From positions 38,454 through 102,453 of the forward strand of contig JAGOLX010000015.1 in the NCBI GenBank assembly GCA_017993835.1: a stretch of DNA of 64,000 nt, given 5' to 3'. Origin of the DNA: Phycisphaerae bacterium (lineage in GTDB: Bacteria; Planctomycetota; Phycisphaerae; Sedimentisphaerales; Anaerobacaceae). Below the pieces are notes generated by a model that worked only from the letters and a program-made list of their open reading frames with translations, was not told the origin of the DNA and searched no databases. Position numbers and translations under genes: made by a program. Positions 1 through 64,000 of the stretch are shown here, one piece after another (position 1 is the stretch's first letter; each line of letters opens with the position of its first letter).

Positions 1-1
1 C

Positions 2-406
2 GACGCCGCATGGACCATCGAGGGCTTGGGCGGCCGGGTCCACTGGAATCCCAAGACCGAGGTCTTCGAGACTCTCTACTATGACAAGGCGTTGTCGCGA
101 ATCACGGACGTTCATTTCATCAACCCGACGTTCCCCGATGCACGGTGGCTCGTGCTCAAGGAACTCCCGCAGCGGTTCGGGTTGGACGTGGAAGGCGGCC
201 GATTCACGGACAGCAGCCTGGAGTACCTCAAGCAGGTCCCGCTTCTCGAATATCTGGCGTTGAACAACACCGCCGTCACCGATGAGGGGATCGCCGGTCT
301 CCAGGAAGCCCTTCCGCACCTGAGCGTCATATGTGGATACCTGGGACAGCCCGGGTGCCGTCAATTCCCGCCCAGAGTGGGGAAGCCTCCCTTGCGGGAG
401 CACTGA
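2..406 (+). CDS. leucine-rich-repeat-like protein, C-terminal fragment (5' end outside the window)
   Basis: The reading frame is open from the window edge, upstream of the TTG at 26 used by the ORF track. LRR-like spacing in LEYLKQVPLLEYLALNNTAVTDEGIAGLQEALPHL. Stop at 404-406. Confidence 0.5.
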   Translation, partial: DAAWTIEGLGGRVHWNPKTEVFETLYYDKALSRITDVHFINPTFPDARWLVLKELPQRFGLDVEGGRFTDSSLEYLKQVPLLEYLALNNTAVTDEGIAGLQEALPHLSVICGYLGQPGCRQFPPRVGKPPLREH

Positions 407-421
407 AGATGCTCATCAAGG

Positions 422-1699
422 CTAATCCACGACGCCCTTTTCTTTCGAGCCGATGAGGAAGCAGAGGGTCTTGCCTTCGAACTCATAGAACTTGATCATG
501 GCGTTCTGTGTTTCCGACCTTCCGCCTCCGATCCGGATTTCGACCGGGACGTACCACAGGTCGTTTTCCTGGTAGGGGTCTCCGGTGATGGCGACCTGGC
601 TGACCCATTGGTCGGCGTCCTTGGCCTTTTTGATCTGCTCCCAGGCCAGCGGCGGGTATATGCGGTAGAACAGGTTCAGCCTGCAGAGCGTCGCTTGGTC
701 GAGCTCGACAAGTGCCCGGCCAGCCTGCTTAACGATCGCAAGGCAAGCCTGTTCTCGCGTCATGCCGTCGGCGGGCAGGCCGGAGTCCGGGTCCACCATC
801 GCATCGACTTCCTGATCCACGACCACGGCGTCCGCAGGTTTCTCGAAGATGCCCTCAGGCGGTTTCTCGTTGTAGCGGATCTCCGTGATGTGTTTGACGG
901 CGAGGGGCCATCGCATCATCTCCATCGGGTTTTCGTCGCGGACCGTGGTGAAACGGATCGGTAGTTTCGAGTGGGCATCGATCAGAAACTCCTGCTCCCG
1001 CTGCGGGGTGGCGATGCGTATCGTAATCACGTCGTTGGCGTCGCTGATCTGGATGGTGTCACTCGACCCGGCTCTGCGGATTGTCATCACGTCGTTGCCA
1101 TCGTCGATCTGGATGGCGTCGCCCGACCCGGCTTGTCGGAGGGTGTCTTTGAACAAGCTGCCGAGCTTCGGAATCCAGGATTTGCCCCGCTCGTCGCGTG
1201 AGGCGAAGTGGACTCGATGGGTCCGACGGTTCAGACCGAAGACGCCCTCGGGCGAGCAGATCTTGCACAGGTTCTCCCCGGTCCGGCCGAGCCAGACGTG
1301 GGTTGGACGGTCGGGGTTGCCGTCGAATCGCATCCAGCACTCGAACTCGCCCTGCTTGTAGAACTCGCCCTTCATGTGGACGGTCTCGATCCGCTTGAGG
1401 GCGCTGATCGTCTGGCTGACGGCGTAGGCCGCTTGGGGGGAACTGGGGAACAGCGACACGCCGAGCACGACGGCCATGGTCACGATAACGGCGGCCGCCA
1501 GTTGGGTCCTCTTGCCTTGCATGAGAAGCCTCCTTACGCCGGTCTGGGCCGGGGGGGGAAGTTGCTGTTGAGTCTGTCGCTGGGCTTCAAGGGCGTCGTG
1601 CAGGACCTTTTCGTCGAATTCCGGCGTGGTACGGGCGGCTTGTTGCCTGGCCCGGCAGTGGTTCCGAATCACGTCTTCGAATGGGTTCTGGTCTGTCAT
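422..1699 (-). CDS. putative membrane-anchored anti-sigma factor
   Basis: Its ATG (1697-1699) overlaps the TGA of the upstream ECF sigma gene (ATGA coupling). There is a ~65-aa N-terminus, one TM helix (LAAAVIVTMAVVLGVSLF) and a large C-terminal domain. No zf-HC2 motif, so the function is inferred from position and topology only. Confidence 0.6.
   Translation of the reverse strand: MTDQNPFEDVIRNHCRARQQAARTTPEFDEKVLHDALEAQRQTQQQLPPPAQTGVRRLLMQGKRTQLAAAVIVTMAVVLGVSLFPSSPQAAYAVSQTISALKRIETVHMKGEFYKQGEFECWMRFDGNPDRPTHVWLGRTGENLCKICSPEGVFGLNRRTHRVHFASRDERGKSWIPKLGSLFKDTLRQAGSGDAIQIDDGNDVMTIRRAGSSDTIQISDANDVITIRIATPQREQEFLIDAHSKLPIRFTTVRDENPMEMMRWPLAVKHITEIRYNEKPPEGIFEKPADAVVVDQEVDAMVDPDSGLPADGMTREQACLAIVKQAGRALVELDQATLCRLNLFYRIYPPLAWEQIKKAKDADQWVSQVAITGDPYQENDLWYVPVEIRIGGGRSETQNAMIKFYEFEGKTLCFLIGSKEKGVVD
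1021..1140. repeat. 60-bp tandem duplication (2 copies) inside the anti-sigma CDS
   Basis: 1021-1080 and 1081-1140 align without gaps at about 50 of 60 positions. On the minus strand they encode the 20-aa repeat GSGDAIQIDDGNDVMTIRRA / GSSDTIQISDANDVITIRIA. Confidence 0.8.
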
Positions 1700-2232
1700 G
1701 GCGTCACCTCGCCGTCCAGCAGCGAACGGAGTCTCTCCAGGCCGTAGCGATAGCGGCTCTGGATCGTGTTGATCGACACGTTCTGGGAGTTCGCGATCTC
1801 GCGGAATTTCATCCCAGCCTGCAGGTGCAGGATCACGGCCTCTCGTTGATCGTAAGGAAGCTGCGCCATGGCCTGTTCGATGAGCATCGCCCGCTCGTTC
1901 CGCATGGCCTCATGCTCCGGCGGCGGCATCTCAATCGAGTCCTCCGCTGGACCCGACGTCCGGCGTGCGCCGGCCCGGTTCAGGCTGCGCACACGGTTGG
2001 CGACCGCGGTGAGCAGATAGCTCCGCAGGCTCGTCCGCAGCTGCAGTCTGGGCGAGAACCGCACGAAGGAGACGAACGCATCGTGGACTGCGTCCTCCGC
2101 TACGGCCTTGTCGTTCGACAGCGTCACCGCCAAGCCCATCAGGTCGCGTCGGTACTTCTCGTAGACCCGCCGGAGGGCATCCGCGTCCCCGCGTTGAACC
2201 TTCCACAGCAGCAGCCTGTCTTCCAGAATCAA
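1696..2232 (-). CDS. ECF-type RNA polymerase sigma-70 family factor
   Basis: Region 2-like RVYEKYRRDLMGLAVTL..AEDAVHDAFVSF and region 4 HTH LPYDQREAVILHLQAGMKFREIANSQNVSINTIQSRYRYGLERLR. TTG start preceded by GAGG. ATGA overlap with the downstream anti-sigma candidate. Confidence 0.9.
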   Translation of the reverse strand: MILEDRLLLWKVQRGDADALRRVYEKYRRDLMGLAVTLSNDKAVAEDAVHDAFVSFVRFSPRLQLRTSLRSYLLTAVANRVRSLNRAGARRTSGPAEDSIEMPPPEHEAMRNERAMLIEQAMAQLPYDQREAVILHLQAGMKFREIANSQNVSINTIQSRYRYGLERLRSLLDGEVTP

Positions 2233-2482
2233 CGATCAGCCTCGTAGTTTCGAAACCAACGACTGTCGCAACTAGGACACGTCGGAAGGCGGCTTTAGTC
2301 TAAACGATCAGCCGAGCTTCCGCGAGGATACGAAGAGAAATGGACAGGGGGTATCGCTGCCGCCATGTCACGTCTGAAACGGAATCCCGGGCGGACGGTA
2401 TGAACACGCCGCAGGGAAACAAGATCCAGGTGGGAGGTTTGCGTTCCCTGTTTGGGTGCCTCTGCTCGCCCAACTGGGGGGC

Positions 2483-3172
2483 TCAGCCGTGTCTACGGAG
2501 CTTCAAGCCGGCAGTACTCAAGCCAAGCAGGCCCAGAAGCACCGCGCCCGGGACGGGAACGGGCACGAACGAGATCTGGTTGATGGCGAAATCATGAACT
2601 GTGAAACCGTCTATGTCGAGAACAATGCGGGAGATCGCACTGCCGCTGATGACCTCAACGCCGATCAGCGCGGCAGAGTCGTCGCCACTGTAATTGTGCT
2701 CTTCGTCGCTAATGGAGTCGACTGAGAACGTGCCGAGCAGTGTGCTACCGGCGTAGGCCCAGATCCTGGCGGTTCCGGTCTCGTAGAGGAGGCCGGGCTG
2801 AATCTGCGTGGCAAAGGCGCTGATGCCGCTGCTGAACTCGATGGTCAGAGGACCGGCATTGCCGCCCGTCCACAGAATGTCATCGCCATCAGTGAAGGCG
2901 CCAGCCCACCCGCTCGCCCCTTGTACCCACACCTGGAAACAATCGGGGTCGGGATCAGGGTCGGTGGGAATCGAGAACATGGCCGTTCCTCCCGAGTAGG
3001 AGACGGAGAAGGGATTGGAGATGTCCTCATACTCGGGAAGAGACGAGAAGGTGATCTCAGCTCCCAAGGGCCTGTAGTCAATCGCGTATAAGTTGCCGAA
3101 CGCCTGCCCTGCGCCGACCAGAAGGACGACGAAAACGGCAACAGTCGCTGTACGTTTCCCGCTGCTTGTCAT
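2483..3172 (-). CDS. PEP-CTERM sorting-domain secreted protein (paralogue 1)
   Basis: Internal ATG at 3170-3172 is preceded by GGAGGAG; the longer ORF-track start at 3301 is rejected. Signal peptide TATVAVFVVLLVGAGQAFG. C-terminal VPVPGAVLLGLLGLSTAGLKLRRHG, i.e. Pro-rich motif + TM + basic tail. Confidence 0.8.
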   Translation of the reverse strand: MTSSGKRTATVAVFVVLLVGAGQAFGNLYAIDYRPLGAEITFSSLPEYEDISNPFSVSYSGGTAMFSIPTDPDPDPDCFQVWVQGASGWAGAFTDGDDILWTGGNAGPLTIEFSSGISAFATQIQPGLLYETGTARIWAYAGSTLLGTFSVDSISDEEHNYSGDDSAALIGVEVISGSAISRIVLDIDGFTVHDFAINQISFVPVPVPGAVLLGLLGLSTAGLKLRRHG

Positions 3173-3297
3173 GGTGCTTCTCCTCCGAACCTGATTATTC
3201 AGCCAACCATGTCCTTTCGAACACCTAACGCCATTATGCCGCCGGACCTGCACGATGAGGAACAATCTCTTGGGATTCGTGCAGTACCTCGGACTTC

Positions 3298-3963
3298 TCA
3301 CACCAGGCCGCGACGTCGGAGCCAGCCGACGAGGCCGCAGCCCACGCTCACGAGAAGGACGGCCGCGGGAGCGGGAATCGTGCCCGGCGTCAGCGAAATC
3401 CGATTGATAGCGAAATCGACGCCGTCGAATCCAGCGATGTCGAGTTCAATCCTGGAAATCAGGTTGTCCCCGTCATCGACGGCGACGCCGATCAATGTGG
3501 CGGAGTTGTCGTTGTACGAGTCCGCAGCAGACGGAATGGTGAAAGCGCCCAGGAGGGCATCTGAGGCATCGTAGGCCGAGATCGAGGCAGTGCCGCTGCC
3601 CCAGACGTCGCTCTGGATCTGGGTGGCGAAGGCGGTGATGCCGCTGCTGAACTCGATGGTCAGGGGACCCGCATTGTCGGCTGTCCACAGAAGGGCATCG
3701 CCCTCCGCGAAGCACCCGGTCCAACTGTCCGCCTGCGTGCGTCTTTCGAACCCGCCGCTGGGAATCGAGAACGTGCCCGTCCCTCCCGAGTAGGGAAGGG
3801 AGACAGGGCTGGAGAGCGCCTCGGAATCGGGCAAAGACGAGAAGTCGATCTCCGATTCCGCAGGTCTGTAGTCGATGGTCGATAAGGCGGACGCCCGCCC
3901 GCCAAAGGCCAGGAGAAGAGCAACTGCCAACAGACTCCCGGTGTTCTTCCTCATGCGTGTCAT
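3298..3963 (-). CDS. PEP-CTERM sorting-domain secreted protein (paralogue 2)
   Basis: GGAGGAA RBS before the ATG at 3963. Signal peptide. C-terminal IPAPAAVLLVSVGCGLVGWLRRRGLV. Shares IDYRP..EI.FSSLP, YSGGT..FSIP and GPLTIEFSSGI.AFATQIQ blocks with 2483-3172. Confidence 0.8.
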   Translation of the reverse strand: MTRMRKNTGSLLAVALLLAFGGRASALSTIDYRPAESEIDFSSLPDSEALSSPVSLPYSGGTGTFSIPSGGFERRTQADSWTGCFAEGDALLWTADNAGPLTIEFSSGITAFATQIQSDVWGSGTASISAYDASDALLGAFTIPSAADSYNDNSATLIGVAVDDGDNLISRIELDIAGFDGVDFAINRISLTPGTIPAPAAVLLVSVGCGLVGWLRRRGLV

Positions 3964-4184
3964 AGTGTTCCTCCTCTGAACCTATACAACCAACAAATCC
4001 CTTTTGCCTGTCTCCTGATGGTATCCTACCGGAGCGCCCTTCCTGCGTCAAGCGAAAGACGGAAAAAAGCAGAGCGGAAAGAGCTTCTGTCTCATTCAGG
4101 CGGGGCCGGCCAGGGGAAAAGAGTCGCAAGAGGACGCCACGCGAGGTATCATACGCCCTCTTGAGAATGCCTTAAGGACGCAGA

Positions 4185-4865
4185 ATGAGCAGAGAACACG
4201 GTTTGATCTTCGATGTGGACGGCTTGATCGCCAATACCGAGCCGATCAACGCCAAGGTAACGATCCGGGTCCTGGACGAGATGTTCGGTCTCAAGAACGT
4301 CAAAGACGAGGACTTCACGCTGGGCTACGGCAGGGGCGCGGAGGCGTACGTCAAGGCCGGCGCCCGGGTCCACGGCCTGGAGTTGACCGAGGAGCAGGCC
4401 CACGCCGCCGCGGAGGTCCGCGAGTCCCGCCTGGCGCAAACGATCCGCGAGGAAGGGCTGCCCGCCTTCCCCGGCGTGCTCGACCTGATCCACGCCGCCC
4501 TCGGGCAAGACGGTTTTCGGCTGTCCATCGCGACCTCCGCATCGCGAGAACTCTCCGAGGCGATTCTGACCGCGGTGAAGGTGCCCTATGAGCGAATGGC
4601 CTACGTCAGCGGCAGCGACGTGACGAAGAAGAAGCCCGATCCGCAGGTCTTCCTGATCGCGATCCGCCGGCTGGGCATTCCCGCGGCCCGCTGCGTGGTT
4701 TTCGAGGACGCGCCCAGCGGGGTCCAGGCAGCCAAGGCCGCGGGCGCCAGATGCATCGCGGTGACCAACACCGTGCTCGCGAACGAGCTGGACGGCGCGG
4801 ACCTGATCGTCAATTCGCTCGAGAAGGTGACTCTCGCGACGGTTCGGGACGTCGTCGGTTCGTGA
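4185..4865 (+). CDS. HAD-superfamily hydrolase (beta-phosphoglucomutase-like subfamily IA)
   Basis: Motif I FDVDGLIANTE, motif II SIATSAS, C-terminal VVFEDAPSGVQAAKAAGARCIAVTN. AAGGA RBS. Confidence 0.9.
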   Translation: MSREHGLIFDVDGLIANTEPINAKVTIRVLDEMFGLKNVKDEDFTLGYGRGAEAYVKAGARVHGLELTEEQAHAAAEVRESRLAQTIREEGLPAFPGVLDLIHAALGQDGFRLSIATSASRELSEAILTAVKVPYERMAYVSGSDVTKKKPDPQVFLIAIRRLGIPAARCVVFEDAPSGVQAAKAAGARCIAVTNTVLANELDGADLIVNSLEKVTLATVRDVVGS

Positions 4866-5254
4866 CGGCAATTCGACGAGGAGAACCTGCACCATGGCGA
4901 CCATTCGCAAGGACGACGAGCCGCAAGGGCTGGCGGTACCATCACCTGGGGATTCCCACGAAGCAACCCCGGGCCGCCGAACGATATCTGGAGCACCTCG
5001 GGATGTACGTGTCGGGCTTCGAGACCAGCCCCTACGGTATCGAATGGATGCGTTTCGACCCGGGCAGTCCGATCTCCTCGCTGATTCAGACCGTTCCCCA
5101 CATCGCCTTCGAGGTGGATGATTTGGATGCCGAGATCGAGGGGAAGGAACTCCTCGGCGAGGTGAGCGAACCTTCCGATGGGGTCCGGGTCGCGATGATC
5201 GTCGATAACGGCGCGCCTGTGGAGCTGCTGGAGTTTCGAAAGAAGCCGGACTGA
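4862..5254 (+). CDS. VOC/glyoxalase-fold protein (N-terminus uncertain, possible frameshift)
   Basis: The domain is readable from WRYHHLGIPTKQ...HIAFEVDDLDAEIEG...VAMIVDNGAPVELLEF. The only in-frame start after the HAD gene is the GTG at 4862 (GTGA overlap), which gives an odd R/P-rich leader. A well-placed GAGGAGAA + ATG at 4894 lies in a different frame (see findings). Confidence 0.5.
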   Translation: MTAIRRGEPAPWRPFARTTSRKGWRYHHLGIPTKQPRAAERYLEHLGMYVSGFETSPYGIEWMRFDPGSPISSLIQTVPHIAFEVDDLDAEIEGKELLGEVSEPSDGVRVAMIVDNGAPVELLEFRKKPD

Positions 5255-5272
5255 AGATGCCGGGAGGTTGCG

Positions 5273-6508
5273 ATGTCTCGGTGCATGTCGATGCTGATGT
5301 TGATTGTCGTGTCGTATTTGTCCATCGCGGGTTCCGCGGCACAGGCCCAGTCGGCGACACTGTCCGAAGCGGTCGCCTGGCTCGATGGCGAATCGCATCG
5401 GCTCATCCGGGCCTCCAAGCGAACCATGTCCGACGGGACCGCGGCGTTTCCGCCGCAGGTGGGCCTCGGCTACGAGGCGTTTTGGCTGCGGGACTACGCG
5501 TACACGCTCGAAGGCTCGGTCGATGCCTACTCCGATCAGGAATTGACCGACGCCTGCCGGCTGTTTATTCGGAGCATGAGATCGGATGGTGCCAGCGTCG
5601 ATTGTGTGAAATTCGACGGAGCGCCCATCTACAAGCCGGGCTTCGGATCGATGGGCGTCAACCCGGTCGCCGATGGCTCGCAGTTCACAGTGGGCGTCGT
5701 CTGGCACACCTATGGCAAGACGAAGGATACCCAACTGCTTCGGGAGTGCATCGATCCGCTCGTCAAGACGATGAACGCGGTTCCCCGCAATCCCGACACG
5801 CATCTGGTCCACATCAAGCCCGGCGAGCCGTGGGACCGATGCCCCTATGGCTTCACGGACACCGTCCGCAAGGAGGGCGACGAGCTGTTCTGCTCGCTCC
5901 TCTACGTCCAGGCGAGCCGGCAGCTCTGTGACCTGCTGAATTGGGCCGGGCGGGCCGCCGAGGCCGAGCATTGGAGGAAGGAAGCAGACCGCGTGGCGGA
6001 AAGCATTCGCAAGGTCTTCTGGGACCCGCGGGTCGGCCTGTTCCGTGCGGCCACGGTCACTTGTCGTGAGCACGACATCTGGGGTTCCGCCTTTGCGGTC
6101 TATCTCGGGGTTGCGGATCATGAGCAGGCTCAAGCCATCGCGACGTGCTTCCAGAAGAACTACGCCGGCATCGTTCAGAACGGCCAGATTCGCCACCTGC
6201 CTGCAGGCGTCTACTGGGAGAAGGCTCGCGAGCGGGACACGTACCAGAACGGCGCGTTCTGGGCGACGCCCACCGGCTGGTTCGTTTACACCCTCGATCG
6301 GGTCGATCCTGCGCTGGCAGATCGCACAGTCCTCGACCTGGTGAAAGACTTCCAGGCCGGCGGCGCCTGCGAGTGGGTCTTCCAGGACAAGCGTCAGCTC
6401 CCGAATTACCTCGCGAGTGCTTCGCTGCCCTTGGCGGGCATCCGGGCGATGATCGAACGCCGCCAGTCGCTGCGCAACTCCAACGATCCGGGCACCAGGA
6501 GGAACTGA
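5273..6508 (+). CDS. secreted (alpha/alpha)6 six-hairpin glycosidase-like protein
   Basis: GGGAGG RBS. Signal peptide MLMLIVVSYLSIAGSAAQA. Helical-repeat signature typical of six-hairpin glycosidases (FWLRDYAYTLEG, CSLLYVQASRQLCDLL, NGAFWATPTGWFVYTL). Family not assignable by eye. Confidence 0.55.
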   Translation: MSRCMSMLMLIVVSYLSIAGSAAQAQSATLSEAVAWLDGESHRLIRASKRTMSDGTAAFPPQVGLGYEAFWLRDYAYTLEGSVDAYSDQELTDACRLFIRSMRSDGASVDCVKFDGAPIYKPGFGSMGVNPVADGSQFTVGVVWHTYGKTKDTQLLRECIDPLVKTMNAVPRNPDTHLVHIKPGEPWDRCPYGFTDTVRKEGDELFCSLLYVQASRQLCDLLNWAGRAAEAEHWRKEADRVAESIRKVFWDPRVGLFRAATVTCREHDIWGSAFAVYLGVADHEQAQAIATCFQKNYAGIVQNGQIRHLPAGVYWEKARERDTYQNGAFWATPTGWFVYTLDRVDPALADRTVLDLVKDFQAGGACEWVFQDKRQLPNYLASASLPLAGIRAMIERRQSLRNSNDPGTRRN

Positions 6509-6530
6509 TCCGCTTCCCGTGCAATCTCTG

Positions 6531-6559
6531 TTGACGCGCCAAGCGAGGCGTGCTATCGT
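6531..6559 (+). promoter_or_regulatory. sigma70-like promoter candidate for the zinc-ribbon gene
   Basis: TTGACG (6531-6536), 17-nt spacer, TATCGT (6554-6559), 25 nt upstream of the ATG at 6584. Confidence 0.45.
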
Positions 6560-6583
6560 CGCCTACGCATAAGGAGGTGACTG

Positions 6584-6946
6584 ATGCAGTGCGTGAAATG
6601 CGACGGGCAGTTGCGGCCGGTGACAGTGGGCGAGGTGGAGGTTGACAGGTGCGACAAGTGCTCGGGCATCTGGTTCGACCTCGGGGAACTCAGCAAGATC
6701 ATCGAGTCTGACTCGATCGAGGCTCTGAGGAGCGAGGTGGACAGAAGTCGCAGCCAGGATGCACGCAAGGGCAAGTGCCCCCGGTGCGGCGGAAGCGGCA
6801 ATATGGTCCAGGTGACCAGCCTCCAGAACCCGGACATCCATATCGACACGTGCTCTGTCTGCTATGGCCAGTGGCTCGACGGCGGCGAGTTGGAGGCCCT
6901 CTCCGGCGAGAGCTTCCTTTCAAAGATCCGAAGTCTCTTCCGGTAG
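6584..6946 (+). CDS. zf-TFIIB-type double zinc-ribbon protein
   Basis: Two CxxC...CxxC units, each followed by GxWFD/GQWLDGGEL (MQCVKCDG..DRCDKCSGIWFDLGEL and GKCPRCGG..DTCSVCYGQWLDGGELEAL). AAGGAGG RBS. Confidence 0.7.
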   Translation: MQCVKCDGQLRPVTVGEVEVDRCDKCSGIWFDLGELSKIIESDSIEALRSEVDRSRSQDARKGKCPRCGGSGNMVQVTSLQNPDIHIDTCSVCYGQWLDGGELEALSGESFLSKIRSLFR

Positions 6947-7018
6947 GTCGGCCACACGCGTCGCGCTCCCGGAATCGACTCAGGCCTGGTCCTCAACGGA
7001 GAACAGACACCGTTTTCT

Positions 7019-7046
7019 TTGTCGTCAAGGCTCGGTGTGGTATAAT
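7019..7046 (+). promoter_or_regulatory. sigma70-like promoter candidate (extended -10) for the SGNH gene
   Basis: TTGTCG (7019-7024), 16-nt spacer, TGg-TATAAT (7041-7046), about 95 nt upstream of the ATG at 7144. Confidence 0.5.
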
Positions 7047-7143
7047 GATACCCTACCGGGTCAACCGGGCCATGACATCGGGCGCATCGTGGGGGATGAG
7101 CCGGATGGGAACAGAACCATCGAGAAGGAAGGAGTGAGGACGT

Positions 7144-9603
7144 ATGAGAGCTCGCGGAAGATTGGGCAGCAGCAGAGTGTTTGCCGAGGTTGTCGGCTGG
7201 GTATGTGTGATTCTCGCAGTGCTGCCGCTTGCGGCGGTTCATGGGCAGGACCCGACTCGGTTTGAAAGCGATATCGTGGCATTCGAGCAGGCGGATCTCG
7301 CGAGCCCGCCGCCGGCGGACCCCATTCTGTTCGTCGGCTCGTCGAGCCTGCGGATGTGGTCCGATCTGGCGACTGCGTTTCCGGATTATCCTGTGATCAA
7401 TCGTGGCTTCGGCGGCTCGCTCATGAGCGACGTGCTGTATTACTTCGACCGTGTCGTGGTTGTGTACAAGCCCGCGCTCGTGGTCGTCTACGAGGGCGAC
7501 AACGATCTGGCGGGCGGCAAGTCCGTGGACCAGGTCTACGCAGAGTACATGACCTTTCTGTCGCTCATAGCGGAGAAACTGCCCGGTACGGAGGTGGCGT
7601 TTATCGCGACCAAACCCAGTCCGAGCCGGGCGGCGTATCTGGAGGCGACGCGGCAGTTGAACTCCCGGCTCCAGACTCTGTCCGAGCAGGCATACCACCT
7701 GTGGTTCATCGACGTGTTCACGCCCATGCTGGGCGGGGACGGCCAGCCGCGGGCCGAGCTGTTCCTGTCCGACATGCTGCACATGAATGCCGACGGCTAC
7801 GCGCTGTGGCGGGCGGTGGTCGAGCCGGTGCTGGACGACTGGTCGGCTCATACCGGCCAGACGCTCCTGGTCGATTTCGGCTCATCGAGCACTCCGACCG
7901 CCACGGGAGAGGCCCCGAACGATCCCGCGAACGCATGGAACAACGTCACGGAAACCATTGGTTCCGTCGCCGACGGAGAGTTGCCCGACTTGCTCAACAC
8001 GCAGGGCGCCTCGACCGGGATCGGTCTGAAGATCGTGCTCCCGTTCAGCGCGGGCGGGCCCAACAGCGGCGGCACGCAGGCTTCCACGCTGTTCCCGGCG
8101 AATGCGACCCGCGACTCCCTCTACGGCAACACGGAGATCTGGGGCGGTGCAACCAACGTCTTCCCCAGCTTCAAGCTGGTCGGACTGGACCCCAACCGGG
8201 TGTACAACATCACGTTCTACGCTTCGCGGACCGGGGCCAGCGATGTTCGCGAGACCGGCTACACGGTCGCCGGCGCGACGAGCTTGTATGCGACGCTCGA
8301 CGCCGCGAACAACGTGGACAAGACCGCCCAGGTTGTGGGAGCGGTCCCGGACGCGGCGGGCGAACTCACGATCAACCTGGCGGCGACCGCGAACAACAAC
8401 AACGCCAATCACTTCATCTACCTCGGCACGATGGTGGTGGAGGAGATCCCGAATCAGAAGCCCATCGTCTTCTCGCGGGAGCCGGCAAGCCAGACCGTGA
8501 TGGAGTGCCGGCCGGTCACCTTCGAAGCGGCGGTTGACAGCACAGGTCCCTACTTCATCCAGTGGTTCAAGGATGGCGAGCCAATCCCCGGCGCCGACGA
8601 GTTCAGCTACACCATCGAATCCGCCTTGCTCGGCATGAACGGCGCGGTGTTCTCCGTCAGCGTCAGCAACCTGGTCTACAGCGGTGTCAGTGCGGGCGCC
8701 GTCCTGACGGTGGTCGCAGATGTGAACGCGCCGGTCCTCTTGGCGGCGGATTCGCCCGATGGGTTGACGATTGTGCTCTCTTTCGACGAGCGGCTCAAAC
8801 CCGAGATGGCCGCCGCCGTGCGAAACTACACTGTGAATGACGGGGCGGTTCGTGTCATGGTCGCCGAGCTGGGCGAGGATGGGCAGACGGTCACCTTGAC
8901 CTTGAGCGACCGGCTGTTGGGCACATTCAGCGTGAGCGTGAGCCGTCTGTGCGACCTGGCAGGCAACGAGATTGCCGCGGGCGCCGTCACGACAGGAGAC
9001 GTACAGCCGGAGGCGTTTCTGTTCGACTTCGGCGCCGCCAGCACGCCCACCGATTCGGCGGATGATCCCGACAACGTCTGGAACAACGTGACCGACCAGA
9101 TCGGCAGTTCCTCCACCGGCGTGCTGGCGAACCTGGTGACCGTCCGCGGCACGGTTACGGGAGCCAGCCTGGTCATGATCAGCCGGTTCAACGGCGCCAA
9201 TACGAACGGGACGCTCGCGTCCACCCTCTTCCCGGCTGACGCCACGCGGGACTCGCTCTACGGGAACACGGAACTCTTCGGCGGATCGAGCAACATCTTC
9301 CCGAGCTTCAAGCTGACTGGCCTGGATGCAGGACTGACCTACGATCTCACCTTCTACGCGTCGCGTCTGAGCGTCAACGACAAGCGGGAGACCGGCTTCA
9401 CGATCATCGGCGCCGATTCACACGTCGCAGCCTTCGACGCCGGGAACAACGTGGACGGGTTCGTCCAGGCCGTCGGGGTCGCGCCGGACGCTTCGGGGCA
9501 GATCACGATCAGTATCGCCCCGACCGCGGCGAACAATAACGGTTACCACTTCACCTACCTGGGCGTCATGAAGGTGGAACCGCAGTTGCCCGGCGAGCAG
9601 TAG
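7144..9603 (+). CDS. secreted SGNH/GDSL-type esterase fused to two copies of an unassigned ~190-aa domain and Ig-like domains
   Basis: SGNH blocks: ILFVGSSSLRMW, NRGFGGS, VYEGDNDL, DMLHMNADGYALW. I-set-like segment EPASQTVMECRPVTFEAAVDSTGPYFIQWFKDGEPI. Internal repeats at 7861-8445 and 9016-9579. Confidence 0.8.
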   Translation: MRARGRLGSSRVFAEVVGWVCVILAVLPLAAVHGQDPTRFESDIVAFEQADLASPPPADPILFVGSSSLRMWSDLATAFPDYPVINRGFGGSLMSDVLYYFDRVVVVYKPALVVVYEGDNDLAGGKSVDQVYAEYMTFLSLIAEKLPGTEVAFIATKPSPSRAAYLEATRQLNSRLQTLSEQAYHLWFIDVFTPMLGGDGQPRAELFLSDMLHMNADGYALWRAVVEPVLDDWSAHTGQTLLVDFGSSSTPTATGEAPNDPANAWNNVTETIGSVADGELPDLLNTQGASTGIGLKIVLPFSAGGPNSGGTQASTLFPANATRDSLYGNTEIWGGATNVFPSFKLVGLDPNRVYNITFYASRTGASDVRETGYTVAGATSLYATLDAANNVDKTAQVVGAVPDAAGELTINLAATANNNNANHFIYLGTMVVEEIPNQKPIVFSREPASQTVMECRPVTFEAAVDSTGPYFIQWFKDGEPIPGADEFSYTIESALLGMNGAVFSVSVSNLVYSGVSAGAVLTVVADVNAPVLLAADSPDGLTIVLSFDERLKPEMAAAVRNYTVNDGAVRVMVAELGEDGQTVTLTLSDRLLGTFSVSVSRLCDLAGNEIAAGAVTTGDVQPEAFLFDFGAASTPTDSADDPDNVWNNVTDQIGSSSTGVLANLVTVRGTVTGASLVMISRFNGANTNGTLASTLFPADATRDSLYGNTELFGGSSNIFPSFKLTGLDAGLTYDLTFYASRLSVNDKRETGFTIIGADSHVAAFDAGNNVDGFVQAVGVAPDASGQITISIAPTAANNNGYHFTYLGVMKVEPQLPGEQ

Positions 9604-9632
9604 CCGCACCCCCAAGTACAGAGTCTACACAT

Positions 9633-9680
9633 GGCTCGCGGAAATCCGTCGCGGACACGGATTTCCGCGAGCCCTTTTTT
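9633..9680. terminator. bidirectional rho-independent terminator between convergent genes
   Basis: Perfect 17-bp stem ggctcgcggaaatccgt / acggatttccgcgagcc with a 7-nt loop, followed by cTTTTTT (9675-9680). Confidence 0.75.
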
Positions 9681-9714
9681 CACAAACGACCGGCGCTGCG
9701 GGAGCCGCGGCGTG

Positions 9715-12700
9715 TCACTGCAGGCAAATATCGTCGATATAGATCTGACTGACGCCATGTGACGTCGGAGCGATGGATTCGCCTACGCCGATGGTCAGTT
9801 CTTTGATGTGCATCGGGTTCACGCCGGTGAACTGGGTCAGCGGGATCTGCCACTGTCTCCAGGCATCGATAAGCACCGCGTAGGGGTCCACATGCTGCAC
9901 GGTGACGCTCCGGCCCGAGCTGTCCTCCACGCGCACGTACAGAAGGCCTGGATCGTTGCCGGGCTGGTCCACACCGACATCCGCGATGTTCCACGTTCCC
10001 GAAATGGCGCCGCCCATGGCGACCTTGGCGAACCTGGCGGTCGTCAGGGCATTGGGATTGTGGCTGGTCACGGCCAGACCGATGTACACGTTTGCAGACA
10101 TCGGTATGGTCACCACGCTGTCCCCGCCCTCGAAGCTGGTCCAGATCTGGCCGTCATACGAGTGTTCCGCGGAGAAGACGTTGCCCTGGCGCGTCAGACG
10201 CACCCAGTATGGCGCCGCAACGCCCGGCACGGTGGTGTCTTCGCTGTCGCCCGACGTCACGCGCCGGCGCTGGAAGGAAACGCCCTGCGAGGGAGTGACA
10301 ACGACCATGGCATGGGTGGAACCTGGGTCGAGCGTCTCACGGATCATCACGCCGGCCTTGGCCCAACTGTCGGTGTTGCCGATCTCCTGCACTCTGGCCA
10401 TGATCGAGCCGTTGCCCGCAAGACGCTTGCAGGCGTACCGGAATTCGTCCGCAGTGCCCCAGATGTCCGCGCCGGACCCGCTCATGAGATAACAGCCCGG
10501 CGAGGTCTCGATGAACTTGGGCGGCTGTCCATGGGTCCACAGGCTCAGGGCCGTCACGTCCGCGATGGGCCAGGTCACGACGACGGATTCGGTTCGCGTC
10601 GCCTCGCACTTGGAGAAGGGGGGGATGACGCTGTGGATGTAGTCCAATCGCATGGATTGCTGGCCGCCGTGGACGATCGTCCGCTCGATCTCGACGGGAA
10701 ATGGCGTGCCCTCCCACGTCTGTTGCAACTCGGCGGAACTCGCATAGCTCTCGAAATCGTCGATGGACAGGGTGCAATCGCCCGTCGTGAAGGTCCACAC
10801 GCAGCCCTTCCATGGGCTCGCGGCGTAGAGCGGATTGACCTCATCGATCCGCCAGTAGTACTTCTTGCCCGGCGCGAGCACGCCGGGATCGTACGTGGTC
10901 GCGCTCTGCCGGCCCTTGTAGGGGCCGCACCGCACCGGCGTCGCGGTCGCGACCACCTCGTAGTCGTCGCCGAAGTAGACATCGTGCTGCAGGGCACTGT
11001 GCCCGGCCTCCCAGCTCAGATTCGCTGTGGTCGCGACCCCGATTGCGCCGTCGGCTGGAGCGGGATCGTAGGCGATGGTGGACGCGCAGATCGGGTTCTC
11101 CACGAACGGGACGCAGATGATCTCGAGATCGAACGTGCCGGGCCGTCGCCAGGATACCGCGATGTTGTCGCCGCCGGTGCCTTCCTTGCCGAGAGCCTCG
11201 ATGTAGTACCTCTTGCCGGCCGTCAGCGAGATCGGACCGGACTCCTGGCTGGTCTCCTTGTTCCACTGTCGCGGCGATGTCCAGTCGTCTACGCGGGCGA
11301 TGAGGGCCGCATTGGCCGGGTTCTCGTCCGGGCTCAGAAAGAGCATCTGGTTGTCATCGCCGGAGATGCAGAAGGTGTATTCGCCCGACGTGGGCGGCAA
11401 CAGCCAGCCGTAGATTCGGGTGCCGTAGTTGTCCTTCCAGTCGGTCGGTCCCTCGAAGCAAGGCAGACACTCTCGCCCATCCGGCGCCGACGGGAAACGG
11501 GGGCTGCTCCGCAGGTCGGCGATGGTGGTCCCCGGAAGGTCCAGCCACCACTCGCGGACCACTCCGCCGGTCTCGCACATGGGCGAGGTGAAGCTCCAGA
11601 CCTCGCCCGCATAGACCATGCCATCGGCCGTGGTCGCGTCCACGCGCCAGTAGTAGGTCGTTCCTCCCTGGAGGGCTCCCAGGGCCATGCTCGTCTGCGT
11701 GGTGGTCCCTTTGTCCGCCGCCGGCGAATCCAGGCCCATCTCGGCTGTGGCGAAGTACACGTGGTACGCAACCGCATCCGGCACGGACGGCCAGGTCAGG
11801 ACCGGATCGCAGCACGGATTGACGACACCGCGTTCGGAGGCTCTCGATGGCTCCGTGCTGAAGCACCAGGTGTCTCCGACATGGACTGCGCCGCTTGCCT
11901 CCACCGTATCGATGCGCCAGCAGAATGTGCCGCTCGGCGTGAGGGGAAGGTACAAGTATGACGTCGCGCTCGGGCTGAGGACCATGATGAAGTTGCCCTC
12001 CGTGAGCCCACAGTCGTCCCCTACGTACAAGCGTTGTGTATGGACGGTATCTCCCGGCGTCCACCGCAACAACACCGGTGCAGTTACCCCAGTCTCGCCG
12101 TCTGCCGGCGTGGGGTTGCGGGCCTTCAGGAACGAGGGAATGACCGCGTCGAACAGACCTTTGACCTCGCCTTTCGTGAGTGCCCTGCTGAACAGATAGA
12201 CGTCGTCCATGTACCCATTGAACCAGAGCGGCGCGTCCGCGCGATCCTCCGCGTGGCCGAGGGTGACGTGGGCCGCGTCCCAGTTGCCCACCTGAGGCAG
12301 CGAGACATCCGATGCCTCGTGCTCGACGTGTCCGTCCACGTAGACTCGCGAGATGCCCTGGCCGAAGGTGGCGACCAGGTGCAGCCAGCGGTCCTCGTCC
12401 AGGACGACCCCCGTCGGACCGTCGGGCCAGCAGACGTCACCGTCGGTATTCTGGAGCTGCAGGACCCAGCCCCGGTTGGAGGAGTTGAAGCTCTTGCCCG
12501 CAATACCCTGCCATCTGCCGTCGGGCCCGAACCACTTGACCCAGGCGCTGACGGTGAGCTCGCCGATGTCGGCTGGGTCGCCGGCAGCGGGCAACTGCAC
12601 GTGGGGCGAGCCCTCGGCGTTCTGCGTGAAGTCCGCGACCCAGCCCCGCTGTGGGTCGAACGTGGTCACCGCTTCGTACAACGCTGTGCCGTCGCGGTCG

Positions 12701-12834
12701 TTGCCGGAAGTGTCCGCGAAGTCGTCCTTCTCAATGGGGTAGTGCCCCCATTGGCTGGTGCCTGCTGTCGTCGGCAGACACGCCGAGCACACCAGGACCA
12801 CGAACAACAGCTTGACGAGTGTGTTGCCGCACAT
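9715..12834 (-). CDS. giant secreted LamG + PA14 + 3x YYWRVDE-module protein with C-terminal CBM-like domains
   Basis: ATG at 12832-12834 preceded by GGAAGGAGG. Signal peptide LVKLLFVVLVCSACLPTTAG. LamG (LTVSAWVKW...FNGYMDDVYLFSRALT). PA14-like (YGWLLPPTSGEYTFCISGDDNQMLFLS...KRYYIEALGKEGTGGDNIAVSW). Concanavalin-like GSGADIWGTADEFRY...WVRLTRQGNVFSAEHSYDGQIW. Confidence 0.85.
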   Translation of the reverse strand: MCGNTLVKLLFVVLVCSACLPTTAGTSQWGHYPIEKDDFADTSGNDRDGTALYEAVTTFDPQRGWVADFTQNAEGSPHVQLPAAGDPADIGELTVSAWVKWFGPDGRWQGIAGKSFNSSNRGWVLQLQNTDGDVCWPDGPTGVVLDEDRWLHLVATFGQGISRVYVDGHVEHEASDVSLPQVGNWDAAHVTLGHAEDRADAPLWFNGYMDDVYLFSRALTKGEVKGLFDAVIPSFLKARNPTPADGETGVTAPVLLRWTPGDTVHTQRLYVGDDCGLTEGNFIMVLSPSATSYLYLPLTPSGTFCWRIDTVEASGAVHVGDTWCFSTEPSRASERGVVNPCCDPVLTWPSVPDAVAYHVYFATAEMGLDSPAADKGTTTQTSMALGALQGGTTYYWRVDATTADGMVYAGEVWSFTSPMCETGGVVREWWLDLPGTTIADLRSSPRFPSAPDGRECLPCFEGPTDWKDNYGTRIYGWLLPPTSGEYTFCISGDDNQMLFLSPDENPANAALIARVDDWTSPRQWNKETSQESGPISLTAGKRYYIEALGKEGTGGDNIAVSWRRPGTFDLEIICVPFVENPICASTIAYDPAPADGAIGVATTANLSWEAGHSALQHDVYFGDDYEVVATATPVRCGPYKGRQSATTYDPGVLAPGKKYYWRIDEVNPLYAASPWKGCVWTFTTGDCTLSIDDFESYASSAELQQTWEGTPFPVEIERTIVHGGQQSMRLDYIHSVIPPFSKCEATRTESVVVTWPIADVTALSLWTHGQPPKFIETSPGCYLMSGSGADIWGTADEFRYACKRLAGNGSIMARVQEIGNTDSWAKAGVMIRETLDPGSTHAMVVVTPSQGVSFQRRRVTSGDSEDTTVPGVAAPYWVRLTRQGNVFSAEHSYDGQIWTSFEGGDSVVTIPMSANVYIGLAVTSHNPNALTTARFAKVAMGGAISGTWNIADVGVDQPGNDPGLLYVRVEDSSGRSVTVQHVDPYAVLIDAWRQWQIPLTQFTGVNPMHIKELTIGVGESIAPTSHGVSQIYIDDICLQ

Positions 12835-13173
12835 AACGGCCTCCTTCCTGATGAAAAGACCCAGTTGTCTCGCCCTTCGCCACGACGGCAACCCATACGG
12901 GATGCCTGAAGGGACGACGATTCCCTATCCACTTGAGGCGGGGTCAGAGGCTTCAGCAAGGAGGCGGGATCAAGAAGCAACGCCTCTGCCCGCAGATCAC
13001 GGCGGGCCTCGGCACACGCATGATGTCTCGCCGGGCCCGATGCAGTTGTGTCTTGCGTCTCAAAGAAACCCAGATCAGAATTGCAGCAGACCCTACGATG
13101 GCATTGCCAAGGAGCGTTGTCAAGTCCAAAGCGTGCCAGGACGCGAATCGGGGTGCATGACCGTAGTTGCGAG

Positions 13174-13228
13174 GTTCGGAGTTCCGCCTTCAGGCGGCTC
13201 AAGACCGCGTAAACGCGGAACTCCGAAC
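13174..13228. repeat. intergenic inverted repeat (14-bp arms)
   Basis: gttcggagttccgc (13174-13187) pairs perfectly with gcggaactccgaac (13215-13228). Lies 29 bp from the palindromic element at 13257. Confidence 0.55.
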
Positions 13229-13256
13229 AGGCGAGACGAGACGTTGCCGCGACTCT

Positions 13257-13340
13257 GTCATTCCTGCGCCAAGCAGGAATCCATGAGCCATGGTTTGCGA
13301 CATGTCCGAGGAACTGGATTCCCGCATTCGCGGGAATGAC
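13257..13340. repeat. REP/MITE-like palindromic element, copy A
   Basis: Two convergent hairpin units: gtcattcctgcgccaagcaggaatcc ... ggattcccgcattcgcgggaatgac. Each unit is itself a hairpin (attcc.gc N4-6 gc.ggaat). Same family as copies at 28602, 44641, 47085, 55937, 57885 and 57967. Confidence 0.75.
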
Positions 13341-13701
13341 ATTCCAGGGTCTCCACGAACCCCTATTGCGCGCGCAGGAACGGCCATGCACCCCGCGAAT
13401 CGAAACACGCGAGATCAAAACGAATGTAAGCGTGGCGCCGGCTCCGACTGTCGCCTGGCGGCGTTGCCTGGCCACACATAACCTCTGCTCCAGCAATGAG
13501 TTGTCGCGATCGTCGTTCCTGGGGGGCCCTCGTGCGGATCGCACGGCCGGCATCCCTTCAAGGTCTCGTGTGGACGAGTGGAGGATCGCCGGGTACGATT
13601 CAGCGGGGGGCGAGCTGCGGGAATCTTGTAACGCCGGGGATGCCGTTGCGTCTATTTGACGAAAGTTGATTACAGTACGGATGTAAAGGCGGTATGGGAC
13701 C

Positions 13702-14769
<1,068 letters not shown>

Positions 14770-14774
14770 CGGGA

Positions 14775-14866
14775 TGTTTGAAGTGTGATGTTTGATTTTT
14801 GATTTCAGAACAGGCACGGCCCTCTTCCTCAAATCAACAATCAACCATCAACAATCATATTTCACT
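14775..14866. repeat. AT-rich imperfect hairpin element (family H, copy 1) between moxR and the DUF58 gene
   Basis: Left arm tgtttgaagtgtgatgtttgatttttgatttcag pairs imperfectly with right arm ctcaaatcaacaatcaaccatcaacaatca; ~19-nt loop. The 5' head gtttgaagtgtga is shared with the element at 57727. Confidence 0.55.
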
Positions 14867-14873
14867 CTATTCT

Positions 14874-15767
14874 ATGTCGTCGAATCGTGAATATCTCGAT
14901 CCGATCTTCCTGAACAAGCTGGCGAACACGGAACTGGTCGCGCGGTGTGCGGTGGAGGGCTTCTTCTCCGGCCTGCACCCGAGTCCGTTTCAGGGGTTCA
15001 GCGTCGAGTACAGCGACCACCGCGAGTACCATCCCGGCGACGAAGTGAAGTTCGTCGATTGGAAGATCTATGCCCGCACGGACCGCCTGTGCATCAAGCG
15101 ATTCCGGCAGGAGACGAACACGACGGTCTACATCCTGCTCGACATCAGCAAGAGCATGTCCTTCGCGGGCGATTCGGTCCGCAAGATCGACTACGCCTGT
15201 TTTCTGGCTGCGGCGTTGAGCTATCTCATGCTCAAGCAAGGCGACAGCACGGGTCTGATGCTCTTCGCGGAAAAGGTACTCTCACAAGTGCCGGCGGCAT
15301 CGCGCCGGACGCACCTGCACGCCATCCTGCAAACCCTGGATCGCCACACGACGACGGGACAGACGAACCTCGCGGCAGTGCTCCATGCGGTCGCGGAGAC
15401 GACGAAACGCCGGGGCTTGGTCGTCTTGATCTCGGATCTGCTCGACGACCAGGACGACATCTTTCGCGGCCTGGCGCACTTGAAGTTCCTCAAGCACGAC
15501 GTGATTGTCTTCCACGTCATGGACCACCAGGAACTGAACCTGGAATACGAGGGTCTCATCCAGTTCGAGGACATCGAGTCGGGCGACAAGATCCGCACGT
15601 TTCCCCAGTCGATCCGCGCGGGCTATCAGCAGCGAGTCGCGGATTTCCTCGATAATGTCAAAAAGACGTTGGGCAAGAGCCGCGTCGATTACTGCCTGCT
15701 GGAGACCTCCGAGCCGCTGGATCGGGCCTTCATCGCGTACCTGCTCAAGCGAAAGAGGTTGATGTGA
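14874..15767 (+). CDS. DUF58 (vWA-like, MoxR-associated) protein
   Basis: Start moved to the ATG at 14874; the ORF-track start at 14799 lies inside the hairpin element. FQGFSVEYSDHREYHPGDEVKFVDWKIYARTDRL is the DUF58 signature. MIDAS-like DISKS. Confidence 0.9.
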   Translation: MSSNREYLDPIFLNKLANTELVARCAVEGFFSGLHPSPFQGFSVEYSDHREYHPGDEVKFVDWKIYARTDRLCIKRFRQETNTTVYILLDISKSMSFAGDSVRKIDYACFLAAALSYLMLKQGDSTGLMLFAEKVLSQVPAASRRTHLHAILQTLDRHTTTGQTNLAAVLHAVAETTKRRGLVVLISDLLDDQDDIFRGLAHLKFLKHDVIVFHVMDHQELNLEYEGLIQFEDIESGDKIRTFPQSIRAGYQQRVADFLDNVKKTLGKSRVDYCLLETSEPLDRAFIAYLLKRKRLM

Positions 15768-17821
15768 GTTTCCTGGCATGGACATTTCTGTTCGGAGCGG
15801 CCGCGGTGGTCGGGCCGATCGTGGCTCACATGCTGGCGAAGCCCCGTTTTCGACGGGTGCCCTTCACGATGGTGCAGCTCCTCCGTGCGGGACGGCACGA
15901 GAGCCACTCGCGACGGAAGATCCGCGACCTGCTGGTCCTGTTGCTGCGTTGCGCGATCATCGTTCTGATCGCTGTGTTGTTCGCACAGCCTGTGCTGAGA
16001 GTGAAGGCGCCGCCTTCGCAGCGCAAGTCGATCTACTGCCTCGGTCTGGACGATTCGGCGTCCATGGCGTATGAGGAAGGCGGGTCGAGCCTGTTCGAGC
16101 GGATGGTCGAGAGGGCGGTGGATGCCGTCCGGGAAGCACCGGACGATGCGGTGTTCACGATCTATGGACTAGCCTCCGGCGCGCTGGCCGAAGGGCTCAG
16201 CCGCAACCAGGTCCTTGCGGAGATCAAGCGTCTGGCTGTGACGCCCAGACGCGCCCATGCCGCGGATTTCGTGCAGGTTCTCAGGCAGGCGAGCCAGGCC
16301 GTGTCGCCCGGCGACGCCATCTCCGCAGTCGTTCTCAGCGACCTTACGCCGGAGGTCCTTCGCGACTTCGAACGAGTGCAAGAGCCCGCGGCCATCGCGT
16401 CACTATCCTATGAGATTATCGCACCGACCGAGTCTGTGAACAATGCCGCTGTCGTGGAGGCCCGTGCAATAGACGCGGCGAACAACAGGCTCGACGTCGA
16501 TGTCGTCGTCGCCAATCATGGCGACGTCGCGCAGCGCCGCAAGCTGACGATGAACAGCCGCGACCGATTGCCTGTCTCGACCGATGTGGCCCTCGCGGCG
16601 GGCCAGAGCCGGGTGGTGCGGATGCAGATGGACCTCGGACCCGCGGCCCAGGGCGCCGTGGAGGGCTGTCTGCCGATGGAACTGAGCCTTGAACCGGGCG
16701 ACGGTCTTGCGGCGGACGATGTCCACCGCGTCGGCATCTGCATCCCACCGGCGGCATCCGCCAAGGTGCTCGTTGTCCACCAGGGCGACGAAGCGTTTCT
16801 CTTCGAAACGGCCATCCAAGCCCTCGCAGGTCAAGGCCCGTCCGGCACGCTGGCTCTCCGCAAAGTCACAGCAGATCGGCTTGCCGCTGAGGATCTCGCG
16901 TGGGCCAATGTGGTCGTGTTCTCCTCGCTGCCCACGGATTTCACCTGCCCGGTGGCACCGCTCAAGACTCTCTTGGCCCGCGGCGGCCGGCTCGTTTTCT
17001 TCGCCACCCGACTCGGCAACCTGCAAGTTGCCGAGCTTCTACTGCGGGAAGGTCTGTTGGCGGCACTCCCGCAGAAGTGGGTCCAGGGAACCACGTATCC
17101 TGAGCCGCTGCCCGTTGCCGGCGGAGGAGTCTCGCTGGGCGAGGAAGTGACCAAGGCCCTGTCGAACTATCGGTTCGACAAGATCGCCCTGAAGGGTCAC
17201 TGGCAGTGCCGGGTCCCGACGGAAAGCGAATGCCCTTGGCGCCTCTCCGACGGACCGGGATTCCTCTACAGTCGTTCCTCGAAAGCGGGCTCCACGATCC
17301 TCGTGAACACGAGCATCGACAGCTCGCTGGGACTCCTGCCGAAGTCCGGCGCCTGGGTGGCCTTCTGCCGGTTCCTGCTGGGCGAGTCGGATCGGATCCG
17401 CCAGTTTTGTTTTGGTGTTGAGGAACGACCGGTGCTGACTCTGCCGGAGGCGATGCAGACGAAGGCGCGGACCGTCGTGCCGGTTCTAGCCTGCGACGGG
17501 AGTCGGACGCAGGCGGTCGTTGACGGGACACGCATGGTCTTGCCCAGGCCGCAGACGACAGGCTGGATGAAGACGCTAGGCGAGCAAGTGGTCCACGCCG
17601 GCGTCAATCTGGACCCGGGCGAGACGGACCTGGCAAGACCGGCAGCGCAGGCGATTGCGGACGCGATGACGCGAGTGTTCGTGACGGGCGCCGATCCGGC
17701 GCAGATGCCCGCTCGTGCGGGCCCTGCGATGCAGAGCAAGCCCCTCTGGAAGGCATTCGCCTGGGCGGCGGTTCTGCTGTTGCTCCTGGAGCCAGCGATT
17801 ACGAACAGGCTGAGACGATGA
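15764..17821 (+). CDS. BatA-like membrane protein (N-terminal double-TM domain + vWA-like MIDAS)
   Basis: GTG start overlaps the DUF58 stop (GTGA). N-terminus FLAWTFLFGAAAVVGPIVAHMLAKPRFRRVPFTMVQLL matches the aerotolerance BatA N-terminal pattern. MIDAS DDSAS. C-terminal TM helix. Confidence 0.8.
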   Translation: MSFLAWTFLFGAAAVVGPIVAHMLAKPRFRRVPFTMVQLLRAGRHESHSRRKIRDLLVLLLRCAIIVLIAVLFAQPVLRVKAPPSQRKSIYCLGLDDSASMAYEEGGSSLFERMVERAVDAVREAPDDAVFTIYGLASGALAEGLSRNQVLAEIKRLAVTPRRAHAADFVQVLRQASQAVSPGDAISAVVLSDLTPEVLRDFERVQEPAAIASLSYEIIAPTESVNNAAVVEARAIDAANNRLDVDVVVANHGDVAQRRKLTMNSRDRLPVSTDVALAAGQSRVVRMQMDLGPAAQGAVEGCLPMELSLEPGDGLAADDVHRVGICIPPAASAKVLVVHQGDEAFLFETAIQALAGQGPSGTLALRKVTADRLAAEDLAWANVVVFSSLPTDFTCPVAPLKTLLARGGRLVFFATRLGNLQVAELLLREGLLAALPQKWVQGTTYPEPLPVAGGGVSLGEEVTKALSNYRFDKIALKGHWQCRVPTESECPWRLSDGPGFLYSRSSKAGSTILVNTSIDSSLGLLPKSGAWVAFCRFLLGESDRIRQFCFGVEERPVLTLPEAMQTKARTVVPVLACDGSRTQAVVDGTRMVLPRPQTTGWMKTLGEQVVHAGVNLDPGETDLARPAAQAIADAMTRVFVTGADPAQMPARAGPAMQSKPLWKAFAWAAVLLLLLEPAITNRLRR

Positions 17822-17833
17822 GAGTGTCCGACG

Positions 17834-20800
17834 ATGACCATCAGTGTTGACGACATTCTGGAGAAGCTGATTGCCCGCGTGGGACGCGTGCGACGGTGGT
17901 TGTTGGCCCTCAGCGCGCTGCGGATCGCGGCGATGGGCGTCGCCTGCGTGTCCGCGTACATCGGTCTGTATGCCTGGCTCGATCACCAGGTCCATTTCGA
18001 CACGCTCGGCCGGGTCGCGTCGTTGGCGTTGTTCGTGGCGATGATCGCCGTCGGCCTGTATTGTGTCGTCCGCGTGGTGCGCCGGGACATGACCTACGCC
18101 CGCGCCGCCAACTACATCGAGGGCAAACACAGCTTCGATCAGCAGCTTGTCGCGGCCGTCGAGTACTACGAGGGCAAGGGCGACTATCCCTATTCCAGGG
18201 TCCTTGCGGGCCAGCTCGTCCGGCAGGTGGACCGGGCGGCTCAGGGTTATCGCTTCGATTCGACGGTTGAACGCTGGCAAGGCTATCTGCTCGCGGTGGT
18301 CGTCCTGTTGGGCGTGTGCGTCGTCGGGTTCTTCGTCCATCAGAATGTGCTCTACCTGTCCTCCTATCTGGCCCGGCTGGTCCGTCCGTTTTCCGCGGTC
18401 GAGCCTGTGCCGGCGACCGTGCTGTCCTCTGCGGCACAGGACCTCGTCGCCGGGGTGGACGCGCCGGTGAAGTTCGATGTCGAAGTGCAGGGTCGCGAGC
18501 CTGAGTCGGTCGATCTCGTCCTGACGCAGAGGGACCCGAACGACGCGAACCAGCCTCCGCGGGAGGTCGAGCGGATCACGATGAACCGCTTGACCGATGC
18601 TGACGGCGCGACACGGTTCACCGCGACGAAGTCCTTCGACGCCACGGCGCAATTCGAGTACCGTTTCGAAACCGGCAACGTCCGTTCCGACTCCCACGGA
18701 ATCCGGGTGTGCGAGACGCCCTCGATCGAGCGTGTCACGGCCAAGGTGTTTCCGCCTGTCGAGGAGGGCCTGCCGCCGGTGCCGCCGTACGAACAGGAGG
18801 TGACCGACCAGCCGCTGGCGGTGTTGCCCCACAGCCGCGTGGAGTTCCAGGCGCAGGCGTCCATGCCGATGCGCGAGGCCGTCGTGGTCGGGCCGGACGG
18901 GCAGGCCAAGACCCAATCGCTCGACGGCGCCGAGCACTTCGGCTTCGAAATGACGGCTGACCAGTCTTCGTCGATCCAGCTCAGCGGGACCAGCACGGAC
19001 GGTCTGACGAGCGCCGACGCGAAAGAAGTGAAGGTCGTTCTGAAGTCGGATAAGCCGCCGCAGTTCAAGCTGGTCTCGCCCGAGGGGGACTACCTGACGA
19101 CGGATGTCGCCAGCGTCCCGATCACGTTCGAGGTGACAGACGATTTCGGGCTGGATGATGCCAAATTGGTCTGCGAATTCCCGGGCGCCGAGCCCGTCGT
19201 GATCGCGTCCGCGTCGCCCGCCGGGGCCAGGCAGTGCTCGTTGACCTGTGTCCTCGAGCTGGAACAGTACGATCTGCACGTCGGCGACGGCATTCTCTTC
19301 CATGCGACGGCGCGGGACGTTCGCACAGGCCGCCAGCGAACCGATCCGAACGGGTGCAGCGAGATCTATTTCATCGAGATCCGCCCGTATCGGCAGTACT
19401 GGCACGTGCAGGCGGGCGGCAAGTCGCAGAGCCCCATGCCCATGCCCACCGCGGAGGACCTCATCACGATCCTGGAATACACGCGGGCGATTGTGAAGAA
19501 GACCTGGACGCTGGCCCGCTCGCCGGGAACGGCTGCGGAGGATCGTCCAAAGCTGGGCGCCCTGGCGAACGACGTGCAGTACTGTGGAGAGAAGCTGGCC
19601 AAGATCCGCGACGATCCGGAGGCCGGATTCGCCGAGGGCGACAAGGCCGTGATGAACGAGATCCTGAAGCTCTACGAGCAGGCCAAAGGACATCTCGACG
19701 ACCACGATGCGAAGGGCGCCCTGCCATCCGCAGAGGAAGCCTATCGCGTCCTGCGCATGTTCATCGACGAGCTGAATCTGAAGTGGAGTCCGCCGGATGA
19801 TGCGCCGAGCGCGCCGGAGGAGAAACCCGAGCGGATCAAGCTCCAGGAGCAGCCGCAGGAGCCCACGATGGAGAAAGAGCGGATCGAGAGCCGGCTCAGA
19901 GAGATCGAGCAGCAAATCGACTCGCTCGCACGCCAGCAGGAGTCGCTCAAGAGCGACGCCGCCAAGGCACTCCAGCAGAACCAGGAGGCGAAAGCGACCA
20001 GGCAGTCCGCCGGGAAGGCCCAGGCCGCGACGAAGGGCAGCCAGGGCAAGGGACAGGAAGCCGCCCAGGCATCGCAACAGCAGGGCGGCTCTCCGGGCTC
20101 CAGTGACTCCGGCGAGAAGAACCAGCAGTCCAACGACGCCCAAGCCGGGCAATCGCAAGAGGAGTCCACATCCGACCGGCAGAGGCAGTCGGGCGAGCAG
20201 CAGGGCCAGCAATCCACATCCGGCCAGAGCGGAGAGTCGGGCAAGCCGCAGAGTGGACAGTCCGGCCAGGGACAGCAGGGCGGCAAGCCCGTCAGTGGTC
20301 AAGATAATCAACCAGACGGTGGCCAAGATAGTCAGGCCGGCAATGGGCAAGGCCGTCAACCCGGCAGCGGACGAAGCAACCGGTCCGGCCCAGGGCGATC
20401 TCCCCAGGGGCAACCCTCCTCCGATCCCGGGGAAGAACCCGGATGGGCATCCGCCCAGACGGATACACGGATGCGCATGCTCCAGGCCAAACAGAAGGCC
20501 CTGCGGGAGCAGGCGACCGGGTTGAGCGAACAAGTGGGCGAGTTGTCCGCATCGGAGCAGTCGCCTTCCGGGGGCGCAAGCCAGCAGGCGAGAGAGCATC
20601 TGGATCAGGCCGCCGAGGCGATGAAGCGGTTCGAGGAGCGCATCGCGGACGCCCGGTACGAAGCTGCGGACTCCGTCCGGGCGGCCGACATGGCGGATCT
20701 GGCGGACTCGGCGTCTCGCCAACTGGCCGAGGCCGGCCGGGCCATCCAACGCGGGCTTTCCGACCAAGGCCGAGATTCATCGGACAAAGCGAGGGAGATG

Positions 20801-21166
20801 GCGGAGCAACTCGCCGAGGACGCCCAGGCATACGATGAATCGCTCAGCGAGGCCGACAAGCAGGCGATGCAGGATCGTCTGAAGGCGGCCGAGCGCCTGC
20901 TCGAGAGCATGGCCAGGGCGCATCAGTCGACCGTATCCCGAGGCGGTGGGCCGGGCGCGGGACACGTCTACACGACGGACCCGCACACGAGCGCCGCCGA
21001 CACCGCCAGGCTCCTGGCCCGGCAGTTCTGGTCCATGGCGCTGGAGGCGAAGAAACGCCGGAGCCGACCCGTCGAAGAAGACGCCCACGACATCGAGTTC
21101 TTCGAGGAGGAGAACCAGTTCTTCGAACAGGCCGCACGGTTTGGATCGGGAGGCGCCGGGCGATGA
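17834..21166 (+). CDS. 1110-aa membrane protein (DUF4175-like, uncertain) with a Q/G/S-rich disordered region and coiled-coil C-terminus
   Basis: Three predicted N-terminal TM helices, a beta-rich middle part, a low-complexity tract at 19970-20450 and a helical C-terminus. Same strand and tight spacing within the MoxR operon. The antisense 1063-aa ORF is rejected. Confidence 0.75.
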   Translation: MTISVDDILEKLIARVGRVRRWLLALSALRIAAMGVACVSAYIGLYAWLDHQVHFDTLGRVASLALFVAMIAVGLYCVVRVVRRDMTYARAANYIEGKHSFDQQLVAAVEYYEGKGDYPYSRVLAGQLVRQVDRAAQGYRFDSTVERWQGYLLAVVVLLGVCVVGFFVHQNVLYLSSYLARLVRPFSAVEPVPATVLSSAAQDLVAGVDAPVKFDVEVQGREPESVDLVLTQRDPNDANQPPREVERITMNRLTDADGATRFTATKSFDATAQFEYRFETGNVRSDSHGIRVCETPSIERVTAKVFPPVEEGLPPVPPYEQEVTDQPLAVLPHSRVEFQAQASMPMREAVVVGPDGQAKTQSLDGAEHFGFEMTADQSSSIQLSGTSTDGLTSADAKEVKVVLKSDKPPQFKLVSPEGDYLTTDVASVPITFEVTDDFGLDDAKLVCEFPGAEPVVIASASPAGARQCSLTCVLELEQYDLHVGDGILFHATARDVRTGRQRTDPNGCSEIYFIEIRPYRQYWHVQAGGKSQSPMPMPTAEDLITILEYTRAIVKKTWTLARSPGTAAEDRPKLGALANDVQYCGEKLAKIRDDPEAGFAEGDKAVMNEILKLYEQAKGHLDDHDAKGALPSAEEAYRVLRMFIDELNLKWSPPDDAPSAPEEKPERIKLQEQPQEPTMEKERIESRLREIEQQIDSLARQQESLKSDAAKALQQNQEAKATRQSAGKAQAATKGSQGKGQEAAQASQQQGGSPGSSDSGEKNQQSNDAQAGQSQEESTSDRQRQSGEQQGQQSTSGQSGESGKPQSGQSGQGQQGGKPVSGQDNQPDGGQDSQAGNGQGRQPGSGRSNRSGPGRSPQGQPSSDPGEEPGWASAQTDTRMRMLQAKQKALREQATGLSEQVGELSASEQSPSGGASQQAREHLDQAAEAMKRFEERIADARYEAADSVRAADMADLADSASRQLAEAGRAIQRGLSDQGRDSSDKAREMAEQLAEDAQAYDESLSEADKQAMQDRLKAAERLLESMARAHQSTVSRGGGPGAGHVYTTDPHTSAADTARLLARQFWSMALEAKKRRSRPVEEDAHDIEFFEEENQFFEQAARFGSGGAGR

Positions 21167-23352
21167 TCTTCACGGAGTATCCCGGACATCTCGTTGCTCT
21201 GGTCCTGGTGACCGTGTCGCTGGCGGTTCTCGCTCTGGCGTTTCGCACGGACCAGTTGGCAGCTCCGCAACGTCGCGGGTATCGCTGGCTCCTGGCTGCG
21301 CTGCATTGTGTCGCGGTCCTGCTGTTGCTCGTGATCCTGTGGAACCCGTCGGTGCGGCGTCAGAAGGAGGTCTTCGGAAGGAATGCCGTCCTGACCGTCT
21401 TCGACACGAGCGAAAGCATGTCCATCGCCGACGACGGCCGTACGACTCGATTGGACAAGTCGCTCGCGAAATTCGCCGAGTGTTTCGATGCGACAGGCCG
21501 GACAGGGCCGGAATACCGCATCCACGGCCTCGACGCGAGCGTCTACCACTGTGGCTCGGCCAGTCTGCTTCGGCGCTGGGGTCGCCAGAGCAGTCTGCAC
21601 GAGGCGATCTCGCTGATCGCGGATTCCACCGCGTCTGGCGAATCAGCTGCCGCGCAGGACGCGGTCGCGGGCGCTGTGATTTTCACGGACGGGCGTGCCG
21701 ACGACCGGGATGTGCGGCGCTACCTGCCGATCCAGGGAGACGATATGCCCGTCCTGATCGTCGGGGTGGGGAGTCGCACGGCCAGACCGGATCTGGCAAT
21801 CAAGGCGCTCTCCGGCCCAGCGATCACCTGGGCTGATACACCGTATGAAACAGCCGCGGTCGTCGCCGCCGGCATCCTGCCGACCGGTCCGGTGACGCTC
21901 GAACTGGTCTGGGACGGCAAGGCGATCCAGACGGTGCAAATCCCTCCGGCACAGTTCCATCGCACCGACTCCGGGCTGGCTGAGGCACTCGTCGAGCTGG
22001 CGGGCCCCGCCGGACCACTGGGGACGCACGTGCTCACCGTTCGTGCCAAGCCCCTTCGCGGCGAGATCAACCTCGCGAACAACTCCCGCAGCGCGTCGGT
22101 CGAGGTGACGCAGGAGCGGTCGCTGAGGGTCCTGCTGTATACACAGTGGGCGACGTTCGACACTGGCAAGCTCCGCCAGGCGCTGGCTTGGGACAAACGG
22201 ATACGCCTGGATTTCGCGTTCGACGTGATCCAGGACAGGCCGATCGCGGGCCGGACGGCGATTGACCTGGGGTACGCGGTGCTGCCCCAAGCGAGAGAGG
22301 GATTCCATGAGTACGACGTCATCATCCTGGGTCCCTGCGACGTCCGCGGCCTGACAGCGGCCCAATGGGACGGCTTGTACAGCTTCGTCACGGAGCGGGG
22401 GGGCGGACTGCTCCTCCTGGCGGGCCGGGCCGTGGCGTCCCTGGCAAACGGGGGCGACGAGCGGGCTCGGACGCTCCTGCCCGCTGTGTTCGGTCGAGAC
22501 GACCCGCGGTTGTGGCCGCCCGCCCGTGATGCAATCCACGCTTCGTTCGAGGCGCAGGTCGGCCGGCTCTTCGATCCGAACGCCTTTGCGGACCCGCGTC
22601 ACAAGATCTCGCCGTACTACGGGATTGCCAACGCCAAACCTGCGAGCACAGCGCTTGCCACGGCTGGCGAAACACCGATCCTCCTGACACACCGGGTCGG
22701 CCGCGGCCGGGTGTGTCTGCTGAACGCCTCGAAGCTGTTCACCCTGTATCGCGCAGACCTTCAGGGCGGCGCGCTGGCCGAGATGATCTGTGGCCTGGTC
22801 GCCTACCTCGGACGAACGCCCGCGCGGGGTGCGGGCATCGAACTGTTCGCCGAACGGGCGAGCGAAGACCCCACGAGTGTCGTGTTCAACGCCTATGTTG
22901 TGGACAGGACGTTCCGGCCGGCAGGGGGGGCAAATGTGCTCCTGACCGCCGGGGAGCGCGTGGTGAGCATGGAGCCGACCGCCCCCGGGTACTATCGCGC
23001 GACCTTGGACTGGGGGACCGCACAGTCCATGGTCGCGACCGCGCAGGCGGAACTGAACGGTACCTTCCTCGGCGAACGGACTCTGGCAGCGAACCTGCCT
23101 CCCGTGCGGGACGAGATGTCGTGCGTCGATCTGGACGAGCCGTTTCTGCGGGCGCTGGCCGAGCGGGTCAACGCCCGGTACGTATACATCGACGACCTGG
23201 AGCAGAAGGACGCGAAGCTCTTTGTCCCCAGGCGTCAGACAGGCGTCCAGGAGACCGTCACCCGCATCTGGCCCAGGTGGTCTGTGCTGGTGGCCTTGTG
23301 CGCGATGCTCTCCGCGGGCTGGTTCATCCGCCGGGCGATAGGACTTGTTTGA
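21163..23352 (+). CDS. membrane-anchored vWA/MIDAS protein with a class-I glutamine-amidotransferase-like middle domain
   Basis: ATGA overlap with the upstream gene. Two N-terminal TM helices. MIDAS DTSES. YDVIILGPCDVRGLTAAQWDGLYSFVTERGGGLLLLAG. C-terminal TM WSVLVALCAMLSAGWFI. Confidence 0.75.
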   Translation: MIFTEYPGHLVALVLVTVSLAVLALAFRTDQLAAPQRRGYRWLLAALHCVAVLLLLVILWNPSVRRQKEVFGRNAVLTVFDTSESMSIADDGRTTRLDKSLAKFAECFDATGRTGPEYRIHGLDASVYHCGSASLLRRWGRQSSLHEAISLIADSTASGESAAAQDAVAGAVIFTDGRADDRDVRRYLPIQGDDMPVLIVGVGSRTARPDLAIKALSGPAITWADTPYETAAVVAAGILPTGPVTLELVWDGKAIQTVQIPPAQFHRTDSGLAEALVELAGPAGPLGTHVLTVRAKPLRGEINLANNSRSASVEVTQERSLRVLLYTQWATFDTGKLRQALAWDKRIRLDFAFDVIQDRPIAGRTAIDLGYAVLPQAREGFHEYDVIILGPCDVRGLTAAQWDGLYSFVTERGGGLLLLAGRAVASLANGGDERARTLLPAVFGRDDPRLWPPARDAIHASFEAQVGRLFDPNAFADPRHKISPYYGIANAKPASTALATAGETPILLTHRVGRGRVCLLNASKLFTLYRADLQGGALAEMICGLVAYLGRTPARGAGIELFAERASEDPTSVVFNAYVVDRTFRPAGGANVLLTAGERVVSMEPTAPGYYRATLDWGTAQSMVATAQAELNGTFLGERTLAANLPPVRDEMSCVDLDEPFLRALAERVNARYVYIDDLEQKDAKLFVPRRQTGVQETVTRIWPRWSVLVALCAMLSAGWFIRRAIGLV

Positions 23353-23360
23353 GAGGCTGT

Positions 23361-24176
23361 ATGATTGTCAGGATTGCTGCTGTGGTCGTTTCGATGGGGT
23401 TCATCGCGGCGGGAGCCCTTGCATCAGAGGTTCCGCCTCGCGGGGACACGTATGCGCTGATCGTCAGCGGCATCGGCAAGGATCCCGAGTGCCGCCAGGC
23501 CCGCGACCAAGTTGTGCGGGATTTCTCCGCGTACCTTCTGGAGAAGGCGTCGGTCAAGCCGACCCGGCTGACCGTGCTCGTCCCCGACGCGAACGCCGCA
23601 CGGATCTCGACCGCGGACAGGATTGTCGAGACGATCCGCGCGTACGCCTCCGCGATGACGGAGGCAGACCGGCTGGTCTTCTATTACGTTGGGCAAGCAA
23701 ACGCTGTCGGCGGCTCGCTGCGGTTCAATCTCCCCGGTCCGGACGTCACGCACGAGGAGTTGGCCAAGTGGCTCGCAGGGATTAAAGCGGACAGTCAACT
23801 CGCCGTTCTTGACTGTCCCTATGCGGCGGTCGCGGCCAAGGCCCTTGCCCGTCCGGGCAGGGCGGTCGTCCTGGCCTCGACCGAAGAGCAGGCGTGCGCC
23901 CCGCGGTTTGGACTGCACTTCGTGCCGGCCCTGGCGCGGGCCGAGAGCGACACCGATCACAGCGGGAGCGTCTCTGTGCTCGAAGCCTTTGCCGTCGCCG
24001 CACGCGAGATCGAACGGTGGTACCAGGACAGGCAGTTGTTGCCCACGGAGACCCCCGGCATAGACGACAATGGCGACGGTCGGCCCAGCGAGCGGCCCTG
24101 GCACCACGAGCAGGATGGCGGGGACGGCCGATGGGCTGCCGGCCTGGTCCTGACCTCCACGCGAGGGGGAACATGA
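23361..24176 (+). CDS. secreted caspase/legumain-fold-like protein (catalytic His apparently absent)
   Basis: ATG at 23361 after GAGAGG; the ORF-track start at 22713 overlaps the previous gene and is rejected. Signal peptide. Order YALIVSG...DRLVFYYVGQANAVGG...QLAVLDCPYA resembles caspase-fold His and Cys strands, with Gln in place of His. Fold assignment is tentative. Confidence 0.5.
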   Translation: MIVRIAAVVVSMGFIAAGALASEVPPRGDTYALIVSGIGKDPECRQARDQVVRDFSAYLLEKASVKPTRLTVLVPDANAARISTADRIVETIRAYASAMTEADRLVFYYVGQANAVGGSLRFNLPGPDVTHEELAKWLAGIKADSQLAVLDCPYAAVAAKALARPGRAVVLASTEEQACAPRFGLHFVPALARAESDTDHSGSVSVLEAFAVAAREIERWYQDRQLLPTETPGIDDNGDGRPSERPWHHEQDGGDGRWAAGLVLTSTRGGT

Positions 24177-25054
24177 TGCGCCATCACGTGAACAGACGGG
24201 ACTTCTTGAAGCTCGCAGGTGGCGCACTCGTCGGCGCCGCGACGGCGGGCGCCTCACGACACGACCGGCCGCCGGTGGAGTCTGTCTCCGGCCGGGAGAA
24301 CACCCCATATGACCCGAGCGCACAGGGCGAGCCCACCGATCTCGACGAGTATGACTTCATCCTGCCCAGGGTCCGCGTGGTCGAGCTGCCGTTCAAGGGC
24401 CGGGGCAAGGGACCCGATGTCTGGAACGTTCGTCCCGGCGCCGACGCCAACCTGCTCCGCGAGCTGAGTCGTGTCGTCCGTTGCCGGACCAAGCCCATCC
24501 AGGGCGCGATCGACTGGCAGCCGAACTACGCCGCGGAGGGCCAGCTCAACGCCGTCGTGACCTTCGACGACCCCGAGCGGCTCCGCCACTATCCCTTCCT
24601 CTTCATGACGGGCGAGAACCACTTCGAGTTCACCTCCGACCAGAAGGGCAACGTGAAGGACTTTCTCAACGCCGGCGGGTTCATCCTGATGGACGACTGC
24701 GTGGTGGCCTCCGGCGGCGACTTCTTCTACACAAGCTGCTTCCTGCTCCTGGAGGGGCTGTTCGGCCAAGGCAGCGTCCGGATGATCCCCCGCGAGCACG
24801 AGGTCTTCCACAACGTCTTCGACCTCGGCGACACCGGCCTGCCCTATCTCCAACATGCCATGGGACTTGGGCACCACGGCCAGAATCACGGTGCTCGAGG
24901 GCTCTTCCTCGGCGACCGGCTGGCGGTGTTTCTGAGTTCCACGGACCTCCATTGCGGCTGGTGCGACAGCCACGGCATCGAATGGACCCCCGACGGCTAT
25001 CGCAAGAGCATCCAAATGGGCATCAACATCATCACGTACGCCCTGTCGCACTGA
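24173..25054 (+). CDS. Tat-signal DUF4159 protein
   Basis: ATGA overlap with the upstream gene. Twin-arginine motif NRRDFLKLAGGALVGAATAGA. YPFLFMTGENHFEFTSDQKGNVKDFLNAGGFILMDDC is the DUF4159 signature as I remember it. Confidence 0.8.
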   Translation: MMRHHVNRRDFLKLAGGALVGAATAGASRHDRPPVESVSGRENTPYDPSAQGEPTDLDEYDFILPRVRVVELPFKGRGKGPDVWNVRPGADANLLRELSRVVRCRTKPIQGAIDWQPNYAAEGQLNAVVTFDDPERLRHYPFLFMTGENHFEFTSDQKGNVKDFLNAGGFILMDDCVVASGGDFFYTSCFLLLEGLFGQGSVRMIPREHEVFHNVFDLGDTGLPYLQHAMGLGHHGQNHGARGLFLGDRLAVFLSSTDLHCGWCDSHGIEWTPDGYRKSIQMGINIITYALSH

Positions 25055-25544
25055 GCGGCGTGCGGAACAACTGAGAAGGGGGCCGTCGGGCCGGGTCCGC
25101 CAGATTAACGAACTTTTCACGCCCCGCCAATCGGCTGCGAACAGGGACCTGGTAGAAAGCTGAAACGTGACCCGGAGCCGGCCGCACGTCGCGGTCCGAG
25201 ATCTGAATCTTGCCGCGGAGGACATTCTCTCTTGAAATGTCCGTGCAAATGTGGTAAACCCAGGATATAGAGGTGTGTGTGATTCGTGCTTTCGGTTGGT
25301 TTCTGACCGACATTTCTGCGGTCCCAGGACGTGTGGAGATGAACAGGAGTTCCGCCATAGGCGTGAGCGTGTGCTCTATTCCCATCGGTATTGCTCTGGT
25401 TCTGCGCTGCGTTTTCCTACGCCGTGCGGGGGGAAGGAGGTGAAAGCCAGTCCCGGAAAGAGTCTGCCATCGTAGTGCGGCGGGTGGAGCGTAGACCCTC
25501 TGCCGCAGGATCGTATCAAGACCGGATTAGAAGGAGGATGACTC

Positions 25545-27410
25545 ATGAGCGCAACGAGGGTATTCTGGATTGTGTTGACTGGCATTTGTCTGGCTGCGGG
25601 CGTGGCGGCCGCGGGGACCAAGGCGTCGAACCCCGACCCCGCCGACGGCACGGTAGGGGTCGTCAATCCGCTGTTTCAGTGGACCAAGGGCGACGGGGCT
25701 GCAAAACACAATGTCTACCTGGGGACGGCGCCCGATCTGACCGAGGCCCAGCTTGTCGGCGTCCAGTTGACGTCGCCGATGTTCTTCTACTTCACGGGAA
25801 CACTCGAACCGGGCGCAACCTACTACTGGCGGGTCGACGAACTCCAGGGGGACGGGGTCACAGTCGTCACAGGCGACGTCTGGAGCTTCATTGTCCAGGC
25901 CCTGACGGCGTATTATCCCACCCCGACGGACGGCGCAGCGGACGTCAGCCTGACACCCACCCTGACGTGGATGGCCGGGACCGACGCCGCTACCCATCGT
26001 GTGTACTTCAGCGACAGTCTCGATGCCGTCACGCAGGGCGCCGCGGAGGCGGATAAAGGCACCGTGGACGAGACCTCTTTCTCGCCGGGAACGCTGGAGC
26101 CTGTGACGACCTACTACTGGCGCGTGGATGAGACCAGCCTGTTCGGCGGGGCTGTCACGACGGGCCCAGTCTGGGAATTCACGACAATCCTGCCGATCGA
26201 CAGCTTTGAGGCCTACGACGACAGTGACGCCAACGGCACCACGATCTGGCAGACCTGGATCGACGGCTTCACCGACAAGAACAGCGGCTCGACCGTCGGC
26301 TATATCGACGCGCCATTTGCCGAGCAGGTCTTCGTTCACGACGGTCTGCAGTCCATGCCGTTCGACTACAACAACGTGGGCAACCCGTACTGCTATTCCG
26401 AAGCCATGCGGACGTTCGAAGATGCGATGGACTGGACCGCCGGCGGCGCCACCGTCCTGACAATGTTCTTCCGTGGCCGGTCCTCCAACAGCGTCGAACC
26501 GCTCTACGTCGTCGTCGAGGATGACCGGGGCAAGAGCGGCACCGCGACTTACCCGGATTCCAACGACCTTGCGGTGCCCGTGTGGACCCGGTGGGAGATC
26601 CCGCTCAGCACGTTCAGTGACGCGGGCGTGGATCTGACCGCCGTCGAGAGCCTGTACATCGGCGTGGGCGTTCGCGGCAGCACGACGCCCGCCGGCGACG
26701 GGATTCTCTTCTTCGACGATATCTACGTGGGCGGCCCGGGCGCTGCGCAGGGAGCCGTCCTGTTTGCCGAGGACTTCGAGGGGTTGCCCCTGGGTCCGAA
26801 CGTGGATGAGGGCGTGTTTGGCGAAGCCGTCTGGACCAAGACTGCTCCGACTGGCTGGACCATCGATGACTCGGGTGTCCCCGGGGCAGGCGACCCCGCC
26901 AACGACGGCGTGACCGAATGGGCCGGCTGGTCCTTCGCCGACAGGCTCTGGTGGGTTGACACTGCCGGGAATCAGAACCGCTCTCAGTTCACCAAGGGCA
27001 CCGGCACCGTCGCCATCGGCGACCCGGATGAATGGGATGACGCAGGCCACGCCGAAGGACGGTTCAACACCTACCTGAGCACGCCGACCATCGATATTGC
27101 CGGCGCCAAGGCGGGGACGCTCGTGCTGACGTTCGACTCGAGCTGGCGACCTGAGTTCGCCGACTACGGCGAGCAGTCCGGGAACTTGAAAGCCTCTTTC
27201 GACGGCGGCGAGCCGGAACAGTTGTTCCTCTGGCTGTCCGATACGGCCAGCCCGGACTTCAAGGCGGACGCCACGAACGAGACGGTCACCGTCAAGATCG
27301 CTCCGCCCTCGGGAGCCAAGACGATGGTTCTGACGTGGGGTCTCTTCAATTGCGGCAACAACTGGTTCTGGGCTATCGACAACATCCAGGTCACGGCCAC
27401 GCTTCAGTAG
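25545..27410 (+). CDS. secreted multidomain protein (2x YYWRVDE modules + CBM-like IDSFE domain + C-terminal domain)
   Basis: AAGGAGG RBS and signal peptide. Modules NPDPADGTVGV...HNVYLG...TYYWRVDE...VWSFIV and PTPTDGAADV...HRVYFS...TYYWRVDE...VWEFTT. IDSFEAYDD...WQTWIDGF...GSTVGY is shared with the LamG giants. Confidence 0.85.
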   Translation: MSATRVFWIVLTGICLAAGVAAAGTKASNPDPADGTVGVVNPLFQWTKGDGAAKHNVYLGTAPDLTEAQLVGVQLTSPMFFYFTGTLEPGATYYWRVDELQGDGVTVVTGDVWSFIVQALTAYYPTPTDGAADVSLTPTLTWMAGTDAATHRVYFSDSLDAVTQGAAEADKGTVDETSFSPGTLEPVTTYYWRVDETSLFGGAVTTGPVWEFTTILPIDSFEAYDDSDANGTTIWQTWIDGFTDKNSGSTVGYIDAPFAEQVFVHDGLQSMPFDYNNVGNPYCYSEAMRTFEDAMDWTAGGATVLTMFFRGRSSNSVEPLYVVVEDDRGKSGTATYPDSNDLAVPVWTRWEIPLSTFSDAGVDLTAVESLYIGVGVRGSTTPAGDGILFFDDIYVGGPGAAQGAVLFAEDFEGLPLGPNVDEGVFGEAVWTKTAPTGWTIDDSGVPGAGDPANDGVTEWAGWSFADRLWWVDTAGNQNRSQFTKGTGTVAIGDPDEWDDAGHAEGRFNTYLSTPTIDIAGAKAGTLVLTFDSSWRPEFADYGEQSGNLKASFDGGEPEQLFLWLSDTASPDFKADATNETVTVKIAPPSGAKTMVLTWGLFNCGNNWFWAIDNIQVTATLQ

Positions 27411-27461
27411 TTGAACGCGGCTTGCCTGATCGCGTCAGTGGCGCCATTCAGGATGCCAACG

Positions 27462-27504
27462 GCGGGGCCTGTGTCTTGCGACATGGGCCCCGCTTCTTTC
27501 TTTT
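27462..27504. terminator. hairpin terminator between convergent genes
   Basis: gcggggcc (27462-27469) pairs with ggccccgc (27486-27493); 16-nt loop; followed by ttctttctttt. Confidence 0.55.
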
Positions 27505-28480
27505 AGAAGTTCTCGTCAAATGCGATCGACGAGGGGGAGAAGTTGAGCTTCCTGACGAACTCGAGCGCTTCCTTCGCGCCGAATTCGCGGTCCATGCCGC
27601 AGTCTTCCCACTCCGCGGAAAGGGGGCCTTGATACCGGATGTGGTTGAGTGCCCGGATGATCGCCTCGAAATCCACGTCCCCGTGGCCAGGCGAGCGGAA
27701 ATCCCAAGCCCGCTCGGCGGACCCGAAATTCAGGTGCGAGCCCAGGATGCTGTTTCTGCCGGTCAACTGCAGAGCCACATCCTTGACATGCACATGATAG
27801 ATCCGGTCGGGAAACTCCTGGGTGAATCACGCGAGATCCACCATCTGCCACTGAAGGTGGCTGAGGTCGAGGTTGATCCCGAAGGCCTCCCGGTTTCCCA
27901 TCGTCCCCATCGCACGTTTCATTGTGATCGCGTCGAAGGTGATCTCGGTCGGGTGCACCTCCAGGGCGAAGCGGACGCCGCATTCGTCAAAGACGTCGAG
28001 AATCGGGTTCCACATCCGGGCGAAGTACCGAAAGCCCTCCTCGATCATCTGTTCCGGGACCGGGGGCCAACTGTAGATCCGATGCCAGATGGAAGAGCCG
28101 GTGAAGCCGGTCACGATCTCGACGCCCAGATTCCTGGCCGCCCGAGCGGCGTCCTTCATCATCGCCGCCGCCCATTTTCGCTTCTCCTCGGGCTTTCCCG
28201 CCAGTTCCGGCAGGGCGAACCCATCGGACCGGCAATCGTTGGGATCGCAGACCTGCTGGCCGACCACGTGTCCGCTGATCGCCCAGACCTTCAGATGGTG
28301 CCTGTCGAGCAACACCCGAATCCTGTCGCAGTACTTCTTGTCCTTCGCTCCCCGGGTGACATCGAAATGGCCGGCCCCCAGCTCCAGCCCGTCGTACCCG
28401 AATCCCGACATCATCCGCGCCAGCTTCTCCAAGGGCACGTCGCTCCACTGGCTGGTGACGATCGTGATGGGTCTGCTCAT
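27503..28480 (-). pseudogene. sugar-phosphate isomerase/epimerase (xylose-isomerase-like TIM barrel) interrupted by one in-frame TGA
   Basis: ORFs 27827-28552 and 27503-27793 are in the same frame. They read ...NLDLSHLQWQMVDLA-TGA-FTQEFPDRIYHVHVKDVALQ...GHGDVDFEAIIRALNHIRYQGPLSAEWEDCGMDRE, one continuous AP-endonuclease-2/TIM-barrel protein. ATG at 28478-28480 after AAGGAG. Confidence 0.8.
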
Positions 28481-28601
28481 CGTTTCGTTCTCCTTGTCCG
28501 AACGGGGTTCGACGATCCATGCCGCCGGCCGGAGTCTCTCGCGGCCGGGCACATGACTTCACCTGCACGCGCCCAACAGGAGTTCATGGGGACCCTGGAC
28601 T

Positions 28602-28685
28602 GTCATGCCCGCGAGAGCGGGAATCCACGCCCTGGGACACGCCGCATGCCGCGGTTTCCGGATTCCTGCTTGGCACAGGGATGAC
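28602..28685. repeat. REP/MITE-like palindromic element, copy B
   Basis: gtcatgcccgcgagagcgggaatcc ... ggattcctgcttggcacagggatgac. 84 bp, the same length as copy A but in opposite orientation. Lies in a divergent intergenic region. Confidence 0.75.
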
Positions 28686-28867
28686 AGCGTCCAACCCATG
28701 CCTCGTCGGCCCATCGGAGGACGCAGTAGCGGTCATGTGCCCCTCACGGCCGACTCAGGCAGACACCGCTTGCGTTGACGCCGATTCTGTGTAAGCTGAG
28801 GGACTGTGAGCGTCAACTGCTGACGGATTGTGATGGGCAGAGCGACATTGGGACAAGGAGCAGGATA

Positions 28868-29794
28868 GTGCGCAGGGAGTCGGACGACGCCATAGATGTT
28901 CTCGGGCTCGGCTCGGTGACGGTGGACTTTGTCGGGACTGTGCCTGCATGGCCGGCCCGGGGCGTCAAGACGATGCTCGATCGCTTTGCGGTCTGTGACG
29001 GCGGCCTGGTCGGAACGGCCTTGGTGGCAGTGAGGCGACTAGGCGGCAAGGCAGTGTTCGCAGGGAGACTCGGCCGATCGGAACTGGCACGACGCGCCGT
29101 CGAGGCGTTGCACAGCGAGTCGGTCGATACGTCGTTCGTGATCGAGACGCAGGACGCCGAACCGATCGTCGCCGTCATCCTGATCGAACGCACCGGTGGG
29201 CAACGGAACATCTTCTGGACCCGCCAGAGGGTGCAATACCCCATGCCGTGGGAGTTCCCCCAGCAGGACTGGGTCCGTCGGACCCGCGTGCTGTTGATCG
29301 ACTTCGAATCGGGTCCCGCGGGAATCGAAGCAGCCCGAATCGCCCGTCGGTACAATGTCCCGGTCGTCATCGACGTCGAGCGGGACGAGCCCCACGTCGC
29401 CGAGGCGATGCGGGTCTCCTCGCACGTCGTCGTTTCGGAAGAGTTCGCCGGCGGCTACACCGGCGCTGGCAGCGTCACGGAAATGCTGGCGGCCCTGCGG
29501 ACCGACCCACAGCAAACGGTCATCGTCACGCGAGGGGAGAACGGCTGCGCCGGGTCGAGCCCCGAGGGGGACTTCACGCTGCCCGCGTTCAAAGTGGACG
29601 TCGTGGATACGACGGGCTGCGGCGACACGTTTCACGGCGCCTTTGCGCTGGCTCTGGCGAGGGGGCTGGCGGTTGTGCCCGCGGCGAGATTCGCGTCGGG
29701 CGCCGCGGCGCTGTGCGCGACGCAGTTGGGCGGCCGGTCTGGGATTCCGACGGCCGCACAGTTGGACCGATTCCTGAACGGACACAAACCTTGA
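28868..29794 (+). CDS. PfkB-family carbohydrate kinase
   Basis: GTG at 28868 preceded by AAGGAG (28855-28860). DVLGLGSVTVDF N-terminal motif and VDTTGCGDTFHGAFALALARG (PfkB signature 2). Confidence 0.9.
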   Translation: MRRESDDAIDVLGLGSVTVDFVGTVPAWPARGVKTMLDRFAVCDGGLVGTALVAVRRLGGKAVFAGRLGRSELARRAVEALHSESVDTSFVIETQDAEPIVAVILIERTGGQRNIFWTRQRVQYPMPWEFPQQDWVRRTRVLLIDFESGPAGIEAARIARRYNVPVVIDVERDEPHVAEAMRVSSHVVVSEEFAGGYTGAGSVTEMLAALRTDPQQTVIVTRGENGCAGSSPEGDFTLPAFKVDVVDTTGCGDTFHGAFALALARGLAVVPAARFASGAAALCATQLGGRSGIPTAAQLDRFLNGHKP

Positions 29795-29812
29795 TTCCTA
29801 CTGGAGAACCGA

Positions 29813-30658
29813 ATGAGCTTAGTGCCAATGTCGGAGATACTGATTCGAGCCCGCCGTGACGGCTATGCAGTCGGCGCGTTCGAGATCTGGAATCTCGAGT
29901 CTATTCAAGCCGTGGTGAGTGCAGCAGAGGGGCTCGCGCAGCCCGTGATCCTTCAGGTCGGACCCGGCGAAGCAGATTACGCCGGCCTGGAAGACATCTC
30001 GGATGCAGCGATCTTCCACGCCAGACGGGCCGCGGTGCCCGTTGCGCTGCACCTGGACCACGGCGACACGTTTGAGCGCGTGATGCAGTGCATCAACCAC
30101 GGCTTCACCTCCGTCATGCTGGACGTCTCGCACACGCCGTATGCCGAGAATCTGGCCGCGACGAAAGAAGTGGTTCGCGCGGCCCATGCCGCCGGCGTGA
30201 GTGTCGAGGGCGAGATGGACCGGATCGGGGGCGGGGAAGCCGGCGCCGACGTCGCCGATGACGACGCCCAGCTCACCAATCCCGACCAGGCCCTGGACTT
30301 CGTGACCCGGACCGGCATCGACGCCTTTGCAGTGGCCATCGGCACGGTACATGGGTTCTACAAGGGCAAGCCCAACATCCGTCTGGGACTGATGGAGAAG
30401 ATCGCCGCCCGTGTGCCGATCCCGCTCGTCCTGCATGGTGGCTCCGGGACGCCCGACGCCGATGTGCGGAAGGCGGTGACCCTCGGCATCGCCAAGGTGA
30501 ACATCTGCACGGAGTTTGTCGCGGCCTTCGCCGATACGTTCGCGAAGGAACACGCCGAGCCGAGCTTTCGATACAATGTCCCAGGGGTGTTTCGCAGGCC
30601 CCGAGAAGCAGCCCGGGCGGTGGTCGAGAAGAAGATCCGTCTCTTCGCGGGCCTGTAG
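29813..30658 (+). CDS. class II ketose-bisphosphate (fructose/tagatose) aldolase family protein
   Basis: GYAVGAFEIWNLESIQAVV, LHLDHGDTF, FTSVMLDVSH, VEGEMDRIGG, FAVAIGTVHGFYKG, LVLHGGSG. Confidence 0.9.
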   Translation: MSLVPMSEILIRARRDGYAVGAFEIWNLESIQAVVSAAEGLAQPVILQVGPGEADYAGLEDISDAAIFHARRAAVPVALHLDHGDTFERVMQCINHGFTSVMLDVSHTPYAENLAATKEVVRAAHAAGVSVEGEMDRIGGGEAGADVADDDAQLTNPDQALDFVTRTGIDAFAVAIGTVHGFYKGKPNIRLGLMEKIAARVPIPLVLHGGSGTPDADVRKAVTLGIAKVNICTEFVAAFADTFAKEHAEPSFRYNVPGVFRRPREAARAVVEKKIRLFAGL

Positions 30659-30681
30659 CCGCGAGATCGTGGAGGCTTGAT

Positions 30682-32007
30682 ATGGACCACAGCGAGGTGT
30701 TTTCCCTTCTCTGCCGGCAGATCGACGAGATCGAAGCCATTGACGCCCACACGCACATCAACTCGTCTCACCTGGCGGCCCGAGGGCTGCACGATGTGAT
30801 GCTCTATCATATGGCGATCAGCGATCTCTACGCTGCCGGCTGCCCGAGTGGGGCGCGCCTGTCGGATGATCCCGACGACGAGGAGGCCGCGCGTCGGATC
30901 GAGGAGGCGATTCCATTCCTGGAACACATTCAGAACACCTCCTGCTGCTGGCTGATGCGAACGATCCTGTCGGACCTGTACGAGTGGAAGGAGCCCATCA
31001 TCCTCGGGAACTGGCGGAACCTGGACGCGCGCATCCGCAGCAAGAGCAAAGACCGCGACTGGCCGCGAGAGATCCTCCGACGCGCACACGTCCAACGACT
31101 GTGCACGGAATTGCCGCTCCGCGGCGACGGGACCCACGACGACATCCTGTTCTATTCGCTGGAGTGGGCGTTCTTCACCCGCAACCAGTGGGGCGTATTC
31201 GACGCCCCTTTGTACGAACTGGAGCATGCATGGCAATTTGACAAGCCCGTCAGGCCGCTGCCCGTGACCCTTGCCAAGCGAGAGCCGGTCAAGAGGCGGA
31301 TCGCCACCGTCGCCGACGTCCACGAGGCCATGGGGCACTACTGCCATGCGATACCCTATGACCAGATCGCGTCCACCGCCCACCACGTCTCGACCGACAT
31401 CACCTATTCCCTGGTGACGGACGAGCAGATGCAGAAGGCCCTGGACCGCCGGGACAAGGCCGGTCGGGCTGAGCGAGATGCGTACGCTTCGTACCTCTTC
31501 GAGCATCTCCTGCTGGAGTTGGAGAAGGAACATGCGGATATCGCGTTCCAGTTCTCGCTGGGCGCCGAGCCCCTCCCGTTCGAGACCGACAGCCGGCTCG
31601 CTCAGACCACGATCAAACAGCTCGCTGAGATCGTCTCGCGTCATCCGAAGATCCGGTTCCACTGCTATCTGTCGAGCAAACACGCCAACCAGTCGTTGTG
31701 CACGCTGTGCCGGGAGTTGCCCAACCTGTGCTTGGTCGGATACTGGTGGCACAACTTCTTCCCAGGCGCCATCGCCCAAGTCATCGACGAACGCCTGGAC
31801 ATGCTCCCGACGAACCGGCAGATCGGGTTCTTCTCCGACGCCTACTGCGTCGACTGGCTGTACGCAAAGTCCCGTCTGGTGCGAATGGAGCTTGCCCGAG
31901 CGTTGGCGAAGAGGGTCGAACGCGGCCAGTACAGCCGGCAGGAAGCCCTGCAGATCGCGACGAAGTTCCTGCAGGAGACGCCAAGGCAGTTGTTGGGCTT
32001 GCGATGA
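30682..32007 (+). CDS. amidohydrolase-superfamily protein (uronate-isomerase-like)
   Basis: N-terminal metal motif IDAHTHINSSHLAARG. Length and C-terminal FFSDAYCVDWLYAKSRLVRMELARAL resemble uronate isomerase/amidohydrolase-2 proteins. Weak assignment. Confidence 0.5.
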   Translation: MDHSEVFSLLCRQIDEIEAIDAHTHINSSHLAARGLHDVMLYHMAISDLYAAGCPSGARLSDDPDDEEAARRIEEAIPFLEHIQNTSCCWLMRTILSDLYEWKEPIILGNWRNLDARIRSKSKDRDWPREILRRAHVQRLCTELPLRGDGTHDDILFYSLEWAFFTRNQWGVFDAPLYELEHAWQFDKPVRPLPVTLAKREPVKRRIATVADVHEAMGHYCHAIPYDQIASTAHHVSTDITYSLVTDEQMQKALDRRDKAGRAERDAYASYLFEHLLLELEKEHADIAFQFSLGAEPLPFETDSRLAQTTIKQLAEIVSRHPKIRFHCYLSSKHANQSLCTLCRELPNLCLVGYWWHNFFPGAIAQVIDERLDMLPTNRQIGFFSDAYCVDWLYAKSRLVRMELARALAKRVERGQYSRQEALQIATKFLQETPRQLLGLR

Positions 32008-32025
32008 ACCCCTCGTTGTATGAAG

Positions 32026-32058
32026 CAGGCCGGGGCAATCTCTTTTCTCCCCGGCCTG
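32026..32058. terminator. hairpin between convergent genes (no U-tract)
   Basis: caggccgggg (32026-32035) pairs with ccccggcctg (32049-32058); 13-nt loop. Confidence 0.35.
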
Positions 32059-32108
32059 CGGTTCCCATGCCTAGGTCTAGGCTGGCAACATGTTGACGGT
32101 TCCGACGG

Positions 32109-34652
32109 TCACTCTGTCTCCAGGGCGATGTTGTCGAGATAGACCAGACCCTTGCCGCCCGGCGCGGCGGCTGCCGGCGTGCCTACGGTGATCGTCAGTT
32201 GCGTGACCTTCTTCGTGTTCACGTCGAGACTCGCCAGCGGCACTTCGATCTTGCGCCAGAGGGCGAGTTTCAGATCGTCTGCCTGTGCGACGACGACCCG
32301 TGCCGATTTCTGGCCGTCGTCCAACGTCACGGACAGGACGTCACCTGTTGTAACCGTGTTGGCGGCGGCGCCCCGCACCCAGAAGACCAGCGAGACCGCG
32401 CCGTCTCGCGTGAAATCCCGGGCCGGACTGAAGGTGCGACTGACCGCAGAATAGGTGGCCGTGACGGCCTTGCCCGAGATGTCGAGGAACGACCCTGAAT
32501 TGTCGTAGTACATCGGCGCGGACTGGTGGCCGCCGACGGTCAGAATGCGTTCCATCAAGGGCGATGTGGTGTATCCTATCGTCGAGCCGCTCCCGTTGCC
32601 GCCGAAACCGTCGGACCAGACGTCCCAGATGTTCTCGCCGGTGGCCTCGTTGTAGGCGTTGTAGTTGTCGAAACTGTCGATCATCAGGGGATTGTCCACC
32701 GGCTCGGGCTTCGCGCCGTGATTCATGACCTCGTCGATCTCCTCAGCGGTCAACGCCTTGGTGTAGAGTCTCAGATCGTCGATCGCCCCGGCGAAGCAGC
32801 GGTCCGAGACAGCCGGATCGTACGCGAGCATCAGACCCGTGTCGAACAGGGCCGGCTCATGCGCGATGCCATTGACGGCCCAGAGGTCGCCGCCGTCGAG
32901 GTAGAGAGTCGCCTGGTCGGGCTCGACCACCAGTGCCACGAACGACCATTCGTTCGTCGGGACGATGAGTCCGGAGTTGAAACCCCAGGTCCCGGCAACG
33001 AGCCAGTGATACCCAAGCTGATTGCTGGCCATCAGATTCATGCCGCAGACGTCGGCGCCGCGATGGAAGAGGAGCCCGGCCATGCCATGGACTTTGGTCG
33101 GCATGATCCAGGCGGTCATGGTGGCCGCGGCCAGGTTGACGTCGGCCGGAGCGGACGTGGCAAAGTAGTCGTCGACGCCGTCCAGGAGTGCCGCGCCGTC
33201 TACCGGGCCCTCGGTCCAGCCGGGGTCGCCGTGAATCATGCCGTGCAGGCCATGACCCGACCAGTCCACCGCGGAGCCTGCGTCCGCCTCGTCGAACCGC
33301 CACCAGCCCAGAAGCGAGTCGTCCGCGACCTCGATTTGCGGCACAGTCGTGAAGCTCCACACGTCGCCCGTTCGCATCTGGCCGGCGAACTCGTCCACCC
33401 GCCAGTAGTACGTCGTGTTGGGCTCCATCGGCTCGGGGTTGTACGTGGTGTCGGTGGTCGCAAAGCCCGCGGTGGCGTTGCTGACCTGTTCGAAGTCTGT
33501 GCCGAAGTAGACCGTGTGGAAGATCGCGCTGATCCCGGCCTGCCAGGCAAGCTCCTGCTGGGGACTGACCAGGGTCTTGCTGTCGGTGGGCATGGGGTCC
33601 CAGGCAATCAGCGGTCGGACACGGAAAGACCAGACATCGCCCCGCCATGGACTGCCGGCCTGAGACTCGTTGAGTTCATCGACCCGCCAGTAGTAGGTCT
33701 GGCCGGGGGTCAGACCCGTCGGATAGCGCGGTGCGACTCCGACCGCGAGCGAGCTGAGCTTCGAGGTGAAAGGCTCAACGGTGCCGGCGTTGACGTCCTC
33801 GAAGTTTTCGCTGAGGTAGATCTTGTGGGAGGTCGCCAGATCGCCGGCCCGCCAAGTGAGCAGGCCTGCCGTCTTGTCGAGCATCCCCCCATCGGCGGGC
33901 GCGGGGATGCCCGCTTTGAAGAAAGTCGGGTCGATCCCGCCGTGAAGTCCGTCGATCTGTTCGGCGGTCAGCACGCGGTTGTAGATGCGAACGTCGTCGA
34001 TCTGGCCATTGAAGAAGGAGTAGCCGTCCTTGCGGCCGCCGATGCGGACCGGCTCGTTGTTCAGGACGCCGAAGTTTATGGTCTGGGCCGCACCGCCGGC
34101 GGACGTCCCGTCGATGTAGAACTCCACGCGTCCACCCTTCTCCAGTGTCACCGCCACGAAGTACCACCGTCCCGTCGTGATGGGCGTGGCGGAGGGGTAG
34201 AAAGCGTGTGCCGTGCCCTGTGCGCTCTGGTGGCCGAGTTCCAGCAGACCCGTCGCCGGTTGGACGCGGAACTCGTAGTTGCCCGGGTAGTTGGAAGGTG
34301 CCGTGCCGCTGGGCGACTTGCAGACGATGAAGTAGTACGTCAAGAAGTCGGTCAGATTCACCCAGGCGCTGATGGTGAGCCTGCTGTCCAGATCGAGCGC
34401 CGAGCCCTCGGGTACCTCCACCATGCCGTTCGAGCCGTCGAAACTCAGGGCGCCGGAGCCCACCTTGCCCGGGACCCATGCAGGGTCGCCGACGAGCCTC
34501 CCGGCGAAGTTGTTTCCCGAGCTGTCGGCGACCGTCGTGCCGCTGCCTTCGTCAAACCGCCAGTGTCCGACCGGCCCAACGGCCCCGGCGGGACATACCC
34601 ACAAACCCAATAGAGCGACACAACAGATGCACCATGTGTTTTTGCGATTCAT
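32109..34652 (-). CDS. secreted 2x LamG + 2x YYWRVDE-module protein with CBM-like C-terminus
   Basis: ATG at 34650-34652 after AGGAGG; the ORF-track start at 34838 is rejected. Signal peptide CICCVALLGLWVCPAGA. LamG (GHWRFDEGSGTTVADSSGNNFAG...ISAWVNL...FNGQIDDVRIYNRVLT) and a second LamG (WWRFDEADAGSAVDWSGHGLHG...IDDLRLYTKALT). Confidence 0.85.
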   Translation of the reverse strand: MNRKNTWCICCVALLGLWVCPAGAVGPVGHWRFDEGSGTTVADSSGNNFAGRLVGDPAWVPGKVGSGALSFDGSNGMVEVPEGSALDLDSRLTISAWVNLTDFLTYYFIVCKSPSGTAPSNYPGNYEFRVQPATGLLELGHQSAQGTAHAFYPSATPITTGRWYFVAVTLEKGGRVEFYIDGTSAGGAAQTINFGVLNNEPVRIGGRKDGYSFFNGQIDDVRIYNRVLTAEQIDGLHGGIDPTFFKAGIPAPADGGMLDKTAGLLTWRAGDLATSHKIYLSENFEDVNAGTVEPFTSKLSSLAVGVAPRYPTGLTPGQTYYWRVDELNESQAGSPWRGDVWSFRVRPLIAWDPMPTDSKTLVSPQQELAWQAGISAIFHTVYFGTDFEQVSNATAGFATTDTTYNPEPMEPNTTYYWRVDEFAGQMRTGDVWSFTTVPQIEVADDSLLGWWRFDEADAGSAVDWSGHGLHGMIHGDPGWTEGPVDGAALLDGVDDYFATSAPADVNLAAATMTAWIMPTKVHGMAGLLFHRGADVCGMNLMASNQLGYHWLVAGTWGFNSGLIVPTNEWSFVALVVEPDQATLYLDGGDLWAVNGIAHEPALFDTGLMLAYDPAVSDRCFAGAIDDLRLYTKALTAEEIDEVMNHGAKPEPVDNPLMIDSFDNYNAYNEATGENIWDVWSDGFGGNGSGSTIGYTTSPLMERILTVGGHQSAPMYYDNSGSFLDISGKAVTATYSAVSRTFSPARDFTRDGAVSLVFWVRGAAANTVTTGDVLSVTLDDGQKSARVVVAQADDLKLALWRKIEVPLASLDVNTKKVTQLTITVGTPAAAAPGGKGLVYLDNIALETE

Positions 34653-35112
34653 CGTGTGATCCTCCTGTCTGTAAGCGTGTGGTTGATCGAGAACGGCCCG
34701 CTTCTCGCGGCGCCGGCTTGTCCGCGCTTGATCCGACCTCCTTCCTGATGACTCCTCCGAGCAGCAGATCGACCCGTGGCAAGAATAACGCCCTGTCGTC
34801 GAGCATGCCGCATCCGCGCAGCCCGCGGTGGCAGGCACACAGACCGCCTGCCTCTACAACGCTATTATCCGTTCTTTCGCCGCAATTCTCCAGAGAAAAT
34901 ACCCCTGTTTTACGACATTCTTTCCTTCGACCCCTGCGCCGACGGTCCCGGGTCCCGCGAAATGTGGCGTATCTCTTTCATTCTCCGCAGTACCTGATAG
35001 GATTGGCTCCAAGGTGGGCTGGTGCGGACGTGGTTTCGGACTGCGGTGCCGAGAGGCCCGCCCTGTAGGCGGCGGTTTGTCCGTATCGGACGATGGCAGG
35101 AAGGAGATCACG

Positions 35113-38079
35113 ATGCAAGCGGGAGTCGAGCGTAAGCCAGGATGGACGTGGTTTGCCATGCTGCTTGTGGGATTGGTGCTCTGGAAGGACGGCAGTGCGA
35201 CCCTGATCGACGGTGCGCACCGGACGCCGGGGACTGCAGCGACGGTTCAAACGCTGAGCGGGACGTGGAAACTGGCGCTCGATCCGGAGAATAAGGGCCG
35301 GACGGATCGCTGGTTTGATGGCGTCCGCCCCGAGGCGCAGGACGCGCCGGTGCCCGGCATCATCCAACAGGTCTTCCCGGCCTATCACGGCGTCGCCTGG
35401 TACTGGCATTCCTTCCGTGTCCTGGCCGCCGGGATGCCAGGCGACCGCACGCTGATCCGATTCGGCGCCGTGGACTACCTGGCGGACGCCTGGCTCAATG
35501 GAACGCACCTCGGCGCGTACGAGGGCGGCGAGACTCCCTTCGAGTTCGACGTCACGGATGCCATCCGGGCGGAGGACGAGAACCTTCTGGCCGTGCGCGT
35601 CCTGAACCCGACCGGCACTCCCATCGACGGCTTTGTCCTGGCCGAGACCCCTCACCGCAACAAGACCATTCCGCCGATGTGCGGCTGCTCCTTCAATAGC
35701 GGCGGCATCATGTATCCGGTCGAGCTACGGCGGGTTCCCCCGGTCCACATCGTCGATGTCTTCGCTCAGCCCGATGTGCAGACCGGCTGGATCGCAGTGA
35801 CCGTGACGGTGCAGAATAGCGGGACCGCGACGGCAGGGGGGCCTCTTGATCTGTCCCTCGCTCCGGCCGTGGGCGGTGATGTGTTGCAGACGGTCCGTCA
35901 GCAGGTGCAATTCCCCGTGGGCCTGTCGCAGCACGAGTCGGCCGTGCGGGTGAGCCAGCCGCGCCTGTGGAGCCTCGACGACCCGTTCCTGTACCGGGTC
36001 ACGGCGTCGGTGACGGCCTCCTCGCAGCAGCCGCACCAATCCTCGGTGCGCTGCGGCTTTCGCGACTTTCGCATCGTGGACGGCTACTTCCACCTCAACG
36101 GCAAGCGGTTTTTCCTGAAGAGCACGCACACCGGCAACGCCATGCCCATCGGCCAACAGGCGGGCGTGACCGCGGACTTCGGACGTCGCGACCTGATCTA
36201 CGCCAAGGCGTCGGGCTTCAACATGGTGCGATTCATCGCTGGCGTGGGCTATCCCGAGCAACTCGACCTCTGCGACGAGCTGGGCCTGATGGTCTACGAA
36301 GAATGCTTCGCAAGCTGGCTGCTGGGCGATTCCCCGAAGATGGCGGAACGATTCGACCGCAGCACGTCGGCCATGATCCGTCGGGATCGCAACCACCCCA
36401 GCCTGACTGTCTGGGGACTGTTGAATGAGACCCAGGACGGGCCGGTCTTTCGCCAGGCGGCGGGTTTCCTGCCCAAGCTGCGCGACCTGGACCCGACGAG
36501 ACTGGTCCTGCTCGGCAGCGGGCGATGGGACGGGCAATGGTCCATTGGCTCCGCCAGCAATCCGAACACGAGCGAATGGCAACCGGTCTGGGGGATCGAG
36601 GGTCCCGGTGCCGCGCCGGCCTCTCTGGGTGGTGGAGGCTATACACCCCACGCCGGCGACGCGCACTGGTATCCCGCCGTGCCGCAGTCGCTCCAGACGG
36701 ATCATTTCATCCGCGAACTCGGCCAGGAGGGCAAACCGGTGTTCCTTTCCGAGTACGGCATCGGCAGCCTGATGGACGTGATCGACGAATGGCGGCACTA
36801 CGAGCAGGTCGGCGCCCGGCCCGATCTCGAAGACGCGACCATGTTCCGCGAGCAGAGCGAGGGCCTGATCGCCGACTGGAAACGCTTGGGATTCGATGCA
36901 GTGTATCCCTTCCCCGAGGACCTGCTCCGCGAGAGCCAGCGCCTGCACGCGAGGCAGCGGACCATCGGCTTCAACTGCATCCGTTCCAACCCCAAGCTCT
37001 GCGGCTACAACCTGACGGGCATGCTCGATCATGGCATGACCGGCGAGGGCCTCTGGACCTTCTGGCGGCGCTGGAAGCCCGCGACGTTCGACGCAGTTTC
37101 CGATGGCTGGTCGCCCCTGCGATGGTGCCTGTTCGTCGAGCCGATCCACGTGTACGCCGGCCGCGACGTGCTGATCGAAGCGGTGCTCGCCAATGAGGAC
37201 GTGCTCAAGCCGGGCGAGTACCCTGCGAAGTTCCGCGTCTTCGGGCCGAACGGCCCGGTCTGGGAGAAAGAGACCCTCGTGAGGATCCCCGATCCGCCCG
37301 TTCTGGCGGTCCCTGCGATCCGCGAGACGATCCAGCTCCATGTGCCGGTGGGGCAGTACACCTTGGCCGCCAACCTGGAACAGGGCGGTTCGCCAACTGG
37401 CGGCCGACTTGCGTTCCACGTCTCCGACGCGGCGGCGCTGCCGCAACTGGCAGACGACGTCGCACTCTGGGGAATCGAGAGCAAGACCGAGCGATGGCTC
37501 GCGGCTCATGGGCTCCGTTGCCGCCCGCTGACTGCGGAGGCCTCGAATCCGCGAGAAGTGGTTCTCGTGGGCAAACCGGCCGACGCCGAGACGAATCCTG
37601 CCTTGTGGGATAGTCTCACGACCCGCCTGGCCCAGGGCGCGGGCGTCGTGTTCCTCAGCGGCCAGGTCTTCCAGGATGGCAGAGCGGGGATGAACTGGCT
37701 GCCGCTGAAGAACAAGGGCCGCTACCGGGCCGTCCACGACTGGCTCTACCACAAGCTCTGTGTCGCCAATCGCAGTCCGGTCTTCGACGGCCTTCCGGGT
37801 CCGGGCATCATGGATTGGGACTACTACGGCCCGATCATTCCGCGGGAGATCTTCGAGGGCCAGGACACGCCGGACGAGACGATCGTCGCAGGGTTCGCCA
37901 CCGGCAACGCGCAATTCGGGAAGGGCTACGGCTCGTGCCTGCTGATCGCCCTGTACAAGTCCGGCGAAGGCCGCCTGATCCTCAGTACGCCGTACATTCT
38001 GGAGAACCTCGACTCGCACCCCGCCGCCGACAGGCTGTTGCTGAACCTCATTCGTCATGCCCAAGGGCAAGACCGCTGA
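35113..38079 (+). CDS. glycoside hydrolase family 2-like enzyme
   Basis: AAGGAG RBS and signal peptide. GH2 sugar-binding block GVAWYWHSF...LIRFGAVDYLADAWLNGTHLGAYEGGETPFEFDVT...NLLAVRV. TIM-barrel block GFNMVRF...LCDELGLMVYEE and RDRNHPSLTVWGLLNE. Confidence 0.85.
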   Translation: MQAGVERKPGWTWFAMLLVGLVLWKDGSATLIDGAHRTPGTAATVQTLSGTWKLALDPENKGRTDRWFDGVRPEAQDAPVPGIIQQVFPAYHGVAWYWHSFRVLAAGMPGDRTLIRFGAVDYLADAWLNGTHLGAYEGGETPFEFDVTDAIRAEDENLLAVRVLNPTGTPIDGFVLAETPHRNKTIPPMCGCSFNSGGIMYPVELRRVPPVHIVDVFAQPDVQTGWIAVTVTVQNSGTATAGGPLDLSLAPAVGGDVLQTVRQQVQFPVGLSQHESAVRVSQPRLWSLDDPFLYRVTASVTASSQQPHQSSVRCGFRDFRIVDGYFHLNGKRFFLKSTHTGNAMPIGQQAGVTADFGRRDLIYAKASGFNMVRFIAGVGYPEQLDLCDELGLMVYEECFASWLLGDSPKMAERFDRSTSAMIRRDRNHPSLTVWGLLNETQDGPVFRQAAGFLPKLRDLDPTRLVLLGSGRWDGQWSIGSASNPNTSEWQPVWGIEGPGAAPASLGGGGYTPHAGDAHWYPAVPQSLQTDHFIRELGQEGKPVFLSEYGIGSLMDVIDEWRHYEQVGARPDLEDATMFREQSEGLIADWKRLGFDAVYPFPEDLLRESQRLHARQRTIGFNCIRSNPKLCGYNLTGMLDHGMTGEGLWTFWRRWKPATFDAVSDGWSPLRWCLFVEPIHVYAGRDVLIEAVLANEDVLKPGEYPAKFRVFGPNGPVWEKETLVRIPDPPVLAVPAIRETIQLHVPVGQYTLAANLEQGGSPTGGRLAFHVSDAAALPQLADDVALWGIESKTERWLAAHGLRCRPLTAEASNPREVVLVGKPADAETNPALWDSLTTRLAQGAGVVFLSGQVFQDGRAGMNWLPLKNKGRYRAVHDWLYHKLCVANRSPVFDGLPGPGIMDWDYYGPIIPREIFEGQDTPDETIVAGFATGNAQFGKGYGSCLLIALYKSGEGRLILSTPYILENLDSHPAADRLLLNLIRHAQGQDR

Positions 38080-38090
38080 AAGGAGAAACC

Positions 38091-40625
38091 ATGTCACGAC
38101 TCACTCGATTGGCTCTGATGTTGTTCCTGTCTCTGTCTGCGACGGGTCGGGCCATGGAGGATTCCGAGATTCCGACGGACCCGGTTCAGGACGATGTGAT
38201 GCCCTCGGAGCAGCAGGCGCAGGAGGTGCTGGATTGGGCCACTGTCGCGTTCGCCGGCCAACGGCCGCCGGGGACCGAACCGGCGGTCCGCGTCGAGGTC
38301 AAACGCCAGGACCACAGCGTGCTGCGGTTCGGCCAATCCTGCATCGAGACCCCGATCCAGATCGGGCAGCAGAAGTTTGCTCGCGGCCTCGGCACGCACG
38401 CCAACAGCGAGATCGTTCTGCATCTGCCCGCTGGCGCCAAGGCGTTCGAGGCATTCGCAGGCATCGACAACAACTTCGACACCGGCGGCACGCGAGGCAC
38501 CGCACACTTCAGCGTCGAGATTGCCGGTCGCAGTGTGGTCCAGACTCCCACGCTCAAAGGGGGCGGTGCGCCGCTCGCGGTTCGCGTCGATCTGCCGCCG
38601 GACACGCGGGAAATCACGCTCAAGGTGGATACGACGCCCGATGGGCCGGGCTGCGACCAGGCCGACTGGGCCGACGCCAAGATCATTATGGACGACGGCA
38701 GTCGCATTTGGGCAGATGAGGACCGTCAATCGTTCGTGACGGCTGCAACGCCGTTCTCGTTCATCTACGGCGGCGTCCCCTCGGCTGAGTTCCTGAAGAG
38801 CTGGCCGTGTTCGGTCGAGACGAAGGAGCAGGGCGGTCGCGTCGTCCATACCGTCCGCTGGACGGACCCCAAGACCGGCCTGAAGGTCACTGCTCTCATC
38901 ACCGCGTTCAAGCGATACGCTGCGGTCGAGTGGCTGCTGCACTTCGAGAACACCGGGACGCAGGACACCCCGATCATCGAGAACATCCAAGCGATTGACA
39001 TCCAACTGCGGACCGGATACTACCGCAAGCCGGTCGTCCTGCACCAGCTCACCGGCGACGTGTGCGGCGAGAAGTCGTTCCTGCCCCTGGAGACGACGCT
39101 CGAAGCCGGCAAGCCAGTCGTGTTTGCCCCGACCGGCGGCCGGCCATCGAACGGCGCGTTCCCATTCTTCGACACCCGGTACGACGACGAGGGACTCATC
39201 ACCGCCATCGGCTGGTCGGGCCAATGGGCCGCGAGCCTGACCCGCTCGGGCACCGGTCCGACTCAGTTGCAGGCGGGGATGGAGAAGACGCATTTCGTGC
39301 TTCACCCCGGCGAGCAGGTCCGCAGTCCTCGCATCCTGGTCATGCCGTGGAAGGGCGACCGCCTCGCGGGTCACAATCGGTTCCGGCGGTTGTTGCTGTT
39401 CGAGTACGTGCCGAGACTCGACGGTCGTCCGTTGCGTCTGCCCGTCGCGGCTCAGTGTTTCGACCGGTACAGTTGGACGAAACCCGACTGGAGCACGGAG
39501 GCCGGCCAGCTTCGCGCGGTCCAGGCGACTCACGATCTGGGCTGCGACACGCACTGGTTCGACGCCGCCTGGTTCGAAGGCGGATTCCCGAATGGCGTCG
39601 GCAACTGGTTCTGCAGGCCAAAGAGCTTCCCCAACGGCCTCAAGCCCGTCGGCGACGCCTGCCATCGTCTCGGCCTGAAGTTCCTGGTCTGGTTCGAGCC
39701 GGAACGTGTCGCAACGGGCACGCAACTCGCCCGCGAGCATCCCGAGTTCGTCTTCGGCGGGAACAAAGGCGGCCTGTTCAAGCTGAACGAGCCCGAGGCC
39801 CGTCGCTGGCTGACGGATCTGCTGTCCGGTCGCATCAGCGAGTACGCCATCGATGTCTATCGCAACGATTTCAACATCGACCCGCTCAGCTACTGGCGTT
39901 CCGCAGATGCCCCCGACCGGCAGGGCATCACGGAGATCCGCTACGTCGAGGGCCACTACGCCATGTGGGACGAGCTGCGGGCCCGCCATGCCGGCCTGTG
40001 GATCGACAATTGCGCCAGCGGCGGTCGACGCATCGATCTGGAGACCCTCATGCGGTCCGTGACCCTGTGGCGCAGCGACACCGGCTGCTCGCCCGGCCAC
40101 GCTGACTGGGACCAGATCCAGACGGTGGGCCTGAACCAATACCTGCCGCTATCGACTTGCTGTGCCTGGGAGCCGAAGGCGTACGTCCTGCGCAGCGTCG
40201 CCACCGGCGGCTCCATCACCCAGTTCGACTACCTCAACGATCAGTTCTCGACGAAAGACGCCCAGGCCGCAATGGCGGAGGTCAAGGCCAACCAGAAGTT
40301 CTGGTACGGCGATTTCTACGCGCTGACCGGCGCCGGAACTGGGCCGGGTGCCTTCGTCGCATGGCAGCTCCACCGTCCCGACCTCGACGCAGGCATCGTG
40401 CTGGCCTTCCGTCGCAGTGAGTGTCCCTTCCCGGTCTTGCAGGCCAACCTGCACGCATTGAAGGCCGACGCCCAGTACAAGGTGGAAATCATCGACGAGT
40501 CTCGTGTCCGCCAGGAGCGAACGATCCCGGGGCGCGAGCTGCTCTCAGATTTCGAACTCCGGCTCCCGAAGAAAGGCGAGAGCCTGCTCCTTCGCTACCG
40601 CCCAGCGATGTCATTGGATCGGTAG
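38091..40625 (+). CDS. NPCBM-domain + GH36-like alpha-galactosidase
   Basis: AGGAG RBS 11 nt after the GH2 stop. NPCBM-like GLGTHANSEIVLHLPAG...FAGIDNN...HFSVEIAG...DQADWADAKI. Catalytic region WFDAAWFEGGFP...LKFLVWFEPERV...YRNDFNIDP...LWIDNCASGGRRIDLE. Confidence 0.8.
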   Translation: MSRLTRLALMLFLSLSATGRAMEDSEIPTDPVQDDVMPSEQQAQEVLDWATVAFAGQRPPGTEPAVRVEVKRQDHSVLRFGQSCIETPIQIGQQKFARGLGTHANSEIVLHLPAGAKAFEAFAGIDNNFDTGGTRGTAHFSVEIAGRSVVQTPTLKGGGAPLAVRVDLPPDTREITLKVDTTPDGPGCDQADWADAKIIMDDGSRIWADEDRQSFVTAATPFSFIYGGVPSAEFLKSWPCSVETKEQGGRVVHTVRWTDPKTGLKVTALITAFKRYAAVEWLLHFENTGTQDTPIIENIQAIDIQLRTGYYRKPVVLHQLTGDVCGEKSFLPLETTLEAGKPVVFAPTGGRPSNGAFPFFDTRYDDEGLITAIGWSGQWAASLTRSGTGPTQLQAGMEKTHFVLHPGEQVRSPRILVMPWKGDRLAGHNRFRRLLLFEYVPRLDGRPLRLPVAAQCFDRYSWTKPDWSTEAGQLRAVQATHDLGCDTHWFDAAWFEGGFPNGVGNWFCRPKSFPNGLKPVGDACHRLGLKFLVWFEPERVATGTQLAREHPEFVFGGNKGGLFKLNEPEARRWLTDLLSGRISEYAIDVYRNDFNIDPLSYWRSADAPDRQGITEIRYVEGHYAMWDELRARHAGLWIDNCASGGRRIDLETLMRSVTLWRSDTGCSPGHADWDQIQTVGLNQYLPLSTCCAWEPKAYVLRSVATGGSITQFDYLNDQFSTKDAQAAMAEVKANQKFWYGDFYALTGAGTGPGAFVAWQLHRPDLDAGIVLAFRRSECPFPVLQANLHALKADAQYKVEIIDESRVRQERTIPGRELLSDFELRLPKKGESLLLRYRPAMSLDR

Positions 40626-40679
40626 ACAGGCCAAATCGGTGGGAATCGCGGTGTCGAGCGTCATCAGAGTGACAACCAT

Positions 40680-40753
40680 TGCGCCCGGCAGGATTCGAAC
40701 CTACGACCCCCGGTTTAGGAAACCGGTGCTCTATCCTACTGAGCTACGGGCGC
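40680..40753 (-). tRNA. tRNA-Arg (anticodon CCT)
   Basis: The reverse complement folds as GCGCCCG-TA-GCTC-AGTAGGATA-GAGC-A-CCGGT-TTCCTAA-ACCGG-GGGTC-GTAGG-TTCGAAT-CCTGC-CGGGCGC-A. 74 nt. CCA is not encoded. Confidence 0.9.
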
Positions 40754-40873
40754 TTGTTTTTCCCAAGTGCCCGCAGTCTAATGACTTGGCGGACGACCTG
40801 TCAACGGGATTCTGGCCGGCTTCGCAGGGCGTCCATACCCGCGAGCCATCGCCTCGATTCGACATGCATCCAG

Positions 40874-40902
40874 GTGACGAGCCGCCGGGGGAGTGGTATA
40901 CT
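40874..40902 (+). promoter_or_regulatory. sigma70-like promoter candidate (extended -10)
   Basis: GTGACG, 17-nt spacer, TGg-TATACT (40897-40902), 84 nt upstream of the ATG at 40986. Confidence 0.4.
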
Positions 40903-40985
40903 GTCCAGCCGTGGTCACGTAGACGCCCCGGGACGGGCGTTTCTGGCCGGATCGCATTGCACGAAAGGGAAGGGAGGTTGGAACG

Positions 40986-41990
40986 ATGCTTCGCACGAGT
41001 CTTTGGATTGTCGCGGTGATTTGCCTGTTCGGTGGTCCGCTTGGGGCGGCACAGGATACCCCCGTTTTTCGAATCGGCATCATCGGACTGGACACCTCGC
41101 ACGTCACCGCGTTCACCGAGCTGCTCCACGACCCCGCGAGGAACTACGGCTGCAAGGTGGTGGCAGGCTATCCCGGCGGGTCGCCGGACATCGAGTCCTC
41201 CATCGGGCGAGTGCCCGAGTACACGAAGACCCTCAAGGAGAAGTTCGGCGTCGAAATCGTCGCCAGCATCGAAGAACTCTGCGCCAAGGTGGACGGCGTC
41301 CTGCTCGAGAGCGTGGACGGCCGCCCGCACCTGGAGCAGGTCAAGCCGGTGATCGCGGCGAAGAAACCCGTCTTCATCGACAAGCCGATGGCGGGCAACT
41401 TGGCGGACGGTCTGGAGATCTTCCGACTGGCGAAGGAGAACAACGTGCCGTGTTGGTCCAGTTCGTCGCTTCGGTTCGGGCCATGCATCGCGGGCATGAA
41501 GAGCCGGGACGACGTCGGCCAGGTGATGGGGTGCGACGCCTTCAGCCCGTGCCATCTGGATTCGCACCATCCGGACATTTACTGGTACGGCATCCACGGC
41601 GTGGAAATCCTCTTCACGATCATGGGGCCGGGCTGCCAGTCGGTCCAGCGAGCCCAGACGGAGAACTACGAGCTGGTCGTGGGCGTCTGGAAGGACGGGC
41701 GGATCGGCACCTTCCGCGGCCTGCGGGCGGGCAGACAGGACTACGGCGCCCTGGTCTACGGCTCGAGGGGGATCGTCCGCAGCGAGAGGGGCTACGAGGG
41801 TTACGGCCACCTGGTCGATGAGATCGTGAAGTTTCTCAAGACGGGCCAGGCCCCGATCTCGCCCGACGAGACCATCGAGATCCTCGCCTTCATGACCGCG
41901 GCGGACAAGTCCAAGGCCCTCAACGGCGCCAAGGTCGAGCTGGCCGCGGTCCTGGAAGAAGCCAAGCAGCAGAACGCGGCGCGCAAATAA
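40986..41990 (+). CDS. Gfo/Idh/MocA-family oxidoreductase with signal peptide
   Basis: GGGAGG RBS. Signal peptide. Rossmann start FRIGIIGLDTSHVTAF. VDGVLLESVDGRPHLEQVKPVIAAKKPVFIDKPMAG. Confidence 0.85.
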   Translation: MLRTSLWIVAVICLFGGPLGAAQDTPVFRIGIIGLDTSHVTAFTELLHDPARNYGCKVVAGYPGGSPDIESSIGRVPEYTKTLKEKFGVEIVASIEELCAKVDGVLLESVDGRPHLEQVKPVIAAKKPVFIDKPMAGNLADGLEIFRLAKENNVPCWSSSSLRFGPCIAGMKSRDDVGQVMGCDAFSPCHLDSHHPDIYWYGIHGVEILFTIMGPGCQSVQRAQTENYELVVGVWKDGRIGTFRGLRAGRQDYGALVYGSRGIVRSERGYEGYGHLVDEIVKFLKTGQAPISPDETIEILAFMTAADKSKALNGAKVELAAVLEEAKQQNAARK

Positions 41991-42075
41991 GATTGCGACT
42001 GCCGCCGTCGTCTTCTGTCTTGTCATGCTGAACGAAGTGAAGCATCCGGCCCACGGATGGAAACTTGTGCGCGCC

Positions 42076-42104
42076 TTGAATCCAGAATCTGGATATGATA
42101 GAAT
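42076..42104 (+). promoter_or_regulatory. sigma70-like promoter candidate for the pseudopilin gene
   Basis: TTGAAT (42076-42081), 17-nt spacer containing the palindrome ccaga-a-tctgg, TAGAAT (42099-42104). It lies inside the long ORF-track reading frame, which argues for a downstream start codon. Confidence 0.5.
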
Positions 42105-42216
42105 CAGCGTGACCTGTGCAGGGAGGGCTCTCGAAGACTACCATCGGCTCGACTCGACGCGACGTGCCGGCAGTTCACATTCGTTGCCGCTCGGATGTCC
42201 GACGCACTCTGTGTGT

Positions 42217-43164
42217 GTGCTCACAAGAGGGTCTGCCTCCAGGGTCCCCACGAGACCGGTCGCCGACCGAGCCAGAAGGAAACGGGCGTTCACCATCGTG
42301 GAACTGTTGACCGTCATGAGCATCATCGTGATCCTCATCGGTCTGCTGGTCCCGGCGCTGAACAAGGCACGACGGATTGCCACGTTAGTCAGGCAGAAGG
42401 CGCAGCTCCACAGCATGGACGCCGCCATCGAGCTGTTCAACAATGAGTACAGCGGATATCCGCCGTCCAACGCACTGGACTCGACCGGCGCTGCGTACTG
42501 CGGCGTCATAAAGCTCTGTGAGGCCCTGATGGGCCAGGACCTGTTGGGGTTCCACTCCAATTCCTCCTTTTTGCGAAGTGGGCTCAGCACTTCCGGATCG
42601 GTGCTGTACCCGCCCAACTTCAATTCGTTGAGCGATGCCGAGCGAGCGGCGACCCTGACGGCCAGAAAGGGTCCGTATCTGCCGGCGGAGAGCGCCAATG
42701 CCTGGCGGATGGAGGACATCTACGGCACGAACATAGGGTCTTTCCTGGGCACGTCGCGCGTCCTGTGTGACGTGTACGAGTGGCAGATGAAATCGGGCGA
42801 AAAGACCGGCATGCCGATCTTGTATTACAGGGCCGACACGGCCAACACCCAGCACAATCCGGGCCTGCCGATGTCGGAGACCAACAGTGGGGGGAACATC
42901 TACAACTACATGGACAACAACGCCCTGGTTTTTCTCGGCAAGCCCTGGTTGGAGCCGGATAGATCGAAGGCAATGACCCGTGGGACCATCCTGAGGTTCT
43001 ATGCGAACACTCGCAGCGACAAGATCACGACGGCCTCGCGCCCTTTCCGCCCGGATCAGTACATCCTGATCTCCTCCGGCTGGGACAACGAGTACCTCAC
43101 CGCTGACGATGTCTGCAACTTCGAATGGAAGTATGACGATGACCTCACGGATGATAGTTGGTGA
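42217..43164 (+). CDS. prepilin-type N-terminal cleavage/methylation domain protein (large GspG-like pseudopilin)
   Basis: RKRAFTIVELLTVMSIIVILIGLLVPAL is a class III signal peptide / N-methylation motif. C-terminal ILISSGWDNEYLTADDVCNFEW resembles the GspG C-terminus. The start is uncertain: in-frame TTG 42184, GTG 42211 or GTG 42217. The ATG at 42025 lies upstream of the predicted promoter. Confidence 0.75.
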   Translation: MLTRGSASRVPTRPVADRARRKRAFTIVELLTVMSIIVILIGLLVPALNKARRIATLVRQKAQLHSMDAAIELFNNEYSGYPPSNALDSTGAAYCGVIKLCEALMGQDLLGFHSNSSFLRSGLSTSGSVLYPPNFNSLSDAERAATLTARKGPYLPAESANAWRMEDIYGTNIGSFLGTSRVLCDVYEWQMKSGEKTGMPILYYRADTANTQHNPGLPMSETNSGGNIYNYMDNNALVFLGKPWLEPDRSKAMTRGTILRFYANTRSDKITTASRPFRPDQYILISSGWDNEYLTADDVCNFEWKYDDDLTDDSW

Positions 43165-43252
43165 CTCCAGGTCCCGCACGGGGATAACGGGACAGTCACG
43201 AATGGCGTGAGGATAAGGTACGCGGGCAAAATGCCCGTGCCACGCGGCCCTT

Positions 43253-44581
43253 TCAAATCTCGTCGCGGATCACCCAGGGTTCCCGGTAGGTCCGCTTGAG
43301 GTATCCGTTAGCCTCTGGGGCGTCGAGGAACGTCTCGGTCTTCGGGTCGAAGCGGAGCTTCTGATTGCCGACTCGGCCGGAGATGTTGGCCATGTGACAC
43401 AGCAGAGCGGAATAGTGGCCCTGCTCCACGTCGGCGTTCGGCTGCTGCCTTGTGCGGATGCACTGGATGAAGTTCTCCTGGTGCCACTTGTCGCCCTGGC
43501 GGCCGTAGCGGGACTCGATCACCTTGTCGTCGGAGTCGAAGATCTGCCAGCCGCCGCCGTGACGACCGACGTACATGAAGCCTTTCGTCCCGAGGACCTC
43601 GATCCGCGTGGCGCAGAACGGCCAGTCGGGGAACAGGTCGCCGTCGCGGATGTTCATCGCGATCTTCTTCATGTAGGGCGTCCAGAGGGCCGCTTCGAAG
43701 ACCAGCGTGAAGTCGCCATATTCGTAGAGGGCGATCTGCGTATCGGGGATCGTCCGGCCGTCGCGGAGGGCCTTGACGCCGCCGGTGTAGGAGATCGTGT
43801 CGGGATAGGGCTTGTCGCCGAACAGCATTCGCGCCAGGTCGAGCTGGTGGATGGCGTCGCCCGGGATCGGGCCGCAACTGTACTCCCACTGGTTGAGCCA
43901 CGATCTCTTCGGATTGTAGGGCAGCCTCGGCGCCGGGCCGCACCAGAGGTCGTAGTCGAATCCGTCGGGGACGGGCTGCTCGGCGCCCTCGCCCATCATG
44001 CCATGCTGCATCATGTTGAAGACGCGGATCATGTGGATATCGCCCAGCTTGCCGGCGGCGATCTGCTCGACCGCCTCGCGGGCATAGGGGGCGCTTCGCG
44101 TCTGCATGCCGACTTGGACGATCCGCTGGTATTTGCGGGCGGCCTCGACCATCTTGCGTCCCTCCCAGACGTTGTGGGCCAGCGGCTTCTCGACGTAGAC
44201 ATCTTTGCCGGCCTGGCAGGCCAGGATGGTGCCCAGCGCGTGCCAGTGGTCGGGCGTCGCGTTGATCATCGCGTCAACGCTCTTGTCGTCGAGAATCCGA
44301 CGGAAGTCCTGCGCCGTCTGCGGGGCCTTGCCCTGAGCCTGCTCGATGGCCTGTCTGGCGGGCCCGAGGCGCCTGCTGTCGGGATCGCAGAGCCAGGCGA
44401 TCTCGACATCGGGTCTCGAAGCGAACATCTGCGCCACTTGCCGACCCCGGCCTCCCACGCCCATCACGCCGAGGACGACCTTGTCGTTTGCTGCGAGGCT
44501 GTCTCGTTGCGGCAGCACGGCGACCATCGCCGCAGTACCCAGCGAGCCTTTCAGAAACGTTCGACGATTCACGGATGCCAT
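43253..44581 (-). CDS. Tat-signal Gfo/Idh/MocA-family oxidoreductase
   Basis: Twin-arginine NRRTFLKGSLGTAAMVAV. VVLGVMGVGGRGRQ Rossmann motif. ATPDHWHALGTILACQAGKDVYVEKPLAHN. Confidence 0.9.
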   Translation of the reverse strand: MASVNRRTFLKGSLGTAAMVAVLPQRDSLAANDKVVLGVMGVGGRGRQVAQMFASRPDVEIAWLCDPDSRRLGPARQAIEQAQGKAPQTAQDFRRILDDKSVDAMINATPDHWHALGTILACQAGKDVYVEKPLAHNVWEGRKMVEAARKYQRIVQVGMQTRSAPYAREAVEQIAAGKLGDIHMIRVFNMMQHGMMGEGAEQPVPDGFDYDLWCGPAPRLPYNPKRSWLNQWEYSCGPIPGDAIHQLDLARMLFGDKPYPDTISYTGGVKALRDGRTIPDTQIALYEYGDFTLVFEAALWTPYMKKIAMNIRDGDLFPDWPFCATRIEVLGTKGFMYVGRHGGGWQIFDSDDKVIESRYGRQGDKWHQENFIQCIRTRQQPNADVEQGHYSALLCHMANISGRVGNQKLRFDPKTETFLDAPEANGYLKRTYREPWVIRDEI

Positions 44582-44640
44582 GCTGTTCCCCTTTTCCGGC
44601 CTCCCGCGAAGGGGGCCTGTGACCTATGCTCGCCGCCGAT

Positions 44641-44712
44641 GTCATTCCTGCCAACGCGGGAATCCAGTATCCTGCCCGGTGATTCCTGGACCCCCGCTTC
44701 CGCGGGGGTGAC
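44641..44712. repeat. REP/MITE-like palindromic element, copy C (variant right arm)
   Basis: gtcattcctgccaacgcgggaatcc ... ggacccccgcttccgcgggggtgac. The right arm is a GC-richer variant of the same hairpin design. Confidence 0.7.
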
Positions 44713-44740
44713 ATGCTGAGTGCCGTTCCATCTGCGGCTC

Positions 44741-46054
44741 CTACTTGCGACCGGCCGGCCGTCTGTCCTCGATCTGCTGTCTCGTCCGAATCGTGTTGTC
44801 CTGGAGGTGCACGGGGCCCGCTTTCTCCTCGATGAGAATTCCAACCGACGGTTCTTCCCGCGTGTCGCGAATCGTGTTCTTGACGAACGTCAGGTCGTTG
44901 ACCTCCCCGCGGATGCGGACCTCGGGTCCGCCGTTGTTCTCGATGGTGTTGTCTTCGAATCGGTTGCGGTGGGGGGCCATGCCGACCGACTCATCGCGGA
45001 AGAACAGGCCGTTCTGCTTGTTCAGGCGGGACGTGTTTCGCCGGAACAGGTTGTCGGAGTCCTTGTGGCCGATGGAGATGCCGAACTGACCGTTCTCTTC
45101 CAGCAGGTTGTCCTCGAACAGGCCGTGACGGACCCGCCAGCAGAGGAACAGGCCATCGGTCCCGTTGCGACGTGCGGTGCAATGGCGGATCGTCGGGCGC
45201 TGCGAGCCGCTGCCGGGGTGGAGCCCGAGAGCCGCGTTCTCCTCAGATATGCAATCGAGGACGGTGACATCGTTGGACTGCTGGAAGCTGATGCCGTCGC
45301 CGTTGTAGTTGCGGACGAGGCAGCCGCTGATGACGGTGCCGAATGCCCGGTAGAGGAAGATCCCCGCGCCGCAGCACCCGTTGAGCGGGATGTTCTCCTG
45401 TTTGTTCCCGTCGACGACGAGGTCCTCGATTCGCACGCCCTCGGCGTCGTAGGCGCTGACGACTGGGAATACGGTGGCCGCCTTGGCGTCGTTGCGGACC
45501 ATGCAGTCGGCCATGAGAGGCTTGCTGATGGCGAAGGTGTTGCCCGTTCGGCCGATGATGCGAGCGACGGTGGTGTGGAAACCGCCGGCGCTTTTGTCCC
45601 AGATGGCCACGCCGGCACCGACAGCGAATCCGTTCGGGTCGCGGACGGTGATCTGCTCTTCGCCGAAGTCGCCGTCCAGAGCCAGGGCGGACACGGCTCC
45701 GGCGGCCTTCCGCAGAATGGTCTTGCCCTTGCCCCCTCGAACGGTCACGTTCGAGCGAAGGTGCAGCGAGTCGCGCATGAGGTACTCGCCTTCGTGGATC
45801 TCGACGACGCCACCCCCAAGGCCGGCAACGTAATCGACGGCGGCCTGAAGGACCCGGTTGTCGGTGCCGATCAGGTCCGCATCACTCTTGCCGACGGTGA
45901 TCCGCGGCAACTGCGACATCGCGGAATGCATGGCCCTGGGTATTTGTTGTTCCTGCGGCGGGGGGGAGAAGTCCGGCGTCGGTTCCCCGGCCTGAGAACC
46001 GCAGGCGATGACGACGGTGACTGCCAGAATCGAAGCGACCGCGACACGTCTCAT
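44741..46054 (-). CDS. right-handed parallel beta-helix repeat protein (pectate-lyase fold), lipoprotein-like signal
   Basis: ATG at 46052-46054 after AGGAG. Signal MRRVAVASILAVTVVIACGS. Repeating ~22-aa beta-helix turns (GISFQQSNDVTVLDCISEENA, GLFLCWRVRHGLFEDNLLEENG, GISIGHKDSDNLFRRNT). Confidence 0.8.
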   Translation of the reverse strand: MRRVAVASILAVTVVIACGSQAGEPTPDFSPPPQEQQIPRAMHSAMSQLPRITVGKSDADLIGTDNRVLQAAVDYVAGLGGGVVEIHEGEYLMRDSLHLRSNVTVRGGKGKTILRKAAGAVSALALDGDFGEEQITVRDPNGFAVGAGVAIWDKSAGGFHTTVARIIGRTGNTFAISKPLMADCMVRNDAKAATVFPVVSAYDAEGVRIEDLVVDGNKQENIPLNGCCGAGIFLYRAFGTVISGCLVRNYNGDGISFQQSNDVTVLDCISEENAALGLHPGSGSQRPTIRHCTARRNGTDGLFLCWRVRHGLFEDNLLEENGQFGISIGHKDSDNLFRRNTSRLNKQNGLFFRDESVGMAPHRNRFEDNTIENNGGPEVRIRGEVNDLTFVKNTIRDTREEPSVGILIEEKAGPVHLQDNTIRTRQQIEDRRPAGRK

Positions 46055-46160
46055 AGCGCAGCTCCTGAAGGGGTTACGTGGCTGGGCCATCCCGGTCATG
46101 CTCATTCGTTTGGCGCGACAAGGATGGGACACACGTGCCACGTTGCCCGTATCGATGGCG

Positions 46161-46189
46161 ATTATGAGACTACCCTGGGTCGTTGTCAA
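46161..46189 (-). promoter_or_regulatory. sigma70-like promoter candidate for the beta-helix gene
   Basis: On the minus strand: TTGACA (46184-46189), 17-nt spacer, CATAAT (46161-46166), about 105 nt upstream of the ATG at 46054. Confidence 0.5.
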
Positions 46190-46323
46190 CCTCGCAGGAG
46201 AATCGCGTCCAGGCGTGGCAGGGCGGTTTGTAGTGTGCCCGCAAGGGCATATCCCCAACGGCGCAGCAGACAACGCCTTACGGCGTCACTACGAACCATC
46301 TCGCGGCCACCTGGTCGTTCAGA

Positions 46324-46881
46324 TCAGACACGACTTGAGGCCCCGGCGGCGGCTTGGAGCATCCCTTTCCATCGGCTGATGTGGCCGTCCTCGTCGGCCT
46401 GGTCCTTCTCGATCACCTTGCGGGTCTCGTCGTCCCATTCGATGGTTTCGAGCAGTTGGGCGTAGTGGTGGACCGCCTTGCTCTCGACCCAGACGCCGGT
46501 CTTGAAGATGGCCTTCTTGCCGAGCAGGCGGGACCCGAAGCCAAAGGCGAATCCGACCATCCAGTAAGCCGCCCGCAGGATGCTGGGTCGGAAGCCGTAC
46601 TCGTACAGCTTGACCTGGAAGTCCTGGTAGTGGCCCATCTCGTTGCACATCGCGGCGATCAGCAGGTTGTTCATCTGGCTCCGCTCTTTCGTGAGCTGGA
46701 ATCTGTAGATAGTCTGGGCCATGAGTTCCAGCGTGTGAAAGGTCCGAAGTCCCTTCCGGATGGCGGCCAGGCGCTCGGGAGAGAAGCCCTCGCCCCGCAG
46801 TTTGAACTGTTCCTCCCGCATCTCCGGGCGGATGATGGAAATGTCATACTTCAGTTTCGCTGTCGCCTGCTCTGCAGCCAT
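46324..46881 (-). CDS. ferritin-like di-iron protein (demethoxyubiquinone hydroxylase/COQ7-like family)
   Basis: ATG at 46879-46881 after GGGGAG. E/H-containing helices LELMAQTIY, CNEMGHYQDF, VESKAVHHY, ADEDGHISRW fit a four-helix di-iron carboxylate pattern. Confidence 0.55.
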   Translation of the reverse strand: MAAEQATAKLKYDISIIRPEMREEQFKLRGEGFSPERLAAIRKGLRTFHTLELMAQTIYRFQLTKERSQMNNLLIAAMCNEMGHYQDFQVKLYEYGFRPSILRAAYWMVGFAFGFGSRLLGKKAIFKTGVWVESKAVHHYAQLLETIEWDDETRKVIEKDQADEDGHISRWKGMLQAAAGASSRV

Positions 46882-47084
46882 ATCGGAACTCCCCTTACGT
46901 ATCGATCCAAGCACTGTCTGCCCTTCGGTGCTATACGCCGTCCCGCACTGGCGGTTCGACGCTCAGGGTATTTCATTGTCGCATGACCGGCGGCCGCCGT
47001 CAAACCCGGAGCCCCGCACCGCATTCCGGGTGCATCACCGGTCCGGTTGCCTCCCGCAGAGTGACAAGGCGTTGTCCGGACTCT

Positions 47085-47171
47085 GTCATTCCTGCGTCAG
47101 GCGGGAATCCAGGAGCCTTGGGACCCGGCGCGACCTGGGGAGTGGTGGATTCCCGCCTTCGCGGGAATGAC
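47085..47171. repeat. REP/MITE-like palindromic element, copy D
   Basis: gtcattcctgcgtcaggcgggaatcc ... ggattcccgccttcgcgggaatgac. The internal ccaggagccttggg is shared with the copy at 57967. Confidence 0.75.
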
Positions 47172-47423
47172 AACCCACGGCTCCATGCACCTCCAGCACA
47201 TACACACTGATGCGGTTATGCACCCCCGGTATTCCGCGCGGGCGAGGCGAAACAGCAACCGAAAGAATAAGGCTCTTTCCGCCAACAGGGCGCTGTCCTC
47301 GCGCGTTATCATAGTAGACGGCCGCAAAGTGAGCAGGCGTGCATGTGCAGAGTGCAAGACCGCAAGCGACATTCCGTTGAGGACGCAGGACCCGCGGGAC
47401 CGGGAGTGGCCCCAGTGCGTCTC

Positions 47424-47927
47424 ATGGATGTGTTCCTGCGGGAGCGGGAGCGTCTGATGTGGATCGCGGCCGGGATGGGAATGGACCGGGCCGATGCGGA
47501 CGATGTCCTCCAGGATGTCTCCGTCCAGGTCTTGAAGAACGAAGGTCGATTCGAGCAGGAAAACGTCATGGTTCGATGGCTGGTCACGACGACGGTAAAT
47601 CGGTGCCTGACGGAGCACCGCCGGCGGTTCCGACACAGGGCGTCGCGGATTCTCAAACGCCGGCCGGACATGGCCAGCGACCTCGCAGGAGACTGTAACG
47701 GCGCGGATCGTGTGGGTCTGGGCGAGGAGATCGAGGCCGTCCGCCGGACACTGGCCGAACTCGATCCGATGTTGTTGCAGGCGGTCGTCATGCGGTACTT
47801 CTGTGAGATGAAGTCGCACGAGATTGCGGATGTCCTGGAATGGAACGCCTCCACGGTGCGATGTCGGCTCCGTGAGGCCCGACTGATTCTGGCGCGAAAG
47901 CTTGTGGAACGAGGAATTGAGCCATGA
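47424..47927 (+). CDS. ECF-type RNA polymerase sigma factor
   Basis: DADDVLQDVSVQVL (region 2) and LDPMLLQAVVMRYFCEMKSHEIADVLEWNASTVRCRLREARLILARKL (region 4). ATGA overlap with the next gene. Confidence 0.85.
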   Translation: MDVFLRERERLMWIAAGMGMDRADADDVLQDVSVQVLKNEGRFEQENVMVRWLVTTTVNRCLTEHRRRFRHRASRILKRRPDMASDLAGDCNGADRVGLGEEIEAVRRTLAELDPMLLQAVVMRYFCEMKSHEIADVLEWNASTVRCRLREARLILARKLVERGIEP

Positions 47928-48445
47928 ACGGTCCCTGTGGAGAATTCGCGGACAAGATCGTCGATTACGTTGACGACGAATTGCCTGAGAACGAGGCCGA
48001 GGTGGTAGCCCGGCATCTGGCTACGTGTGAACGATGTCGCCAGGCGGCGACCGCATTGCAGCGATCTCTCGGACTGGCGAATGTGATCTGGTCCGACAAT
48101 CTGGGTAGTCCGCAGGCGGTCCCAGTATGGAGGTCGCGGCGCATCCAGTTCTGTGCCGTCGCGGCGAGCATCGTGATCGCGGCCTCCGTCCTCGTATCGA
48201 TCCTCTCGGACCACTCCGGGCGGCAGCTATCGATTAGTCCGGAAGACATGGAGCGACAGGTGACCCGGGCGGGCATGGCCGCCGAATTGCTCGCCGCTAC
48301 GCACATTGTCGCTCAGTGCGAGGGCACCGAGTCCATCGTCCAGCGACAGTACAGCTACATCCTCCGCGAGTACGCGGACACGCCTGCCGCCGAAACGATC
48401 AGAGCCAACTACCAGTTGAGATTGGGAGATAGACACCATGAATAG
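47924..48445 (+). CDS. zf-HC2 anti-sigma factor
   Basis: HLATCERCRQAATAL (H-x3-C-x2-C), one TM helix FCAVAASIVIAASVLVSIL, coupled to the sigma gene. Confidence 0.75.
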   Translation: MNGPCGEFADKIVDYVDDELPENEAEVVARHLATCERCRQAATALQRSLGLANVIWSDNLGSPQAVPVWRSRRIQFCAVAASIVIAASVLVSILSDHSGRQLSISPEDMERQVTRAGMAAELLAATHIVAQCEGTESIVQRQYSYILREYADTPAAETIRANYQLRLGDRHHE

Positions 48446-49493
48446 TCATAAGATGAGCCGACACACAATCGTTTTGGTCTTCGTTTCCATCTGCTCGCTT
48501 GCCTGGGGGAGCGAACCGAATGATGCCTCCATTCCTCCTGCGTTCGAGATCAGCTCCACGGCACGCGGGCCGTACTCGTCAGGGGACATAGTCTTGAGAT
48601 TTGGGCCCCAGTGGCGTCGGTTTGCCAACGCCAAACCAGGCTACGTAGCAGCTATCCCGATCACAGGTCCGACGGAGTTCTGGCCGCTCTTCGGAGGCAG
48701 AGCGTTCTTCAGCCTGGTCGAGCAACAGGTGAGCATATCCGAGGGTCAGAGGGCACTTCTGAAAGTCCTCAACAACCCGATTCGTGGGCGTAACCTGCTG
48801 TTGGAGCGTTCCGATCCCAATGATTCCATGCGCGTGTGTCTCTACGCCGTGACGTTGGAGGATGCTCAGAAGATGGCGCAGGCGTATCTTCAATGCGCTG
48901 TGAGCAACTTCCGTCACCAGATCGACGGACTGGAGACACTAACAGACAAGGGCGAAGAGCAGATTGCGGAAGCAGAGAAGAGATTGTCCGAGCTTGGGAC
49001 TCTTGCCGAAACCACTGCGAAGTCCTTGGAAGAACTGCGGAAGGAGGTTCCCTATCGCATGGTGGACGAAGCACAGGCCGCGATCGGCGAACTGGACCGA
49101 GTGCGGAATGCCGCCCAGGTCGAGGTTACGGGAATCCGCGCGAGAATCGAGGCCATTCAGGAATACCAGCAGCAGCGGATAGGTGTCCCCGCTGTCACCT
49201 CGAAGCTGCAGATTATGTTCATCGAAGAATCCGTAGCCCTGAAGGGTGCGGCGGCGCGAGAGAAGATGGCGATGCATCTCCGCGAGCAGGCGAGCCGCTT
49301 CTTCGACCTGGAATGCACCCTCGCGAATACGACGCAAGAGAAGGCGAGGATTACCGAGGACATCAACAGCTATCGAAACAACCTGAAGGTCGTGGCGGAC
49401 CAACTGGAATCCGCACGCGAGTTGGAACCCCAGATTCCCGACAGAGTAGTCATCTGCCCGGTCGCGTGGATCGGCGATGATCCAAACAATTAG
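48438..49493 (+). CDS. secreted coiled-coil protein of unknown function
   Basis: The ATG overlaps the anti-sigma gene by 8 nt. GGGAGA RBS. Signal peptide TIVLVFVSICSLAWG. The C-terminal ~200 aa are heptad-rich (EEQIAEAEKRLSELGTLAETTAKSLEELRKE...). No recognisable domain. Confidence 0.6.
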   Translation: MNSHKMSRHTIVLVFVSICSLAWGSEPNDASIPPAFEISSTARGPYSSGDIVLRFGPQWRRFANAKPGYVAAIPITGPTEFWPLFGGRAFFSLVEQQVSISEGQRALLKVLNNPIRGRNLLLERSDPNDSMRVCLYAVTLEDAQKMAQAYLQCAVSNFRHQIDGLETLTDKGEEQIAEAEKRLSELGTLAETTAKSLEELRKEVPYRMVDEAQAAIGELDRVRNAAQVEVTGIRARIEAIQEYQQQRIGVPAVTSKLQIMFIEESVALKGAAAREKMAMHLREQASRFFDLECTLANTTQEKARITEDINSYRNNLKVVADQLESARELEPQIPDRVVICPVAWIGDDPNN

Positions 49494-49520
49494 GTCGATC
49501 CGCCAGCCAGGGCACAAGCA

Positions 49521-52289
49521 CTATCGAGCGTCGTGCACCTGGATGTCGTCGATATAGATCGTGCCCACGGCGATGGTCGGATTAGCGCGATCCCCGAGAC
49601 CGATTACCATGGTCTCGACCTTGGCCATGTCCACAGGCGCCAGGTTGCCAAACGGGATGGACCACTCGACCCAGTCGGTCGTCTGGACGACGGCCGCATC
49701 CGCGTTCACTGCGGTCGCGGCCCGGCCGGTTGCGTCCGTGATGGTGACATCCAACCGCGTTGGGCCGTTCTCCGCAAGGCCGCGCACGTAGAGGACCAAC
49801 CGGCCGAGGTCGTGGACGGTCCAGTCCTGCGGCGAAGTCCAGTTCCGCTTGGCCTCGGAACGAGTAGCATCGCCGCTGTTGGCATACTGAAGGGGCATGG
49901 ATTGCCTTCCGTCGTGAACGATGGTCTGTTCCGCGAAGGGCGTCTCCCAGTAGCCGACCTGCGAACCGTTGTCGGCGATATCATAGCCGTCGAGCCAGGT
50001 CTGGAAGATCGCTTCGACAGCGTTCATATCATCCGTGTAGCTCTCGAAGTCATCCACGATGAGATAGTCGCCGACGACGAGCGTCCAGACGTTGCCCGCG
50101 GTGACGGTCCTGTCCTGGGCGATTTCGTCCACTCGCCAGAAGTAGACCGTGTCCCAGGCGAGCGACTCCGCGAGGTCGTATGTCGTTTCGGTTTGGCGGC
50201 CCTTGTAGATCCCGGTGGTCTCAGCCGTCGCGGTCTGCACCGCCGCCTTGTCCGTTCCGAAGTAGACATCGTGCTGGGCTGCCCCATCGCCGGCCGACCA
50301 GCTCAACGGCTGGTCGTACCGGAGATCGACTATCTGGTTGATGGCCGGGCTCGGATTCCAGGCCAGCTTCAGATTGCCGCGCATGGCGTTCACGATCTCG
50401 ACTTGCGTCAGCACGCGGTTGTACGCACGGACCTCGTCGATCAGACCCGTGAAATATCGCGAATCCAGCGTATTGGCCCCGATCTCGATGAGGGGATTGG
50501 AGCCCACGTTGTTGTCGCCCGAGTGCGTCCCAGTCGCATCCACGGTCCCGTTGACGAGGACCTCGACCTCGCTGGAACTGTCCAGCCTCGTAACCGCGAC
50601 GTGTACCCACTCCCCGGTGACCACGTCGCGATTGGAGAAGGTGGTGGGATTGCCGCCGGGACCGGTCTCGAAGGCCAGCTTGGTCCCTACGACAGCCACG
50701 GTGAAGTGGTCGCCGCCGCCGGCATGGTCGGACCAGAGCAGTCCGTTGCCCTCTCGGCCCGTCGTGCCCTCGGGTCCCGGCGTGCTGGTCTTCATCCAGG
50801 CCATCAGCGTGAGGTCGCCCGTGATGACTTGGGGCACCTCGACGCGATCGTCCAGGCCGTCGAAGGCCAGAGCGCCGAGGTTGTAGCCTTCGATGCGGTT
50901 CGGATCGCCGAAGGTCCGGCCGTGGTTGCCGTTGCCCGACCAGTCAATTGCGATCCCGTTCTCGTCCTGATCGAAAGTCCACCAGCCGACGAAGTTCGGG
51001 TCGGTCACCTGAATGTCCGGCGTGGTTTTGAAACTCCACACGTCGCCGACGTGGGTGTCAACCCCGTCGAATTCATCCACTCGCCAGTAGTAGCGAGTCC
51101 CGAATTCGAGCTGGATCGGCGCGTAGGTCGCTGCCGTTTGATTCTGCGACACGAGGGCCGGAGCATTCGCGTCCGTGCCGATGTATACGCTGTGCGAGAC
51201 CGCACCCGACCCCGGCGTCCAGATCAGGGTGACATTCGGATCCACGAGGATCGCACCGTCGGCAGGAACCGGAAGCGACGCGAGCTTCGCGGAGACGGTG
51301 AAGCTCCAGACGGCGCCGGGATACACGGTGGAGCCATCGGCCTCGACCTCATCGACCCGCCAGAAGTAGGTCTTGCCCAATTCCCAAGGGTATCCCGAGA
51401 AGGAGGCGTCGCTGGTCACGCCCTGGTCGGTGTTGCCTGTGCCGTTTCTGACGTCCTCCTCGCTCGGGCCGACGTACACGTGGTGCTCTGCTGCGGTCTC
51501 GCCCGGCGTCCAGGTGAGTGTGGGATTTGCTGAACCGACCGTCGTCCCGTCGGCCGGCTGCGGATTCGTCGCGTAGCGCAGCCACTGGGGACCGACCCAG
51601 AACACGTTCTCGACGTCCGCGGCGCTCAGCGAGTGATTCCAGACGGCCACCTCGTCGAGCACGCCGATGAATCGGCGCCACTGGGCCCGTCCGTCCGACC
51701 GCGGGCCGCCGATGCGAACCGTGGAAATGGCATCGGACAGGCTGCCCGCGGAGCTCGCGGCCAGGCGGCTGTCCACGTAGATCTTGATCGTGCTGATGCT
51801 GCTGTCGTAGACGACTGCGACGTGATGCCATTGACTGTCGTTGAGCTTGGCGCCGCTGGTGCCGAACCAGATGGGCCGACCGACAAAGACGTCCGCCGCT
51901 CCATCGGGCTCCAGACTGTGGTCGTCCGCCGAGCCGATCATCACGAAGATGATCCCCCACGCCTGGAACACCGTCGGCATCTTCATCCAGAACGAATAGG
52001 ACGCCTGCGAGACGTTGAGCACCCCCGACGGCATCGCCACATCGCACAGGGTGAACGGGCCGGTGGCGGTCACGAACTCCAGGGCGCCGCCCTCGTACCC
52101 GTCGGTCGTCCATCGGACCTGGCTCTCGTTCGCCGGGTCGATGGTGCCGTCGTGCCAGTAGGCGGTCTCATCCCAGAACGCGGCGCCCTGGCCGTCGTTC
52201 AACTTCCAGTACCCCACCAGTTCAGCCCCGGCGGGGACCGCCAATCCTGCCGCCAACGTGATCGCCAGACAAATCATCTTCTTGCCCAT
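49521..52289 (-). CDS. secreted 2x LamG + 3x YYWRVDE-module protein with CBM-like C-terminus
   Basis: AGGAGG RBS and signal peptide. LamG 1 (GYWKLNDGQGAAFWDE...YSFWMKM...FIGVLDEVAVWNHSLS), LamG 2 (WWTFDQDENGIAIDWSGNGNHG...LIDEVRAYNRVLT). C-terminal VDDFESYTDD...FQTWLDGY...GSQVGY. Confidence 0.85.
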   Translation of the reverse strand: MGKKMICLAITLAAGLAVPAGAELVGYWKLNDGQGAAFWDETAYWHDGTIDPANESQVRWTTDGYEGGALEFVTATGPFTLCDVAMPSGVLNVSQASYSFWMKMPTVFQAWGIIFVMIGSADDHSLEPDGAADVFVGRPIWFGTSGAKLNDSQWHHVAVVYDSSISTIKIYVDSRLAASSAGSLSDAISTVRIGGPRSDGRAQWRRFIGVLDEVAVWNHSLSAADVENVFWVGPQWLRYATNPQPADGTTVGSANPTLTWTPGETAAEHHVYVGPSEEDVRNGTGNTDQGVTSDASFSGYPWELGKTYFWRVDEVEADGSTVYPGAVWSFTVSAKLASLPVPADGAILVDPNVTLIWTPGSGAVSHSVYIGTDANAPALVSQNQTAATYAPIQLEFGTRYYWRVDEFDGVDTHVGDVWSFKTTPDIQVTDPNFVGWWTFDQDENGIAIDWSGNGNHGRTFGDPNRIEGYNLGALAFDGLDDRVEVPQVITGDLTLMAWMKTSTPGPEGTTGREGNGLLWSDHAGGGDHFTVAVVGTKLAFETGPGGNPTTFSNRDVVTGEWVHVAVTRLDSSSEVEVLVNGTVDATGTHSGDNNVGSNPLIEIGANTLDSRYFTGLIDEVRAYNRVLTQVEIVNAMRGNLKLAWNPSPAINQIVDLRYDQPLSWSAGDGAAQHDVYFGTDKAAVQTATAETTGIYKGRQTETTYDLAESLAWDTVYFWRVDEIAQDRTVTAGNVWTLVVGDYLIVDDFESYTDDMNAVEAIFQTWLDGYDIADNGSQVGYWETPFAEQTIVHDGRQSMPLQYANSGDATRSEAKRNWTSPQDWTVHDLGRLVLYVRGLAENGPTRLDVTITDATGRAATAVNADAAVVQTTDWVEWSIPFGNLAPVDMAKVETMVIGLGDRANPTIAVGTIYIDDIQVHDAR

Positions 52290-52411
52290 GACGGTCCTCC
52301 TGCCGAAGAAAGTGACGGTGTTACGCCTTGCCTGTTGTCGGTCGAACCCAAACAGATCTGTCTGACCCTTGCTGCGTCGGACAGATGACTCGCGTGATGC
52401 CTGTACTTGGT

Positions 52412-52441
52412 ATTATAGCGATCGAATGGCGGCTGAGTAAA
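52412..52441 (-). promoter_or_regulatory. sigma70-like promoter candidate for the LamG gene at 52289
   Basis: On the minus strand: TTTACT (52436-52441), 18-nt spacer, TATAAT (52412-52417). Confidence 0.35.
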
Positions 52442-52581
52442 CGCCTAATTGCGAAGAAATGGAGATCGGAATCGGCTGTGCGCATACAAACCCGCCGCTG
52501 GCGATGAGGCCGTATTGCACGGTTCTCGCCCCCGGCGGTCTTCACGAATCCAGCCGGAATCTCAGGCCTGCGAGCGGTCGC

Positions 52582-54150
52582 CTACGCCTCTTTGACCACT
52601 TTGTAGCCCAGTGCGTCGGCCAAGGCAAAGAGCGGCTCTTTCAAGTCGCCGTAGCAGGTGACGCGGTGCCAGCCCCACTGATCCCACTGAGTAAAGAGTC
52701 TCTCGATGTCCCCGACGGGCTCCACCGCCAGCTTGGTCCGGCAGGCGCGGTCGTCCGGGTCGTTCCCCACAGCCTTGCCCTGGTGGAAGAGCATTTCCTT
52801 GCGGCTCTGCTCGAACTCAATGGTCGTGGTCATGTAGCCCAGAGGCAGGATCGACCGCACGGATGCGCCGTCGCGGTCCTCCGAGTGCGTCATGATCGTG
52901 AACGGGTTCGTCGGGCCCTTGGGACCGAAGACCTTGTTCGAGGCCACGCAGTGGGCGTAGATGATCTGGCGTTTCGCGGTGTCGATGACCGGGTCGGAGA
53001 TGTAGCCGGGCCGGCCCTGCGTCAGTGTCGTGAGCGCGACCATCGTCGCCGTCGAACGGGTGTCGCATTCACAGGCGCCGATGAGGCCCTCGTTGTTCAG
53101 CTCGTGGAAGCCCAGGCAGGGATAGGCGTGGATATGCCCGCCGTAGAAGCCGCCCAGGCAGTTGATTGTGATGGCGTTGGCGCCGTGCTTCTTCAGCACC
53201 GCCTTCATGCCCAAGTACATCGCGGCCGACGTGTCGAGAGTCTCCTGCGAGATGTCGATCACTGCGGAAGCGTTCTTTCGCCACTGGTTGGCGATGGCGC
53301 GGGATTCGTCCTTGTCCGCGACCTTCCAGGCCTCGTTGACCTCGGCGAACGACACCCGCTCCACGGAGATGCCCAGGAGCGAGTCCGCGGGACCGGAGTT
53401 CTGGTCGCGGACCGCGAGAATCTTCGATTCTTTCATCCGCTGGAGGCACTCCTGGGTCGAGAGCGTCTTAAAGGAATCGGGCGAACAGGCCATGTCGCCG
53501 GTCTTGGGAGTCCGGCCGGTCCGCACCTTGGCGGTCGCGGCGACGAAGTCCGAGACCGAACCGCCTTTACGGACCACGTCGAAGCAGTTGACCGCTTCGA
53601 CCAGGTCCTCGAATCGCGACGAGGCCACGAATCCCACGTTCGCCGTCTGGTTGCGGAGAAAGGCCGCCATGTAGACGAGGAACCCGCCGCTGCCGCCATA
53701 CTGGAAATCCACGTACAGCACCGGCTTGCCCGACGTCGCGATCGTCTGCACCACCTGGTTCCAGGCGTTCATCTGATAGATGATGTAGCCGCCGATGCTG
53801 GCGGACTTGTCGTCTTCGAGGATCTTCTTGGCTTGATCGGCCCCGGTGGCCATGGAAGAGACGAATTCGAACTGCGGGCACGACTTCGCCAGGCCTGTGC
53901 TAACGCGATCCATGAACGGGCGGAAATCGAAACCCTTGTTCGGCCAGTCCGGGCCCGGCTGCACCGGCGCGTGCAGCGAGTACACGATCCGAATCCGCAT
54001 CTTCTTGCCGCCGGAGGCTGCGAACAGCGGACTTGCGCTCGACAGCAGCCCCGCGGCGCCTGCGCACGCTGCCCCGCACCCGGCCGCCAGGAACCGCCGG
54101 CGATTCAGCATGCAGCACGCACACCCGGAGACCATTCTACTCTTGTCCAT
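52582..54150 (-). CDS. Tat-signal protein resembling L-fucose/L-arabinose isomerase-family enzymes
   Basis: Twin-arginine LNRRRFLAAGCGAACAGAAG. The central/C-terminal ITINCLGGFYGG..AYPCLGFHELNNEGLIGACECD...YAHCV pattern resembles the COG2407 isomerase family. Assignment from memory only. Confidence 0.45.
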   Translation of the reverse strand: MDKSRMVSGCACCMLNRRRFLAAGCGAACAGAAGLLSSASPLFAASGGKKMRIRIVYSLHAPVQPGPDWPNKGFDFRPFMDRVSTGLAKSCPQFEFVSSMATGADQAKKILEDDKSASIGGYIIYQMNAWNQVVQTIATSGKPVLYVDFQYGGSGGFLVYMAAFLRNQTANVGFVASSRFEDLVEAVNCFDVVRKGGSVSDFVAATAKVRTGRTPKTGDMACSPDSFKTLSTQECLQRMKESKILAVRDQNSGPADSLLGISVERVSFAEVNEAWKVADKDESRAIANQWRKNASAVIDISQETLDTSAAMYLGMKAVLKKHGANAITINCLGGFYGGHIHAYPCLGFHELNNEGLIGACECDTRSTATMVALTTLTQGRPGYISDPVIDTAKRQIIYAHCVASNKVFGPKGPTNPFTIMTHSEDRDGASVRSILPLGYMTTTIEFEQSRKEMLFHQGKAVGNDPDDRACRTKLAVEPVGDIERLFTQWDQWGWHRVTCYGDLKEPLFALADALGYKVVKEA

Positions 54151-54177
54151 AAGGATGCTCCCAAAGCTAATAAGGTG

Positions 54178-54762
54178 TCAATCCACAAGGATCAGCCCGA
54201 AGTAATCCGGGCACTGTTGTCTCGTTCGCACTACTTCGATTTTGAAACCGGCCTTCCTGGCGGTCGAGTAGACGTCGATTCCGCAGGCCTCCATGGCCGG
54301 TCGGGCCCGGTGGGCGTGGAGGCACTGGCCCGGCTTGAGGATGCAGGACTTGCAGAAATAGCAGGGCCCAGCCCCGAGGGCAAAGGCCTTCCAGGCTCCG
54401 CGAAGGAAGACCTCCCGCTCCAGGTCTGCTACGGTTGGCTTGATCTGTGCCTCAGGCGAGAAATGGATCAGGATCGCGCGTCGGTAGCAGTCGAGGGCCT
54501 CTCGCATCTGGTCCGGCGTCGGGGTGAACGGCGGGCACGTCAGGCACTGCCCGTACCCGTCGCAGCCATATTGGCATTTGAGCCGGACCCAGGCTGCGGT
54601 GTACACCTCCGCCGGCGGGACGACCTTCGCGGCTCTCGCACCGCTCTTGCTCATCGCCAGTCGGCACAGCGCCGCATCCGAGAGTCCCGATTTCACCGAT
54701 GTCTGCCTTTTGCCACCCATGCCCGAGCCCAGCCTAAAGGGATCCATCCATACGACCTGCAT
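54178..54762 (-). CDS. DUF2284-like Cys-rich metal-binding protein
   Basis: VRLKCQYGCDGYGQCLTCPPFTP and GPCYFCKSC cysteine clusters. Stops 27 nt before the isomerase-like gene. The start is uncertain (ATG at 54762, 54747 or 54720). TATAAA lies 8 nt upstream of 54762, so a leaderless transcript is possible. Confidence 0.65.
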   Translation of the reverse strand: MQVVWMDPFRLGSGMGGKRQTSVKSGLSDAALCRLAMSKSGARAAKVVPPAEVYTAAWVRLKCQYGCDGYGQCLTCPPFTPTPDQMREALDCYRRAILIHFSPEAQIKPTVADLEREVFLRGAWKAFALGAGPCYFCKSCILKPGQCLHAHRARPAMEACGIDVYSTARKAGFKIEVVRTRQQCPDYFGLILVD

Positions 54763-54804
54763 CGCTCTATTTTATACCCTCTGTCCGCTGACAGAACAAG
54801 GAGA

Positions 54805-54833
54805 TTGACACTACGAAGGCTATCTCATAGAGT
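54805..54833 (+). promoter_or_regulatory. sigma70-like promoter candidate
   Basis: TTGACA (54805-54810), 17-nt spacer, TAGAGT (54828-54833), 43 nt upstream of the ATG at 54876. Confidence 0.45.
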
Positions 54834-54875
54834 CCCTCGCAGATTGAATGGCCATTGCAGTAGGAGAAGGCACCC

Positions 54876-55868
54876 ATGACAAGAGGACGTGGAGCTGCGA
54901 CAGGCTTGCTTCTGCTCACCATTGCCAGCGGCATTGCCTCGGCGGGACCGGTGGATCCACAGGGCCGACCGCTGATTCGCAAGCTCGGAACCATCGACTG
55001 CGATCTGGTGGAGACCACGCCCGTGGTGTTTCACGAGCGATTGTATCGCTGCGAGTGGGTGCGGACGAGCTACAAGGGCAACCTGCTGGGCGAGAACTAC
55101 TCTCGTCTGGTGGAGGTGAGCACGGGCAAGGCGACCGAACCATTCGCGAAAGGGCACGTATTCTCCAGCGCCTTCGTCGACGGCGACACCATCTACGTCA
55201 CCGCCACGAGCACCGAGAAGGGATGGACCGGCCAGCGCGTCGATGTCTTCGCATCGAAAGACCTTCAGCGATGGGAAACGTGGACCGCATTGGATCTGCC
55301 GGGCTTCGAGATCTGCAACACGTCGCTGTGCCAAACGCCCGATCAGTACGTGCTGATGTTCGAGATCGGCAAGCCGGTGGAAGAGGCCGGGGCGGCCTTT
55401 ACCGCCCGGTTCGCCACGTCCAAGGACCTGCGGACCTGGAAGGTGACCCCGCCGGAGTGCGTGTATGCCAAGGACCGTTACACGGCGCCCCATTGCCTTC
55501 GCTACCTGGACGGCTACTACCACGATTTTTACCTGGAGGCCCACGAGGGCTACGAGATGCGCGTCGTGCGATCCAGGGACCTGGTCCATTGGGAACCCAG
55601 CCCGCTGAATCCGGTGCTGAAGGCCTCCGCCCAAGACAAGCAGATCGCCAATCCCCAGTTGACGGACGAGCAGCGTCAACGCATCGCCAAGGCTCGGAAC
55701 ATCAACAACTCCGACATCGATTTCTGCCAGTACGAAGGCCGGCTGGTCATCAACTACTCTTGGGGCAATCAGCAGGGCGAGGAGTTTCTCGCAGCCGCTG
55801 TCTATGACGGGACGGTCGAGGACTTCCTCCAGGGGTGGTTCCCTCAGCAAGAGCACGTAGCCCGATAG
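54876..55868 (+). CDS. secreted hypothetical protein, possibly beta-propeller glycosidase-like fold
   Basis: GGAGAAGG RBS. Signal peptide GLLLLTIASGIASA. Repeated beta-strand-rich blocks with W/D motifs (VDVFASKDLQRWE, ATSKDLRTWK, RSRDLVHWE) suggest propeller blades. No catalytic motif recognised. Confidence 0.5.
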   Translation: MTRGRGAATGLLLLTIASGIASAGPVDPQGRPLIRKLGTIDCDLVETTPVVFHERLYRCEWVRTSYKGNLLGENYSRLVEVSTGKATEPFAKGHVFSSAFVDGDTIYVTATSTEKGWTGQRVDVFASKDLQRWETWTALDLPGFEICNTSLCQTPDQYVLMFEIGKPVEEAGAAFTARFATSKDLRTWKVTPPECVYAKDRYTAPHCLRYLDGYYHDFYLEAHEGYEMRVVRSRDLVHWEPSPLNPVLKASAQDKQIANPQLTDEQRQRIAKARNINNSDIDFCQYEGRLVINYSWGNQQGEEFLAAAVYDGTVEDFLQGWFPQQEHVAR

Positions 55869-55936
55869 CCATCAGATCCTGCGGGTGTTGGCCCGCGATG
55901 TATTCGCATCCCCCCGGGCAATCTTGTCCCCCGATT

Positions 55937-56011
55937 GTCATTCCCGCGGAAGCGGGAATCCACGTCTTTGAATGTGCGGTGCTCTGGGGTCTGGATTCCC
56001 GCGCGCGACAC
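55937..56011. repeat. REP/MITE-like palindromic element, copy E (right arm degenerate)
   Basis: gtcattcccgcggaagcgggaatcc ... ggattcccgcgcgcgacac. It generates the spurious MSFPRKRES N-terminus of ORF 55935. Confidence 0.7.
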
Positions 56012-56039
56012 AGATTTGCAGAAATCGCCAAAATTCTCG

Positions 56040-56068
56040 TTGACAGATTGGTCAAACACACATACTAT
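56040..56068 (+). promoter_or_regulatory. sigma70-like promoter of lexA with overlapping palindrome
   Basis: TTGACA (56040-56045), 17-nt spacer, TACTAT (56063-56068). The -35 is part of the palindrome TTGAC-agattg-GTCAA (56040-56055). Confidence 0.55.
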
Positions 56069-56096
56069 GGGTGAGGTTGAATTGAAGGAGTCGATC

Positions 56097-56717
56097 ATGC
56101 AGCCATTGACAGCGAAACAGCGGCAGACACTGGAATTCATCGAGGCCCGGTTGGACCAGAATGCCCCGCCAAGCCAGCGGGAGATCGCGGATCACTTCGG
56201 GCTGGCTCAGAATGCGGCGTATCAGTTGGTCAGTTACCTTCGGAAGAAGGGATACCTGGTGGATTCGGTCGGGCATCGGGGAATTCGCCTGTCGGAGGAG
56301 TATGCCCGAAAGCGCAGCCAGACCGAGGGGATTCCCATCCTTGGGCGGGTAGCCGCGGGAACTCCCATTCTGGCCCAGGAGAATATCCAGGGGTATATGA
56401 CCGTCGAGAAGCTATTCGGGCGGGACAACGGGATGTTCCTGCTCAAGGTCGCCGGCGACAGTATGGTCGATGAAGGGATCCTGGACGGCGATTACGTCGT
56501 CGTCCGAGGTGACTCGACCATCGACGATGGGCAGATCGGGATCGTGCTCCTGGATGATGAAGCCACAGTCAAGCGGGTGTTCATCCAGAAAGACCGGATC
56601 GCCCTGAAGCCCGCCAATCGCAGGGCCGGCTACAAGACCCGCTATATCAAGCAGTTCGACAAGAATGTTCGCATCCTGGGCCGGGTCGTCGGCTGCATTC
56701 GGACGGGCATTCAGTAA
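56097..56717 (+). CDS. lexA: LexA repressor (S24 self-cleaving)
   Basis: ATG at 56097 after AAGGAG. wHTH LTAKQRQTLEFIEARLDQNAPPSQREIADHFGL. Cleavage-site region GRVAAGTPILA. Catalytic GDSMVDEGILDGDYVVV and ATVKRV. Confidence 0.9.
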   Translation: MQPLTAKQRQTLEFIEARLDQNAPPSQREIADHFGLAQNAAYQLVSYLRKKGYLVDSVGHRGIRLSEEYARKRSQTEGIPILGRVAAGTPILAQENIQGYMTVEKLFGRDNGMFLLKVAGDSMVDEGILDGDYVVVRGDSTIDDGQIGIVLLDDEATVKRVFIQKDRIALKPANRRAGYKTRYIKQFDKNVRILGRVVGCIRTGIQ

Positions 56718-56774
56718 GAACTACGAGTACTTGAATTTCGAGATTGGGAGCTTGCGACACAGGGGGAATCGACG

Positions 56775-57626
56775 ATGGCTTGTCCTGTGCATATCGGTAT
56801 TGCCGGCTGGTCGTATCCCGACTGGGACGGGATCGTCTATACGGACCCGAAGGCGGATCACCTCGAATATGTCAGCGGATTCGTCGATTGCATCGAGGTC
56901 AACAACACGTTCTACCGGCCGCCCGTCGAGGGGATGGCGCGGTCGTGGCTCGAACGCACCGCGGGGCAGCCGGGCTTCTTCTTCACCGCCAAGCTGCACC
57001 AGAGCTTCACGCACGAGGGCAAGATCGACGCGCTCGTGGTAAAGCAATTCCACGAGGGGTTTGGCCCGATGCTGGAAGCCGGCAAACTCAAGCACTTGCT
57101 GGCCCAGTTCCGCTACGACTTCACGGATAATCCCGCGAATCGCGAGCACGTCAGCAGGATCGTCGGGCACTTCAGGGACGCTTTCAGCGTCGTTCTGGAA
57201 CTGCGGCACAAATCGTGGGAGAAGCCGGCCTCGCTGGAGTTTCTCCAGGGGCTCGGGGTGACGGTGACCAATCTCGACTATCCCACGTCGTCACAGTCTT
57301 TCAATCTGCAACACTGCACGGTCGGCAGGGCGGGCTACTTCCGCATGCACGGGCGCAACGCCGAGAAGTGGTTCAGCAAGGCCGGACGGGACGAGGTCTA
57401 TAACTACCTCTACAACGAAAAGGAGCTGGCCGCCATCAAGGAGCGTCTCGACGTCCTGGGCAAGGCCTTCGAATCGCTGACCGTGATCGCGAATAATCAT
57501 TACCGGGGGGCCGAACTGGCCAACGCCATCGAGCTCAAGGCGCTGGTCAGCGGCCAAAAGCAACGAGTCCCTGAGGGGCTTTTGAAAACCTATCCACGTC
57601 TGGCAAGAGTCGCCATACAGAACTGA
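56775..57626 (+). CDS. DUF72 (YecE-like) protein
   Basis: IGIAGWSYPDWDGIVY...IEVNNTFYRPP...FFFTAKLHQSFTH are DUF72 hallmarks. Confidence 0.85.
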   Translation: MACPVHIGIAGWSYPDWDGIVYTDPKADHLEYVSGFVDCIEVNNTFYRPPVEGMARSWLERTAGQPGFFFTAKLHQSFTHEGKIDALVVKQFHEGFGPMLEAGKLKHLLAQFRYDFTDNPANREHVSRIVGHFRDAFSVVLELRHKSWEKPASLEFLQGLGVTVTNLDYPTSSQSFNLQHCTVGRAGYFRMHGRNAEKWFSKAGRDEVYNYLYNEKELAAIKERLDVLGKAFESLTVIANNHYRGAELANAIELKALVSGQKQRVPEGLLKTYPRLARVAIQN

Positions 57627-57726
57627 CGAATCTCGATAGGCCGTTCCGTGAACCGACGGGAGCAAGGCATCTGTGTGCCTCGGAGAATGTACGCGCATCC
57701 GGGGCCGTGAGGCGTTCTCTTGGGGA

Positions 57727-57810
57727 GTTTGAAGTGTGAAGTTCGAAGTTTCAAGTGTGGACAGGGCATTCTCGACTCTTGCAACTTCATACTTGAAACT
57801 TCCAACTTTC
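57727..57810. repeat. AT-rich imperfect hairpin element (family H, copy 2)
   Basis: gaagtttcaagt (57745-57756) pairs with acttgaaacttc (57791-57802), with extended imperfect pairing on both sides. The 5' head gtttgaagtgtga is identical to the element at 14775. Confidence 0.55.
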
Positions 57811-57884
57811 TTCCATGCCCTTGCGGGCGCACTACAAGCGGACAGAGGTCCAGAAACCGTGGGGTGTGACGTATCCCACGAAGT

Positions 57885-57910
57885 GGATTCCTGCTTGGCG
57901 CAGGAATGAC
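57885..57910. repeat. REP-like single hairpin unit, copy F1
   Basis: ggattcctgcttggcgcaggaatgac is the exact reverse complement of the left unit of copy A (13257-13282). Confidence 0.75.
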
Positions 57911-57966
57911 AGAGTCGTTCCGAGGTATCGGATTCAATTCATATAGAACAGTGCTACCCCGCGATT

Positions 57967-57991
57967 GTCATTCCCGCGAAAGCGGGAATCC
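57967..57991. repeat. REP-like single hairpin unit, copy F2
   Basis: gtcattcccgcgaaagcgggaatcc followed by aggagccgtggg, as in copy D. It generates the spurious MSFPRKRES N-terminus of ORF 57965. Confidence 0.75.
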
Positions 57992-58054
57992 AGGAGCCGT
58001 GGGGGAGTGACATGCCCTGCGAGGAGTCTTACCGTTCGTTCGAATGGAGAAGGT

Positions 58055-61000
58055 ATGCGGATAGCCGCGTTGACATGCCGGAGTTTTTACAGCCTCCTGA
58101 GGGGGCCTGTTTCCGTGCTGCGCTGGGTGCAGAAGGTCGCGGAATTTGGCTACGGAGCGGTGGCCCTGGCGGATGTCAATTCTATGTCCGGACTGGTGGA
58201 TCTGTGCAAGGCCGCCAGGGGGGTGGATGTCCAGCCAATCCTCGGCGTCGAGATCCTGACCGAGAGCCAGCAGGCGATCCTGCTGGCGGAGGATTCGTTG
58301 GGCTACAGCAACCTCTGTCAAATCACGACCGCCAGGAACCTGAACCCGGATTTCGACCTCGTCGAGCAGTTGGGGATCGACAGCAGGGGGGTCATCTGCA
58401 TCGGCTCGCAGACGAAGCTGCTGGACGAGTTGAAGACGGTCATCCCTCCAGGGCATCTGTTTGCAGGTTGCCGAGACTCCCGGGCGGTCGAATGGGCGAC
58501 ATCGCACCGGTTCGAGCCGATCGCCTGGACGGGCGTCAACTGGCTCGATGAAGGCGACAAGGAGCTTGCCAGGCTCCTGGCGAGAATTCGACAGTTGAGC
58601 GTAGCCGGACCGGGACCCCACGAGGATGGTGGCCTGGAGACTCTTGCCCCCGCCAAACTGGTCGAGGAAGAACTCCGACACTGTCCGCGGGCATTGGCAA
58701 ACGCAGATCGACTCGTAGAGCGATGCCGCTTCCGTCTGCTGAATGGCAAGCCGATCCTGCCTAAGGTCGAGCTGGGCAAGGAGACCACCAGCGACAGGGA
58801 GCTGGGCAAGCTCTGCCATGTGGGCATGGCCCGGAAGTACAATCCCGTCCGTCATGAAGTCGTCAAGCGTCTGGAATATGAGCTGGCGACCGTGAAGCAG
58901 AACGGTTTCACCGACTATTTTCTCGTGGTCCACGAGATCGTGAACTTCGCCAAGCAAAACCGGATTCCGGTCGAGGTGCGAGGGTCCGCCGCGGGCTCGC
59001 TGATCGCTTATGTGCTGGGCTTTACGCGGGTGTGCCCCGTCGAAAACCGCCTGTACTTCGAGCGGTTCATGAATCCCGGGCGGACCGATTGTCCCGATAT
59101 CGACATCGACCTGTGCTGGCGGAGGCGGGACGAAGTCATCCGTTTCTGCTACGAGCGATGGGGTTTCGAGCGGGTCGCCATGGTCTGCAACATCAATCGT
59201 TACCGCCTCCGCAGTGCGATTCGCGACGTCGGACGGGCGATGGGTCTGGAACCCTCGCAGATCAACCAGTTGGCCCGCGAGGGCAAGATCAAAAGGACCT
59301 CCCCGGTCTACAGGCTGGCGGAAAGGCTCGTGGGCATCCCGCGGCATCTGGGCGTCCATTGCGGCGGGATCGTCGTCACGCCGGGACCTGTCTGCCGGAT
59401 CGCACCCTTGGAACGAGCCAACAAAGGCGTCATCATCACGCAATATGACAAGGACGCCGCGGAGGCGGTGGGCCTGATCAAGATCGACCTGTTGGGCAAC
59501 CGTGCGCTCTCGACGGTCAACGAGGCGATTCAGGTCATTCGTTCGAGAGAAAACGTCACCGACGATGTAGTTCGCCGCGCAGGTCTGGACGTCCCCTCTG
59601 GGGGCTCCGCCCCCAGTCCCCTGGCATTTTCCGCTTTGAACCAGCAGCATGAAGGGTGCCGACCGTCCCAATCCGGCGGGTGGGGGGCACGGCCAACCTT
59701 GGTTGACCGTGCTCCAGGGATTAGGGCGATAGCCGTGGAGGACACGGTCCGAGCGAGTGTGGCCGTGGCACCCCAAAGCGAATGTCGCAACATTGCCCCT
59801 CTATCATGCTATTGGCCCAAAGCGGAAAATTTCGGGGGCTCGGGGGCGGAGCCCCCGAAATCGTTGATCTTCGATCCGAACGACAGCAAGACCGCGGACA
59901 TGCTCAGTGCAGGCGACAGTCTGGGCGTGTTCCAGAGCGAATCGCCCGGCATGAGGCAGCTCCTTCGCGGCCTGAAGGTCCGCAGCAAGAGGGACTTGGC
60001 GATTGCCCTGTCGCTCATTCGACCGGGACCCGCTTCGGGCGGCATGAAGGCCGAGTTCATCGAGCGTCATGTCCACAACAAGCCCTTCGAGTACCTGCAC
60101 CCGAAGATCGCGGGCCTGCTTGGCGACACTCACGGCGTGATGCTCTTCCAGGAGGATGTCATGCGGATCGCGGTCGAAGTAGCCGGCTACACCGTTGCGG
60201 AAGCGGACCGCTTTCGCTCCGAGGTCTCCAAGAAGGTCTCCGCCTCGCGGCTGCAGGCGCAGTACGTCGATTTCGTCCGCGTGCGGGCCCAACAGGCCGG
60301 GATTGACCGTAAGACCGCGGATGCGATCTGGGACGAGGTCCTGCGCTTCGCCGCCTATTCCTACTGCAAGGCCCACGCGACCGTCTACGCCAATATCGCC
60401 TGGGAGACCGCCTGGCTGAAGGCCCACTATCCCCAGGAATTCTACTGCTCCCTGTTCAACAATCACCAAGGGATGTACCCGCTGCGGGTGTACGTCTGGG
60501 ACGCGAAGCGGCACGGCATCCAGGTCCTGCCGCCGCACGTGAACCACAGCGAGATCGAATGGAGTCTCCAGGATAACGCCATCCGGGCGGGACTGAACCT
60601 GGTGAAAGGATTGACCGGCGCGACCTCGGGAGCGATTGTCGAGGGGCGTCGTCACGGTCCGTTCCACGACCTGGCCGATTTGCGAAGGCGCATAAGGTTC
60701 CGCAGGCCGGAATTGCAGAATCTTATTCACGTGGGAGCCTGTGACGGTCTGGGGCCCACGCGACCGGCGATGCTGGGCGAACTGCGTTTTGCCCTGCCGT
60801 CGCAGGAGCCTACACTGTTTGATATCCACGCATCGTCAGCTCGAAACCTGCCCGACTACGATGGGATCGCCAAACTGGAGGCGGAACTCGACGTCACGGG
60901 CGTGTCGTTCGCCATGCATCCGTCGGTTCTGCTGCCCAAACGTTATGTGACCGCCTCCCGGCTGCATGGCTTTCTCGGCAGAACCGTCACCGTCGCTGGA

Positions 61001-61225
61001 TTCGTGGCGACAGCCCGTCGGGCCCGCACCAGCGATAACCGCGTGATGGGCTTTGTGACGCTGGAGGACACCACGGGGATGGCGGAAATCAGCTTCTTCC
61101 CCGACAAGCTCCCGCTCTATCGAACAATCTGTTCCTACGGCGGCCCGGTCTGGGTGGCAGGCAGGATCACGGAGCATCTGTCGTCCCTCTCGGTCGATTG
61201 CTCCGCCTGCGGCAGACTCGCCTAA
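58055..61225 (+). CDS. dnaE2: DNA polymerase III alpha-subunit family protein, DnaE2 (error-prone) type, carrying an internal insertion
   Basis: ATG at 58055 after GGAGAAGG. The N-terminal LTCRSFYSLLRGPVS resembles the DnaE2 HC.SNFSFLRGAS motif rather than the DnaE1 PHP HLHxHS motif. Core motifs DLLGNRALS, GVFQSESPGM, LIRPGP, YSYCKAHA are present. The protein ends right after the OB fold (VAGFVATARRARTS...GFVTLEDTTG) with no tau-binding tail. Confidence 0.8.
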   Translation: MRIAALTCRSFYSLLRGPVSVLRWVQKVAEFGYGAVALADVNSMSGLVDLCKAARGVDVQPILGVEILTESQQAILLAEDSLGYSNLCQITTARNLNPDFDLVEQLGIDSRGVICIGSQTKLLDELKTVIPPGHLFAGCRDSRAVEWATSHRFEPIAWTGVNWLDEGDKELARLLARIRQLSVAGPGPHEDGGLETLAPAKLVEEELRHCPRALANADRLVERCRFRLLNGKPILPKVELGKETTSDRELGKLCHVGMARKYNPVRHEVVKRLEYELATVKQNGFTDYFLVVHEIVNFAKQNRIPVEVRGSAAGSLIAYVLGFTRVCPVENRLYFERFMNPGRTDCPDIDIDLCWRRRDEVIRFCYERWGFERVAMVCNINRYRLRSAIRDVGRAMGLEPSQINQLAREGKIKRTSPVYRLAERLVGIPRHLGVHCGGIVVTPGPVCRIAPLERANKGVIITQYDKDAAEAVGLIKIDLLGNRALSTVNEAIQVIRSRENVTDDVVRRAGLDVPSGGSAPSPLAFSALNQQHEGCRPSQSGGWGARPTLVDRAPGIRAIAVEDTVRASVAVAPQSECRNIAPLSCYWPKAENFGGSGAEPPKSLIFDPNDSKTADMLSAGDSLGVFQSESPGMRQLLRGLKVRSKRDLAIALSLIRPGPASGGMKAEFIERHVHNKPFEYLHPKIAGLLGDTHGVMLFQEDVMRIAVEVAGYTVAEADRFRSEVSKKVSASRLQAQYVDFVRVRAQQAGIDRKTADAIWDEVLRFAAYSYCKAHATVYANIAWETAWLKAHYPQEFYCSLFNNHQGMYPLRVYVWDAKRHGIQVLPPHVNHSEIEWSLQDNAIRAGLNLVKGLTGATSGAIVEGRRHGPFHDLADLRRRIRFRRPELQNLIHVGACDGLGPTRPAMLGELRFALPSQEPTLFDIHASSARNLPDYDGIAKLEAELDVTGVSFAMHPSVLLPKRYVTASRLHGFLGRTVTVAGFVATARRARTSDNRVMGFVTLEDTTGMAEISFFPDKLPLYRTICSYGGPVWVAGRITEHLSSLSVDCSACGRLA
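59593..59860. mobile_element. MITE/RPE-like inverted-repeat-bounded element inserted in-frame in dnaE2
   Basis: Left arm 59593-59638 cccctctgggggctccgcccccagtcccctggcattttccgctttg. Right arm 59818-59860 caaagcggaaaatttcgggggctcgggggcggagcccccgaaa. The reverse complement of the left arm matches the right arm at about 34 of 43 positions. The span coincides with ~90 extra residues between two conserved polymerase motifs. Confidence 0.55.
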
Positions 61226-61246
61226 TGACCTTCACGATCCTGGCGG

Positions 61247-61275
61247 TTGCCAGGGTCAGGATTGATTCTTACAAT
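61247..61275 (+). promoter_or_regulatory. sigma70-like promoter candidate for the aldo/keto reductase gene
   Basis: TTGCCA (61247-61252), 17-nt spacer, TACAAT (61270-61275). Supports the internal ATG at 61355 as the start. Confidence 0.5.
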
Positions 61276-61354
61276 GGCGCAGGCATCCGGGACGGCTTTC
61301 GAGCCGCTGCGGATCGCCTGTCACGGTTTGTATTGGAATATGAAGGGGGCAGTC

Positions 61355-62404
61355 ATGCAGAGAAGAGAATTCCTCAAGGTGGCAAGTTGTGCAGCGGTAC
61401 CTCACGCGCTGCTCGCGGGCCGGGTGCAGCCGACAGTAGGGGGTGAGAGAGCGGCCGAGTTGCCGCGACGAGTCCTCGGGAAAACCGGCGAGAAGCTCTC
61501 GGTCATCGGCTTTCCGGGTCTGGCGTTGTCCCAGCAGGGCCAGGAGGAAAGCACCGCCGGGATTCGCAAGGCCTTCGACCAGGGAATCAACTACTTCGAC
61601 GTGGCGCCTGCCTACGGGCGGGACGGGGAATGCGAGATCAAGATGGGCGTCGGCCTGGAGGGCATCGACCGCAGCAAGATCTTCCTCGCCTGCAAGACGA
61701 AGAAACGCGACAAGCAGGGGGCCCACGAGGAGCTGGAGCGATCTCTGACGCGGTTGAAGACCGATCACTTCGATCTGTACCAGATGCACGCGGTCTTCAC
61801 GCCGCAGGAGGCCCAGCAAGCCCTCGGGCCGGGCGGCGCTCTCGAAACCTTCCTCAAGGCCAAGGAGGAGGGGAAGATTCGTTACCTGGGCCTGTCGGCG
61901 CACACGACCAAGGGCGCGGTCGAGCTGCTGAAGGGCTATCCGTTCGACTCGATCATGTTCCCGATAGATTTTGTTGACTTTCTGCAATGGGGATTCGGCA
62001 AGGCGGTGATCGAGTATGCCCGGGAGCGGGGCGTAGCCGTGTTCGCCATGAAGACGCTGTGCGCGGGGGCATGGCCCCAGGGGGCGACGCGCACTCGCAA
62101 GTGGTGGTATCGGACCGTCGAGAGTCAGGACGAAGTCGATCTGGCGGTTCGCTTCTCGCTCTCGCAGCCGGGCGTGGTTGCCGCGATTCCGCCGTCCTTC
62201 CTGGACCTCGTGGACAAGGCTGTCGTCGCAGGGCGCTCGTATCGCCCGATCACCGATTCGGAGGTCGCGAAGCTTCGCGAGTTGGGGACAGGCCGCGGGT
62301 CTGTCTTCAAGGCGGATGAGGAACGGGTCGCCATGGGACTGCCCTTGGACAGGCCGGCCTGTCTCCACAATCCGCACGAGTACTGTCCTTGCGCGCATGC
62401 GTAG
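61355..62404 (+). CDS. Tat-signal aldo/keto reductase
   Basis: MQRREFLKVASCAAVPHALLA twin-arginine leader. AKR blocks GINYFDVAPAYG, FLACKT, LKTDHFDLYQMHAV, IRYLGLSAH. Confidence 0.85.
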   Translation: MQRREFLKVASCAAVPHALLAGRVQPTVGGERAAELPRRVLGKTGEKLSVIGFPGLALSQQGQEESTAGIRKAFDQGINYFDVAPAYGRDGECEIKMGVGLEGIDRSKIFLACKTKKRDKQGAHEELERSLTRLKTDHFDLYQMHAVFTPQEAQQALGPGGALETFLKAKEEGKIRYLGLSAHTTKGAVELLKGYPFDSIMFPIDFVDFLQWGFGKAVIEYARERGVAVFAMKTLCAGAWPQGATRTRKWWYRTVESQDEVDLAVRFSLSQPGVVAAIPPSFLDLVDKAVVAGRSYRPITDSEVAKLRELGTGRGSVFKADEERVAMGLPLDRPACLHNPHEYCPCAHA

Positions 62405-62451
62405 GGTCTGAAACGAATTGCCAGGCGGTGAATGCTGGAGGACGAAACACT

Positions 62452-64000
62452 ATGCAGCGACGGATCACGCTGTGTCTGATCTTCTATTCGAGCGTCCTGT
62501 GTGGATGGGTCGATGCACAACCCCGGCCCGAGCACGGCCTTCACTACACCGAGCCCGCTCAGGTGTGGGACGAAGCCATGCCCTTGGGCAACGGCCTGCT
62601 CGGCGCCCTCGTCTGGGGCGACGGCAAACCCCTGCGAATCTCGCTGGATCGCACGGACCTGTGGGACCTGCGCCCGGTCCCGGAGTTCCATTCGGGCGAC
62701 TATTCCTACAAGACGATGCGACAATGGGTCCAGGAGGGTCGGATTCAGGATCTGCATCGGTTGTACGACGATCCCTATGGCAACCCCGGCCCGACGAAGA
62801 TCCCCGCCGGACGCATCGAGTTGACGTTTGATGACGACTGTGCGTTCAAAGACGCGACGCTCGACCTCGCTGGGGCAACCTCCGAGATGCGATTCACAAA
62901 CGAGGTCGCGGTGCGGATCTTCGTACACGCGAAACAACCGCTCGGCGTGATTCAGGTCACAGCTCGCAAACCGGCCTCGGTCTCGCTGATCGCGCCGCCT
63001 TTCGCCGGCAAGGTCACCGAGGAGGCGGGGGCAGGCAAGATCAGCGCCGGCGACCTGGCCACCCTGCGGTATGAGGCGCCCATCGAGCAACATGGCGACA
63101 ACTGGACCGGATACCTGCAGAAGGGTTGGGGCGGCTTCAACTTCGCGGTAGCCCTTGCCTGGAGGCAGTCGAACGAAGGCTGGCTCGGCGTCTGGTCGAT
63201 CGCGACGTCCATGGAATCGCGCGACCCGCTGGCGACAGCGAGGAAACGCTGCGTGACGGCGCTTCGACGCAGACCCGATGCCTTGGCACGGACCCACCGC
63301 CAGTGGTGGACCTGCTACTGGGATCGGGCTTCGATTTCTGTGCCAAACCCGGTGATCGAGCGACAGTGGTATCTGGAGACCTACAAGTTCGGCTCCGCCG
63401 CGAGGGCGGGTACACCGCCGATCACGCTGCAAGGGCCCTGGACCGCAGACGACATGAAGATCCCGCCGTGGAAGGGCGACTACCATCACGATCTGAACAC
63501 GCAACTGAGCTACTGGCCCGCCTACAGCGGCAACCGGCTCGACGGTGCCTCGGGCTACGTGAACTGGCTCTGGGAGACGAGAGACAATGCCCGCGAATGG
63601 ACGAAGCGGTTCTTCGATCTGCCCGGCCTGAACGTGCCCATGACCGCGGACCTGGAGCAGAACCAGATCGGCGGCTGGCACCAGTACACGCACTCCGCGA
63701 CGACGAGCGCCTGGCTCGCTCATCACTTCTGGCTGCAATGGCGATACGGCATGGACCGCCGGTTTCTCAGGGAGCGCGTCTATCCGTGGTTCCGAGACAC
63801 ATCGATTTTCCTGGAGGCGGTGACGGAGAAAGGCCCGGACGGTAAACGGACGCTCCCGTTGAGTTCGTCTCCCGAGATCAACGACAATCGCCTGGATGCG
63901 TGGTTCCCCTCGATCACCAACTACGACCTGGCACTGATTCGATGGACGTTCGAGCGGACCGCCGAACTGGCTGGACTGCTTGGGAAGAAGCAGGACGCGG
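62452..64000 (+). CDS. GH95-like glycoside hydrolase (alpha-L-fucosidase family), 3' end outside the window
   Basis: Not in the ORF track because no stop is reached. By my own translation the frame is open from the ATG at 62452 (GGAGGA RBS) to 64000. Signal peptide. N-terminal WDEAMPLGNGLLGALVWGDG...ISLDRTDLW and GDYHHDLNTQLSYWP match the GH95 pattern as I remember it. Confidence 0.75.
   Translation, partial: MQRRITLCLIFYSSVLCGWVDAQPRPEHGLHYTEPAQVWDEAMPLGNGLLGALVWGDGKPLRISLDRTDLWDLRPVPEFHSGDYSYKTMRQWVQEGRIQDLHRLYDDPYGNPGPTKIPAGRIELTFDDDCAFKDATLDLAGATSEMRFTNEVAVRIFVHAKQPLGVIQVTARKPASVSLIAPPFAGKVTEEAGAGKISAGDLATLRYEAPIEQHGDNWTGYLQKGWGGFNFAVALAWRQSNEGWLGVWSIATSMESRDPLATARKRCVTALRRRPDALARTHRQWWTCYWDRASISVPNPVIERQWYLETYKFGSAARAGTPPITLQGPWTADDMKIPPWKGDYHHDLNTQLSYWPAYSGNRLDGASGYVNWLWETRDNAREWTKRFFDLPGLNVPMTADLEQNQIGGWHQYTHSATTSAWLAHHFWLQWRYGMDRRFLRERVYPWFRDTSIFLEAVTEKGPDGKRTLPLSSSPEINDNRLDAWFPSITNYDLALIRWTFERTAELAGLLGKKQDA

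Follow-up and report, generated by a model that had tools for sequence, protein, structure and literature searches.

What is a DNA segment bounded by inverted repeats doing inside the open reading frame of a DnaE-type DNA polymerase gene? The question is raised by a polymerase III alpha-like gene in the 64,000-nucleotide stretch of DNA analysed here (the window). A reading made from the letters and translations of this stretch (the sequence-only reading) had likened the segment to the Rickettsia palindromic elements (RPEs), which insert in-frame into protein-coding genes. The features discussed below are collected in Table 1, in which family A denotes the repeat family to which we assign the segment.

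Table 1. Positions in the window of the polymerase gene, its upstream neighbours and the parts of the probable family-A insertion.
Feature	Position	Strand	Remark or basis
Host DnaE-type (C-family) DNA polymerase III alpha-like gene	58055..61225	+	1056 aa from first Met
lexA (LexA_DNA_bind + Peptidase_S24)	55935..56717	+	two genes 5' of the polymerase
DUF72 gene	56775..57626	+	between lexA and the polymerase
Probable family-A palindromic element (MITE/REPIN-like), 263 bp	59597..59859	+	arm profile, hairpin, dispersed copies
Left arm (TCTGGGGGCTCCGCCCCCAGTCCCCTGGCATTTTCCGCTTTGAACCAGCAGCATGA), predicted translation SGGSAPSPLAFSALNQQHE	59599..59653	+	arm profile, inverted-repeat search
Right arm, reverse complement of the arm consensus, predicted translation CYWPKAENFGGSGAEPP	59803..59858	-	arm profile, inverted-repeat search
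Element interior	59654..59802	+	nested 14-nt inverted repeat, 59682-59695 / 59760-59773
Remodelled host loop with ~36 nt extra (…RSRENVTDDVVRRAGLDVP)	59546..59596	+	diverged form in other family-A carriers
Right junction (ATCGTTGATC)	59860..59869	+	host sequence restarts at TTCGATCCG (FDP)

The host gene is intact and under purifying selection, with a dN/dS of 0.10-0.15 at a dS of ~0.2 when compared to an orthologue whose site is empty. Its mechanical open reading frame (57965-61225) encodes PHP, palm (PF07733), fingers (PF17657), HhH and OB domains, and the protein would measure ~957 aa without the insert. The DLLG motif aligns to E. coli FDFLG, which we take to carry the third catalytic Asp of Pol III alpha (D555), and the insert lies ~20 residues after DLLG. 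The gene had been called dnaE2. It does encode a DnaE-type polymerase, and its identity as DnaE2 is not established: the protein scores below the cut-offs of both NCBIfam models (586.5 bits against 939 for the error-prone polymerase model NF004225, and 595 against 1002 for the DnaE model NF004226), and only lexA accompanies it. The neighbours of the polymerase are lexA, the DUF72 gene and an aldo/keto reductase gene; neither imuA nor imuB is among them, and the gene is thus not part of an imuA-imuB-dnaE2 cassette. The order lexA-DUF72-polymerase is kept across the orthologous loci.

We observed 137 residues between DLLGNRALS and GVFQSES in the window protein, exactly the number counted in the sequence-only reading, versus 38 in most orthologues; the corresponding D-to-V spacing is 147 versus 48. 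Alignment gave a clean insertion of exactly 99 codons in this loop, both against E. coli DnaE, whose residues 575-579 align across query residues 498-597, and against a 96%-identical orthologue (P0002/L001) with an empty site and near-identical flanks. At the DNA level, the net gain over this empty-site orthologue is 297 nt, made up of the 263-bp element and, 5' of the left arm, a further ~34-36 nt of loop sequence with little conservation. The 268-bp interval first proposed needs correcting, as its length is not a multiple of three. Of the orthologous loci compared as DNA, 37 had flanks that could be scored, and every one of them was in-frame.

The inverted repeat was recovered in the polymerase frame, which stays open throughout. 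An inverted-repeat search placed the arms at 59600-59652 and 59804-59856 (53 nt, 81% complementary, 151 nt apart), and arm length comes to 53-56 nt depending on whether this search or the arm profile is used. Compared to the positions given earlier (59593-59638 and 59818-59860), the arms are shifted by up to 15 nt and exceed the ~45 bp assigned to them. The 15-mer GGGGGCTCCGCCCCC occurs exactly at 59600 and its complement exactly at 59842-59856; this pair taken alone is at chance level, with at least two hits in 21 of 100 shuffles. The full element folds as a single hairpin at -90.9 kcal/mol, against -55.2 +/- 4.0 kcal/mol in shuffles (z = -9.0). Only one of the six frames is open across it, and this is the host frame, in which the element is read through to a predicted translation containing the peptide SGGSAPSPLAFSALNQQHEGCR. 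The family-A arm unit is 56 nt long and starts with (T)TGGGGGCTC. No second arm copy lies within the 64-kb window, and the interior of the window element resembles that of no other copy fetched. The right junction is equivalent in all family-A carriers, the separate lineage L064 included. The ~36 nt before the left arm may be the relic of an earlier family-D-like palindromic insert, a weak similarity judged by eye only.

We then looked beyond the polymerase, as the sequence-only reading had proposed. A strict arm pattern matched 51 loci in at least 20 MAGs from many Planctomycetota and in one Acidobacteriota genome, where we estimate ~0.01 chance hits from pattern degeneracy and database size; the scanned genome collection excluded the window's own genome and held no close relative. 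Individual MAGs contain several arm loci, up to 5-6, and 50 of the 51 loci lie outside the polymerase, the remaining one being a polymerase copy. The arms form ~34 convergent pairs of 148-534 bp, and a typical unit consists of two ~56-nt inverted arms round a variable interior, 200-320 bp in total. Many dispersed copies have homologous interiors, and between subfamilies the interiors are variable or unrelated. Family-A elements are thus small (below ~600 bp), have no coding capacity of their own and take the form of inverted conserved doublets with a variable spacer. The dispersed copies are intergenic or 5' of genes and share no neighbour, and viral contigs and plasmids held zero copies. The polymerase is the sole intragenic target seen for family A; other candidate in-frame insertions were discarded, their read-through ORFs being wrong-frame junk. 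Together with the alignment and the empty site, these copies support the proposed RPE-like in-frame insertion, and we put at about 80% the probability that the segment is one copy of a dispersed non-coding palindromic repeat family, family A, lying in-frame in a polymerase loop.

The absence of a target-site duplication, already remarked on for the window copy, was confirmed there and extends to the dispersed copies: a systematic search found no consistent duplication in ~34 of them, with 2-4-nt chance matches only. True MITE membership is doubtful for this reason, and the result speaks less for a classical DDE 'cut-and-paste' MITE than for a RAYT/HUH- or IS110-type system directed by hairpins or ssDNA. 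We found no transposase with termini matching the arms and no IS bounded by two family-A arms, and noticed no RAYT (Y1/HUH) gene in the fetched flanks. Lone arms led to two kinds of IS as candidates for the autonomous parent; neither can be so named, since each has the arm in its interior rather than at its tip. One is an IS110-type unit in CAVVRJ (4 copies), which sits directly behind the GTAG of a family-B REP and has a family-A arm within the non-coding sequence at its 3' end; the other is an rve-type IS in the Acidobacteriota genome OZ250169 (6 copies), with the arm in its 3' end.

To characterize the loop across the gene family, we used an alignment of 120 orthologues. At the position of the insert (~497), ~27 of the 120 carry palindromic repeats of at least five families, unrelated to one another, and a second hot spot, a linker near residue 829, is filled in ~25 of 120. 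At least six unrelated repeat families have added 8-140 residues to these two linkers, and families B and C, like the repeats of site 829, also have dispersed copies. The carriers of family A are monophyletic apart from L064/L028, a polymerase lineage outside the carrier clade that has the same element in the same orientation and frame and with the same right junction. This identity favours targeted insertion or cassette transfer over random insertion followed by filtering. In the polymerase copies, the arms show a pS of 0.04-0.20, versus 0.45-0.50 at host synonymous sites, a conservation that the simple decay of an ancient neutral passenger does not predict. Arm pN and arm pS are about the same (the right arm of L007 was left out of this comparison), and the insert shows no protein-level constraint. 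In the AF2 model, the insert is coil between confident helices; the structure check suggested earlier thus returned a predicted disordered loop between two helices.

These observations raise the question of whether the loop is itself a target. It could be an active, site-specific landing pad, an exchangeable 'cassette' site at which hairpin-directed or RNA-guided recombination (for example IS110/bridge-RNA or RAYT-type, acting in trans) inserts or re-templates palindromes. Families would then be inserted, nested and swapped at a single codon-level position, in repeated independent acquisitions with identical junctions, and re-templating, conversion or selection would hold the arms near consensus. 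A possible reason is that an SOS mutagenic polymerase is tuned by the hairpin or by the disordered peptide; such tuning has been speculated on for REP-tagged repair genes by Di Nocera et al. (PMC3733652). The L064/L028 copy fits this proposal, as does a second clade, where sister sequences differ in bearing family B, C or D or nothing at all. In the polymerase copies, the arms are close to the family consensus and as near to those at unrelated, dispersed loci as to one another, the lack of a target-site duplication is expected of IS110- or HUH-type mobility, and the CAVVRJ unit joins an IS110 element to both a family-B REP and a family-A arm, in keeping with the documented targeting of REPs by IS1111/IS110 elements (PMC5896051). 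However, the 34 empty orthologue loops share no palindrome or target motif, and the flanks of the dispersed copies show no common target sequence. The otherwise monophyletic distribution of family A fits one ancestral event, recombination in the flanks would account equally well for L064 having received the element and for P0002 having an empty allele, and the arm in the unrelated rve-type IS suggests that the tie to IS110 may be incidental nesting. We regard a landing pad as unlikely. Somewhat less probable still is that selection keeps the stem for a role as DNA or RNA, for example to throttle an SOS polymerase through its translation or the stability of its mRNA, or to serve as a signal in recombination or replication, with the peptide as a by-product. 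Such a role would account for the very stable fold, for the complementarity kept by the arms of intact carriers, and for a conservation at the nucleotide level (pN close to pS, both well under the pS of the host) that is seen in the arms and not in the interiors, which change freely. It is difficult to reconcile with a near-identical orthologue that lacks the element, with other orthologues that bear unrelated sequences or nothing at the site, and with carriers whose arms have decayed (L060, L007 and, for its right arm, L006). The same arms are moreover intergenic in many genomes with no common neighbour, and they match no Rfam family.

A protein domain specific to this lineage, or a loop extension with a function of its own, the inverted-repeat DNA being a coincidence, would be consistent with the open frame and with the recurrence in orthologues of the terminal peptides GGSAP.P.AFSAL..QH and WPKA.N.GGSGAEP. 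This interpretation is already contradicted and has very little probability left. As DNA, the segment belongs to a repeat that is dispersed and for the most part intergenic, the interiors of the polymerase inserts are unalignable between orthologues, and the arms have pN close to pS; the insert has a pLDDT of 21-25, no secondary structure and no Pfam domain. A homologous segment of the same length and without inverted repeats, conserved in close orthologues, was the observation that the sequence-only reading had named as fatal to an insertion, and instead the 96%-identical orthologue has an empty site, which excludes a conserved lineage-specific domain. Even further from being credible is an artefact or a removed element, be it an assembly chimera or a spliced intein or intron. 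The loop is indeed where contigs L075 and L122 stop, and past the right arm L065 departs from the polymerase frame. The window, however, has the two junctions and the downstream gene intact, and so have at least five independent assemblies. Element copies of this type at the same site in L004, L005, L006, L007, L060, L064/L028 and L065, all independent assemblies from other samples, argue against a chimera. The 99-aa insert is shorter than the usual intein (at least 130 aa) and gives no Hint or intein domain hit in Pfam, and Rfam, at gathering thresholds and at E<=1, returned neither a group I nor a group II intron nor any other relevant match, its only hit being a chance one to blv_FSE (E = 0.68).

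For the reading that we prefer, a dispersed palindromic repeat lodged in the polymerase, we propose the following course of events. Small hairpin elements would land more or less anywhere, and survival within the polymerase gene would be limited to copies that fall in a permissive loop, keep the frame and contain no stop. The loop that received family A, which is short, variable and solvent-exposed between palm and fingers, would be such a place. Because the 99-codon insertion contains no stop, the ribosome would read through it and add ~100 residues, probably disordered, that do not destroy the enzyme. Once a first palindrome is present, further ones might nest into or beside it, and recombination between the strongly conserved flanks might then delete, replace or exchange alleles of the loop.

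The behaviour of family A resembles that of RPEs (Ogata et al. 2000; summarised in PMC10969869 and PMC3733652), which are likewise small palindromic repeats found in-frame in functional genes, where they add a peptide that the fold permits. As with the inserts of this loop, RPEs comprise several families and are also intergenic. They differ from family A in sequence and host phylum and in size (~100-150 bp versus 263 bp here); family A has 56-nt arms round a variable interior, and RPEs occur in dozens of genes, whereas family A was seen within the polymerase gene only. Family A may therefore be said to 'work like' an RPE by analogy, a likeness in behaviour only.

A closer precedent as to the gene is provided by the GTAG/CGTC REPs that Di Nocera, De Gregorio and Rocco (2013; PMC3733652) described in-frame in DnaE2 genes and in R. 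conorii dnaE. The gene class is the same, and the other loop inserts and the window REPs (TGTCATTCCCGCGAAAGCGGGAATCC; GTAGGATGGGCTT.AGCCC) are exactly of the CGTC and GTAG types. The published positions (166-246 in S. wittichii, 934-971 in O. terrae and 853-861 in R. conorii dnaE) differ from the loop studied here, and no multi-family hot spot with turnover at one loop is described there. Unlike REPs, the family-A arm carries neither a GTAG nor a CGTC tag; it is part of a much longer composite unit, and its own 56 nt exceed the 20-40 bp of a REP stem-loop. Family A also shares short length, non-coding nature, multiple copies, inverted termini and hairpin potential with MITEs and REPINs such as Correia, ERIC, Coxiella QMITE1/2 and the REPINs of Bertels and Rainey (2011). 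REPINs, like family A, combine two inverted conserved units with a variable spacer, and QMITE2, like family A, is tied to GTAG REPs and IS110/IS1111 insertions (PMC5896051). In contrast to these groups, family A yielded no target-site duplication, no autonomous partner with matching ends and no identified RAYT, and its arms are longer than REP units. Its unusually long-armed repeats were not found in Rfam or in the repeat literature consulted.

In conclusion, the locus is a new example in Planctomycetota of a phenomenon known from other phyla, in-frame REPs in dnaE2. The in-frame colonisation of essential-type enzymes by palindromic elements, best known from Rickettsia, now extends to this phylum (Phycisphaerae/Sedimentisphaerales). 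Inserts of the family-A type lengthen proteins, break metagenome assemblies at the polymerase gene and can pass for new domains. The closely related filled and empty alleles constitute a natural experiment on how much disordered sequence a C-family polymerase tolerates, and this polymerase family could show how small hairpin elements choose their sites or survive at them, and whether the REP-tagging of repair and mutagenesis genes has functional meaning.

We consider it likely, with a probability of roughly 0.8, that the inverted repeat in the polymerase gene is a dispersed palindromic (MITE/REPIN-like) repeat that is read through in a permissive loop of the protein. We refer to this repeat, two inverted arms around a variable interior, as family A. 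An inverted-repeat search recovered a long imperfect inverted repeat with a nested 14-nt pair in its interior, and the whole 279-nt stretch, modelled as single-stranded DNA, gave a single long hairpin (-90.9 kcal/mol, compared to -55.2 ± 4.0 kcal/mol for 200 shuffles; z = -9.0). The complementary arms and the hairpin bear out the inverted-repeat-bounded element described in the sequence-only reading. Its 15-mer pair is by itself not beyond chance, and the family-A element had no match in Rfam.

Positions of the features discussed (window positions unless a locus is named)
Feature	Position	Remarks
Gene order lexA - DUF72 - DnaE-type polymerase (- aldo/keto reductase), without imuA/imuB	55935-61225	conserved across this clade, in orthologous loci L001-L006
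Polymerase ORF	57965-61225	1056 aa from first Met at 58055
Family-A element	59597-59859	263 bp
Family-A arms	59600-59652 / 59804-59856	53 nt, 81% complementary, 151 nt apart
15-mer GGGGGCTCCGCCCCC	59600	complement at 59842-59856
Equivalent of site 829	about 60758-60853	residues ~902-933; no insert
CGTC-type REP TGTCATTCCCGCGAAAGCGGGAATCC	~57966-57991, ~55936-55961, ~47101-47110, ~47147-47172	core 12-mers 4-5x in window
Repeat of AAATCCGAAATCCGAAATC… / GATTTCGGATTTCGGGTTTCG units, mid-element in family A	L006:3201-3470; L065; L056 ~4000	translated KSEIRNPK…/…SDFGFRVS
CAVVRJ IS110 unit	L019:2210-3637; L020; L024; L034	1.42 kb; identity 98.7-99.6%
OZ250169.1 IS	L047:1608-3222; L027; L046; L052; L057; L058	1.6 kb; near-identical
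L064 polymerase (JABAOC010004137.1)	1501-5022	further ~180-nt insertion with Ns after residue ~101; frame change near 386-410

The host protein contains PHP, DNA_pol3_alpha, DNA_pol3_finger, HHH_6 and OB-fold domains, and the element occupies exactly the palm-finger gap between the Pfam domains. Alignment with E. coli Pol III alpha pairs query residues 498 and 597 with residues 575 and 579, a clean insertion of ~95-99 aa that starts ~20 residues past the DLLG motif. This motif aligns with E. coli FDFLG, which we take to be the site of the catalytic Asp555. The gene had been called dnaE2, but the label is not secure, since the protein reaches neither of the two NCBIfam cut-offs (error-prone polymerase and DnaE models) and is accompanied by lexA and DUF72 instead of imuA and imuB. 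The polymerase adjoining DUF72 is apparently SOS-linked.

A protein search returned an identical protein (P0001) from a Phycisphaerae MAG. In P0002, a 937-aa orthologue with 96% identity, the DLLG-to-VFQSES spacing is 48, compared to 147 in the window; the earlier count of 137 residues between the longer motifs DLLGNRALS and GVFQSES was correct. DNA of the P0002 type was present in three metagenomes (L001-L003), with flanks nearly identical to those of the window and a loop of 12 codons (VAHGPNGSRERS) compared to 111. The net difference of 297 nt comprises the 263-bp element and, upstream of its left arm, a further ~34-36 nt in the loop, and is thus not the 268-bp interval initially proposed as the inserted unit. 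Both the E. coli alignment and P0002, which lacks the segment, confirm that it is an insertion. Comparison of the filled and empty alleles shows purifying selection on the host gene (dN/dS 0.10-0.15, dS ~0.2), with divergence concentrated in the loop.

In an AlphaFold2 model, with 51 orthologues as input, residues 502-602 have no secondary structure (pLDDT 21-25) and hang between confident helices 483-507 and 611-618. Comparing carriers of the insert with each other, nonsynonymous and synonymous differences in the arms are about equal, and therefore nothing indicates selection on the insert peptide.

Inserts whose ends translate like those of the window were found in five orthologues (P0003, P0004, P0006, P0007 and P0031). 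In the DNA of four of these (L004-L007) the arms are conserved and the interiors completely unrelated, two of them holding other nested palindromes. A search of the genome collection with the two-block arm pattern GGCTCYGCCCC-N12-ATTTTYCGCTTTG, for which we estimate ~0.01 chance hits from its degeneracy and the database size, yielded 51 loci. Their hosts are Sedimentisphaerales, Phycisphaerales, Pirellulales and unclassified Planctomycetota MAGs, with several loci per genome; six loci are copies on a single Acidobacteriota chromosome. An arm profile gave 96 arms, with ~34 convergent pairs of 148-534 bp, many with homologous interior. Of the 51 loci, a single one (L028) lies in a polymerase gene, and the remainder occupy intergenic DNA or closely precede genes. 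These dispersed arms and the empty site in P0002 support the proposed in-frame insertion resembling Rickettsia palindromic elements (RPEs). We rejected the other copies as in-frame coding inserts, as their 'open' frames were wrong-frame junk. The family-A copies checked share no consistent target-site duplication, as the sequence-only reading had noted for the window, and none lies on viral contigs or plasmids. Nesting or abutting of small repeats is common in these genomes. Two of the mid-element nested repeats (L065 and L006) lie within the polymerase loop, and GTAGGGTG-type REPs flank L021, L048 and L054.

Family-A arms are also associated with insertion sequences. One MAG, CAVVRJ, carries four copies of a unit encoding an IS110-family transposase (PF01548 + PF02371). 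The unit follows the GTAG of a family-B REP (GTAGGATGGGCTTYAGCCC) without a gap, and a family-A arm lies ~90 nt inside its 3' non-coding end (~200 nt, downstream of the transposase gene). REPs are known targets of IS110/IS1111 elements, as is a MITE in Coxiella (PMC5896051; bridge-RNA papers). The Acidobacteriota genome OZ250169.1 (Ca. Marinacidobacterales) holds six copies of an IS with an rve-type DDE transposase, the C-terminus of which (…NGGSAPEPPGFSAL…) is encoded by a family-A arm at the 3' end of the gene; arm sequence therefore occurs outside Planctomycetota. The arm is not a terminal repeat of either element, so neither is taken as the mobiliser of family A.

Among 120 aligned orthologues, this loop is longer by 8-140 residues in ~27. 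The inserts include at least five further families: B (RMGFSPC…AWAEAHPT, a GTAG-type REP), C (…SRFRGNDNGG, a CGTC-type REP), D (GDGPTH…), E (PKHAYASVGMAP) and F (in P0081 and P0118). A second site near residue 829 (P0008 numbering), in a linker of low AlphaFold2 confidence that precedes the OB fold, holds 9-75 extra in-frame residues in ~25 of the 120, derived from other palindromic repeats (…VPARxxAWASRPWIxDHGQDARAT… and …MSLRGAQRRSNL…RLLRCARND…, in P0017-P0047 among others); minor sites occur at 742 and 864. Families B and C and the site-829 repeats have copies at unrelated loci too, and family C is intergenic within the window itself. The CGTC-type REP of the window is the repeat type behind the family-C loop inserts; one copy directly precedes the polymerase start and another directly precedes lexA. 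Against the bias of called proteins, we fetched 80 tblastn-confirmed metagenome loci, and all 37 with scorable flanks (32 without and 5 with an insert) were in frame and without stops. The loop is exactly where two contigs break off, and L065 exits the polymerase frame past the right arm; assembly problems of this kind are to be expected at a repeat.

In a neighbour-joining tree, family-A carriers form one clade, which also holds the empty P0002 and P0005, the latter with a different short insert; a second clade contains sister sequences with B, C, D or nothing. A simple passenger model does not explain two observations. Host synonymous differences between carriers are 0.45-0.50 per site, compared to only 0.04-0.20 in the arms, and every polymerase arm resembles copies at unrelated loci as closely as it does orthologous arms. 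In addition, the L064/L028 loop holds D + B + A in the same orientation and frame and with the same right junction as the window, and its polymerase groups with the P0033/P0017 lineage, outside the family-A clade. The L064 allele could be a decayed pseudogene or an assembly of poor quality. Repeated insertion, gene conversion from other copies and loop transfer via recombination between the very conserved flanks are all compatible with these two observations, which do not discriminate among them. The 34 empty loops compared share no palindrome or target-like motif.

RPEs are the classic example of palindromic repeats inserted in frame, and such insertion has also been reported for other MITEs (PMC10969869). 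REPs are found inside the DnaE2 genes of S. wittichii (166-246) and O. terrae (934-971) and inside R. conorii dnaE (853-861), and replication and repair genes have been argued to be preferentially tagged (Di Nocera et al., PMC3733652). Given these precedents, in-frame palindromic insertion in a polymerase is an already-known kind of event. What sets the present case apart is its phylum, its insertion site and its larger composite element, and it adds a multi-family hot spot with turnover.
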